A DNA stretch of 64,000 nucleotides from Octopus sinensis (lineage: Eukaryota), in the NCBI RefSeq assembly GCF_006345805.1, contig NC_043009.1, positions 10,540,001 through 10,604,000 on the forward strand. The letters are read 5' to 3'. Shown here one piece after another: positions 1-64,000 of the stretch (positions are counted from its first letter, which is position 1; every line of letters begins with the position of its first letter). Below the pieces are notes generated by a model. It saw nothing but the letters and a program-made list of their open reading frames with translations. It made no database searches and was not told the origin of the DNA. The position numbers and the translations under genes are program-made.

Positions 1-239
1 ATTCGTTCGGGTGGTCGCCAGTCGTTCTAAACGAGGTTGGTCTTCGCGCGACAAGTGACCATTCCCAAGAGGTGAAAATCACTTTGTAAGCTGTTTGAAG
101 CATGACAGCTGTTTCGGTCGCCGTTTGCCTCAACAGAAAAGAGAATCTCTCTCTCTCTCTCTCACTCTTTCTCTCACTCACTCTCTCTCTCTATCTCTCT
201 TTAAATACATATATATATAGTGAGGAAGAGAGAGAGAGA

Positions 240-536
<297 letters not shown>

Positions 537-1489
537 TATTCGTTCCGTGGGAAGAACCTGAATAAATCCGAGTCTTTTCTTCTTGCCAATCATTGAAAGT
601 CATCAGTTGAAATACTTGGAGGCTTTCTTAAAAATTTAACAAGCCAATCATATTTTTATTTTTGAGAAAAACCACGACGTAAATTCACAGAAAAAAACTA
701 TGCCGCGAAGTATTCTCCCCGACGCTCTATTCAAGGAGTGTTGCGTGTCAGTAAAGAAATATATAAATAGTAGGGATTCTACCAATTTCTTCTTGAACAT
801 CTCGTTTTCTATTGGCACGACCTGGCAACAAGCTCTAACTTATGGATCCAGCTCTTGGATGACAGCACTGGTAGGCTTGGTAAACTTGGCTGAATACTCG
901 TTAGAATGTGTTTTTCATGTTTATCATCCTACATAAAGACTGCATTTCGACAAAATGTCGAAACTTAAATACCAGTGATTAATTTTCGATAGGGCGAAGT
1001 ACCTTATCCACCAATGTTGCAAAAGGTTACTTGCCTCACAGCACAGTGTGAAACACATATTGTCTTGGTATTTCAACTCATTCCTGATACATTTTCCAGT
1101 CGTCTCGGCTGTCTTCCTACAGGCCAAGGAAGTCAAGGGCGAGAGATTAACGCTGATCGTCTGGTACAGCCTTTTGCTTTATTATAATTCAAGAGCAGTG
1201 CTTGTCAAAACTAGAACTTCTTGAGGCCATTAACAGAGTAGAACTTTCATACCAATAAGGGCTAGTACCACTTTCTCACTCATGAGAGAACACAGAAGGA
1301 TGTAGAATGAGTAGAAACAGTCATATTTTGTCCGAACACCTGCGCGGGTACTTTTTTGACTTCTGACAATCCTAAAAAATTCCATGGGCTTCTAAGAGTT
1401 GCTGTCTTAGTTATCTTCTAAAATTAGAAAGAAAAGGATCAGTGTATGTGCATGCGTGTATACATATGTCTGTAGATATACATATGTGT

Positions 1490-1797
1490 AGGCTCACCAA
1501 TGGAGAAGTTCTCAAGCAGATAAGGCCGAAAATGTCGCTAGAAGCTAGGATCACCAAGCATAGATTGGCATATTTCGGTCATATTATGCGAAGAAAATCC
1601 CTGGAGAAGGACATCATGCTCGGAATGGTCAGTGGCAAGAGAGGAAGAGGCTGACTAAGAACCCGCTGGCTTGACACCATCAAAAGTGATACCGGAATGG
1701 ACATAGCCAATCTGAAAGAAGCGACCCAGGATAGAACTGACCGGAGGACACTGATCCAATAAGTAACCGAGAGTCGACTTCGACTGAGCGGATAGAT
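1490..1797 (+). mobile_element. RTE-clade LINE 3' fragment
   Basis: TNGEVLKQI...RLAYFGHIMRRKSLEKDIMLGMVSGKRGRG*..RWLDTIK; typical RTE RT C-terminus with internal stops. Confidence 0.85.
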
Positions 1798-2069
1798 AAG
1801 TTTCTTTATTGGCCACACAGGGCTGCACACAGATGGGACAAGTTACAAGGTAGAACTCTTCTTTTGGGGGATGAAAAAAAACGAAAAACAAAAAACAAGG
1901 GAAACAAAAAAAAGGTGGCGTAGGTTTTCGATCAAAAGGGATCGTAAAAGGGGAAAAAAGAACAAAAAATTAAAAAAATTAAAAATAAAAAAATAAAAAA
2001 TAGGAAAAGGAACAAAAGAAAAGAGAAATGAAAAAAAAGGGGGGAGAGGAAAAAACGATCAATAGGGCG

Positions 2070-2170
<101 letters not shown>

Positions 2171-2279
2171 GTAGATAGATAGATAGATAGATAGATTTAT
2201 GCACACACTCACACATAAACAGACGCAAACACACAGACATATACATATTCATCCATCTTTTCTACCCAGTATTCTTAGC

Positions 2280-3058
2280 ATTCTTGAGAGTGTAGTGGCT
2301 GTAGCATCCTCTTCTGCACCTCTTCAGTTGGATTCTATCAGAAGCAAGTGTCATTAGTCGTTCCAGTTGGGTTCCCAAGCGCGATCAACAGAAGCTATTG
2401 ACATTATTCAACCATCACGTTATTGATTTACCTGATTCTTTCCTATGACATTCTAACCATCTGTTCATAGTCTTGAGTTTGTGATTTCTCAATGCAGACA
2501 ACTAGTGACTCGGCTTGGGGTGACTCCCTGATCTCCATGCAATGCACCTTGGCAAGTAATGTTACTTCAGAGGCCCTTAGTAGGGATCCCATTTCGGCTG
2601 CTTGTATTTGTAATTGTACTCTTTCGATCATTATTCAGCATTCATAATCACAAGGGAGACTAGGCATGAAGACCAAAATGAAAATAGCAAATTTAATATT
2701 TTTTACCAATTTTTTCCTTTCTGAGGACCGAGAGATGGAGTGGGCAAATTACTGCGCCAGTACCTACAATTCTAGCATCCAATTCAGTCCTGTCTTCCAT
2801 TATTCGTGAATAGGCCTCGAGATGGTTGAACTTTTCCATTTGTCTCAACGATGTTCCATTAACATGCAGAATGCACACAAGTACGAGTTTCTTGAGCGGA
2901 TCGATGTTTCGGTTTTCGTAACACTATTTCTCATCCTTGCCTTCCTGCACTCGCAGCGAACCCATTCAGTGCAAGCTGGGTGAGATCACTTGATGTGCTA
3001 AATAACAGCATGTCATCTGCAAATATCAGCCGACCGATACTACACCCACCGACTAAAC
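2280..3058 (-). mobile_element. Decayed RTE-clade LINE RT fragment
   Basis: Frameshifted pieces LIFADDMLL, LRQMEKFNHL..ELDARI, IQAAEMGSL. Confidence 0.75.
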
Positions 3059-3297
3059 ATATATATATATATATATATATATAACTTAGGGTATCTACGA
3101 GATACTGCCATGCTGAAAATAGCAACCAGGATCTGACTCTAAAACCACCTTAAGTGTTCATATAGCACAAGGATAGAAGACAAAAAGACAAAATAAAACT
3201 AGTAAAAAATTACTGGATAATTCAGATCCCGGATTTCTGACTTTGCATTTAGAAATGCTTTGCCTCATCAGTGGAATATACGCAGAGAGAAGCATAA

Positions 3298-3376
<79 letters not shown>

Positions 3377-3889
3377 ACAAACGAATACTTACATATATGA
3401 ACGTACACATACATACATTCATACATACATACATACATACATAAATACATACATACATACATACATACATACATACATACATACATACATACATACATAC
3501 ATACATACATACATACATAATGCATATATACATACATATACATGTATATATGCCTTTTAGACCTCTAACATGAAACACCGACTATGCAAGTCTTACCACC
3601 TGGTAGCTGAGATACCAACTTTATACGTTAATAATCGTCGTTTCCCAGGTTATTGAAAATAATGAAATTTAAGTATGCCTTTTAATTCTCTAAGTAAAAT
3701 GAAAATGGATTATGCAGTTCTCAACAGTAATTAGCTGAGGTACAAACTATTAAAATCAATAACATGTTTTATCCGATGTTCCCACTATTAAAATTATTAA
3801 AAAACCAGGTAGTTCTCTTTGTTTTTGCAATCACCTTCAATTGTCAGTACTTATTTGAAACACGTTGAACCTGAAAATGCATAAATTTG

Positions 3890-4070
3890 AGAAAAACCAA
3901 GTCAACTAAATGCACAGATCTGCTTTATCAAAGAACACTTAGATACATATCCTGCAGAAGCATGAGTCGGAATGGAATATGAAGAAAATACTTTGGTAAA
4001 TATATTTCTAAGATGTATAGTTCTATATTCTTCATTATGATATCTTGATTATACTCTGTATGCAACATGA
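3890..4070 (+). mobile_element. Possible Sola-like transposase relic
   Basis: Short broken peptides IKEHLDTYPA ... RKYF ... ISKMY resemble the Sola N-terminal region; highly decayed. Confidence 0.25.
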
Positions 4071-4186
4071 AATACAATCAAGCAGCCTTTAATTGTTTAT
4101 CTTGATTTATATATGCTCCCTATTATTTGATGTGGTTAGCCTGATAAGGATTGTATCAGAGTGCTCATAAGGCACCTGCGCGGACT

Positions 4187-7173
4187 CTAAATAAGACAGG
4201 ATTTATATTAATTTTCACTCCGAAATGACGCACTAGGGCTTATTTTCAGGGGAGTTAAATATTTTTTTCATGTACCGAAAAACAACATTACGAAATAGAA
4301 AATTACGAAAATACTAAATAAACAGAAATTACGAAAAACGATCTACGTTTTACATATTTTTTTTTTACTCAGAAACTCTTTGACAACAATTTATTGAAAA
4401 ACAGTCATATCATCGTCCTCTTGAATGTCATTGTGCTGCAAATCACTGGATTCCAAAATTCCTGCGAAGTTTTCGTGTGACTCCATTTCCTGCAGAACAT
4501 TTGTCCGCAATCTCTCATGTCGAGCAATAGCGGTCTCATTGAATGGGAAGTTCTTGTCTAGGTAGCCTGCTCGTAGGGCATTGGCAACACAGCTGTCTGT
4601 GATTTTGTTCCATGAATTCGTCACCCAAGTCACGATCTCTTGCAGGCCGGGTTTCACAAAATTTCCACGCTGATTTCTCACCATTTTGTTTTCAATGTAG
4701 TCATCGATTTCCATGTGTAAAGGGTCCTTAAATGATTTATTTATTGCATTTTCAATAGTTTGGAGATAGGCAGTCATTCCTGCAGGAATCAAGATTTGAT
4801 CTATTCTTCTTTTTGCATAGAAGTTCTTCATGTCTTTTGCGCGGTGCATGCAGGCTGGACTATCAGACCTCTTTGGCCTCCTCACAAAATAAGCGGCAGC
4901 AGGAAATCGATCCACTTCCTTAAAACTGCCTGTATGCACCAAACCTTTTCAGTTTCCAGAACACAGATGCTTGAAACGCGTTCAATTATATCCTTCCTTT
5001 AGAGGTGGAGCTTTACTTCCACCGAGACAAATTGCCAAAATATATGTAACTTGTGCGCTTTCGTAACCCCTGGAGGGAATGTAGATTGACAACACACCCC
5101 TTTGATCTATAGTCAGTTGAGATCCTTGGCATGTGAAAACTGCAATTTCATCAATTGCAATCATGTTGCAGAGACGGTATTTAGTAAAGTCGGCGAGCTG
5201 GCAGAAACGTTAGCACGCTGGGCGAAATGCTTTGCGGTATTTCGTCTGCAGTTACGTTCTGAGTTCAAATTCCGCCGAGGTCGACTTTGCCTTTCATCCT
5301 TTCGGGGTCGATTAAATAAGTACTAGTTACGCACTGGGGTCGATATAATCGACGTAATCCGTTTGTCTGTCCTTGTTTGTCCCCTCTGTGTTTAGCCCCT
5401 TGTGGGTAGTAAAGAAATAGGTATTTAGTTAAGTCTTTGCCATCAACAAAGGACTTAAATGCAATGGCATATTTAATAATAGAAAGTTCATGTCACTGAA
5501 GGAAATCATCCAGCCAGTGTTGTGATGCTTTGAATTCTTCTGGAAATATACCAACACCAAACTGTGGTGCATTTGCGAGGGCAAATGCTTGAATATCAGT
5601 CCTGCTAACAACCGAAGCCTTTACTCTCCTGTGAGCAATCCATTCACAAATGAAGCCTTCCAGCTCAGAAAATAGTGGTGGCCGACCTGATCCAGACTTG
5701 CGTTTCTTTGCAATTCCTACGCCAATGTCGAACCATTCGGTGATCCAAATTCTTTTCTTTGCAGTAAACATTAAGATTCTTGCCCAGTGATTCCTGCACC
5801 ATTCCTTTCATGTACTCGATGGAATAACTCTTTCTTTTTGCGCTCATCTTGTCTAGGGGCAGAAGTGACTTGACAAAAGATTTCCCGTTCAATTTCATCA
5901 TGTTACTTTATGAGTACTTAATGTTTTTGCATCTACTGACTACTACTGACCACTGATGAGAATGTTACACGAAACACTTGAAATCTCCGATCATGGGCTG
6001 TCGAATGATGTACAGCTTGTTAATATTTGAGTTACGGAAGAGACACCAGGATAGATTTTGTGAGTGTCGTTATTTTATTTTTTTAGCAGCCTCGGTCCAG
6101 ACCTCCAGATAGAGAAGAATTGGAGTGAAGTTACAAGCAGGTGGAACTTCTAAACCAGACCTGGTCTGGGCGCAAGCTATCCCCGAAAGGGAGGGTGGAG
6201 GTTGCAAATGTGTTTATCGCACGTGCAATCACCTACCACCTAACCGTCATGCCTTGCCCAGATTAGTGGCTAAGCAAGTTGGAGGCTGAGGCATCTTTGG
6301 CTCTACTTAGATGGTTGTGTTGCCGAGGAAGCTTCCCAGTTCGAGAAAACTCGCCAGACACAGCTCTTCATGCCCTAGATGCGCACAGAGCAGTGAAACT
6401 GTTCTGAACGTAATTGTGCAGTGTCCGGAACTTTCGGAATTGTGGGTTTATGTTGAACAACTGCCGTCACGTTTGGGAAGAGTGCAACTGTCCTCTGAGT
6501 CTATAATAGGGATTATCCGCCGCCCTCTCTGAACAGGGAAGGGACGGTTTGTTTTCTCTCTGTGGTGGCTGTAAAAAAAAAAGAGGTTGTGTGGAGGACA
6601 CGCATGTAAGGTTTAGTGACGGACGTCTTCATCTCCAGCCTCGGTTTAGTAAACTTTTTTATTTTCCATCTTAAAAGGAAAATAAGGCTGGAGAGGAGAC
6701 GTTTGCCATTCAGTACATATGAGAAAAGATGGAAGAAAGTGGCAACCGTGTTGAGAGTGAATGTGCCTGCTTAAGGGAGAACATAAAATTCTCTTAAAGG
6801 GTTCAGTGGAAGAATGTGGTTTGTGGGATCGCATCCGTCCTTCACTCCATCATCATCATCATCATCCAATTTTATATATCATTATAAATTTTTAATCTTG
6901 TCATCCCATTCGATCCCCCGACCCCTTTGTCTGTCCTCTCGTTGTCTACCTTTATGGTAAATAAAAATAAAAAATCAGTTATTTTTAGCCGTTAGAATGA
7001 TATTTTGAACGGTGTATCCACCGCAACAAAACGGTTTGAATCAGTATGAAGAGGCCACTTGTTTCATTCGTCTGTCTGCCGCTCTAAACTTATTTTAAGA
7101 GAAGAGCTTAGATTAATTTATATTAATATCCTCCTGAAAAATCATGCTAGGTCTTATTTTCTGGGAAACACGG
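4187..7173 (-). mobile_element. Decayed pogo/Tc2-type DNA transposon (CENP-B HTH + DDE_1 pseudogene) with nested insertions
   Basis: Minus-strand pieces KRKSYSIEY, GSGRPPLFSELEGFICEWI, IAIDEIAVF, IPAGMTAYLQ..INKSFK..WVTNSW; terminus GTCTTATTTTCTGGGAAACACGG|TA at 7173 and a related CTAGGGCTTATTTTCAGGG motif near 4233. Confidence 0.8.
6085..6970 (+). mobile_element. L1/Tx1-like LINE 3' fragment (zf-RVT/CCHC region)
   Basis: KLARHSSSCPRCAQSSETVLNVIVQCP..LW; ends in an AATAAA/A-rich tail; nested in the pogo element. Confidence 0.6.
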
Positions 7174-7282
7174 TATCTTCTATCTTTTTACCTGTTTCAG
7201 TCATTAGACTGCAGCCATGGTGGGGCACCGCCTTGAATTTGTAGTGAATGAATCGACCCACTTCAGTACCTATATATATATG

Positions 7283-7314
<32 letters not shown>

Positions 7315-7394
7315 ATATATATATAAATGTGTATGTATGTATGTATGTATGTATGTATGTATGTGTATGTATGTATGTTGTATGTATGGTGGTG

Positions 7395-7652
7395 GTGTTA
7401 CACACCATACTAATCATATCTGTCAGGCATGTGGAAGAGAGTGTAATTCGGCAGGAGGACTTAAACGACATGCAAAGGTACATGAAGCCCAGTTACAACT
7501 ACAGCCGGCTATTACCGGTAAAGGTTTTAGCTGCCAATTCTGTACAAGATATTGTAGATCTTTAGCTGGGCTAAAAAGTCACATTCGATCACAACACCAA
7601 TAACAGTTAAGCTTCGTGCAATGGCCATACTCGATAACGAGGGGGCAGCCAT
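7395..7652 (+). mobile_element. RTE LINE 3' end encoding two C2H2 zinc fingers
   Basis: HICQACGRECNSAGGLKRHAKVH...FSCQFCTRYCRSLAGLKSHIRSQH*, short 3'UTR, embedded between microsatellites, no obvious splice acceptor. Confidence 0.6.
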
Positions 7653-7653
7653 A

Positions 7654-7752
<99 letters not shown>

Positions 7753-8370
7753 ATGTATGTATGTATGTATGTATGTATGTATGTATGTATGTATATATGT
7801 GAGTGTGTATGTGTGTTTGTTTACGCTTGACAACTGGTATTGGTGAATTTACGTTCCCATAGCTTAGCGGTTTGGCAAAAGTGACCGATAGAATAAGTAA
7901 CAGGCTTTAAAGAAAGTACTGGGGGTCGATTTATTCCCCTAAATTTTTTGAGGCAGTGCCCCAACATGGCCGCAGTCCAATGATCGAAACAAGTAGAAGA
8001 TAAAATACAAAAGATCCCTAATACAAACTCTCGACGGCTTCTCAGACTCAGAAAAAAATCGATAAAATCCAGTTCCGGTCAAAGTCTCGTCACTAAACAT
8101 TTTCAGTTTTCGAAGTCGACACTGCCTAATCCCAAGAAACAAGAAACTTGGCAGAATAATAAGTTCTCAAATGCGACAAAACTCAATTTTTGTTTCCTCA
8201 TACAGACTTACCACGCCTAACAATTAATGTCCACATTTCCCACGGACCTTACATACAACATTGCAACTAGAAGAACAACTATCTCAACATGCACAGTTTA
8301 TTTAACTGCCAGCAACGATGTTTTCGACTTTTCTTCTTCGCATTATATATGTATATATACATTCATATAA

Positions 8371-8985
8371 GGCAATGAGCTGGCAGAATCGTTAGCGCGC
8401 TGGACGAATTGCTTAGCGGTATTTCGTCTGCCGCTACGTTCTGAGTTCAAATTCCGCCGAGGTCGACTTTGCCTTTCATCCTTTCGGGGTCGATAAATTA
8501 AGAACCAGTTACGCACTGGGGTCGATATAATCAACTCAATCCCTTTGTCTGTCCTTGTTTGTTCCCTCTGTATTTAGCCCCTTGTGGGTAGTAAAGAAAT
8601 AGGTATTTCGTCTGCCGTTACGTTCTGAGTTCAAATTCCGCCGAGGTCGACTTTGCCTTTGATCTTTTCGGGATCGATAAATTAAGTACCAGTGAATCAC
8701 TGGGGTCGATGTAATCGACTAGTCCCCTCCCCTCAAATTTCGGGCCTTGTACCTATAGCAGAAAAGATGATGTATACATTCATATAAGGCTGGCAGAATC
8801 GTTAGCACTCTGGACGAAATGCTTGGTGACATTTCGTCCGTTTATGTTCGGAGTTCAAATTCCACCGACTCCGCCTTTCATCTTTCCGGGATCGATAAAA
8901 TAAGTACCAGTTGAACACTGGGGTAAATGTAATCAACTCATTCCTTTCTCTGAAATTGCAGGCCTTGTCACAAAATTTGAAATCG
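8371..8985 (+). mobile_element. tRNA-derived SINE family A, tandem copies
   Basis: GAGCTGGCAGAATCGTTAGC...GAGTTCAAATTCCGCCGAGGTCGACTTTGCCTTTCATCC. Other copies at about 5191-5425, 20520-20712, 27908-28103, 39868-40510, 46100-46322, 60959-61372. Confidence 0.9.
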
Positions 8986-9092
8986 TAAATACATTCAGAT
9001 CAAACATTCACATAAATTGGCAAAGTCAGTCATTATGCTCATTAAATCTCCCTACACCAAGTAAAAGAAAACAAAACATTTTGTTAGGTTAC

Positions 9093-9486
9093 TCTTTTAC
9101 GCTTTTACTTTTTTCAGTCACTTGACTGGGGCCATGCTGGAGCACCGCCTTCAGTCGAGCAAATCGACCCCAGTACAGTAGCCTAGTACTTATTCTATCG
9201 GTCTCTTTTGCCGAACCGCCAAGTTATGGGCACGTAAACACACCAGCATCGGTTGTCAAGCGATGTTGGGGGGGACAATCACAGACACACAAACATATAC
9301 ACACACATACATATATATATATATACATATATACGACGGGCTTCTTTCAGTTTCCATCTACCAAATCCACTCACAAGGCTTTGGTCGGCACGAGGCTTTA
9401 TTAGAAGACACTTGCCCAAGGTTCCATGCAGTGGGACTGAAACGGGAACAATGTGGTTGGTAAGCAAGCCTACTTACCACACAGCC
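9093..9486 (-). mobile_element. tRNA-derived SINE family B (most abundant repeat here)
   Basis: Consensus GGCGCAGGAGTGGCTGTGTGGTAAG...GGTTCAGTCCC...CCAGCATGGCCGCAGTCAAATGACTGAAACAAG. About 25 copies, e.g. 17032-17398(+), 26225-26655(-), 28457-28828(+), 32862-33232(-), 37015-37437(-), 41022-41420(-), 43853-44260(-), 50618-51025(+), 60405-60575(-). Confidence 0.92.
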
Positions 9487-10261
9487 AATCATCATCAGAG
9501 AATAGTGCAAAGAGACATTTAGTGCTGCGCTTCAATTCAATTCATTTTGCCAGCCTCCAATACTGGAGCGTACATTAATCAAGGAATAAGATGTAAAATA
9601 TCTTATGACATCTATTTTGACTGCACTATAGTTGAAATATCACCGATATTTCATTCTTTCATTCTTTCAAAAATGGAAGTGTAATACTAGTGGAAGCCTG
9701 TGAATTGACGGATTTTGTTAGCACGTCGGGTGACGGAGCGAGGCGATTGGCTGCACCTGAGTCGATGCTAATGATTTAGCGCTGTTGACTGGACATTCAG
9801 CTCTTTTGGCAAAAGTACGTTTTGGCACTGGAGGCACTGGAGGCATTGGAGGCATGCATATTCACACGCACGCTGAAATATGTACATGTAGAAAGAGAGA
9901 GTGAGAGATAGGGAAAGAGGGGAAGAGGAAGAGACATTACACGTAGACACAAACATAGCTAGATGCTCACATACACATAAACAAAAAGGAAGAGCGGGCG
10001 TGGGAGAGAAAGAGGTAGAGAGGAGGAGAGGGAAAGAACGTGAGAAACACTAAAACCCTGATGTCAAATAAGTCAGCGTCGAATCAGCGATGCCAAATAA
10101 GCGGTGCCTAAACCGCTATACCAAGATATCTACTTTTTGACGAGTTGCCTTGTAGTATCTGTTCCTACTGTTTGCATCCAGCGTTCAAATCCTACCTTCT
10201 ATCATCGGTTTCCTCGTGGCAGAGACCGTGTTGTTGCTTCTGTCATTCTAATTATTACTGT

Positions 10262-10626
10262 TTCTGTTGCTGTTGCTGTTGCTGTTGAGCGAAGCGGTCT
10301 TCGTCTCAGAGCTCGCAAGATGGGAGAAGTCCGAAACGTGGTCCTTTGCTATTCGTAAGACCCGCAGAAGAGAAAGCAGGTCAACTCCCGACACCGAGAG
10401 CAACGACGGATGGATGAATGCGCATCCAGGCTCAGCGGTTGCGTAGGAAGTCGGGGACAAGAAACAGGAAGAAAGAGTGAGAGAAAGTTGGGCCGGAAGA
10501 GTACAACAGGGGTCCCCCCCCTGCCGGAGTCTCGTGGAGCTTTAGGTGTTTTCGCTCAATAAACACACACAACGCCCGGTCTGGGAATCGAAACCGCGAG
10601 TCCGCTGCCCTAACCACTAGGCCATT
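10262..10626 (-). mobile_element. tRNA-derived SINE family D
   Basis: Minus-strand head TGGCCTAGTGGTTAGGGCAGCGGACTCGCGGTTTCGATTCCC and (CAACAG)n tail; other copies at 36370-36552 and 59965-60162. Confidence 0.8.
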
Positions 10627-11193
10627 GTTGCTGTCTTGGGACAATCCTTCTGTAGCACAAATGAAACTAGTGATTTGCCTGTCTTGTATTACAACTCTGA
10701 TCTTTCCCTCCTTGTCATTGGATTGAAGAAACCTTATTTGGAAGCTGTTTAGGTTTCTAGATGAACTAAAAGAAGCAAGGGATTCTAATATTTCGTAAGG
10801 CCCAATAGTCATGGATTAAACCTTTGAGTCGATTATCTCCCATTTCGATTCTAAAAATGAAAACACTTGATTTACACTTATTTTGCTTATAATTAATTAC
10901 AATGTTATAATTGTAAATATTCATGGGAAACACATGGAGTAGCAGAGTAGATTTTTCTCATCAGCCATCTTCAGGACACTACTTTTACTTTTTCATGCTG
11001 TGTTGCTTTTTAAAACTCCACATTTTCATCATGTATGCATCTGTCAGCGTGTAAGAAAGAGATTCTAGTTTTCTTCGAGCATACAGACTGGATTCGAGCC
11101 GCACACCAATATACTGCAGGTGCACAGTGTTCACTCTCTGTCATTTTCTGCTGCTACTGAACCGGCCTTTATATATCCTATATCCTATATCCT

Positions 11194-11350
11194 ATATCCT
11201 ATATCATATATCATATATTAGCGCTTTCGCCCACTCTAGTGGAGTTTTCAAATTGAACTCTCAATTTGAAAACTCAAATTGAACTGTTCAATTTGAAAAC
11301 TCCACTGGAATGGACGAAAGCGCTAATATATGATATATGATATAGGATAT
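11194..11350. repeat. Palindromic foldback/MITE-like element
   Basis: About 65-bp arms ATATCCTATATCATATATCATATATTAGCGCTTTCG...GGAGTTTTCAAATTGAAC with an inverted copy at 11286-11350. Confidence 0.8.
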
Positions 11351-11549
11351 ATGATGTATAAAAACATGTAATATACAAATAAATATCTGTAAATATAAAA
11401 CCATCCGAATTTCTGAGTACCTCATATATATGTATATATATATACCGGAGTAAACACATAAATGTGAAACAAGGTGGAAAAAAGAGTACTCAAATACCAG
11501 TGGTAGAGTAATATGCTTTATTTAAAAGCAGCAGAAAATTCAACAAAAT

Positions 11550-11587
11550 CTGTTACTCTGAGTTTCTCGTTGCCGTTCATCAGACAG
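11550..11587 (-). ncRNA. Minimal type I hammerhead ribozyme motif
   Basis: Reverse complement reads CTGT-CTGATGA-ACG(GCAA)CGA-GAAA-CTCAGAG-TA-ACAG; core intact, one stem II mismatch. Confidence 0.65.
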
Positions 11588-11766
11588 TTTTTGCTAGAAT
11601 GGAACCGATATATCAATTCAATCTAGACTCTTACAAACGCTACACCTTTAAAAAAAATGGACTTGTTTGATTGGCCCTTTAGAAAAAACGGTCAATCTTC
11701 GAGCGATAAACAAAAAGGTCAAAAATATATGTATATATATATATAAAAACTTATAAAAATTATAAA

Positions 11767-11861
<95 letters not shown>

Positions 11862-11951
11862 GGAAAAAAGCAACAAGAATGGAGAATTTTCCATGATGTT
11901 TCATAAGTGTAACATTACCCACTTTGATGTTTGGGAATCTCTGATGTTTTC

Positions 11952-12036
11952 TCGGCTGATGAGTACGAGCCACCTATATTTACTGCAATTTTTGTAGCTT
12001 TATTAAAGATGTCCTCGTACGAAACAATTGTACCGA
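11952..12036 (+). ncRNA. Type I hammerhead ribozyme motif, palindromic stem III
   Basis: TCGG-CTGATGA-GTACGAG-(44 nt)-CTCGTAC-GAAA-CAATTG-TA-CCGA; all stems pair and the core is intact. Confidence 0.8.
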
Positions 12037-12600
12037 TATATTGATCCATTCTTGTTGCTTTTTTCCTATTTGTAATCACCCCACTTTGTCGTATGGTTAA
12101 CACCATATAGATTTCCGGTGCATCCTAGTTAAGGACCATATTCATGTGAATTCATTAGAACTCACTTGAATCTCAATTACTTAAACCTATATATATATAT
12201 ATATACTATTATTTCTAAATCTCTGATCGAGAAATATACATCAACAGTAGTACTTTAGAGTAAAATTTATTTGCCAACGTAAAATGGCAGGCCTGATTAG
12301 GACGAATGTTACTACTATTTAAAAACAGGAAAACAGCTTCTCCTGTTGGCTATCGACGCATTACCTGCGTCCTTTCATTTAGAACAAGGGACCTAGTATC
12401 CCCACTCAGCTCAAAACGATGCGATATCTGTGTACCAATGAGTTCTGGGTTATTTCCCTTATATATATATATATCTTATATTTCATCATTCACAATCTTT
12501 TTATCAATATCCGAACGAGTTAAGCGACACGGATTCAGTACAATCTCCTGTAACAATATAATTATTCTGTTACGACTTTTCTGATGTATCCTTCATTATT

Positions 12601-12721
12601 GCACTGACGAAAATGGTAATATATAATTAAATTAGTATAATTAAATTAATTTTAATTATTATTAATTCAATCTCTTCCATGTTTCTTACATGTTGTGTTA
12701 CCATTTGAAACGATCGTATGC
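12601..12721 (+). ncRNA. Type I hammerhead ribozyme motif, palindromic stem III
   Basis: GCA-CTGACGA-AAATGGTAA-(AT-rich loop)-TTACCATTT-GAAA-CGATCG-TA-TGC. Confidence 0.72.
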
Positions 12722-12829
12722 TTAGATTAAAATTCTATGAAAGTTTTAACATCGCTTCTCCATCTTTAATTGTTTGTTGAGTTTATATAGGACTGTGTTC
12801 TATAAATGCTCACACCTTATACTTATACT

Positions 12830-12870
<41 letters not shown>

Positions 12871-13108
12871 ATGTATATGTTTGTGTGTCTGTGTTTGTCC
12901 CCCCAACATCGCTTGACAACCGATGGTCATGTGTTTACGTCCCCGTAACTTAGCGGTTCGGCGTAAGAGACGAATAGAATAAGTACTAAGCTTCCAAAGA
13001 ATAAGTCCTGTGGTCGATTTGCTAAAGGCGGTGCTCCAGCATGGCCGCACTCAAATGACTGAAACAAGTAAAAAAGTAAGAGTAAAAGAGAGAGAGAGTA
13101 AAGGAGAG

Positions 13109-13496
13109 TATATATAAAAGTAAGGTTGTGTGTCTGTCTACTCCGATTTAGATTCCTAACTACTCCCACATTTTGCGGTGCAGTTTAACCAAAACCGGGT
13201 ATCTTATGGTCGTGATTCATATCGAGCCCTTCTGGGTATTAGCGCGCGTCTACGATGAGTCTACGATTTTAAAAATAATTTACCATCATTTTTTTCCATT
13301 TTAATGCATATTTTTTAAATATAAGGGAAGTAACTCCCTAAAAATGTCTACGATGAGTCAACGATTTAAAAAAAAATTTACCATCATATTTTCTCCATTT
13401 TTAATGCATTTTTTGCTATTTTTTGGCTATAACTCTTTAAAAATGCTTTATAGTTATTTCCCTTACAAACCCGAGCAACGCCGGGCGATACTGCCA

Positions 13497-13497
<1 letters not shown>
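13109..13497 (+). mobile_element. Non-autonomous Helitron (family 2)
   Basis: TATATAAAAG..(GTCT) 5' region; 3' hairpin CCCGAGCAACGCCGGG followed by CTGCCAG|T (CTAG-like end). Confidence 0.6.
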
Positions 13498-13543
<46 letters not shown>

Positions 13544-13889
13544 TATATATATAAATGTCTGAGGAAAACTTTTATCTCTCCATTTTCCATGTGCCTCATG
13601 GAAATAGCTATCACAATTCTCTAAAGAAGCATGGAAATAGATTGCATGCTCGGACCACCACCACCACCATCACCACCATTACTACCATCACAACCACAAT
13701 CACTGCCATCATCACCACTATCACAGCCGCCGCCGTTACAGCACGTCGCTGCATCCACCATTTCTCGGTATTTGCTCGGGTCATCAAAAGTAACCTTCCA
13801 AGCGGTGTCTCAGTCTGTCCCCAGCGCTTCGAGATAATTTCCTCAACCACCGTGACCCTATAGCATGTGACCAAGCAACATAAACCGTC

Positions 13890-14278
13890 GGATGTTTTCG
13901 GTTTGAACGGCAGTTTTTTCTAGCGGTGTCATATGAAATTGTCACCCATAATTATGACCCTAGTATCGATCTATTGCATTTCAATCTGTTTTAGGGTTAG
14001 GGGTGGGGTTAGGGTATCTTCTTTTCTTCACAAATGTAAACGAGGGACATATTCATACGGCACAGAATGTTTTCACCTCAATAGACGTCATTGATTGGTT
14101 GAAATTGCAGAATTTGAAGAAAAAAAACAAACAAATATCTTACAAACCATAGAATTCTCTCAATAAAGCCAAGAGAAAAAGATGTTTTATAAACACATTC
14201 TACCAGTATACGAAGTTTAAATGTGTTTAGTTACGTGGAAATTATTTCTAAAAACTGCCGTTCAAACCGAAAAGATCC
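13890..14278. mobile_element. GG-terminal MITE (Merlin-like), copy 1
   Basis: TIR GGATG/CTTTTCGGTTTGAACGGCAGTTTT; 9-bp TSD TAAACCGTC/TAAACTGTC; internal TTAGGG repeats. Confidence 0.85.
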
Positions 14279-15336
14279 TAAACTGTCACCCCAACCAGAT
14301 CCTCCGAAAAGAGAAAACGATAGAGAGGATGCACCTCTGAAAACCGGCCTAGCAGCCTGAGCTGACGCTCCCGAATCATTCAAGTAAAAGGGCGCGTCTC
14401 AGCCTTTTAGTATAGTGGGTGGTTGATGGTTGGATACGAAATCCGATCAATAGAGAACCCAATCAATTGCTTTCAAGATTAGATTTAATCTGTCGCTTGC
14501 TTTTTCATAACCAGCTAACATCTAGGGTGCCTTCAGTAGAGTCCGCTCTGTTACAAGCTCTGTTACAAGCCATGGTTCATGTTTGAGAAGATATTTTCCT
14601 CTTTCATTCGTATCCGAGGAACTGTAACGAGTCGTGGAGTCTCTCTTTCCTCTCGACTAACAATACAAACAAGAAAATCTGAATGCCACATATCATGCCT
14701 GTTTGTTATCTAATCCGTGGCTGTCTTCTGTCAGGAAGAAACCTTCATTTTGTATATCGCATTTACGCATGCGGTTATGGCGATATATCTCATGAAAGTG
14801 TAAACAAGGAAATAGGAACAATAAAAAAAAAAAGAGCTGCTGGTATACAAATAAGAATCACTATGGGGTAAAGGTTAGCGAAATGAGTAAATGCTACATA
14901 ATCTCCTTCAAAATCACAACTAATCCTTAAATTCATCGCACAATATCTTTTCAATATGTAATTAAGTGTAAGTACAATAACAGCTTGAAATTTATGAGTA
15001 AAGGGAAGTAACTCTTTAGTATTTGTATTTTATTATTTCCCATGATTAATGAAAAAAAAAAAACCTTCTCTCGACCGTGTATACGAGGAATATTATTATA
15101 GGAAAATAGCTACAATTTCTGAGTGGAACATGTTGCTAAAGACATCAAAGAATTTTCCAGATACCAACAACAAAATGTATAAAACGCCTAAGCAATTTTT
15201 CAAAAGCGAAAACTTAATTTTTGCTAAATAGTTTGGTACGTGGTTCGTGAAACCATTCACGAATAATCTTAGTAATGTGATCGTGTGTGTGTGTGTTGTG
15301 TACTGTGATGTCCTGTTATTGTTATTATTATTGTTG

Positions 15337-15392
<56 letters not shown>

Positions 15393-15661
15393 GTTTTTTT
15401 TGGTATTATTTTTGTATTTATATTCGTGTAACATCGTCCGTTTTCCGTCCTTGTTTCGTATACATTCGAAGCCTTCTTCCAAGTAATCTAATGCGCTTAG
15501 CTTAGTTTTTCCTTGGGGCTGGCCAGATTGGAGCAATCTCAAGATTAATCAGCCGAAGTTGCGAGGATGATCCGGTTCTTGACTGAAGATTAAAGGCTTC
15601 GAATGACCCGTCCGTGTTTTTTGTATCGTCTATTTGGATGTTTTGCGTTCTTGTCCCATTT

Positions 15662-15727
<66 letters not shown>

Positions 15728-15729
15728 CA

Positions 15730-15963
15730 CAGTAATCCCTCGCCATATCGCAGCTCACCTATCGCGGTTCACCATATCGCGGTTTGTTATTTAAGCTTAC
15801 GTCGATTCCTCCGTGATGCTGTTTTCCAGTGATAAAAAAATAAATATATAGAAATTATAAAAAAAAAACAAAACACACAACTGTACTGTTTCCATTTTGC
15901 GGATTTTCACCTATCGTAGGGTGGTTTTGGAACGTAACACCCGTGATAGTCGAGGGATTACTG
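15730..15963. mobile_element. Tigger/pogo-like MITE
   Basis: TIR CAGTAATCCCTCG ... CGAGGGATTACTG|TA, lying within (TA)n. Confidence 0.8.
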
Positions 15964-16217
15964 TATATATATATATATATGCATGGCACGAAGCTGTGTA
16001 ATATCATCTGAATGATAACTGATTTAGGGACCTGAATCTGTTTTCCGTCCGTTTATACACTTAATATACATTTTTCTGTACACATTTATTATACGCTTTT
16101 TAACTTGCAATTCTGTGTCAGTTTTTCGTTTGTGCAATTACTATACGTTTTTTTTAATATTTAAATATATATATATATATACATACATACATACATTTAT
16201 ATATATGCATATATATG

Positions 16218-16248
<31 letters not shown>

Positions 16249-16439
16249 AAACATGCTTATATATATATGCATATATATATATGCATATATATATAACGAC
16301 CTCGAACACACAAGTGCAAACAAGAGAGACAGAGAAAGGCAGAAGCAAGGAAAATGCCACTTATATATGAACACTATACAAATATTCCTTTAAAAAAACT
16401 TTTCTTTTAATTTTTCTAAATTTAATTATTTAATCGTTA

Positions 16440-16477
16440 CAGTTGAAAATGTCTCAAAATGACCGAAACCGGTACTG
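16440..16477 (+). ncRNA. Hammerhead-like motif, U3-A8 core variant
   Basis: CAG-TTGAAAA-TGTC(tcaaaat)GACC-GAAA-CCGG-TA-CTG. Confidence 0.45.
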
Positions 16478-16525
16478 AAATGTTCTTTATAAAATTATTT
16501 TAGCATTTTCTATCTTGACTTGTTT

Positions 16526-16529
<4 letters not shown>

Positions 16530-16569
<40 letters not shown>

Positions 16570-16602
16570 GACGGTTTCCGTTTGTTGTGTTTTTTACTTT
16601 TC

Positions 16603-16654
<52 letters not shown>

Positions 16655-16791
16655 TATATAATATATATGTATGTATGTATGTATGTATATATATATACAT
16701 ATATACATATATATACATATATATATATAGGACGGTTTCCGTTTGTTGTGTTTTTTACTTTTCGTATATATATATATATATAATATATATA

Positions 16792-16840
<49 letters not shown>

Positions 16841-17030
16841 ATATATATATATATACATATAAATACATATATATACATATATACATACATATATATATAT
16901 GTATACACACACATATATATATACATTATATATACATATATATACATATATAGACATATATACATATATATACATATATACATATATATACACATATATA
17001 TATGTATATGCATATATATACATATACATA
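16530..17030. repeat. (TA)n/(TACA)n microsatellite with a duplicated 36-bp insert
   Basis: GACGGTTTCCGTTTGTTGTGTTTTTTACTTTTCGTA near 16570 and 16731. Confidence 0.9.
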
Positions 17031-17487
17031 TGGAGTGGTTGTGTGATAAGTAGCTTGCTTACCAATCACATGGTTCCGGGTTCAGTCCCACTGCGTGGCA
17101 CCTTGGTCAAATATAGCCTCGTGCCAATCAAAGCCTTGTGAGTGGATTTGGTAGACGGAAATATATATGTATATATATATATGTGTGTGTGTTTGTGTGT
17201 CTGTGTTTGTCCCCCCCAACATCGCTTGCCAACCGATGCTAGTTTGCTTACGTCCCCGTAACTTAGCGGTTCGACAAAAGAGGCCGATAGAGTAAGTACT
17301 AGGCTTACAAAGAATAAGTCGTGGGGTCGATTTGCTCGATTAAAGGTGGTGCTCCAGCATGGCCGCAGTCAAATGACTGAAACAAGTAAAAGAGTAAAGC
17401 AAATAATCTTCCCTAAATACTATAACATACTCATAGCACTCAAAAGAATTGTCTCCGTTCTCTTTGAGCAAACAAAAGACAGATTTA

Positions 17488-18222
17488 GCCGGGGCAAAAT
17501 GAGTAAGAGACGATAAGGTAAATTTGCGCCTTCAGTTCTCCAGAATTACATTTGAAAACAGACTCTCGTACACATCAATATCCATCCTTAGACATAAGAA
17601 TAATCAGAAATGCAGCAAAAATTGAAATTATCTCGGTCAAATAAAAGAGGACCTTGGAAAAATGGCACATCATATGAAATTACGAAACTCAACTAAATAA
17701 AAAAAACCTCAACATAAAATGTTCTCTATAACTTCTTCCCGATCCACTGGAGAAGCTTTCTTCCTGATATATTTACGGATCATGTAGTTAAAAAGGAGAA
17801 ATTATTGAAATTTGACATTACTCATTTTACCCCACTTTAGACATCATTTTTGAAACTTGAAAATCCCACATTAGTGTGGGGGTGAAAATGACTAGAAATC
17901 CAACAGAGAAAAGATAATTGATTGTTAAACACCAAAAATTATCCAGATATTTGATTAGCTACTTCAATTACAATCGGGTTCAAAGTTGAAGAAAAATTTC
18001 CTGAAAAAATAGTACCAGTCACCTGGCTGTTTCGGACTCTCTTAAGTTCAATAAGAACAACTATGCTGACCAGTTTTTACCAGGTAAAGATGATATGATA
18101 TTATACAATAATGATGAAATATTTGCACTGTAATGATTACAAAAGGCTTGGGAGGTAAAAAAACGAGAAATCAGAAATGACTCATTTTACCCCAGTTTCT
18201 AATTTTGCACCCCCACCACCAT
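17488..18222. mobile_element. DNA transposon remnant with repeated GGGG(C/T)AAAATGAG motifs
   Basis: Motif in alternating orientations near 17489, 17818, 17878 and 18179; resembles subterminal repeats. Confidence 0.35.
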
Positions 18223-18755
18223 ATTATAATGTATAAAACCCGGCATTACTAAATGTTTTATTGTTTTTCAACTGGTGCCATGGTTGCAATATTTGAACAG
18301 ATTTCCTCCTGATTTGGTGCCGTAAAGATTAGAGTTCAGCTCCGTATAGGACAATGTTCAGGAAACGTTCCTAGGTAATACTCGCTTACGATGTAAAGTG
18401 AATATTGGCTGCTGATTTAGACACAAGGCCTGCAGTTTTGAGGGGAGAGAGAGTTAGTCGATACCATACCGCAATACGATAAAATCTCATTATGGTGTAC
18501 ACTGGAAAACTTCGGTTAACTGAAGTTATACATGAGGACAGAAAGCAAAACAGCAACAAAAGAACAAGTTAAAAGATGCCTAAATCAAGGAACAGCAAGG
18601 GAGATAATTCTAACAAATCGATCTAAACCAGTGCATCTCAACCATTTTTACCCATGGACCCTTTGACTCCCGTTTTACTCAGGTGGACCCTCATAGCCAG
18701 TCAATGTTTAAAAAATCCTATTATATTTTGGTAATTAAATATTATTAGGAATAGC

Positions 18756-19173
18756 GGATCTTTTCGGTTTGAACGGCAGTTTTTTAAAATAATTTCCATG
18801 TAAATAAACACTTTTAAACTTCGTATACTGGTAGAATGTGTTTATAAAACATCTTTTTCTCTTGGCTTTATTGAGAAAATTCTATAGTTTGTAAGATATT
18901 TGTTGTTTTTTTTCTTCAATTTCTGCAATTTCAACCAATCAATGGCGTCTATTGAGGTAAAAAAAAACCCCATTCTGTGCCGTATGAATATGTCCCTCGT
19001 TTAAGAAACAGATTGGGTTTATTTACATTTGTGAAGAAAAATAGATACCCTTCCCCCCACCCCTAACCCTAAAACAGATTGAAATGCAATAGATCGATAC
19101 TAGGGTCATAATTATGGGTGACAATTTCATATGACACCGCTAGAAAAAACTGCCGTTCAAACCGAAAAGATCC
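18756..19173. mobile_element. Same MITE, copy 2 (inverted relative to copy 1)
   Basis: TIRs as in copy 1; 8-bp TSD GGAATAGC/GGAATAAC; inserted in a hAT-like remnant starting CAGTGCATCTCAACC near 18629. Confidence 0.88.
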
Positions 19174-19268
19174 GGAATAACATTAAAAAATTGTTAAAAT
19201 ATTTTGTGTATTGCAGAAGTATAAGTCACTGTAAATTCTGTCGATTATTGATGAGTGTGTATATGTGC

Positions 19269-19314
<46 letters not shown>

Positions 19315-19318
19315 GAGG

Positions 19319-19510
19319 CTAGTCATAACTAGTTGATCCTTACTTTGTGTTATTTACTTTGTTTAAAAAATTATTTACCCAGTGTTTTTGTGTTTTATTT
19401 ACTTTGTTTTAAAAAAAAATTATTTATTTTGTGTAAAAAATTTATTTATTTTGTGTTTTATTTACGTTGCTATGTAGTCGTTGTAGGATCGACTAGTCAC
19501 GACTAGCTAC
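19319..19510. mobile_element. Truncated inverted copy of the 19952-20322 MITE
   Basis: CTAGTCATAACTAGTTGATCCTTACTTTGTGTTATTTACTTTGTTT and GTAGGATCGACTAGTCACGACTAGCTA match its inner TIR regions. Confidence 0.75.
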
Positions 19511-19544
19511 AATATCTTCGTAATTGTCTCCTCTGTTATTGTTG

Positions 19545-19670
19545 TGTTTTCCTCGCTCGCCGCTAAGTGGCGCTACCTACTTCCGTCCATGTTCTGCGGT
19601 CCTTCACAACAAGAAACTTCAGCGCCGAACCAAAAGAGGACTTCAAAGGAGACAGAAAACAAACCCAGCG
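19545..19670 (+). promoter_or_regulatory. Putative promoter/5'UTR of HSD17B12
   Basis: CpG-rich patch in an AT-rich background just upstream of the ATG; ETS-like ACTTCCG at 19579-19585 and CTCF-like CCGCTAAGTGGCGC at 19560-19573 (motif resemblance only). Confidence 0.45.
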
Positions 19671-19866
19671 ATGCACGAGGAATTTACGAGCACCGTTCGG
19701 GGCTTCCTGGGCGTTACCAACGAGTACTTCTCTTGTTTCGGTTTCATTATCTACAGCGTTGTCGTGTGTCGCGTAATGACGTCCTTCCTCATGGCTGTGA
19801 CCCAACCTTTGTTTTCCAAACACGCCGGATGGTTGCGTCGGTTGAGGTCCATGGGCGACTGGGCAG
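19671..19866 (+). CDS. HSD17B12: Very-long-chain 3-oxoacyl-CoA reductase (HSD17B12/KAR), coding exon 1
   Basis: ATG at 19671; MHEEFTSTVRGFLG...hydrophobic segment...LRRLRSMGDWA-G|gttcgt (phase 1). Joins exon 2 to give GDWAVVTGSTDGIG. The start codon is less certain than the splice junction. Confidence 0.8.
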
Positions 19867-19951
19867 GTTCGTTCATCGCTTTTCTTTGTGATCCCTCTTA
19901 TTATTATTATTGTTATTATTATAGTTTTTTCGGTAAAATAAGGACAAGTTG

Positions 19952-20322
19952 GGTACGACTTGAGAGCAGTGGACCCGGTGCGCGCACTCGCGTAGTCACG
20001 CATCCGCGCTATAGCTAGTCATGAGTAGTCGATCCTACAAAATGAATAATTTTTTTAACACAAAATAAATAGTTTTGGGGGGTACTACTAGCGAAGACTG
20101 GACCCGGTGCGCGCACACGCATACACACATACATATATACACACACACATACATAATACACACACATACTTACACATATGCGCAGACATACATACAGTAG
20201 TACCATAGTTTTTTTAAACAAAGTAAATAACACAAAGTAAGGATCGACTAGTCATGACTAGGTGGCGCGGATACGCGAGTACGCTAGTGCGCGCACCGGG
20301 ACCACTGTTCTCAAGTAGTACC
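19952..20322. mobile_element. Long-TIR MITE (Merlin/MULE-like) in intron 1
   Basis: About 85-bp imperfect TIRs GGTACGACTTGAGAGCAGTGGACCCGGTGCGCGCAC.../...GTGCGCGCACCGGGACCACTGTTCTCAAGTAGTACC; 9-bp TSD GACAAGTTG/AACAAGTTG; splits a SINE-A tail. Confidence 0.85.
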
Positions 20323-20951
20323 AACAAGTTGAACACTGGGGTTGATATTATCGACTCGTTCCTCCCCCCCCCCGAACTTGCTGGCCTTGTGCCAACATTT
20401 GAAATCCTCCTCCTCATTATTATTATTATTACTATTAATGAGGTATTGATGTAAACCTTCACTGTGTCCTGTCCTAGGAGCCTCCCCCGTTGCCTTTAAG
20501 CACCTGTGGCTAACAAAGATGTTGGCAGACTCGTTAGCGTGTCCGACGGAATGCTTAGCAGCATTTCTTCGGGCTTTTTACATTTCTGAGTTCAAATCCA
20601 ACCGAAGTCAACTTTGTCTTTCGTCCTTTCGAGGTCGATAAAATAGAGTTGATGTCATCGACCAACCGCTTTCCTTCCTACAATTGCTTGCCCTGTGTCA
20701 AAATTTGAAACAATTATTATTTTATGAAAGAAAGGCAGTGGATTGATAGAATTGCTGGGGCGTCAGGTCAAATGCTTTGCAGTATATAGTTACTGCACTG
20801 TACGCATTAAGTTCATATCTTGCCTATTACACCTCGGGACTCGATGTAATAAAGCGTCAGTCAAATATTGGGCTCGATTTAATCGACTAATCTCTCACCT
20901 GTCGAAATTGCTAATCACCCTACTAAATTACAAATAGTATATATATATATA

Positions 20952-21082
20952 CAGGGTGTCCCAAAAAAATGTATACACATAGTGGTTCAGCAAAAAAGAA
21001 CGATAGAATAAGTACTAGGCTTACAAAGAATAACAAATTTACAATTATTTAAGGTGTGTATACGTTTTTTTGGGACACCCTG
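20952..21082. mobile_element. Tc1/mariner MITE
   Basis: TA|CAGGGTGTCCCAAAAAAATGTATACAC ... GTGTATACGTTTTTTTGGGACACCCTG|TA; the interior carries a SINE-B fragment. Confidence 0.85.
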
Positions 21083-22469
21083 TATATATATAAATATATA
21101 TATATATAAAAGCTGTAGATAGTTATAATTATATGAACCATGCTGTTTTCGTTCTGAGTTCAAACTCCACTGAAATCTGTTTTGCATTTCACCTTTCTGT
21201 GGTTTATGAAATTAAAGAACAAATCAGGTGTTCGATATAATTGCATGTTTCCTTCCTATAGATTTGTGACTTTTAAAAAATGATTTTAATCATTCTTTTT
21301 CTGTCTTAATGTCAAATATCCTTTTTTCTTTTTTATTCTCCGGACTGCGATAGAAAAAGTACGTATCAATAAAACGCTACGGTTGTCTATTTAATTGTCT
21401 TCGGCTGCCTCCTCCACCGTTTCTACTAAATATGCCAGCATTTCAAAGATAACGGTCCAAATTCAAGGGTTTAAAAAAATATTAATTGAAGGTCCGATTT
21501 AGTTTTCAGATATGCGCATGCGTGATTCATGTTCAAAATTCCGGCTACCCCTTGTTTGACTATGACTACCCATGTACCAAAATAAATCATGATTGCCGAT
21601 AGGGTGGATGACACATAAGATTGCCTTTTTTTTTTCTATGCTAGCTTGGGTTTGTTGAAAGTATATTACAAGGCATTATTTTACTGCTAGATACCCCTGC
21701 TATGGTTAACTCTTACCTGTTACCTACGTAATGGATTAAAAAAAAAATTCCATACGTCTTTGAAAGTGCAGAGCTATCGCTCAGTATTTTGACAGGGAAT
21801 TATCAACAAATTTCGAATGTTTACATTCTGTAAAGTGCAGATTGTAAACATTCACACACACGTGCATTCACACATGCATGCATATACACACTTACGAATG
21901 TATATATAACAGACGTTGTACAATTTCTGTCTGCTAAATTCCCTCGTAAGGTATAATCTGTTCAGAGCTGCAGAAAACACTTCCCTCCATGTGGTTGAGA
22001 AGCAGACGTCTTAACTATATTGTCATACCTGCAATATTCAGTTACCTGAGTTTATATCCTACCTATTTCAGTGTTTTGAAAATTTTCTTTATCTATTTAG
22101 AATACCAAATACATCTCATGGTGCCTCAATCGATGCCACTGCTTAACTGGTGTTTTATTTCAATGACCCCAGGAGAATGAAGGGCAAAATTGACATCAGT
22201 AAGATTTGAACATGGAAAATACTGTTGGACACTCTACCGATTCTGTCTGCATATTTTCTCTTTTATTTGTTTCAGTCAATTGGGGCGCTACCTTGAAGGG
22301 TTTAGACAAACAAATCGATCCCCAGTGCTTATTTGTTAAGTCTGATACTTGTTCTATCAGTTGCTTTTACCGAACTGCTAAGTTGTGGGAATATAATTAA
22401 GATAACTAGTTGTTAAGCAGTGGTGATGGGGCAAACGCATCACGAGCAGACACACAAACATTCACAGAG

Positions 22470-24125
22470 GAAGCCCCTGAGCCATCAGGAATCACTGCTG
22501 AGATGATTAAAATTTCTGGTGGTGTAGGATACAGCTTAGTCACCTTTAGAATTAATCCGGTTAATCAGGAAGGCACCATCCCCAGTGGCTGGTGTAGTAG
22601 TATTATAGTTAGCTGCTACAAAGGTAAAGGTGATGGGGAGGCGCGTGGCTAAGTAGTTAGAGTGTTGAGCTCATGATCATAAGGTTGTGGTTTCGATTCC
22701 TGGGCCGGGTGATGCGTTGTGTTCTTGAGCAAAACACTTCATTTTCACACTGCTCCAGTCCACTCAGCTGGCAAAAATGAGTAATCCTGAGATGGACCGG
22801 CGTCCCGTCCAGGTGGGGAATTTCTATGCCACTGAAACCGGGAAACCGGCCCTTATGAGCCTGGCATGGCTCGAGAAAGAACATAAAAAAAAATAAAGGT
22901 GATGCCTTAAATAGAAACAATTACAGAGGTATTAAACTGCTAGACCAAGTCATGAAAATTACTGAGAGGGATATAAGCTCAGTTGATTAGGAATAGAATT
23001 AAGCTAGATGAGATGCAGTTTGGTTTTGTACCTGGGAAGAGTACCATCTTGCTAGTGAGACAGCTGTAGGAAAAGTACTTGGCCAGGAGGAAGTCATTGT
23101 ACTTAGCCTTCATCAACCTGGAGAAAGCTTTTGACAGAGTTCCCCCGCTCTGTTATATGGTGGTCTCTAAGGAGGTTAGGAGTCAAGGAGTGGCTTGTTA
23201 GAGCTGTACAGTGATGTTGTCAGTAAGGTGAGAGTTGGCTGTGAATACAGTAATGAATTTAGTGTACAGGTAGGGATTCTCCAGGGCTCAGTTCTCAGCC
23301 CACTCTTATTCATTATAGACCTCCAGGTCATATCAGAGGAATTCAAAACTGGGTGCCCATGGGAACTGCTGTATGCTGATGACCTTGCTCTTATTACAGA
23401 ATCTTGAGCAGAATTGAAGATAAAATTTCAGGTATGGAATCAAAGGGCCTTAAAGTTAACCAAAGTTGTTGTTTGTAAGAAAGACAAAAAAATTCCCCTT
23501 CCTTCAGGTAAATTGCCCTGCTCAATATGTAGGAAAAGAGCTGGAAGAAATTCCATTCGCTGCACCAAGTGTAAATTACAGACACATAAGAGATGCAGTG
23601 GAATCATAGATAGATTAACAGATAAAATTGTCTTTGTGTGTGGGAGATGTGCAGGAGCAATAAGCACTAAGAGCACACAGGAATTAGATTCTCCCAAATG
23701 CCCAGGAGGCTCTCTTGAGGTTGTAGATAGTTTCTTTTACCTAGGTGACCAAATTAGCTATGGTGGAGGATGCTCTGAAAGTATTGTTTCTAGAATAAAA
23801 ATAGGGTGGAAGAAGTTCAAAGAGCTATTACCTCTGTTGGCAACAAAAGGTCTCTCTCTCAGAGTGAAAGGTAGACTGTATGATGCTTGTGTGCAAACAG
23901 CTATACTCCATGGTAGTGAGACATGGGCTATGAATGCAGAATATGTGTAGACTAGAGAGAAATGAAGGCAGTATGCTCTGTTGGATGTGCAACATCAGTG
24001 CACATATACAACAAAGTGCAAAAGTATTGAGAGAAAAGTTGGGCATAAGAGGAATCAAATGTAGCATGCAAGAAAGATGACGATGTGGGTTTGGACATGT
24101 GATGTGCATAATAAAGTGCCTATCA
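22470..24125 (+). mobile_element. RTE-clade LINE RT pseudogene with PHD-like insertion
   Basis: NYRGIKLL, QFGFVPG, LEKAFDRV, QGSVLSPLLF, LLYADDL, YLGDQI, RVKGRLYDAC..LHGSETW; several stops and frameshifts. Confidence 0.92.
22636..22893 (+). mobile_element. tRNA-derived SINE (Meta/V-domain-like body) with 11-bp TSD
   Basis: GGGAGGCGCGTGGCTAAGTAG..GGTTTCGATTCC head and A tail; TSD TAAAGGTGATG at 22625-22635 and 22894-22904; interrupts the RTE RT. Confidence 0.85.
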
Positions 24126-26165
24126 CTGAATGCCGATGGTAACCGTATATCTCCTTTGTGGCAGCACACCTGTCTCTATCATCATTCCTGATCTCTCTCT
24201 CTCTCTGGTCAGGTAACCTTGTACCTCCTCTACAACAAGACACTGGTTTCTGTCTCTCTGTTTCATCATCTGACACAGGATCACCTCCTCCAATGCCTCC
24301 TCTCCTCTCAGAAGACTTTTTTTGTCTTGCAAGGTACTTGGTGACCCTGTGCCACTTAAAAAGCATCCAGTCCACATTGTAAAGGGGTCAGCATCCAGCT
24401 GAAGTAGCCATGTATCTTGTCTATTGCTAGACCCCTATTTCCGTTTCCCTATTCATACTCTAACTGCCCATCACTTGGTATAAAGCCAACTCCCACCTCC
24501 ACAGAGGGGCCCTGTCTTGTAAGTTATTTGGTGATCTCACTGCTGTTAGTGCCATGTAAAAAGTACAAATTACATTCTGTAAAATGACTGATATTAAGAA
24601 GGGTATGCCAGTACAAGGTGTAGGGCTTGATGCAGTCCTCTGACTTGCTAGCTCCTGTCAAAACATCCAATCCATACCAGCATGGAAAGAGCATGTTAAA
24701 TGATTTTGATGAATATGATGGTCTTCTTCCACTTTCTATCAGATCCACTGACAACATTTTGGTCTGCCTGAGCCTATAGCAGAAGACACTTGCTCAAGGT
24801 ACGATACAGTGGCACTTCTTAAGCCAAGACTTCATGGTTGGGGAGCAAACTTCTTCACCACACAGCTACGCCAGCACCTATACTAATTGATGGAGTAAGT
24901 TACAGTATCAATAATTTAGTTTATTTTCAGAAAATAAATGAAGTTTTGTTTAGATAAAGGAAAGTAAAATGGTGATAGATGCACAGGTTGATGATATACA
25001 TCATCATCATCATCATCATAGTTTAATGTCTGCTTTCCATGCTAGCATAGGTTGGACAATTTGACTGACGTCTGGCAAACCAGATGGCTGCCCCAGACTC
25101 CATTCTGATGTGGCAGAGTTTCTACAGCTGGATGCCCTTCCTAATGCCAACCTCTCCAAGAATGTAGTAGGTGTTTTTACATGCCACCAACATGAGGGCC
25201 AGTCAGGCAGTACTGGCAATGGCCATGCTCAAATGGTGCTTTTTATGTGCCACCTGCTCAGGAGCCAGTCCAGTGGCACTGGCAACGGCCTCGCTTGAAT
25301 GTTTTTTTCACATGCCACCTGCACAAGTGCCAGTAAGGTGATGCAGGTAATGACCACGCTCGAATGGTGTGTTTAATTTGCCATCGGCATGGAGGCCAGT
25401 TTGTTGCTCTGGCAACGATCTCACTCGTATGGTACTCTTAGCGCTCCACTAGCACAGATGCCAGTCATCGAATTTTATTTCGATTTCACTTGCCTCCACT
25501 CTCTTTCTCTCTAAGTAACGGGAACATAAACACACCAGCATCGGTTGTCAAGCAATGTTTGGCGGACAAACACAGACACACAAACATACACACACGTACA
25601 TATACATATATATGGCGGGCTTCTTTCAGTTTCCGTCTACCAAATCCAATCACAAGGCTTTGGACGGCCCGAGGCTATAGTAGAAGACACTTGCCCAAGG
25701 TGCTACGCAGTGGGACTGAACCCGGAACCATGTGGTTGGTAAACAAGCTACTTACCACAAAGCCACTCCTGCGCCTATTTGTAAATTTTTCATTGCCATG
25801 TGGTTTATTATATTAGGATTTTTCAATTTAGAATGAATTATGGGACAAGTTTATTGTTTTGTATGAGACTAGCAAGTTCAGATTCTATGCTGAACTAGGG
25901 AAACATAAAATTGGAGAGCTTCTTGCAAGATGTTGCATGAACACAACTTATGACATCTGATCATGATCCTCTCAAATATGCAACCTGAAAGTTAGTTAGA
26001 GGATTGGGCTCTGTAAGGGTGGCACAGATGGTAATATATTGAGCAGTAATTAATGTTGTTGATTAACGACCGAGTTCAGTATCTGACATTGCATTTTATC
26101 CTGCTGTTGGCCTTCTTTATGCAGTTCAATAGACAACAGCTCCAATGGCATCATCTGTGTATGTA

Positions 26166-26804
26166 CGAGAGAGTGCTGAAAAGTTTCTGACTTTGGGTAA
26201 AAGAAAATACGGGAGGATCAGTTATTCTTTTACTTGTTTCAGTCATTTGACTGTCGCCATGCTGGAGCACCGCCTTTTAGTCGAGCAAATTGACCCCAGG
26301 ACTTATTCTTTGGAAGCCTAGTACTTATTCTATCGGTCTCTTTTGCCGAACCACTAAGTTACGGCGACGTAAACACACCAGCATCGGTTGTCAAGCGATG
26401 TTGGGGGAAAAACACAGACACACAAACATATACACACACACATATATCATCATCATCATCATCATATATATATATATACATATATACGGGGGGGGGGGGC
26501 TTCTTTCAGTTTCTGTCTACCAAATCCACTCACAAGGCTTTGGTCGGCCCGAGGCTATAGTAGAAGACACGTGCCCAAGGTGCCACGTAGTGGGACTGAA
26601 CCCGGAAACATGTGGTTGGTTAGCAAGCTACTTACCACAGAGCCACTCCTATGCCTTAATAATGATTTTATCCAACACATTCCCCTCTCAGATTCACACA
26701 TTTATTGCTGTGGTCTTTCAGTTTTTCTGTGCCCTGTAAAACAACTTTGAAGGTCAGGCCTTTTGCAGTACCCTTAAAACCAGGAACTTTTCAGTACCCT
26801 CTCG
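26166..26804. mobile_element. Mariner MITE interrupted by a SINE-B
   Basis: TA|CGAGAGAGTGCTGAAAAGTTTCTG ... CCAGGAACTTTTCAGTACCCTCTCG|TA; SINE at 26225-26655. Confidence 0.8.
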
Positions 26805-29306
26805 TATAGTGGGACATATTTGAGCTTTGTACAACATCCTTTGCATAACAAAATTAAATTATTTCTAGAAACATCCAGACTAGGAAAATGTGGTGGACTT
26901 TATTTTTCCCAATTAAAATAGTCATTAAGTAACAAACTAAGCTACTGTTGATACCTTAACACTAAAAAAAATACCACAAAAAGAATTTTAAATTTATATG
27001 CTTTAAGTTAATAACTTCGTTGAAATTGTATTTTACTTCAACAGTTTCAAAATTTTTTTTTATTAAAAAGTAAAGCGGAATTAAGTGTGACATAATTAAA
27101 TGTGTTAAAAGCCATTTAGAGAGGCTTATCTGTATAAAAACCATAGTTTATTTGCAGTAAGCTTCTTAAGATATTAGTTTCCTGCCTGAATACAATAAAT
27201 CCAATTTATTTTTTTTTCTAGCAGGTTGTTGTATTTATAATTTCAGTTAGACTATGAGCAACAGAATAATGTATTGTCAAATTTAGATTATTTATATAAG
27301 TTGTGTAAGAGAGTAGACTCTCTGACAAATTTCAAATTGATTTTTTTAGATCTAAGATCTTTATTTACCACTTTTGGAATCATATTTCTGATAAGACACC
27401 TACGTATTTCAGTTAATTTTAAAAACAAAGGATTTGGTCAGATTTAGTAAAATAACTCAATATTATCTAAGGGCAGAATCATTAGCACGCCAGGCAAAAT
27501 GACGCTAGTATTTTATCCCCTGCCCTGAAATTGCTGGCCTTGTGCCAAAATTTGAAATGAGTATTAAGTTGCTGTCTTACTTAAAATTATATTGAAATAT
27601 AATTAAAAAAAAAATCTAAATGAGAGGTTGTATAACAACCAGAAGCAGTCACTGGCTGAATAACATCAAAAGTGCTAACTATGTTATATAGTTATATATA
27701 TATATGCGCAGGAGTGGCTGTGTGGTAAGTAGCTTGCTTACCAACCACATGGTTCCGGGTTCAATCCCACTGTGTGGCACCTTGGGCAAGTGTCTTCTAC
27801 TATAGCCTCGGGCCTTGTGAGTGGATTTGGTAGACGGAAACTGAAAGAAGTCCGTCGTATATATGTATATGTGTGCATGTATGTTTGTGTGTACAGTGTA
27901 GTGTTAGGTGCAGAAACGTTAGCACGCCGGGCGAAATGCGTAGCCGTATTTTGTCTGCCGTTACGTATTGAGTTCAAATTCCGCCGAGGTCGACTTTGCC
28001 TTTCATCCTTTCGGGGTCGATAAATTAAGTACCAGTTACACACTGGGGTTGATGTAATCGACTTAATCCGTTTGTCCTCTCTTGTGGGTAGTAAAGAAAT
28101 AGGTATGGCTGTCTCGTAAGGAGCTTGCTTCCTAACATGTATCTTCTACTATCGCCTTGGGCCAACCAAAACCTCGTAAGTGGATTTGGTCGATGGAAAC
28201 TGAAAGAAGCTTGTCGTATATATCTGTGTGTGTTTTGTGTCTGTGTTTGTCCTATCATCACCACCATCATCCTGTGTTTTTGTTCCCATAACTTAGCAGT
28301 TTGACAAAAGAGACTGATAAAATAAGTACTAAGCTTTAAAAAAAGTCTTGGGGTTGATTTGTTCAACTAAAATCCTTCAGAGCAGTGCTCCAGCATGGCT
28401 GCAGTCAAATGACAAATGAATAAAAGAATATATATGTGTGTGTATATGTATATATAGGCGCAGGAGTGGCTGTGTGGTAAGTAGCTTGCTTACCAACCAC
28501 ATGGTTCCAGGTTCAGTCCCACAGCGTGGCACCTTGGGCAAGTGTCTTCTACTATAGCCAGCCAAAGCTTTGTGAGTGGATTTGGTAGATGGAAACTGAA
28601 AGAAGCCTGTCGTATAGATATATATATATGGTTGTGTGTCTGTGTTTGTCCTCCAAACATCACTTGACAACCAATGCTGGTGTGTTTACGTCCCTGTAAC
28701 TTAGCGGTTCAGCAAATGAGACCGATAGAATAAGTACTAGGCTTAGAAAGAATAAGTCCTGGGGTTGATTTGCTCGACTAAAGGCGGGGTTCCAGCATGG
28801 CCGCAGTCAAATGACTGACAAATAAAAGATACGTATGTATGTATATTTCTTTTAGTTAGGAGGGAAGGCATTGGCCATGATTCCAGATGAAGTTATCCTC
28901 AGATTGCAGACCTGCGCTGTAAACGTGCAACAAAGTAGATACAGCTAAGTACACTGAAGGTACCTTGTGGTGATGTTAAAGCAGGCAAGAGATTAAGTCT
29001 CTCACCTGAGTAGCAGCATGGTAGGATTTGAACTCAGAATATAAAGAGCCGAACAAATACTATTTGGCCCAACAGTTTTATTGTTCTACCAATCCATTGC
29101 TATGGATTTTTTTTTTTATTGTTGACATTACTATTTGATCACCTTGATTGTTTGATTGTTTCAACCCATCTTGCACTGGTCCCTCACAGGTAAGATACTG
29201 GACAACTGGTTGTGGTGCCTTCTTTGGTGCAGATGCCTCATCAGGTGACCTTTCAAAAGGTACCTCACTGAGTAGACTTGGTTTCACTTAGTTTGATTAT
29301 AATACA

Positions 29307-29678
29307 CTAGCACTATGACCTGGCAATGCCGGGTCATAGTGCTAGTGAATGCATATACAGCTGGGTGCGTGCGCACATACATGCGAATACTGTCCAAATC
29401 TCCGACCAATCACATACAGCTAGATGGCATTCAATTGGCATATCAAGTTTCGGGCATTTTGATTGGGTTTTGGATAGAAAATTCACAAAAAAGTCACTTC
29501 TATTGATTTTTTAATGGCTTTGTTGGGTGACTGGGGAAATGTAAAGATGTGCACGACCACCCTTGCACGGTTTTGAATAACCATAGAAAGTGCGAGCCCT
29601 CTAGCTGAAAAATTGTGGATTTGTATAAAGGACATGCACACTCACACACAGACAGACATTTTGCCGTTTATATATATA
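29307..29678 (-). mobile_element. Non-autonomous Helitron family 1, copy 1
   Basis: Reverse complement of the 30730-31089 element; terminal hairpin CTAGCACTATGACC..GGGTCATAGTGCTAG. Confidence 0.8.
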
Positions 29679-29936
29679 ATTTTATTTGTCTGTAGCTGGT
29701 TGCATACAGGGTTTCATGGTTTGGAATGACTTGGAATGGAGTACAGTTCATTTTTTTAATATAGATAATGGACCTACTTATAGTTAATCATAAATAAAAT
29801 GTGTATATCAGAATTTAAAAAAAAATCAAGATAATTATTCAATAAGTAGTTAAGGACTTGAATGAATCAGGTATTTAAATGATAGGCACCAGGTTGGGTT
29901 GAACTTGTAAATGACACCTTACAAGTAAAGTATTCC

Positions 29937-30169
29937 TATTTCTTTATTACTCACAAGGGGCTAAACATAGAGGGGACGAACAAGGACAGACAAAGGGATT
30001 AAGTGGATTACATCAACCCCAGTGTGTAACTGGTACTTAATTTATCAACCTTGAAAGGATGAAAGGCAAAGTCGACCTCGGCAGAATTTGAACTCAGAAC
30101 GTTATGGCAGATGAAATACCGCTAAATATTTCGCCCGGCGTGCTAATGTTTCTGCCAGCTCGCCGCCTA
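29937..30169 (-). mobile_element. SINE family A copy with 17-bp TSD, inserted in an RTE RT fragment
   Basis: TACAAGTAAAGTATTCC at 29920-29936 and 30170-30186; the flanking minus-strand sequence encodes FDSVHRG..KILKA..PDGETEYF. Confidence 0.85.
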
Positions 30170-30729
30170 TACAAGTAAAGTATTCCGTCTCTCCATCAGG
30201 ATTGATCACGTTCACGCTGGAGTTCTCATACAGCTTACTTATTGCTCTCAGAATTCTCTGTGGAATATTGTTTGCTTTAAGTATCTTCATTATCATTCCT
30301 CTATGTACCGAATCAAAAGTAAATGACATCTTTAGTTGAATAAGTATCACGTGTACCAAAGTACATCCAGTAAAAAGATTCAGCTTATGTTTGCGAAGAA
30401 TTTAACTCTTATGAATATTTTAATAGCCTACATTGTATTTATTGTGTTCCCGCAGACATTTTTGGAATAGATTAATTAGTACATTACATGATAACTAAAA
30501 AAAGACAAAAAAAATTCTTCAGATGATACAAAACATTTCTAACAATATAAGAACAATATTTGACCACAGTGTTGTTCCTACAGTGTTTGAAATGTTATTT
30601 ATCTGAAGAAAATGGGTTTTTTTTTTTAGTTCTGCTGTAATATACTCATTAATCTATTAAAAATATCTGCTAGAAACAGCTATAATGAAGTGACACTTAT
30701 CCATCGTTTCTTATTTATTTGTGCATATA

Positions 30730-31089
30730 TCTCTATATATATATATAAACGGCAAAATGTCTGTCTGTGTGTGTGTGTCCTTTATACAAATCCACAATTT
30801 TTCAGTTAGAGGGCTCGCACTTTCTATGGTCATTCAAAACCGTCCAAGGGTGGTCATGCACATCTTTACATTTCCCCAGTCACCCTGCAAAGCCATTAAA
30901 AAATCAATAGAAGTGAATTTTGTGAATTTTCTATCAAAATGCCCGAAACTTGATACGCCAATTGAATGCCAGCTAGCTGTATGTGATTGGTCGGAGATTT
31001 GGACAGTACTCGCGTGTATGTGCGCACGCACGCAGCTGTATATGCATGCACTAGCACTATGACCTGGCGTTGCCGGGTCATAGTGCTAG
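30730..31089 (+). mobile_element. Non-autonomous Helitron family 1, copy 2
   Basis: A|TCTCTATATAT...hairpin...CTAG|T; 5'-TC, 3'-CTAG, AT insertion site, no TSD. Confidence 0.85.
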
Positions 31090-31385
31090 TCATATATTAT
31101 GTATGGAAGCCTGTTAATATATATAACAGGCTTCCATACAATTTCTGCCTAGCAGTTTTACTTATAAGGCATTTGCCAGCCCGTGGCTCTGTAGAAGACA
31201 GCCAAGGTGCTGTACAGTGGGCCTGAACCTGAAGCCACATGGTTGGCCAGCAAACTTGTTATCCACAAAACTGTGTCTTTGGATTTGCCATTGTTTCTTA
31301 TTCCTTCAGTAGGGATTGAACTACCAACAAAATGCTTTGTGTGTTTTTTAAAAACAATAACCTATTTATTTTCTGTTTGTTTTAG

Positions 31386-31432
31386 TTGTGACTGGATCTA
31401 CAGATGGAATTGGTAAAGCCTATGCAGAAGAA
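31386..31432 (+). CDS. HSD17B12: HSD17B12 exon 2 (Rossmann TGxxxGxG motif)
   Basis: tttag|TT GTG ACT GGA TCT ACA GAT GGA ATT GGT AAA GCC TAT GCA GAA GAA|gtaagt = (V)VTGSTDGIGKAYAEE, 47 nt. Confidence 0.95.
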
Positions 31433-31499
31433 GTAAGTGTATGCGTCTTGCTCTATGAACTAAATACCATTTTGTTTTCCTTCCACTCTTTTTCTCATT

Positions 31500-31762
31500 G
31501 TTAGTTAGTTAGTTAGTTTTTTGGCTCAAAAAGCAAAAAGCAAGGCCATGTAGGGGGACATGGAGTTATGTACAGGGTGGTGTTCATGTAAAAGTTCAGG
31601 CCACTTGAGGTCAAGGGAGACTTTGAACAAAGCGGTCGTTGGCATCTTCACCATCTCGTCTGGCAGCTTGTTCCACGGATCCGCAACCCGGACGGAGAAA
31701 GCCCCTCTCCTTCGATTGAGATGAAATCGTCGCAGATAGAGCTTTTCGGAATGACCCCGCAT
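31500..31762 (-). mobile_element. CR1/L2-like LINE 3' fragment
   Basis: RGHSEKL...RRGAFSVRVADPWNKLP..FKVSLD; (TAAC)n tail. Confidence 0.8.
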
Positions 31763-33232
31763 TGTGTTATATGCATGCTGTTTTTGTTTTCATTAATGTT
31801 GGTATGTTGAGTTTCTTTTAGATTAAATACATATGGTGTTACCTTACATATATATATATATAATCATCATCATCATTTAACGTCCGCTTTCCATGCTAGC
31901 ATGGGTTGGACGATTTGATTCCAAACACACAAGCCAGAACAAAATATGTAAGACATTCAGTCCAGTGTTTCTGCCATTCCACTAATCCTCCATCTGAGAT
32001 CGGTAGTTGCTTTAATCAACCTCTAACCCTAGCCATACCTGGCCCCCAAATATTCTTGTTCTATGTCCAAACCAGTCAGATATGGCCTTTCACAACCACC
32101 TAAAAATGTCATTCTGAAAATAAGCAATCATGTCATTGAAATCTCAAAGCTATGAGATAACGAATGATTAATTGAAAATGTCATTAAATAAGCATTATAT
32201 ATGACAAAGTAATCGAAATGCTTAACGAGTTAAAGGATAAAAAGCAAAATGGACTCCAGAAAGACTTGAACTCAGAGCACAGTATCAAAGGAGTACCACA
32301 AGGCATCCTATCTGACACTCTAACAACTTCACCAAACGGCTGTGTATGTATGTATATGTATGTATGTGTATATACATATACACAAACATACACAAATGTT
32401 CCTTTACTTTTTAGATTAACTTTTCCATTAATTATACAGTGAAGTATCTATAGATAAACTAAACATATCGAGTTTCACCATTGTATACACTCAGTCTGAA
32501 ATGTAGAGTCATGAAATATTTCAACTGCCGAGGAAAGTGGAGGGAAAATAAAACCATTATCTTATGATTTATCTTAACAACCGAACAATGTTGTTTGCTT
32601 TAGAATACAAGTCTATCAGTCAGATAACATTGCTATCATATTACTTGGAGTTATTGATCATTTCCCTCGTTACTTGGCCAAACACGAACTACCAAATCTT
32701 TTTTCTTTTTTTTTGTTACAGCAGGTTAGGGGAAGTAAAGGCTTACTCAACTAATAAATTCAATTTTATACCGACTCTTTCAGGTACCTGTGATGAGTGA
32801 ATTATAAACTTCGTATTTTGTGCAAAAAATGAAGATCTTAGCCTATTTCTTCAGAAACACATTCTTTTACTTGTTTCAGGCATTTGACTGTGGCCATGCT
32901 GCAGCACCACCTTAAAGGGTTTTTAGTCAAATTGACCCCAGGACTTTTTTGCAAGCCTAGTATTTACTCTATCAGTCTCTTTTGCCAAACTGCTAAGTTA
33001 CAAGGACATAAACAAACCAACATCAGTTGTCAAGTGATGGCGGGAGTGGGACAAACATAAAGGCACACACATAAATCTATACATATATATATATATACAA
33101 CGGGCTTCTTTCAGTTTCCATCTACCAAATCCACTCACAAGGTTTTGGTCAGCCTGAGGCTATAGAAGACACTTAGCAAAGGCACCACACAGTAGGACTG
33201 AACCCAAACCCACATGGCTGTAAAGCAAGCTT

Positions 33233-33900
33233 ATAATAATAATAATAATGAAATTATTGTATACAGTGCTCAGGTGCACCACAACCTGTCAAAAGTGCAT
33301 ATAAAACATCTGCAGGAAAGTACAAATGTCTGGAAAGTGAACAGTGTATGAGTCAGATACATGCCTGCGTGTGTATGGAGGGGAGAAAATCAAGTGTAGT
33401 GTTGGCAAATCTCAGGAAGCATGGAAGTTTTGAAGGATGCAGTGCTCCGACAACTAACAACTGATGTCGGCAGTTTGTTCCCTGCTTCAGCAACTCTCAG
33501 CATGAAAAAATGTTTCCTGAAGTCATGGGAGCTGTGCTGCTTTCTTACTTTGTAAATATGTCCACGGGTGTTAGATGGGTGGAGTTTGAAAAGGTGCTCA
33601 GAGTTATTGTTTGTACGATGGTTGATAATTTTATGGGTGTCTGCCAGGCATCGGAGTTTCAATGTGTCCATGCCCAGGGAAGTAAGGCGTTCAGGATATG
33701 GCAAATGCCTGATGGAGGGTATTCTTTTGGTTGCACGTCGCTGAACGGCTTCCAGACGATTGATATCCTGGGCAAGATAGGGGTTCCAGACCGGTGATGC
33801 AAATTCCAGGTGAGGTCTTACCATAGCTATATAAAGCCGCAGATAGATAGCCGGAGAGCGGCTCACAAAGGATTTGGTGAGTGATGCCAAGACACCCTCA
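33233..33900 (-). mobile_element. CR1-like LINE 3' fragment
   Basis: LYIAMVRPHLEFASPVWNPY..LEAVQRRATK..YPERL..TRGH..FFMLRV; (ATT)n tail; inverted 3'UTR copy at 34272-34482. Confidence 0.9.
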
Positions 33901-35393
33901 CCCTCATGTATCTGGCTCATACACATAGACTTACATTGATTTTTCAAAAGGTGAGATGTTCTGGGTATTTTTACATACACGCTATTACCTTTTTTTCCCC
34001 TGATAATTTGCTCAAATTTAATTAGGAATCGAACTAAGAAAACTTATGCAATTCATGTTTGTATGAAAAAAAAAAGAAAGAAAAAAACTCATTCATGGGA
34101 CATAACTCTGCCTTTAGTTAATTTCTCTTACCTGCCGTATTTAAATATCTGCATATGTCAGTGCCCTAAATTGTCTGTTTTAGTATAATTTGAAACGCCT
34201 AATGTACATTCAAGTCCTACTTTACTGGGATGAGTAGTTATGTCTTATTTATTTCTGTAGTAAATATTTGGACTGCTGCGTCCTTCAAAACTTCCATGCT
34301 TCCTGAGATTCGCCAACACTACACCTGATTTTCTCCCCTTCATACACACACAAGCATGTATCTGGCTCATACATTGTTCACTTCCTAGATATTTGTACAT
34401 TACTGCATATGCTTTATATGCACTTTTGACAAGTTGTGGTGCACCTGAGCACTGAATACAATAATTTCATTATTATTATTATTAAGAACCTGATAGTTGT
34501 TTAAATTAGTGCTCCTCAAAGTGGTGGTCCATGGACTGGTGCCGGTCCATGAGTCATCAGCTGCTGGTAGATGGCGAGTTTCCAGAAAAGAAAGAAACAT
34601 AAAATGCATATGTAATATTGTATTATTTGTTTACAAAATGAAAATAAAATTGTCAACTTTTATTATATTCATTTTATATACTGTTTCCGTATAGGCTATT
34701 GTAGAAGACACTTGCCCGAGGTGCCCCACAGTGGAACCATGTGGTTTGTAAGCAAACTACTTACCACACAGCCATTCCTGATGATTATTTTCATTTCTAT
34801 CAAACTATCAAACTGCTAAGTTACTAGACAAAGATATAAGCACACACAACATATACTAAACACATACACACACGCTTATATACAGAGTTTCTACTTACTA
34901 AATTCCGCTCACTAAATTTTGGGTAACCTAAGACCACAGTAGCAAAGACTAACCCAAAGTACCTTGCTGTTGGATTGAACCTGGTACCTGACCTCCTTAA
35001 CCAAATTACTGAGGCTGCATGTAGTACAGTGATGCTATTTTTTTTTTGTTTTAGTTCAATGTGTTGAAATTTTAATTTCTTTAATAATTCTGTTATTGAA
35101 GTATCACATGTACACATACAACTATTTATAGGGTATTCTTGCATAGGGATTTCATTAAAAATTTTTTCGTGTATCGCCTAAAAACCTGTAGGTGTGTTAC
35201 AGGTGTGCTATCATTGGTCTGGAATGGCATTGGTTTGTTATAATTTTAGTTTCTGTTAATCTTAGTAATTATGCTGCCATTGGTTCTTACAATATTTTAT
35301 CTTAATTGCACTCATCACATTGATAATTATTCATCATGTAATTAATGAATGAATTTTGTAAGTTTTTATATTTTATTATTTCTTCCCAAACAG

Positions 35394-35469
35394 TTGGCAT
35401 CAATGGGTTTGAACATAGTTTTAATAAGTAGAACTCCAGAAAAACTAGCTGCTGTTGCCAAAGAAATTG
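35394..35469 (+). CDS. HSD17B12: HSD17B12 exon 3
   Basis: cag|LASMGLNIVLISRTPEKLAAVAKEI-G|gtaaat, 76 nt; the ISR basic residue is typical of NADPH-preferring SDRs. Confidence 0.95.
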
Positions 35470-36847
35470 GTAAATATATCTTTTTAAATGTTATTTAAAG
35501 AGCATTTTGTAAGTAATATACAAAATTAATGTTGTTATCTGAACTAAGTAAAAGCTAATATCTTTTATGTTTCTTCTGGTTTTAATCTTGGTTATTGTTA
35601 TTATTAACTATGTCAACAGTATTTGTTGTAGCTTTTCCATATTGATCGAGGAAGATAAAATAGTAATTAGTAAACTTAGTTGGTCCAAAGCCTACCAAGA
35701 AATTGGTTTCTATGGTCGGATGCCCTTCCTAACACCAACCACTTCACAATGTGTGCTGGGTGCTTTTAATGTGAAATCAGCACGAGCACTTCTACACGGC
35801 ACTGGCACAACTGCTTTTTATGTGACACCAGCGCAGGGGTCTTGCAGGCCAATACTTTTTGTCAGAGGAAGTGGCCCTAACGCTTCTGTAATTTGTGTAA
35901 AATTTTCCTACAAGTGGCTATAAAGTATCAGTCTTACTATCTGTTTTGGTGCATGTCATTCTGGTCATTCTTGTGTTACAATATGTTTTGTGACATCTAC
36001 CACCATGTCTCAAAAATAAATTCTTTAAATGTTGCTAGTCATATGAATTACCATGCTGTTGTCTTCTTCTTCCAATCAGGACTCACGCCATTAGCCACAA
36101 AGAATAATCTCTAATTCGAGCCTACTCTAAGCAACTAAGAATACATATGGCAACTTGAAGATCCACCCACCACAAACAATAGACTGGTGGTTGCACGGGC
36201 GCGAAATCTACGTTGTTATCCTCATTCCATAAACATGGGCTTTTTAACGGGTGGAGAGCTGAACCATCCTGGGGTACAGAGGATTCGCAATCTAGACTAG
36301 GGTCTGAAAGTTTACCACACCATAGTGGGTTACACCATGGTTCCTCTGCTTTGTGGCAGGAGTAGGAAGAAATAGTGAGAGAAAGTTGTGGTGAAAGAGT
36401 ACAACGGGGTTCACCCCTATCCCCTGCCGGAGCCTCGAGGCGCTTAGGTGTTTTTGCTCAATAAACACTCACAATGCCCTGTCTGGGAATCGAAACCGCG
36501 TTCTTACAACCGCGAGTCCACTGCCCTAACCACAGTGCCATTGTGCCTCCACTCCATACTGTTGTTGTGTAACCTCTGGCCAAGCATGATTGAACAACCT
36601 GTGCGTAAATGTGATCCAGCCATGACCATCTCACCAGTTTAAGGATGTCTAAGTGCTTCATTATCTTTTGTATCTTTTTCTTGTTTATGACATGATTTCT
36701 GATAGATCTGGCTGCTATTTCTAGTTATTCAAGTGACCATTTAGAAACCCCTTGCATTGACTGTGGATTGCTATTATATTGTATTAAACAAAATTTTTCC
36801 GTATTTTATTTCTATATTTCATTGTATTTTTATTTCTTATATTTCAG

Positions 36848-36958
36848 AGACGACTTATAAAGTTGAAACCAAAACAATTACTATGGATTTTTCTGATAGA
36901 AAATTAAATTATGGTGAAATAAAATCAGTATTAAAGGATATGAAAATCTCTACTTTAG
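36848..36958 (+). CDS. HSD17B12: HSD17B12 exon 4
   Basis: tttcag|(E)TTYKVETKTITMDFSDRKLNYGEIKSVLKDMKISTL-G|gtaat, 111 nt. Confidence 0.93.
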
Positions 36959-38777
36959 GTAATATTATCACTTTTTTTATCTTTCATTATTCTCACTAGA
37001 ACAGTCTTTTGACTCTTTACTCTCTTTTACTCTTTTACTTGTTTCGGTCATTTGACTGTGGCCATGCTGGAGCACTGCCTTTAGTCGACCAAATCAACCC
37101 CAGGACTTATTCTTTTTATAAGACTAGTATTTATTCTATCAGTCTCTTTTGCCGAACCACTAAGTTACGGGGACGTAAACACACCAGCATCGGTTGTCAA
37201 GCGATGTTTTGGGGACAAACACAGACACACACACACACATATATATATATGTATATATATATAATATATATATATATATATACACACATATACGATGGAC
37301 TTCTTTCAGTTTCCGTCTACCAAATCCGCTCACAAGGCTTTGGTCGGCCCGAGGCTATAGTAGTAGACACTTGCCCGAGGTGCCACGCAGTGGGACTGAA
37401 CCCGGAACCATGTGGTTGGTAAGCAAGCTACTTACCACACATCCACTCCTGCGCCTGTCTACTATTAAAGTGGTAGGATGTTTGTTTGAGACTTGAGTTC
37501 AGGCCAAATAATTAGGATTCTTTTGTAATCATGAGGATTTTTACAAATCAAAAGCCTTTCTAGTGTTGATGGTATGATAAAATGCACCCAGCTCATAGGG
37601 CAAAGTGTTTAGTGATAGGGAGAGCATCCAGGTGCAGGAGTGGCTGTATGGTAAGAAGCTTGCCTCCCAGCCACATGGTTCTGGGTTCAGTCCCACTGCG
37701 TAGCACTTTGGCCAAGTAGTCTTCTACTAAAGCCTCAGGCCAACCAAAGCTTTGTGAGTGGATTTTGTTGACAGAAACTGAAAGAAGCCTGTCCTGTGTG
37801 TGTGTACTGGGCACATTTTATGATGACACCAATTACATTTCATGCTATAAGAATATTGGATGACTTGTGATTTACTTTATGCAATTCTGTCGTTCTTAAG
37901 ATACAGCGATTGTTTTGGTTATACTTCAACTGAAGTGAAAGATCCTTGTATTATGAGAATGTTTATAGTCTGTAAGAATTCTGTTTTCATTCTTCTTTCT
38001 TTTTTTTTTTCTTAAGATAAAAGAACTTTATTTTATTCGAACATGTATGTTGGGCCTTATGAAGGCAAAGTGGCCGAGCTCCTTTCAAGTGTTGGGCCTC
38101 ACAGAGGCAATGACCAAGACCTTTGACATTATATCATGTTTGAGAAGACCCATCAAGCCGAGCAAAATACCTGTGTCACACAAATGGCACCCGTGCCGGT
38201 GGCATGTAAGAGCACCTGTTACACTCTCGGAGTAGTTGGCATTAGGAAGGGCATCCAGGCCTAGAAAACCATGCCGAACCATACTGGCGCCTGGTGCAGC
38301 CTTCCAGTGTGCCAGCCCAGTCAAACCGTCCAACTCATGCCAGCATGGACAAGGGATATTAAATAATGATGATAAAGAATTATATAAATAACAAACCCTG
38401 TCTAAATAAATAAATAAATAATTTTATTTTATGTATATATTGTTTTTGTACATGTTAATTTTTCTCTCCTTATAGTAAAGAAATTTTAAGACTTAATAAA
38501 AGAACAGTCGCAGAACATTTACTGGTAGAAGTCTCAGGATTAAAAACAGAGTAAAAATTTATTATAAAATTAGTTTTGATTGTGATGTCAAGTTTTACTT
38601 AATTAACTTGATTGAATAAGCTATTGAGCAAATATTTCAAGTTAAAATTTATTTTATAATTAATTTTTTGTGCAAGCTTTTATACTTTTTTCCAGTGGAT
38701 TTTTTACACTCTTTTTTTCTCAGTTCTACATTAGGTTGTTTGGTTGTACAAAGTTGCATACTTTACATTAATTGCTA

Positions 38778-39076
38778 CGGCACGTAAAAAGCACCATCCG
38801 AATCGTGGCTGAAGCCAGTGCCGCCTCGACTGGCTTCCGTGCCGGTGGCACGTAAAATGCACCAATCCGACCGTGGCCGTTGCCAGCCTCGCCTGGCACC
38901 TGTGCGGGTGGCACGTAAAAAGCACCCACTACACTCACGGAGTGGTTGGCGCTAGGAAGGGCATCCAGCTGTAGAAACATTGCCAGATAAGACTGGAGCC
39001 TGGTGCAGCCTTCTGGCTTCCCAGATCCCCGGTCGAACCGTCCAACCCATGCTAGCATGGAGAACGGACGTTAAAC

Positions 39077-39115
<39 letters not shown>
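38778..39115 (+). mobile_element. RTE 3'UTR-derived repeat with ~60-bp tandem units and (GAT)n tail
   Basis: GTGCCGGTGGCACGTAAAAAGCACC units...GGAAGGGCATCCAGCTGTAG...GGACGTTAAACGATGATG. Other copies at 25000-25495(-), 38045-38370, 42715-43172, 47025-47345, 51543-52072(-), 52255-52727, 54770-55155. Confidence 0.85.
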
Positions 39116-39116
<1 letters not shown>

Positions 39117-39378
39117 TTCTGTGCTGCTTAATGATAATGGTATGGCATCAGTGTATTTTAGGCTCAGTTAGGATGAAGTTGGAATTAGTTTGTCTTTGAC
39201 TTTGAATCTGTGATCTTTGGGTCAGTAATACAACACCATAACTACCCTTTAGCATTTCCCCAAATTCCATTAAGATGCTTTCTTCTATGATTAATTTTTT
39301 TTGAAATTTAATCCTTCGCCTCCTGACATGCTGTGACGATCTCTAATTGAATTTATTTTATTTGTTTTTCTCCCATAG

Positions 39379-39443
39379 TGAACAATGTGGGAATTTCTTA
39401 CCAATACCCTGAATATCTTCTAGACATTCCAGACAGAGAAAAG
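39379..39443 (+). CDS. HSD17B12: HSD17B12 exon 5 (NNxG motif)
   Basis: catag|(V)NNVGISYQYPEYLLDIPDREK|gttatc, 65 nt. Confidence 0.95.
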
Positions 39444-40885
39444 GTTATCATTTTTATTGTTATTATTGTTATTATTCATGTTTTTATTGTTAGTGAGAGC
39501 AGTGGGCTAGAAATTCAGTTTTGTTTTCATTCCTATTTGTAATCATTTCATTTCCCTTCAGTCATTGATCTTTGTTTGGTAAAGGCCAAACTGTTTAAAC
39601 ACCCATTATTCACTGAAGGGGAATAAAAGCCTTCTTGCCCACGTTAAGAAATATTCTGGCAGAATCATTAATGCAGCAGTCAAATTGCTCAGCGGCATCT
39701 GTTCCAGCCTTTTTAAGGTTTCAAGTTCAAATACTGTTCGGGTCACCTTTGCTTTTCTTTTGGGCTTGATTAAATAAAATACTTGTCCAGTACTGGAGTT
39801 GATGTAATTGAACTTGTCCTTTGAGTGTGGGGGGAGCTTGTCCCAGAATTTGAAACCATAATTATTAAGGTGGTGAGCTGACAGAATTGTTAGCATGCTG
39901 GGCAAAATGCTTAGTGGTATTTCGTCTGTCTTTACGTTCTGAGTTCAAATTCCACCAAGGTTGACTTTGCCTTTCATCCTTTCGGGGTCAATAAAGATAA
40001 GTACCTGTTGGACTCTGGGATCGATGTAATTGACTTGTCTCCTCCTCCAAATTTCAGGCCTTGTGCCTATACTAGAAAGGATTATTATTATTATTATTAT
40101 CATTATTTAGGCGGCGAGCTGGCAGAATCGTTAGCATGCCAGGCGAAATACTCAGCAGTATTTCGTCTGGCACTACGTTCTGAGTTCTTATTCCGCTGAG
40201 GTCGACTTTGCCTTTCATCCTTTCAGGGTTGATTAAATAAGTACCAGTTACACACTGGGGTCGATATAATCGACTTAATCCGTTTGTCTCTCCTTGTTTG
40301 TCCTTTCTGTGTTTAGCCCCTTGTGGGTCGTAAAGAAATAGGTATTTTGCCTGTCACTACATTCTGAGCTGAAATTCTGCCAAGGTCGACTTTGCCTTTC
40401 ATCCTTTTGGGCTCGATAAAATAAGTACCAGTTGTGTACTGGGGTTGATGTAATTAAGTTATCTCCTCCCCCAAATTTCAGGACTTGTGCCTGTAGTAGA
40501 AAGGATTATTATTGTTGTTATCATGAAAGGCTGGGGTTTTAGCAGACTCCTTAGAGCATTGGAAAAAAGGGCTTTGTAGTACATTTTGCGGGCTCTTTGT
40601 TTTGATTTCAAATCCTTTGCCTTTTGTTCCTCTGGTGGGGGTCAATTAAATAAAGTACCAGCCACGTATTGGGGTTGATGGTATCGAACCCAACCTTCCC
40701 TCAAAATTACTGGCCAGCTGTCTATATCAGAATCCATAATTATTATCATGTTTATTATTATTATTATAAACTGATATATTGACAGTAATGACAAAGATAA
40801 AAAACCAGTCTTGAATATCTGTCTATAAGTATGTATGTGTGTATTAATTATATTTTTTAACATATTTTCTTTTCTTTTTTTTTAG

Positions 40886-40930
40886 GCTCTTCTTGATCTC
40901 ATTTGGATCAATATAATCTCCATGACAATG
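40886..40930 (+). CDS. HSD17B12: HSD17B12 exon 6
   Basis: long polypyrimidine tract, tttag|ALLDLIWINIISMTM|gtgagt, 45 nt. Confidence 0.92.
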
Positions 40931-41830
40931 GTGAGTTCCTATTGCAATATCTATTATACAAAATAGACCTGTATGTATGTGTTTTCGCTTTTCACGTGAA
41001 AACAGCTTTCTTTCTTTTTTTTTCTTTTACTTGTTTCAGTCATTTGACTGCGGCCATGCTGGAGCACCGCCTTTAGTCGAGTAATTCGACCCCAAGACTT
41101 ATTCATTGTAAGCCTAGTACTTATTCCATTGGTCTCTTTAGCCGAACCGCTAAGTCACGGGGATGTAAACACAGCAACATCGGTTGTCAAGTGATGTTGG
41201 GGGGACAAGCACAAACACAGAAACATACACACACATACATATATATATACATATATACGACAGGCTTCTTTCAGTTTCCGTCTACCAAATCCACTCACAA
41301 GGCTTTGGTCGGCCCGAGGCTATAGCAGAAGACACTTGCCCAAGGTGTCACACAGTGGGACTGAACCCAGAACCATGTGGTTGGTAAGCAAGCGACTTAC
41401 CACACAGCCACTCCTACGCCTGTGCATATTAGTTCCATTCTTGCATGAATAATTTGACCTCAGATACATAATAGGGTCTTCATTTTAGATTTTTATCAAC
41501 AATAAATAATATTGCTTTATAGATATGATTCACTTCTTTAGAAAGGTTTCTTAATGTCAACTTCCGATATTGACATAGCTACTACCTAAACAATATTACT
41601 GTATTTTAATAGGAACCCCCCCTAATTTTTTGGGCTTAAAATTTGGGAAAAAGGTTTTGTAAGGGATTATGGATAGCCATGTATAAGAAACTCCCATATT
41701 TTTTAAATCTAAGTTTTGACAAAAAAAGTTTCCTTATACACATTAAAATAGGGCAATTCATTGCAGGTGAAATTTTCAGTTTTCATTTGCAAAATCTCTC
41801 TCTCTATTTTAATGTATTGTTATGCGCTAT

Positions 41831-42102
41831 GGGCATATGGTGTAGTGGTTAAGAGCGCGGGCTACTAACCCCAAGATTCTGAGTTCGATTCCAGGCAGTG
41901 ACCTGAATAAAAATAATAACAACAACAACATTGAAAAATACCTTACGAATAAGAACCCAAGTTCGAAATTTCCCCAAGACACCAGATGATGGCTGGAGGG
42001 TATATCAGCCAAAATGTTGTGTTAACAGCAAACAAGATGAGGACAAATATCCGTCAAATGTAAATAATGTAAATAATTTCTCATCTCTTAAATACAGAAC
42101 TG
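41831..42102 (+). mobile_element. tRNA-headed SINE with degenerate hammerhead-like body
   Basis: A-box TGGTGTAGTGG and B-box GAGTTCGATTCC (41831-41905), then an (AAT/AAC)n linker, then GACAC-CAGATGA-T-GGCTG..CAGCC-AAAA-TG-TT-GTGTT at 41978-42023. Confidence 0.6.
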
Positions 42103-43239
42103 AAATTCTTTGAGACAAATTTTCTGTAGCTAGGTGCTCTTCTTGTCTCCAACCCGCATCTCTTTCCATGTAGAGTAATATTTCCTCAAGTTCTTGAACA
42201 AGAACAGTGCTTTTTTTTTTAATGATTGTACCCTTTGTTTACAATTAGTGTATGATGTCAAGATAAGGATTCAATAACACACCCACACATACTGGTGTGT
42301 ATATGTGTGTATATATTCTTTTATTCTTTTACTTGTTTCAGTCATTTAACTGCAGCCCTGGAGCACTGCCTTGAAGAGTTTTAGTCGAACAAATCGACCC
42401 CAGGACTTATTTTTTAAGCCTAGTACTTATTCTATCAGTCTCTCTTGCTGAACTACTAAGTTATGGGTCCATAAACACATCAACACTGGTTTTCAAGCTG
42501 TGATGGAGGACAAACACAGACACACACACGATGGGCTTCTTTCAGTTTCAATCTACCTAATTCACTCACAAGGCTTTGTTGGGCCCAAGGCTATGGTAGA
42601 AGGCACTTGCTCATGGTGCCACACGGTGGAACTGAACCCGGAACCATGTGGTTGGGAAGCAGACTTCTTATCACACAGCCATGCCTACATATTTTTGTTT
42701 TTACTTATTTTACTCTGCTTGCGAAGACCTGTTGGGGCAAGTGAAATCGGAATCGAAATTGAACCAATCCTATGACTGGCACCCAACAGTTGCCAGTGCC
42801 GCTGGACTGACTCCTGTGCAGGTGGTAAGTAAAGAAACACCATTTCGACCCTGTGCTTGAGAAAACCTATTGAGTCAAGTACATCAACATCAATGGAAAT
42901 TGTAGTTGTGATCCCTGTGCTGGTGGCACGTAAAAAGCACCATCTGAATGTGGCCGATTCCAACACCGCCTTGACTGACTTCCGTGCCGGTGGCATGTAA
43001 AAAGCACCCACTACATTCTCAGAGTGATTGGCATTAGGAAGGTCATCCAGCTGTAGAAACACTGCCGGATCAGACTGGAGCCTGGTGCAGCCATCTGGTT
43101 CGCCAGTCCTCAGTCAAACCGTCCAACCCATGCTAGCATGGAAAGCGGACGTTAAACGATGATGATGATGATGAAGCTTTATATTTGGAAGATTAATGTG
43201 AATACCAAAGAGTTAAACACCTTATCTCATTATTTTCAG

Positions 43240-43356
43240 ATGACAAGTATTGTGTTGCCTAATATGGTTGAAAAAGGTGGTGGTGTGATCATCAATGTAG
43301 GATCTGCTTCTGGGGATATGACCTGTCCCCTTTTAACAGCTTATTCTGCTTGCAAG
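43240..43356 (+). CDS. HSD17B12: HSD17B12 exon 7 (catalytic Ser and YxxxK)
   Basis: ttttcag|MTSIVLPNMVEKGGGVIINVGSASGDMTCPLLTAYSACK|gttggt, 117 nt. Confidence 0.95.
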
Positions 43357-44319
43357 GTTGGTAAGCTTTTTGTATTTAAATAAACACACAACCTAAGAAC
43401 TTGGTTTGCTGTTTGTAGAAGTTTCATAATCATTTCATTTCTTTGTTCTTTAAAGCAATAATGTTCATTGAAGACATTTCAAACGTTCCTTTTCATTGCA
43501 TTTTGATCCTCTGATGCTCCTAATTACCCTGATCAGGCAGACCTCTGATTAAAGGTGGTTCAGCCATAACTATATCTTTTAATTTTTATTGTTTTTTTAA
43601 GGAGTCTCTAGGACTACACCCTGTGAATCCTTTTAAAAGCGGGACATGTGATCTGATAGAAACTCAGTTACAAATTCTATCAGTTTGCATAGCTGTATTA
43701 AAGTTCTCGTTTTGGCTGTTCCATTATATACACGGAAACCTTGAACATGCTGTCGAATTTTACTCCAAACCCACACTTACCATTTTTGTTCAAAAATAAT
43801 TGTTGCTTTTATCCTAGTGATTAGATATTGTTTTTCTAGTTTCCTTATTTTTTTCTCTTTTACTTGTTTCAGTCATTTGACTGCGACCATGCTGGAGCAC
43901 CGCCTTTAGTCGAGCAAATCGACCCCGGGACTTATTCTTTGTAAGCCCAGTACTTATTCTATCGGTCTCTTTTGCCGAACCGCTAAATGACGGGGACGTA
44001 AACACACCAGCATCGGTTGTCAAGCAATGCTAGGGAGACAAACACAAACACATACACACACATACATATACATATATATACATATATATACATATATACG
44101 ACAGGCTTCTTTCAGTTTCCGTCTACCAAATCCACTCACAAGGCATTGGTCGGCCCGGGGCTATAGCAGAAGACACTTGCCCAAGATGCCACACAGTGGG
44201 ACTGAACCTGGAACCATGTGGTTGGTTAGCAAGCTACTTACCACACAGCCACTCCTGCACCTAGTTTACTTATTTTTTCTTTTTAATTGGTGTATACTCA
44301 AGGAGCGGCCTGCAACCAT

Positions 44320-44880
44320 GGCTTTCATAGATTGGTGTGATTGGTGCCTTCAACATTTCACTTGCATAGTATCAAATTGATGTAGGAAAAAGATACGTGG
44401 AGTTATGGAACTCCAGAAGACCAAAGTTCTAAGTGGGTAGCTGGTTGTGGGGGCCAGTTTAGAGCCAGACATGATTAAGCACACTGTATGTAATGAGAGG
44501 AGAAGCGCAAGCCAGGAGTTGCTGACCAACCAACTCTGAGGAGCATAGGCCATCATTGTAGTGGTAGAAAAGGCAGACAGAGCTGAGAATATGTCTGTGG
44601 GCTACGGTTTGCAGTGGGTTGGTGAGCAACTTCGTGCTTTTATTTTGATATGCTGTAGACTATGAGTGTGACTATAGCCACAGTGCTATTAGGTTTCAGC
44701 TGAGCTGATAACTGCTAAGTGCTGCAAGAATGTTTAATATTGAAGATTAATGCCAATCTTTGTGGCACAGTATTTGCTTCGTTGGGGCTATGTGCATGCC
44801 CTTAAAGTAATTGCAGAGTTAAGTAAGCTTCAGTATCCTTATGTGCTGGCTTAAGTTATTGTATTCCATCTTTAGCACTC
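44320..44880 (-). mobile_element. Decayed Jockey/I-group-like LINE RT C-terminal fragment
   Basis: Minus strand reads PLQTVAHRHILSSVCLFYHYNDGLCSSEL, resembling the L.HRR....LFY.YY.G.CS.EL pattern. Confidence 0.5.
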
Positions 44881-44908
44881 TACTTGCAGACTTGAACTAC
44901 TGTGGTTA

Positions 44909-45276
44909 TCTCTATATATATAAACGGCAAAATGTCTGTCTGTGTGTGTGTCCTTTATACAAATCCACAATTTTTCAGTTAGAGGGCTCGCACTTTCTAT
45001 GGTCATTCAAAACCGTCCAAGGGTGGTCGTGCACATCTTTACATTTCCCCAGTCACCCTGCAAAGCCATTAAAAAATCAATAGAAGTGACTTTTTTGTGA
45101 ATTTTCTATCCAAAACCCAATCAAAATGCGCGAAACTTGATATGCCAATTGAATGTCAGCTAGCAGTATGTGATTGGTCGTAGATCTGGACAGTACTCGC
45201 GTGTATGTGCGCACGCACGCAGCTGTATATGCATGCACTAGCACTATGATCTGGTGTTGCCGGGTCATAGTGCTAG
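44909..45276 (+). mobile_element. Non-autonomous Helitron family 1, copy 3
   Basis: A|TCTCTATATATATAAACGGC...GGGTCATAGTGCTAG|T. Confidence 0.85.
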
Positions 45277-45458
45277 TCTTCTGTTATATTATTTTAATGT
45301 GTAGATGTCTAACTAAAGAAGTAGATTCTAATGTATTCAAATTCTCTGTTAGGTTAATACTGGTCTTAGAAGGTTCTTTTTTTTGTTTGTTGTTTGTTAT
45401 TCTGAAACTCCTATTCTGTGTTACTTATTTTTATTCTTGTTTTTTTTTTGTTTTTAAG

Positions 45459-45524
45459 GCTTATGTGAAATATTTCTCTGAAGGTCTCAATTCAGAATAT
45501 AGTGACAAAGGTGTTGTCACTCAG
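45459..45524 (+). CDS. HSD17B12: HSD17B12 exon 8
   Basis: tttttaag|AYVKYFSEGLNSEYSDKGVVTQ|gtaaca, 66 nt. Confidence 0.95.
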
Positions 45525-45615
45525 GTAACAATCCAAGTTTTTTTCTTCTCTAATGATTATTTTTAGCAACTTACCTTTGTACCTTAATAGTTTCAACGAT
45601 TAGTCTAGAATTGTG

Positions 45616-46041
45616 GGATCTTTTCGGTTTGAACGGCAGTTTTTAACATAATTTCTAGGTAACTAAAAGATTTTAAACTTCATTTACTGGTAGAATGTGT
45701 TTATTAAACATCTTTTTCTCTTGGCTTTATTGAGAAAATTCTATAGTTTGTAAGATATTTGCTGTTTTTTCCTTCAATTTCTGCAATTTCAACCATTCAC
45801 TGACGTCTATTGAGGTAAAAAACATTCTGTGCCGTATGAATATGTCCCTCGTTTAAGAAACAGATTGGGTTTATTTATATTTATGAAGAAAAAAAGATAC
45901 CCTTGCCTCCACCCCTAACCCTAACTAACCCTAACCTTAAAATAGATTGAAATGCAATAGATCGATACTAGGGTCATAATTATGGCTGACAATTTCATAT
46001 GACATCGCTAGAAAAAGCTGCCGTTCAAACCGAAAAGATCC
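45616..46041. mobile_element. Same MITE, copy 3 (intron 8)
   Basis: TIRs as in copy 1; perfect 8-bp TSD GAATTGTG. Confidence 0.9.
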
Positions 46042-46917
46042 GAATTGTGGGTGACGTCAATGTTTGTGTAAAAGGTTCTGCTAATTTGTATTTAGGTTAA
46101 GGCAGTGAGCTGGCAGAATCATTAGCACACCAGGCAAGAATGCTTAGAGGCATTTTATCTGTCCTTACATTTTTGAGTTCAAATTTCGCCAGGGTCATCT
46201 TTGTCTTCCATCCTTTCAGGGTCGATAAAATTAGTACCAGTCGAGCACTGGGATCGATGTATTCGACTTACCCCCCACCCCGCCCCTAAAATTGCTGGCT
46301 TTGTGCCAAAATTCGAAACCCGTATTAAATACTTTCTCCTCATTTCTCTCCCCCTCCTCCTCCCCACCCCGCACACATTTCCATTCCCATATTTTCAGTA
46401 ACTGAACTTATTGTTCTTATTTTCCTTGAATCATCAGATTAGTATAAATAAAAATGTATCGAAGTATTCTAACAATTTAAAACTAATTAAAACTAATCAA
46501 TAGTTGACCTTTAGCTCTTCAGCATTTAAACCAGCCATAATATTGTTTCCAAATTTTGGCACAGGGCTAGCGATTTTTTTGGGGGAGAGGAGGTAAGGGA
46601 TTAGCAGCCATAGTTGTCGTAGATGTAAGGGACATAACTGCTTTTATAGCTAATGGGATTATAATATTTTCCCCATTTATAAGAATTTTCGTTACAATAA
46701 TTATGTTGAAATACGTCGTGTTTTATTAGTTGATTTTGAAAACAATGATGAACTTTTAAAAGTAATTTTGTCTCTGTTGAAATGGAATTTGGAACTTTTA
46801 ACCTGGAATTTTGATAGGTTTTTATTTAGTTGACATTAAACAGAAAATTTGTATCGTAGAATGAAAAATGGTGTCAGGTGGGTTAGCATCAAACAGGTTA
46901 ATAAATGATTACTACTG

Positions 46918-47027
<110 letters not shown>

Positions 47028-47549
47028 GCTTCTGTGCCGGTGGCACGTAAAAAGCACCATCTGAACGTGGCCGATGCCAGCGCCGCCTTGACTGGCTTCT
47101 GTGCCGGTGGCATGTGGAAAGCACCAACCGATTGTGGCCGCTGCCAGACTCCCCTGGCACCTGTGCCGGTGGCATGTAAAAAGCACCCACTACACTCACG
47201 GAGTGGTTGGCGTTAGGAAGGGCATCCAGCTGTACAAACACTGCCAGATCAGACTGGAGCCTGGTGCAGCCTTCTGGCTTCCCAGATCCCCAGTCGAACC
47301 GTCCAACCCGTGCTAGCACGGAAAATGGACGTTAAACGATGATGATATATATATATATGTATATATTCATCAAGTATTAAAGATTGTCGTATGGGCAGAT
47401 TTTCGAAATCCAATGAATCTTTGTACATTTATACAGTTAGAAAATTTTACAAATATACTTTTTCAAGGAGATATGATAAACCTATCATAATGGGTAATAC
47501 TACATGTATTTTTTAAAGTGTGATGTAACTCTTTGGACTAACAACGTTT

Positions 47550-47640
47550 GCGGCTGATGAGAGCTTTAAGCCATCTTTTATATCAATAATACAATGATGT
47601 AATAATGGATTGTTTATAAAGCTTGAAACACGTGTACCGT
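47550..47640 (+). ncRNA. Type I hammerhead ribozyme motif in HSD17B12 intron 8 (sense strand)
   Basis: GCGG-CTGATGA-GAGCTTTA-(loop)-TAAAGCTT-GAAA-CACGTG-TA-CCGT. Confidence 0.75.
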
Positions 47641-47674
47641 GATATCCTTTGTGTTCTGTTTTTAATTTTATTTG

Positions 47675-47713
<39 letters not shown>

Positions 47714-47788
47714 TACAAATCATGCATTTCATTGTTTAATGATTATATCAAAATACTAAACCTATGTTTTTGAAGTTATTGAATTTAA

Positions 47789-48865
47789 CCCTTTCGTTAC
47801 TATATTTCTGACCAAAATATGTGTTTCAATTAATTTCTAACGTAATCATAAATTTAGTCTGGTTTCATTAAACAACTATAACTTTTTTATTTATCAATCT
47901 ATTAATCTGATTTTTGGAAGATAATTTAATGAAATATTCTCAACCAATTCTATATTATAATTTTTGTCACAAAGTGACTCTAATTGCAGGTAGATACAGG
48001 TAAATTCAACAAAATATAAAATTATTAAAATTTTGTTCAAACATCGCTATAGAAAATGGGTTATTAGCTAATATTCAATTGGGTATACAAGAAAATTTTA
48101 CGATAGAATTTGTTATTCTGGGTAACTTTCTGATACCCATAATAATATTTATGGCAAAATAGTCTTAATTTCATTTAAGGTTATGGGAAACCACAAAGTA
48201 TCCTTTCTTTCGCTTTGTTTACGTTTAGCGTAACGGTTCGTTTCCGCCGTAATGATTTCAAATAGGCTCATTCGAAAAAGTAAAAAGAAATAGTCTAAGG
48301 CTTTACCCTTCTGGGAAAGTCTGTGGCTTGGTCCAGTTTCTTCAGAAAAATCACCGAAAGAAACAGTTTTTAAATTTTCACTCCATTCAGGTGCCAATTC
48401 ATTTTCTTTATCGCCGTCAGAGATCTCAGATTCACTGTTTTCACTTTCGGAAAATGAAACATCAGATTCATTATCAAATACCACGTGCTTTTTTTTTTCA
48501 GTCATAGAGTTAGATTTATGAAGGTCTTCAGTAGAAAATCCTTCGAATTCTGACTCGCTGCTTGATATAATGAAATTCGTATGCATTTTTTGTCAGAATT
48601 ACAAATTTTGAAAACACAATAGGAACAAATTTCGGAAAAAAATCTCCCAAAATTCACGGAATTAAAATTACACTTCGATTATTGTACAAAACTGTAGTTG
48701 AACTGTTTACGAAGTATAATACGTGTTTTCACAAATGTACTAAAGAGATTTGCTCTGATATTCTCATTTAAATATGAATAGGTAAATTCGGGCGGCTTTG
48801 GGCGGTTTGTTCACATTAACCAAAATTTTTTTCGGGCGGCTTTGGGCGGTTTGGTAACGAAAGGG
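47789..48865 (-). mobile_element. piggyBac internal-deletion derivative
   Basis: TTAA|CCCTTTCGTTAC ... GTAACGAAAGGG|TTAA; truncated PGBD-type ORF 48149-48586 (acidic N-terminus, FSEETGP, LDYFFLLF, AETNRYA, W..ITLNEIK); subterminal repeat TTCGGGCGGCTTTGGGCGGTTTG twice. Confidence 0.93.
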
Positions 48866-49289
48866 TTAAATGCCCAACCAGGTTGCAAATTCTCCAAAAA
48901 AACACAGACTGATTCAAACATTTTGGAAAGCAGTTTTCATATTGGGCCTAAGCACTTTTGCTCTGTTTCAAACACACATTGTGAGGTATAGGAATTACCC
49001 CATGCTGTGTGCTTGAAAAACTTAACAGTGAAAGCATTGACATACAGTAACAAAATAAAAATATTTTTATTCAAAAGTTACGTGTTCTCCTGTTCTTTTA
49101 ATATTTCTAAAATAATTAATAATTTCCTCAAATGCTATGATTGTAACAAGAATTGTTTAGAAAAACTTCTGTCTAAATTATGCTTGAATTTAACAATGCA
49201 TTATCATTTAAATACATCCTTCCTTTTCGAACACCTGATAATATTAATTTCCTATTGATTATAAGATTGAATATTTCTTAATGTTTCAG

Positions 49290-49439
49290 TGTGTGATGCC
49301 GTTCTATGTATCTACCAAAATGAGCAAAATCCGCAAATCCAGCTTGATGGTTCCTAGCCCTAAGACCTATGTGAAAAGTGCTCTGAATTCTTTAGGAATG
49401 TCATCCAGCACATATGGTTACTTCGCTCATAATTTATTT
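49290..49439 (+). CDS. HSD17B12: HSD17B12 exon 9
   Basis: tttcag|CVMPFYVSTKMSKIRKSSLMVPSPKTYVKSALNSLGMSSSTYGYFAHNLF|gtgagt, 150 nt. Confidence 0.95.
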
Positions 49440-49946
49440 GTGAGTATAAATGTCTAATTTTCCTTTTTTTTTTTAAAGATAATAGGAAACTGCATATAGA
49501 ACAATTTTGCTTATTCTTTAAGTCTGCTATTTATTCAATCAGTCTTTTATGCTGAACCCCTAAGTTATGGGGAGGAACAAACACAGACACGCACACACAT
49601 GCATGCATACGCATACATATGATGGGGTTCCACCGAGTTTTTGTCTGCCAAATTCACTCACAAGTTATAGGTTGGTCCTAGACTGTAATAGAAGACACTT
49701 ACCCAAGGTGCTGTGTAGTAGAACTGAACCTGAGACTGCATGATTGCAAAGCAAGCTTCTTGACCATTCAGCTATGCCTGTCCTTTTCGTAGAAAAGTTA
49801 TAGAAAAATACGTTTCAACAACTCATGGCATTTTGTGATTTTAGCTGTGAGTCCAGACTTAGCAAGTGCCAGCTGGTTTGTCTTTGGTTAGACATGTAAT
49901 GTTCTGTTTGTTCTTATTTTACTTGGCTGTAAACATTCATAAGTCT

Positions 49947-50277
49947 TTTGTTTTTAGATTTGGTTTGCAAGATTCTTTATATGAGTTCGTATGTTGAAGC
50001 ATCTTCTGTTGTGTCAGGGGAGAGTCATTTTCTTTTTGTGCTTTATAATATAACACACTCACCGGTAAAATTTCCACTTTTTTCTTATTTTTATTGTCCT
50101 ACAATTTTCGTTGCGTCTTGCAACCTTTTCGATAGTTTTGACTCAAAACTACTGAAAAGGTTGCAAGACGCAACGAAAATTTTAGGAAAAATAAAAATAA
50201 GAAAAAAGTGGAAATTTTACCGGTGAGTGTGTTATATTATAAAGCACAAAAAGAAAATGACACTCCTCAGACACAAT
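49947..50277. mobile_element. Foldback element with 12-bp TSD
   Basis: About 130-bp inverted arms centred on TTTGACTCAAA near 50140; TSD ATTCATAAGTCT at 49935-49946 and 50278-50289. Confidence 0.85.
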
Positions 50278-53024
50278 ATTCATAAGTCTAATCACAGGTT
50301 TGACAGGAAGACTAGTATTTATTTGTGGAGTCTGTGTTTGTTCCCCCACCACTGCTTGACAACCGGTGTTGGTGTGTTAATGTCCCTGTAACTTAGCAGT
50401 TCAACAAAAGGGACCCAAAATGAATAAGTACTGGGGTCAGTTTGTTCTACTAAAGGTTCAAGGTGGTGCTCCTGCATGTTCTACTAAAAATTCGAGGTGG
50501 TGCCCCTGCATAGCCACAGTCTAATGACTGAAACATGTAAAAGATAAAACATTACAACTATCAAAGGGTTTCAACTTGTATTGTGTTGCATGTTAAGAAG
50601 TATGATATATTCTGTATAGGTGCGGGTGTGGCTGTGTGGTAAGAAGCTTGCTTCCCATTCACATGGTTCTGGGTTCAGTTTCACTACCTTGCACTTTGGG
50701 CAAGTGTCTTCTATGATAGCCTCAAGCCGACTAAAGCCTTCAGTGGACTTGGTAGATGGAAACTGAAAGAAGCTCATTATATGTATGTATGTGTGTGTGT
50801 GTGTGTGTGTCTTGAGTCTGTGTTTGTCCTCATTCCCACCACTGCTTCAGAACTCGTGTTAGTGTTCTTAGATCTTAGAAACCTAGCAATTTGGCAAAAG
50901 AGACTGATAAAATAAGTATCAGTCTTAAAAAAAAATAAGTACTAGGGTTGATTCATTTGACTAAAAATTCTTCAAGGTGGTGCCCCAGTATGGCCAAAGT
51001 CTAATGACTGAAACAAATAAAAGATACTTAACGCAGGAAGTGTTAGGCACGAATAGACCATTGATTTTAATTACCAGTGACACCTGTGAGGTGTAATGAT
51101 TGTAAAATCAAAGTATCATTTTCATTTTCCTGATGTCCTCTTTCTCATACTTACATCTGTTGGATTGAATATGTTGAATTAGATTTTTCTGTGGCTTGTT
51201 TCAAAATTAGATAATGCTGCCCCATGGCCAGACATGTGTTTCACGGAAGACTGGAAACAAAGGCTTGAAAAGTGCAGCAAAAAATAAGTCATATGAATTT
51301 GTTGAAATGTATTTTTCTATAAATAACTTTTCTAAAAAACAAAAGAAAACACCAATATGGCTGGACGGTTAAGAAGCTCCCTTTGCAACCACACAGTCTC
51401 AGGTTCAGTCCCACTATGCAGTGCCTTAAGTGCCTTCTACTGCAACTTGTGCATGCACACACACACACATGCACCACCACCACGCATGCACACACACGTA
51501 TACAGACACACACGCAAAATGGGCTTCGTTCAGTTTCATCAGCATCATCGTTTAACGTCCACTTTCCATGCTAGCATGGGTTGGACGGATGACTGAGGGC
51601 TGGCGAACCAGATGGTTGCATCAGTCTCCAATCTTGATCTGGCAGAGTTTCTACAGCTGGATGCCCTTCCTAACGCCAACCACTCCAAGAGTGTAGTGGG
51701 TGCTTTTACGTGCCAGTCAGGTGGTACTGGCAATGACCTAGCTTGAATCTTTTACACATGCCACCGGCACAGGTGCCAGTAAGGCGATGCTGGTAACGCT
51801 CGAATGGTGTCTTTTACGTGCCACCGGCATGGAGGCCAGCAACAATCACGCTTGGATGGTGCTCTTTAAGGCGATGCTGGTAACGATCATGCTTGAATGG
51901 TGCCTTTTAAGTGCCACTGGCATGGAAGCTGGTTAGCTGCTCTGTCAATGGTCACACTCGTATGGTGCTCTTTGCAACCTGCTAGGACGGACGCTAGTCA
52001 TTGAATTTGATTTTGCTTTGATTTCACTTGCCTCAACAAGTCTTTGCAAGCAGAGTTTTAGTGTCCAAAGAAGGAACAAGGCTTTGGTTGGCCTGGGGCA
52101 GAAAGACAATTGCTCATACTGTGCCACTGAGCCTGAAATGATGAGGTTGGGAAGCAAATGTCTTAGAAAGTACTTGATTATTGATAACACTGTCTTGGCT
52201 TCAAATGTTTCTACCACCCATAACTACAATCAGAACTCAGCTTATCTCTGCACATCTCTGCTTGTGAAGACCTGTTGGGGCAAGTGAAATGGAAATTGAA
52301 CCAAATTCTATGACTGGCACCCAGCCGTTGCCAGTGCTGCTGGACTGACTCCTGTGCAGGTGGCAAGTAAAGAAACACCGTTTCGACCCTGTGCTTGAGG
52401 AGACCTATTGAATCAAGTACATCAACATCAAAAATCAATGGAAATTGTAGTTGTGATCCCTGTGCACATAAAAAGCACCATCCGAACGTGGCCGATGCCA
52501 GCACCGCCTTGACTGGCTTCCTTGCCGGTGGCACGTAAAAAGCACCTACCAATCGTGGCCATTACCAACCTCACCTGGCACCTGTGCTGGTGGCACGTAA
52601 AAAGCACCCACTACACTCTCAGAGTGGTTGGCATTAGGAAGGGCATCCAGCTGTAGATCAGACTGGAGCCTGGTGCAGCTTTCTGGCTTCCCAGGCCCCG
52701 ATCGAACCATCCAACCAATGATGATGATCTTACTGAAAAACTGTGCTAAACCTCTTCTATGTTTAGCTGTTGAGAAGGCATCCAGCTGTAAAAAAAATCC
52801 ATAGAATTTCTGAACAGAATCCTTCTCGTATAGAACAGATGTTAAAACACTAAAGTAAAGCTGATAGGTGTTTATCTACTTAGTTAGATTTATTTCTTGT
52901 CTTTTTAGTGTTATCAAATTCAGAATTAATTCCTTTCTCCAAGAGCCACTCCCACTATACATCTCACACAAAGATTTATTGGTTGTTAACTCTGTTTGCC
53001 TGCTCCCCCCCTCTCTCTCTCACT

Positions 53025-53057
<33 letters not shown>

Positions 53058-55762
53058 ACATATATTTACTTTCTTGAATTCAATATCTGTGTCTCTCTCT
53101 CATTCTCATAATCTTTGGTATTTTCCTTCTCTTAGAATGGTTTTGTGCTTGTGAATCTGTGTATCTATGTGCTTACTTGTGTGTGTGTGTGTGCACTGTT
53201 TAATGTTCAGTTGGGAGAAAGAGTATTCTGTTCCATAGTTGAGATAAATTCTTGCCTGTTTTGTTTAAAGTCATCTGGCATGTTATGACTATTTATAACT
53301 TGCACTGAGCAGAGAATGTGTAGGGTTTTGCGATCCCTCCATTCAGTCTCTCTGGTGTTGGTGCTACAAAATAACGTCCCCTATACAATCTGTAAAATAG
53401 TTGGTAGCAGGAAGGGCATCACGCCATAGAAACCAAACCAAATGATTCATGAAGACACCAGTCCGTGGAAGCAGCAGCTTCCCAGTAAGGAATTACTTAG
53501 ACCGTGATGACCTGACCAATCCATTCAAGCATGAAAAGCTAAAACGAAAGTGAAGATCTCTTGTCTTTTATCTTTTACTTGCTTCAGTCATGCGGCCACG
53601 CTGGGGCAATGCCTTCAAGAATTTTTAGTCAAATGTATCGACTCCAGTACATTTTGTTTTTCTTTTCTTCAAGCCAGTTAATCATTCCATCGGATCTCTT
53701 TTGCCGAACTGCTAAGTTATGGAGATGTAAATACACTAGCACTGGTTGTCAAGAGGTGATGGTAGGACACACACACAATTGGCTTTTTTCAGTTTTTGTC
53801 TACCACATCCATTCACAAGGATTTAGTTGGCCTAAGGTTATAATAGAAGATACTTGTGTGTCTGTGTTTGTCCCCCCCCCAACATTGCTTGACAACCGAT
53901 AGTGGTGTGTTTACGTCCCCGTAACTTAGCGGTTCGGCAAAAGAGACCGATCGAATAATTACTAGGCTTACAAAGAATAAGTCTTGGGGTCAACTTGCTT
54001 GACTAAAGGCGGTGCTCCAGCATGGCCACAGTCAAATGACTGAAACAAGTAAAAGAGTAAACCAAGATGTAGTATATGGTATTTAATCCAGGAATGAACT
54101 TTCAAAGTTCACCTCGGTAGGATTTGAACTCAGATTGTAGAGAGCCGGAGTGATCATCGCAAGGCCTTTGTATCAATGTTTCTTTCAATTCACTGATCTA
54201 AAAACAATATTATGTATATAGTAGTAGTAGTAGTAGTAGTAGTAGCAGCAGCAGCAGCAACAGTAGTAGTAGTAGTAGTAGTAGCAGCAGCAGCAGCAAC
54301 AGTAGTAGTAGTAGTAGTGGTAGTGGTAAGGTACCAAGGTGGTACTGAACCCGAACCATGTAGTTAGGAAACAAACTTTTAACCATACAGCTACACTTGC
54401 ACCGATTGCTTATCAGATATGCATCTCCTACATGTATATATGTAGCTGTCTGCACACACAACTAAAAGGCCATCATTTCTTGGCTGAATTAATATCATAT
54501 GATTTGTATCTTATTTATCATCTCTGTTGACAAGAAAGGTTCTGTCGGACCTTACTGGGTTTGAACCCTGAACAAAGAAGAATCCATCTCCATTCTGCAT
54601 TGCATCTAATCTTGCACAGTATTGCTTTGGCTATCTCTACTGCCCCTTGTTTATAATAGTGGGTTCAGTTCCATTGTGTGACACCTTGGATAAGGGTCAG
54701 CTTTAGGCCAACCAAAGCCTTGTTAAATAGGAACTGAAAGAAACCTGTCATTATATATATATATATATATGCCAGCGCCGCCTCGACTGGCTTCTGTGCC
54801 GATGGCACATAAAAAGCACCATCAGAATGTGGCCGATGCCAGCGCCGCCTTGACTGGCTTCTGTGCCGGTGGCACATAAAAGGCACCATCCGAACGTGGC
54901 CAATGCCAGTGCTACCTTGGCTGGCTTCCGTGCCGGTGCCACGTTAAAAGCACCAACTGATCGTGGCCGATGCCAGAACCCCCTGGCACCTGTGCAGGTG
55001 GCACGTAAAAAGCACCCACTACACTCGCGGAGTGGTTGGCGTTAAGAACACTGCCAGATCAGACTGGAGCCTGGTGCAGCCCCTGGCTTCCCAGACCTCA
55101 GTCGAACCGTCCAACCCGTGCTAACGCGGAAAATGGACGTTAAACGATGATGATGATATATATATATATATTTATAAATAAGGATAATATCGATATTTAA
55201 ATATCGTTGTATATATATGTATATATATATATGTGTGTGTATGTTTGTGTGTCTGTGTTTGTCCCCCAACATCGCTTGACAACCAGTGCTGGTGTGTTTA
55301 CGTCCCCATAAATTAGCAGTTCAGCAAAAGAGACTGGTAGAATAAGTACTAGGCTTACAAAGAATAAGTCCTGCGGTCGATTTGCTCGACTAAAGGTGCT
55401 GCTCCTGCATGGCCGCAGTCAAATGACTGAAACAAGTAAAAGAGTAAATATATTGTTGTATTATCATGATGAAAGAAAGAGATACACACCCACGCACATA
55501 CTTGCTTACCTGCTAAATGAAGTTTCAAACCACCTAGATGTAGACATTTCTCCAGAGTGAATTTTTTTTTTTACTAGGCTTTAAAAAAATAATGATGAGA
55601 TAAAGGTTACAGCAAAGAGAGCAAAATTTAACCATCAGGTTTCGATATTTGGAATTAGCCTACAAATATTTAGGAATAAATGAACGAGATACAACTTGCC
55701 TGAATGAAAGAACATCAGATGGAAATATTGACTTGGGATTGAGCTAAATGTGTTGAGTAAAT

Positions 55763-56207
55763 ATTTCGTTTTTGGATTTGGTTTGCAAGATTCTTGCACA
55801 CACAAGGAGACAGAGGTGCGTACATATACAAGCGCTTGCTCATACATAGAAAATACACAAACACGGACATGCAAGCACATAAATATGCAGGATATGTACA
55901 TACAGATGCACACACATGCATACATATATACATATGCATACACACACATATATACATACACATGCAAACACACACATACATATGTACTTACATGCATGTA
56001 TAAGCACACACACACTGACCCACACACATGCGCACAAAGAAACAAAAGGGAACACAGTGTAAATAACGGACAGAGTCAAGATTATTGAAAAGGTTGCAAG
56101 ACGCAACGAAAATTTTAGGAAAATAAAAATAAGAAATAAGTGGAAATCTTACCTGTGAGTGTGTTACATTATAAGACACAAAAAGAAAATGACTCTCCCC
56201 AGACAAT
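55763..56207. mobile_element. Second copy of the foldback family, left arm replaced by low-complexity DNA
   Basis: Same ends (TTTTGGATTTGGTTTGCAAGATTC ... CTCTCCCCAGACA); TSD TGTTGAGTAAAT at 55751-55762 and 56208-56219. Confidence 0.75.
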
Positions 56208-57504
56208 TGTTGAGTAAATTTATAACTTTTAATGCATTGGCCATACCAGTAATACGCTATAGTTTTAATGCAATAGGGTGAAAGATTAATTTAGAAGGCT
56301 TGGAGACAGAAAAACTAGAATATTAATATCTATTATCTTGTTTCAGTTATTAGATTGTAGCAATGCTTGGGTTACTGCCTTGGAGGGTTTAGTTGGACAA
56401 ATCCACTCCGGTACCTTTTTTTTTTTAATATATATATATATATATATGACTGGTGCATGTTTATCAATCCCTTTAGCTGAATTGTTAGGTTAGATGGTAG
56501 TAAACAAACCAACACTGGTTATTAGACTTTAGTTGAGGGACAGATACAGAAATACACACATGTACATACATATACACATACATGCATAGCGGGCTTCCAT
56601 ACAGTTTCTGTCGACCAAATTAACTCATAAGGTATTGGTTGGCCCATGACTTTAGAGAAGACACTTGCCCAAGGTTCCACATAGAGGGATCGAACCCAAA
56701 ACCACATGACTGCCAAGCAAGTTTCTTAGCTATGCTTGCACCTACAATTACTAATATTACATGTCGGTGTCTGGTTTTGGTTAGTGTTTGTTAAATATTC
56801 TGAAGCCAGACTAGGACCGTAAAGTGGATATATGTGTTTGCTAGAAACCGTAATAACAATAGGTGTAGAAAAAGAAAACAGGTGGCGCAAAGATACAACT
56901 TAGATTCTGAACTTGGCAGAGTGACAATACTTTGGGAGTAAATTTGCACAGACTGACAAGGAAATAATATAGAAGTATCCAGATATATCGTTGTATTATC
57001 ATGATGAGAGAAACACACACACACACTCACACGAACACTTACTTGTCTGTCTGCTAAATGAAGTTTCAATCCACTTAGATGTAAACATTTATTCAGAGAT
57101 AATTTTTTTTCTGCTAAGCCTTAAAAAAAAATTGATAAAATAATCATGGTATCAGAATTCAGGAAGCATCATAACATACAGAAAACATATGTGAACTGTG
57201 TTAGGAACGGTTCACTGATTCCACCATGCATGACGTTATAGTAAAATCACAAAGCAACACATGATTCGCTACATAACTGTGTCCCATGAAGGCTAACTTC
57301 TTATTGTGGATAAGTACAAGTTAATGAGGCAGAATAATTCTTTTACTGGATCATAGTAGATTTAATTATCATCTGATTTATTGAAGCAAGATGTCTTCAT
57401 AACAGGCAATAAAAATTAAATTTTTATGAAAATATATTCAAATTAGAATTAAAGTTTTATGATATTAAAGCTGAATAAAATTTTTGGCTACCAGAGAGTG
57501 TTAC

Positions 57505-58451
57505 CACTAGAATAAGAACAGCTGGGGCAAAGTTTAGAAAGTGACAAAGGGTCTCTCACTCAGAGTGAAAAGTAGATTGTACGATGCATGTGTGCAAACT
57601 GCCATGCTTCATGGCAGTGAAACATGGGCTGTGACTGCGGAGGACATGCATAGGCTCGAAAGAAATGAAGCTAGCATGATCCACTGGATGTGTAATGTCA
57701 GTGTGCACACACGACAGAGTGTAAGTGCCTTGAGAGAAATGTTGGACATAAGAAGCATCAGCTGTGGCATGCAAGAGAAACATTTGCATTGGTATGGTCA
57801 TGTACTATGGATGGATGAGGAGAGATGTGTGAAGAAGTGCCACTCCGAAACTGTTGAAGGTATCCAGGGTAGAGGTAGATCCAGGAAGACATGGGATGAG
57901 GTGGTCAAGCATGACCTTCGTATGTTGGGTCTTCGTATGGCTTGCAGGACGGCCTGCTATGCTTAACTTGGATTGTAGAGTGACCCGCTGTTCTTGAGGA
58001 GACTTATTGAGTGAAGTATGTCAACACCAACATCAAAATAAAAATCAAATGGAAATTGTAGTTAAGACACCTGTGCTGGTGACACGTAAAGAGCACCAAC
58101 CGATTGTGGCTGTTTGCCAGCCTCCTCTGGCCCCTGTGCTGGTGGAACGTAAAAAGCACTGTCCAAACGTGGCAGATGCCAGCGCCGCCTGACTGGCGTC
58201 CGTGTCGGTGACACGTAAAAGCACCAGCCGATCGTGGCTGTTTGCCAGCCTCCCCTGGCCCCTGTGCTGGTAGTACGTAAAAAGCACCCACTACACTCAT
58301 GGTGTGGTTGGCGTTAGGAAGGGCATCCAGCTGTAGAAACACTGCCAGATCAGACTGGAGCCTGGTGCAGCCTCCTGGCTTCCCAGACCCCGGTTGAACC
58401 GTCCAACCCATGCTAGCATGGAAAACGGACGTTAAATGATGATGATGATGA
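57505..58451 (+). mobile_element. 5'-truncated RTE LINE with 3'UTR and (GAT)n tail
   Basis: KGLSLRVKSRLYDACVQTAMLHGSETW...LHWYGHV...GRGRSRKTW followed by the ~60-bp-unit 3'UTR. Confidence 0.9.
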
Positions 58452-58620
58452 TACAAGACAAAGCTTCTTGCTCTATTATAATTAACTAATAATACTAAAA
58501 ATAACTGATTACTTACATTAGCATAAAACCATAAATTGTTTGAGAAGGGGCAAAGTGAATAGAGTATTTATTTTGCTTGTTTCCTCCAAAATAATTTTTA
58601 TCTTTTATTTTTAATTTCAG

Positions 58621-58731
58621 GGTTGGATTCTCAAAAAACTCCCCTCTTCATTGGTCACATGGCAGGTGAAAAATAAGCACCTTGGTATCCGAGCACGTCT
58701 CTATGCCAAAAAAAAAGCAAAAGCAGAATAG
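58621..58731 (+). CDS. HSD17B12: HSD17B12 terminal coding exon 10
   Basis: tttcag|GWILKKLPSSLVTWQVKNKHLGIRARLYAKKKAKAE-TAG; the C-terminal KxKxx ER-retrieval signal fits an ER elongase-complex enzyme. Confidence 0.9.
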   Translation, partial: GWILKKLPSSLVTWQVKNKHLGIRARLYAKKKAKAE

Positions 58732-58914
58732 AGAGTGGTGAGATATGTTTGTCTTTTTTCTCTCTTTTCTTGTCCTTTTATTTATTCATTTTTTAAAATT
58801 TAATTTTACATAGTTGTGTTGTTAGGAAATATCAGAAAAAACTTTAATTCTAGTTATGAATTACGCAATTTTTAAAACTTTTCCGTATAAAATATTTGTT
58901 GATTGACACACTAA

Positions 58915-59130
58915 TCTATTATATAAAATCCGTGTTCTGTCTGTCTGTCTGTGTGTGTCTTCTAGGATCTCGGGCATCCTCCATCCGATTGCGCTCAAAT
59001 TTAATATGTAGATACCGACGGTATCAGGGCGTGTATAAGTCTTGAAAAAATTACAAAAATCGATTCCAGGTGAGAATGCGATCGATAAAGCCGTGGGAAC
59101 GTGCAGTTGTACGCGCAAGTACATCAGCTG
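58915..59130 (+). mobile_element. Short Helitron-like element in the probable 3'UTR
   Basis: A|TCTATTATATAAAATCC..(GTCT)n..CATCCGATTGCGCTCAAATTT 5' signature; 3' hairpin CGTGCAGTTGTACG; CTAG end degenerate. Confidence 0.55.
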
Positions 59131-59220
59131 TTGCGTACTGTTTAAACCATGTTTGTGTTCTCCCAGTCAACAGCCTTATCATTACTGGTACTTTAAACTC
59201 TTCGGTTGCATATTTGTGTG

Positions 59221-59226
59221 AATAAA
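59221..59226 (+). promoter_or_regulatory. Candidate polyadenylation signal
   Basis: AATAAA about 490 nt after the stop codon, followed by T-rich sequence; a second AATAAA lies near 59546. Confidence 0.3.
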
Positions 59227-60164
59227 ATCATTTTTCTTTGGAATAGAAAAAAAGTCTATCTTTATTTCTTCTTTTGCTGGTGTCTCAAATTTAGGTTAAG
59301 TCAGTGTTTCTCAAAGGGGTGGCCTTTGTTTGACAACTCAGCACCATCCATTGGATGGTGGGAGTTTTGCTCATATAATATAGAATACTATCAATCTTTA
59401 GATTGTGCATGTGGTTAGCTACTGAGGTAGACTTAGTATGTTTAAAAGAAGTAAATGAACTAAGGTGAGCTAAATATCAATGCTTTATGTTAACAGTGGC
59501 ATTGATGTATATTTCTGTGGAGTTCTAAACCTCTATTTAGACCTTAATAAATCTGCCTCCCTTCGTCTATGTTCACTTCTTTATTTCTGTGCCCGTATAT
59601 ATTCCTTTCTTCACTGTGTCTCAATCCATTATCTCGCTGAAGAAAGAATAGGTTGCCACAAGAATATTCGATGAAGACTACATGCTGAAAACTGCACCAA
59701 TTATACAACTATTTTTGAAACAGCTGTAATGGAAAAATTTGCACATTTTTTGTCTTTTTTTTTTCAATTAGAAGTTTTATGTGTGATAACTGTCATCTAG
59801 CTGCCAAACTATGTCATATCAATTCGACAGACTTAACTTCTGACTCTTCCTATTCACGTTGCAGTTAAGAACTTTCAGTGACCTCCTGCAGTTTTACTAA
59901 TTTTTGCATTTGTTTTTCTCAATGTCGTATAAATATCTCATCAGCTGACCTGATGCCTGGCTAAGCGAGCAGGCCAACAGAAGAAAGAGTGAGAGAAAGT
60001 GGCGAAAGAGCACAGCAGGGACCGCCACCATCCCCTGCTGGAGCCTCATGGAGCTTTAGGTGTTTTCGCTCAATAAACACTCACAACGCCCGGTCTGGGA
60101 ATCAAAACCGCGATCCTATGACTGCGAGTCCACTGCCCTAACCACTGGGCCATTGCACCTCCAC

Positions 60165-60204
<40 letters not shown>

Positions 60205-62774
60205 AAAGGATAAGTTATAATACTATTCCACATATACAAAAACAGCCATACCAACAATCCAACATACCTCCATCATCAGCTGCCACATGGATATCATTAT
60301 GGTTTCGACACCTGGACAGTACTATTCAATCTGGTGGTGTCAACAGCTCTAAAATAAGTGTTGTTTGGAAACAAACATATTAAAGCAACCACAACTTTCA
60401 AACACATATATACGATGGGGTTCTTTCAGTTTCCGTCTACCAAATCCACTCACAAAGCATTGGTCGGGCCGGGGCTATAGCAGAAGACACTAGCCCAAGT
60501 TGCCATGCAGTGGGACTGAACCTGGAACTATGTGGTTGGTTAGCAAGCTACTTACCACACAGCCACTCCTGCGCCTATATATATATATATATAGGCATGT
60601 GTATGTATATATGCATCTGTATTAATGATATTTTGATATATAGATATGACAATAAGTTTATGTGAGTTCCATAGTGTTGAAAACATCAGGATTTCTGTTG
60701 TGTAAGTCTTGTTCTTCATCTCTTATCTTTGGTGGATTTACTTCTGTGTGTGTGTGTGTGTGTGTGTCTGATGTTTGGTGTCTGTGTGATGAGCTTCACA
60801 CCTTATATATCTTTGGTGGTCTCTCAGACATCTCCACTTGTAATGCTTTATCTAAACTTGTGTTGCATTATAATTGGGCGGTGCTGCTGTGCTAACAGAT
60901 ATCCATCATTTTAACCCTTGCCATAGCTATGTTTATAGTCAATAATACATAGTTACAAGGCAGTGAGATGGCAGAAACATTAGCACGCCGGGCGAAATGC
61001 TTAGCAGTATTTCATCTGCCGTTAGGTTCTGAGTTCAAATTCCACCGAGGTTGAATTTGTCTTTCATCCTTTCAGGGTCGAGAACTTAAGTACCAGTTAT
61101 GTTCTAGGGTTGATGTAATCGTCTTAATCCCTTTGTCTGTTCTTGTTTGTTCCCTCTACGTTTAGCTCCTTGTGGGCAATAAAGAAATAAGAAACAGTAG
61201 CATGCTGGGCAAAAGGCTTAGCAGTATTTCATTTGTCTTTACGTTCTGAGGTCGACTTTGCCTTTCATCCTTTCAGGGTTGATAAATTAAGTACTAGTTG
61301 CGTACTGGGGTCAATCTAATCGACTGGTCCCCTCCCCGAAAATGTCAGGCCTTGTGCCTAGAGTAGAAAAGAATAATACATGGTCACACACACACACACA
61401 CACAACTACACACAGATGCTACTTTTATCTTTTAGTTCTTTCAGCCATTAGACTGAGGCCATGCTGAAGCACTTCTCGACTCCAGTACTTATTTCTTTGT
61501 AAAGCCAGGCACTTATTCTATCTCTTATTCAGTCTCTTTTGCCAAGCCACTATGTTACAGGGACATAATCACACCAATACCAGTTGTCAAACAGTGGTGG
61601 GGGACAAACGCACACACACACACACACACACAGACTCACATATCTATCATCATTTTGTTTAATGTCCACTTTCCATGCTGGCATGGGTTGGACAGTTTGA
61701 CAGGAGCTGGCTAGCGGAGAGCTGTACAGACTGCAACTGTCTATTGTGGCATGGTTGGATGCCCTTCCTAATGCCAACTGCTCAACAGATTGTAAACAAT
61801 GCACTTAAGTGTGGGTGTGTGTGTACATATATATATATACACACAAAAATACATACATGCATATGCATATACAAGATGGGCTTCTTTCAGTTTCCATCAA
61901 CCAAACCCACTTTGGCTAGCCTGGGGCTATTGTAGTAGACCCAAGGTGCCACACAGTGGAACTGAACCTGAAACCATACAGTTGGGAAGCAAACTTCTTA
62001 CCACACAGCCGTGCCTGCACCATGTGCGCACATTCAGCTGTGCATTCACACTGAAGTTCTTCCTTGGCCTTGAGGAGTTGTGTAGAATGTCTTCTGACTG
62101 CTACCGAAACAACAACAATAACAACAACAACAGTGGAAGCAACAGGAAGAGAAAGCAAACTGTTCTTGTGATAAATGCATTGAGTGTTAGGGTAAAAAGC
62201 TGTTCTTATCAGTAGTTTCCTCCCTTCCGTGATAAGCAATAACTCTCGTGTGCCGTTGCAATTGGTAATTGATATACAGTTTTAGATTGTTGATGTGCAC
62301 TTGGTGAACAATGAAAATATGTAGCACACTTCTTGTGTGTCTGTGGGCCTCTTGTGAAAGTAATTATCTTGCTGAATGTTATTCTTGGTTTTTGAATTAC
62401 GAGACGTGTTAGTGTATTGGAAAAAATGCCTTTACACCATTTGTTTCACTCCTCCTAATGTTCTGAGTTCAAAACTAGCTGAGGCCTGGCTTTGCCTTGT
62501 AGTCTTTCGGAGTTTGTTAAAATGAAATACCAATCAAATACTTGAGTTTGGGGTATTTAATCACCCCTCAGCTTCACTCCCACAGCTCAGAGGTGCAACA
62601 CTTTTCTCAACTCATGAGCTGTGTCCTAGCTTTGCCCTCTTTAAACTGGCCCTAAGGGCACTAATTACAATAGGTACCCATGCAAACACATTATATATGA
62701 GCACTTCTCAATTCATGAGCTGTGTCTTAGTTTTGCTCTCTTTGAACTGGGCCTAAGGGCACAAGTCACAAAAG

Positions 62775-62808
<34 letters not shown>

Positions 62809-63551
62809 TATACATGATGGGTTTCCACAGAGTTTCTGTCTACCATATTTACTGACAAAGCATTGGTTGTCCCAGAGCTTTTCTAGAAAATTCTTGCCCA
62901 AAGTACTGTACTGTAGGATTGACCCTGAGACCCCATGATAGAAAAGTGAGCTCCTTAACCACACAGCCATGCTTGCATCTATGTTAGAAATCATCGTCTT
63001 TTATATCAAGCTACTTTGCTTGGCTGCTAATGGTTACAAATAAATTTCCTTTTTAAATGGCTTTAATCTTTGGCTTTCTTCTCTCTTATCATTTCCATTC
63101 TCTTCACTTGTCTGTTGTTGTTGTTGTTGCTTCCTGTTTTGGTGAATTATCTTTTTTGTTTACTTTTTTTTTTTTTTCCACTTGTTTCTTTTTGGTATTG
63201 TTTCCACCTCTTTTATAGTTTATTGCCAACACAGAAACTAGCAGAAACATGCAAGGGGATGGATAGAGAAAAGTAACAGAACAAACCACCACCACCACTA
63301 CCACCAACCGCCGCTGCCACCACCATGACCACCACAAGGAAAGTGAAACTGAAAAGCCAGTGGAAAGAATACATGATGTATTGCTTATTTGGTTTTAAGA
63401 AGCATTGAGAAGTGAAGGGTGTATAGGTGTGTGTGTGTATGTATATATATATATATATAGACCGGAGTAAACACATAAATGTGAAACAAGGTGGAAAAAA
63501 GAGTACTCAAATACCAGTGGTAGAGTAATATGCTTTGCTGCTTAAAATAAA

Positions 63552-63850
<299 letters not shown>

Positions 63851-64000
63851 AGTTTATGCATAGGTAGGTTGGGGTAAAGGTTATCTACTGTCTGCTATTT
63901 CACTTAAAAGACCAACTCACACAAAATGGTTTCTTTGTATCTCTCATTTTCACTTTGAAATGCAATAATTTATTTTGGCCAGAAAAGTTACCTTTTTTGT

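Follow-up and report, generated by a model that had tools for sequence, protein, structure and literature searches.

The hammerhead-bearing segment at 11445-12827 of the window (the whole 64,000-nt stretch of DNA analysed here, which sits in G000, a genome of 2.72 Gb) is very probably made up of four insertions that entered TA repeats independently and now lie piled together, namely the 3' ends of three Penelope-like elements (PLEs), F1, F2 and F3, and a piece of an ORF-less repeat, F4. The pieces are of different ages, with identities to relatives from 77-84% to 99%, and TA runs lie between them. The features are listed below.

11445-11768, minus strand: F1, the 5'-truncated 3' end of a young Hydra-clade PLE, 96-97% identical to the full-length copies L118 and L095 and 98-99% to the best copies; it holds the end of the 3' UTR, the hammerhead, the pLTR end near 11511 and a 66-nt tail ending at 11445
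11550-11587, minus strand: HH1, type I hammerhead with a 4-bp stem I, a 2-bp stem II plus GCAA loop with A.A, and stem III ACUCAGAGU; predicted cut between 11554 and 11553
11769-11859, no strand: (TA)n target run separating F1 from F2
11860-11883, minus strand: inverted arm of F2, 24 nt, ending at the pLTR end
11883-12187, plus strand: F2, the 5'-truncated 3' end of a second Hydra-clade PLE, 93-95% identical to L190 and L014; pLTR end near 12069, tail of 118 nt to 12187
11952-12036, plus strand: HH2, type I hammerhead with a 4-bp stem I, a 7-bp stem II and stem III ACAAUUGU; predicted cut after 12032
12206-12460, minus strand: F4, a 5'-truncated piece of an ORF-less head-to-tail hammerhead repeat of ~350 nt; only the 3' half of the ribozyme is left (12428-12459), with point changes
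12476-12827, plus strand: F3, the 5'-truncated 3' end of an old Hydra-type PLE family (a less secure assignment), ending at the pLTR end without a tail and followed by (TA)n
12601-12721, plus strand: HH3, type I hammerhead with a 3-bp stem I, a long stem II and stem III ACGAUCGU; predicted cut after 12718
63438-63536, minus strand: a second, very short F1 piece with pLTR end and tail, without the ribozyme, adjoining a long TA run

A descriptor scan of the whole window found three type I hammerheads at exactly the positions read in an earlier note on this DNA, above shuffle expectation: descriptor matches averaged 0.035 across 200 dinucleotide-shuffled versions of the window, and the minimal palindromic form appeared in 0/200. 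The architecture described there (the core, a palindromic stem III, a GUA triplet and a stem I of 3-4 bp) is present in all three motifs. The fourth hammerhead-bearing repeat (12206-12460) had been overlooked; its CUGAUGA half is cut off, lost at a TA run. Rfam over 10000-14500 at E<=10 gave no match to a hammerhead model, and among the 38 weak matches of that scan none was a hammerhead and none reached the gathering score. Taken in isolation, HH1 is not predicted to adopt a hammerhead fold (z 0.03).

Three other features of the window were observed. The scan gave a further type I hammerhead match at 47551-47639 on the plus strand; its stem III is ACACGUGU, and the TA-flanked repeat that carries it belongs to a different family again, with one relative among the retrieved loci (L228). 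At 11186-11358 lies a 173-nt near-perfect palindrome with 7-nt tandem flanks, MITE-like or a fold-back, which was the source of spurious miRNA matches. The repeat at 13230-13497 has an internal 98-nt duplication and a GC hairpin at its end, followed by a TA run, and resembles what we take to be a Helitron-type 3' end.

Searched genome-wide, as the earlier note had proposed, F1, F2 and F3 each proved to be a dispersed repeat. For F1, the DNA search yielded 1743 first-look candidates, and among the 40 that were scored the best non-self identity was 99%; the 34-nt core of HH1 has 2572 exact copies in G000 and its reversed control 0. Long F1 copies run upstream into an ORF. The protein search gave 82 scored matches, and in 7 of the 30 loci retrieved the ORF is unbroken, with 708-712 aa. 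The element is ordered as hammerhead, pLTR end, 66-nt tail, ORF, 3' UTR and hammerhead, with a hammerhead-to-hammerhead period of 3.3 kb. TA dinucleotides follow 99/100 of the exact HH1 copies mapped on contig C1, indicating (TA)n insertion, and the layout of an EN+ PLE was seen: partial pLTR tandems, an inverted 5'-truncated copy and a tail at one end. The 2-bp stem II of HH1 with its A.A mismatch at 10.1/11.1 is the family state (104/115 copies). Contigs of four putative RNA runs cover most of F1 and, as contigs, are silent on starts, strand and circles. In contigs from three runs, the F1 tail is joined at L118:834 to foreign sequence that is alike in the three; these joins are possibly one genomic junction or a host transcript.

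The F1 protein contains RWK, DKT, YRDD and a CxC/F-x5-C linker. On alignment of F1 with 117 of 120 listed homologues, RWK, DKT, YRDD and the CxCX5C linker were nearly invariant, with YRDD invariant in 118/118 sequences, and 0 cysteines were found between the GIY- and YIG-like strands, i.e. no CCHH. The predicted structure (pLDDT 93.7) has telomerase RT as its best fold match (TERT 3du5, E 4e-10), and residues 581-690, read within the whole-protein model, combine a VVY..YTG..R..E..N pattern with a predicted beta-beta-helix fold. In look-alike clusters, PF01541 is found in 26-50% of members. A Pfam search of a 524-aa F1 piece returned 0 families and a PDB sequence-profile search returned 0 matches. 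On sequence grounds F1 is thus a Hydra-clade element, assigned by motifs, hammerhead and (TA)n insertion and not by a tree. Naiad, our first guess, was rejected, since the putative endonuclease region of F1 is C-terminal and hammerheads are present, while Naiad has an N-terminal endonuclease and no canonical hammerhead. As a side observation, the second Cys of the linker, invariant in the 117 homologues, is retained in 7/31 F1 linkers and changed to Phe in 22/31, and in 5/41 F2-like linkers as well, which is a parallel change (L100-L129, L160-L209).

The F2 search gave 2701 first-look candidates, with a best non-self identity of 99% among the 40 that were scored. In L190 and L196, pLTRs flank long frames on both sides, the linker reads CNCRIKSKC and the tail runs into the start codon; the window copy is 94% identical to L190, with which it shares stem III, and 92% to L196. 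The L196 protein has RWK and ADKT, carries Asn-rich inserts and shows 39% identity to F1 across 479 aa; its catalytic motif is YRHD, not YRDD. Relatives of F2 have RW[KR] and ADKT, with the linker Cys in 36/41. The family, about 4.7 kb in length, is by these motifs likewise a Hydra-clade one. Eight F2 ends lie on the same strand at 17-27 kb spacing in G000:C6:12704470-12850382, a series which is likely a tandemly duplicated block.

For F3 there were 495 first-look candidates, and the best non-self identity among the 40 scored was 82%, higher values occurring solely over partial matches. At L210 an inverted pLTR, a broken ORF with CNCRNPSTC and a pLTR follow one another, and L141, L231 and L226 tie the L210-type ORF or 3' UTR to F3. 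RWK and DKT are unreadable for F3. The ends of F3, like those of F2, adjoin (TA)n. A fixed 5' start for F3 was considered and dropped, as copies extend upstream across an internal microsatellite, up to about 900 nt. A walk through the tail found no tail-to-ORF copy in 30 loci. We regard F3 as an old Hydra-type PLE family, an assignment less secure than those of F1 and F2 because only broken ORFs and no intact one were found, the ORF-linked copies match the window copy at 71-75% identity, and F3 fragments are also adjoined by two other Hydra-type ORF pieces (L136, L156). At L212:640-5130 an F3 pLTR is joined directly to another, GC-richer Hydra-type ORF, whose downstream hammerhead has stem III ACAUAUGU.

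These results bear on the view taken in the earlier note, that the three units are ORF-less, non-autonomous, retrozyme-like families. The window itself is without an ORF, as that note said, most copies are short, and F3 offers broken ORFs only. However, copies of F1 and F2 lead without a break into an ORF for an RT and a putative endonuclease, and from there into their own pLTR again, the 5' ends are variable rather than fixed, and F3 reaches upstream through its microsatellite, so that this view is now very improbable. The families are indeed distinct and do target TA, but they are not non-autonomous, and the lack of an ORF holds for the window and not for the families. Its comparison with the minimal hammerheads of PLE pLTRs was well founded: the linked ORFs that it had proposed to look for were seen in longer copies, which join the pLTRs to an RT with a putative C-terminal endonuclease. 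The cluster could also be imagined as a functional unit, host-selected or co-mobilised, given that 1.2 kb holds three intact motifs here, where the background is about 5 in 421 kb. That count is made up of 1 motif in evenly picked stretches totalling 200 kb, 3 in the flanks of F1 (158 kb) and 1 elsewhere in the window. Against this, the pieces differ in age, are TA-separated and have different palindromes, and the combination is repeated in none of the retrieved loci; moreover, ~3 such triples per genome are expected by chance (a rough figure from small counts), and more with a shared target. We find this reading very improbable, and retain that of four separate insertions.

The Hydra clade has already been published with canonical hammerheads and (TA)n insertion (PMC8557442). 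In the part of that paper available to us, its members, e.g. Hydra-2_Amil, Hydra-1_Obim and Penelope-13_HM, have a single ORF, a C-terminal endonuclease without CCHH (putative in the families here), and the RWK, DKT and CxCX5C motifs that F1 and F2 also show. The clade and the families here further have in common a pLTR with a type I hammerhead, a (TA)n target and inverted 5'-truncated copies. The coral Hydra-2_aMil hammerhead has the same stem I as HH1 and nearly the same stem III, and stem II base mismatches, as in HH1, are common in the Hydra hammerheads listed there. The differences from the same source are of several kinds. F1 (3.3 kb) and F2 (about 4.7 kb) exceed the <3 kb given for the clade, a limit that is not defining since the paper says 'generally'; the tails are 66-135 nt here and 30-40 nt there; the 2-bp stem II of HH1 is below every Hydra hammerhead listed in its supplement, so far as that was available; and the Asn-rich inserts of F2 and the Cys to Phe change in 22/31 F1 linkers set these proteins apart. 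Hydra-1_Obim, the one cephalopod family listed in that part, has a protein and hammerhead unlike these when compared by eye. In literature searches for these families in cephalopods, PMC8557442 was the one relevant result, judged from the listings, and the three families are probably uncatalogued. No biochemistry of the Hydra clade was found in the literature searched.

In order to place the 3' ends of F1, we used the first 100 exact HH1 copies on contig C1. In this set the pLTR end, or a point just short of it, is the last position of 58/100 copies; a further 41 reach the tail end, and 1 goes on into the ORF. Every inverted pair was mixed, with one pLTR-end arm and one tail-end arm, in F1 (24/24, ~3e-8 if independent) as in F2 (14/14), and the window's own F2 copy is likewise; the F2 ends were taken from 77 arms from the first 100 listed matches, leaving out 7 C6 near-duplicates and matches held solely in L001-L030. 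Among F1 ends without a detected inverted piece, 7 were pLTR-type and 1 tail-type. Since both kinds of end occur without such a piece, and there is an in vitro parallel in the PAc element (PMC11167929), this suggests two independent reverse transcription start sites. As described in the accessible part of that paper, PAc, a Poseidon element of Anolis, has two fixed 3' ends bounding the tail, an AT-rich target and a hammerhead upstream of the reverse transcription starts, as here. It belongs to another clade and its ORF starts inside the hammerhead, whereas the ORF here starts ~60-70 nt past the tail end. That a 'tail' is found 'at one end' was known qualitatively, from the portions at hand of PMC8557442 and PMC3846280; no relevant account of twin-priming was found in the literature searched.

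The 5' ends of F1 were read from 100 copies anchored at the pLTR end, 31 of which extend >150 nt, where the alignment stops in a low-complexity tract. It was observed that 44/100 copies stop within 0-17 nt upstream of C3 of the core, with 2 at 21-60 and 4 near the cut site. As few ends lie near the cut site, cleaved RNA is unlikely to be the main template. This pile-up might arise if the RNA starts 17 nt upstream of the core, at an initiator-like CCAUUCU, and the RT runs off uncleaved RNA. We hold this explanation tentatively, with more doubt than confidence. The sharp drop beyond 17 nt and the full-length F1 copy L115, which starts at +16, speak for it, as does the placing of PLE promoters in the pLTR (PMC8557442, in part). 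The cliff is absent from the 77 arms of F2, where a cluster at +40 has shared upstream element sequence and looks like a subfamily deletion, and most full-length F1 copies extend past +17. Moreover, a hairpin is predicted whose 3' foot lies at +11 to +16 and whose end is a CTAG palindrome, the modal junction, so that RT stalling or fold-back fits as well; palindromes at inverted junctions have already been described in the part of PMC3846280 seen. In PAc, according to the available text of PMC11167929, cleavage is not needed for insertion, and the F1 5' ends are not at the cut site.

Scanning with a descriptor that does not demand a palindrome, we found stem III to be palindromic in 88/109 distinct matches within the retrieved loci, in 7 sequences, with 0 in the reversed control, and most of the 21 non-palindromic matches differ by one base. 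The test of stem covariation proposed in the earlier note gave a positive result: stem I pairs covary (TCGG/CCGA, TTAG/CTAA, GTCT/AGAC and CCAC/GTGG) and the stem III palindrome is kept through sequence change, in counts dominated by F2 and F3 relatives. Conservation of the core above its flanks, also raised there, was borne out in F3 (0.954 in core columns vs 0.883 elsewhere, p about 0.004), but not in F1 and F2, both young, where the core is conserved no more than the flanks. A G10.1-C11.1 pair is present in HH2; HH3 starts with A-U at that place, and HH1 has A.A plus 2 bp. By computed energies, stem III adds <1 kcal/mol or destabilises in cis, and gives -6.4 to -10 kcal/mol as a self-duplex. 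Cleavage of hammerheads as dimers was reportedly described by Lunse et al. in 2017. The self-duplex energy fits dimer cleavage (PMC4209133), and we infer that the hammerheads would cleave only as dimers via the palindromic stem III. Within the consulted part of PMC4209133, minimal PLE hammerheads have low in vitro activity; they are type I with a short stem I and a palindromic stem III, mostly occur as single dispersed motifs or opposite-strand pairs, and fall into many families per genome, as here. In comparison with these, HH1 and F4 are without the G10.1-C11.1 pair, and stem III is here a full 8-9-nt palindrome. The window copies, each with a different palindrome and no same-family tandem partner, are likely inactive passengers.

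F4 differs from the other three pieces. Its search gave 1958 first-look candidates, and 22 other loci were inspected, each with +/-1.5 kb. Relatives have, on the minus strand, a type I core whose stem III is ACCAUUGGU and whose stem II is short and A.A-flanked like that of HH1; cores were seen in 9 arms in 8 loci, mostly with point changes, and have 3 exact genomic matches. In 14/22 loci the unit's own end lies upstream of the unit start, which gives a ~350-nt head-to-tail unit, and the rest are cut inside the unit; the arrays are short, up to about 3 units. No Hydra ORF was found within 1.5 kb of F4 in the 22 loci. The combination by which retrozymes are recognised, i.e. no ORF and a head-to-tail unit of 150-450 nt with a type I hammerhead, is therefore present (14/22 loci). 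The 3' ends cluster at two places, many of them beside TA or CA runs, and inverted arms occur in 12/22 loci (6 mixed, 2 apparently both pLTR-type and 4 ambiguous), a less clean pattern than the all-mixed pairs of F1 and F2. From these features of its copies, F4 is likely mobilised by Hydra-clade PLE enzymes.

We are evenly divided on the fuller proposal, which makes F4 an animal retrozyme: a Hydra-clade RT would copy a hammerhead circle of 350 nt for more than one round and leave PLE-type ends, inverted arms and microsatellite targets. Non-LTR retrozymes, in the parts seen of PMC7229834 and 10.64898/2026.07.22.740005, are alike in having an ORF-less head-to-tail unit, ~350 nt in F4, with one type I hammerhead; F4 departs from them in that its ribozyme is of the minimal PLE type, its arrays are short and its copies show inverted arms and two fixed 3' ends, and F1-F3 differ from them in having ORFs and in not being short head-to-tail units. 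Mobilisation of retrozymes by PLEs was proposed in these sources from co-occurrence and trees. The PLE-type ends of F4 would also suit another autonomous PLE, of which F4 would be the end and whose copies with an ORF went unsampled, 22 other loci of about 1958 candidates having been looked at. This seems unlikely to us, given the unit's own end upstream in 14/22 loci, the cuts inside the unit in the others and a Hydra ORF within 1.5 kb in none.

Taken together, a mechanism can be outlined for the four insertions. The RT-endonuclease would nick AT-rich DNA on both strands, as the available part of PMC11167929 indicates for PAc, and reverse transcription would begin at two fixed internal positions of the RNA, both downstream of the hammerhead, giving the pLTR end and the tail end. 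Copying would usually abort early, and two head-to-head products would yield the inverted form. Cleavage by dimeric hammerheads would take place in partial-tandem transcripts. By divergence, F3 and F4 would have inserted first, and F1 and F2 later.

The cluster is ordinary for an animal genome rich in PLEs, and its families belong to a kind already known; what specialists may find useful is limited to the end-mapping counts and the F4 repeat. F1, a young Hydra-clade family of high copy number, has intact ORFs, and in its thousands of copies the points at which reverse transcription begins and ends can be counted with reference to the ribozyme. With F4 it can be tested directly whether animal retrozymes ride on Penelope enzymes. 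If the retrozyme reading of F4 is true, it would be insertion-level evidence for a retrozyme-PLE partnership so far argued from co-occurrence and trees, and the strict one-tail rule would in that case be the mark of a protein dimer that primes the two target strands at two different RNA sites.
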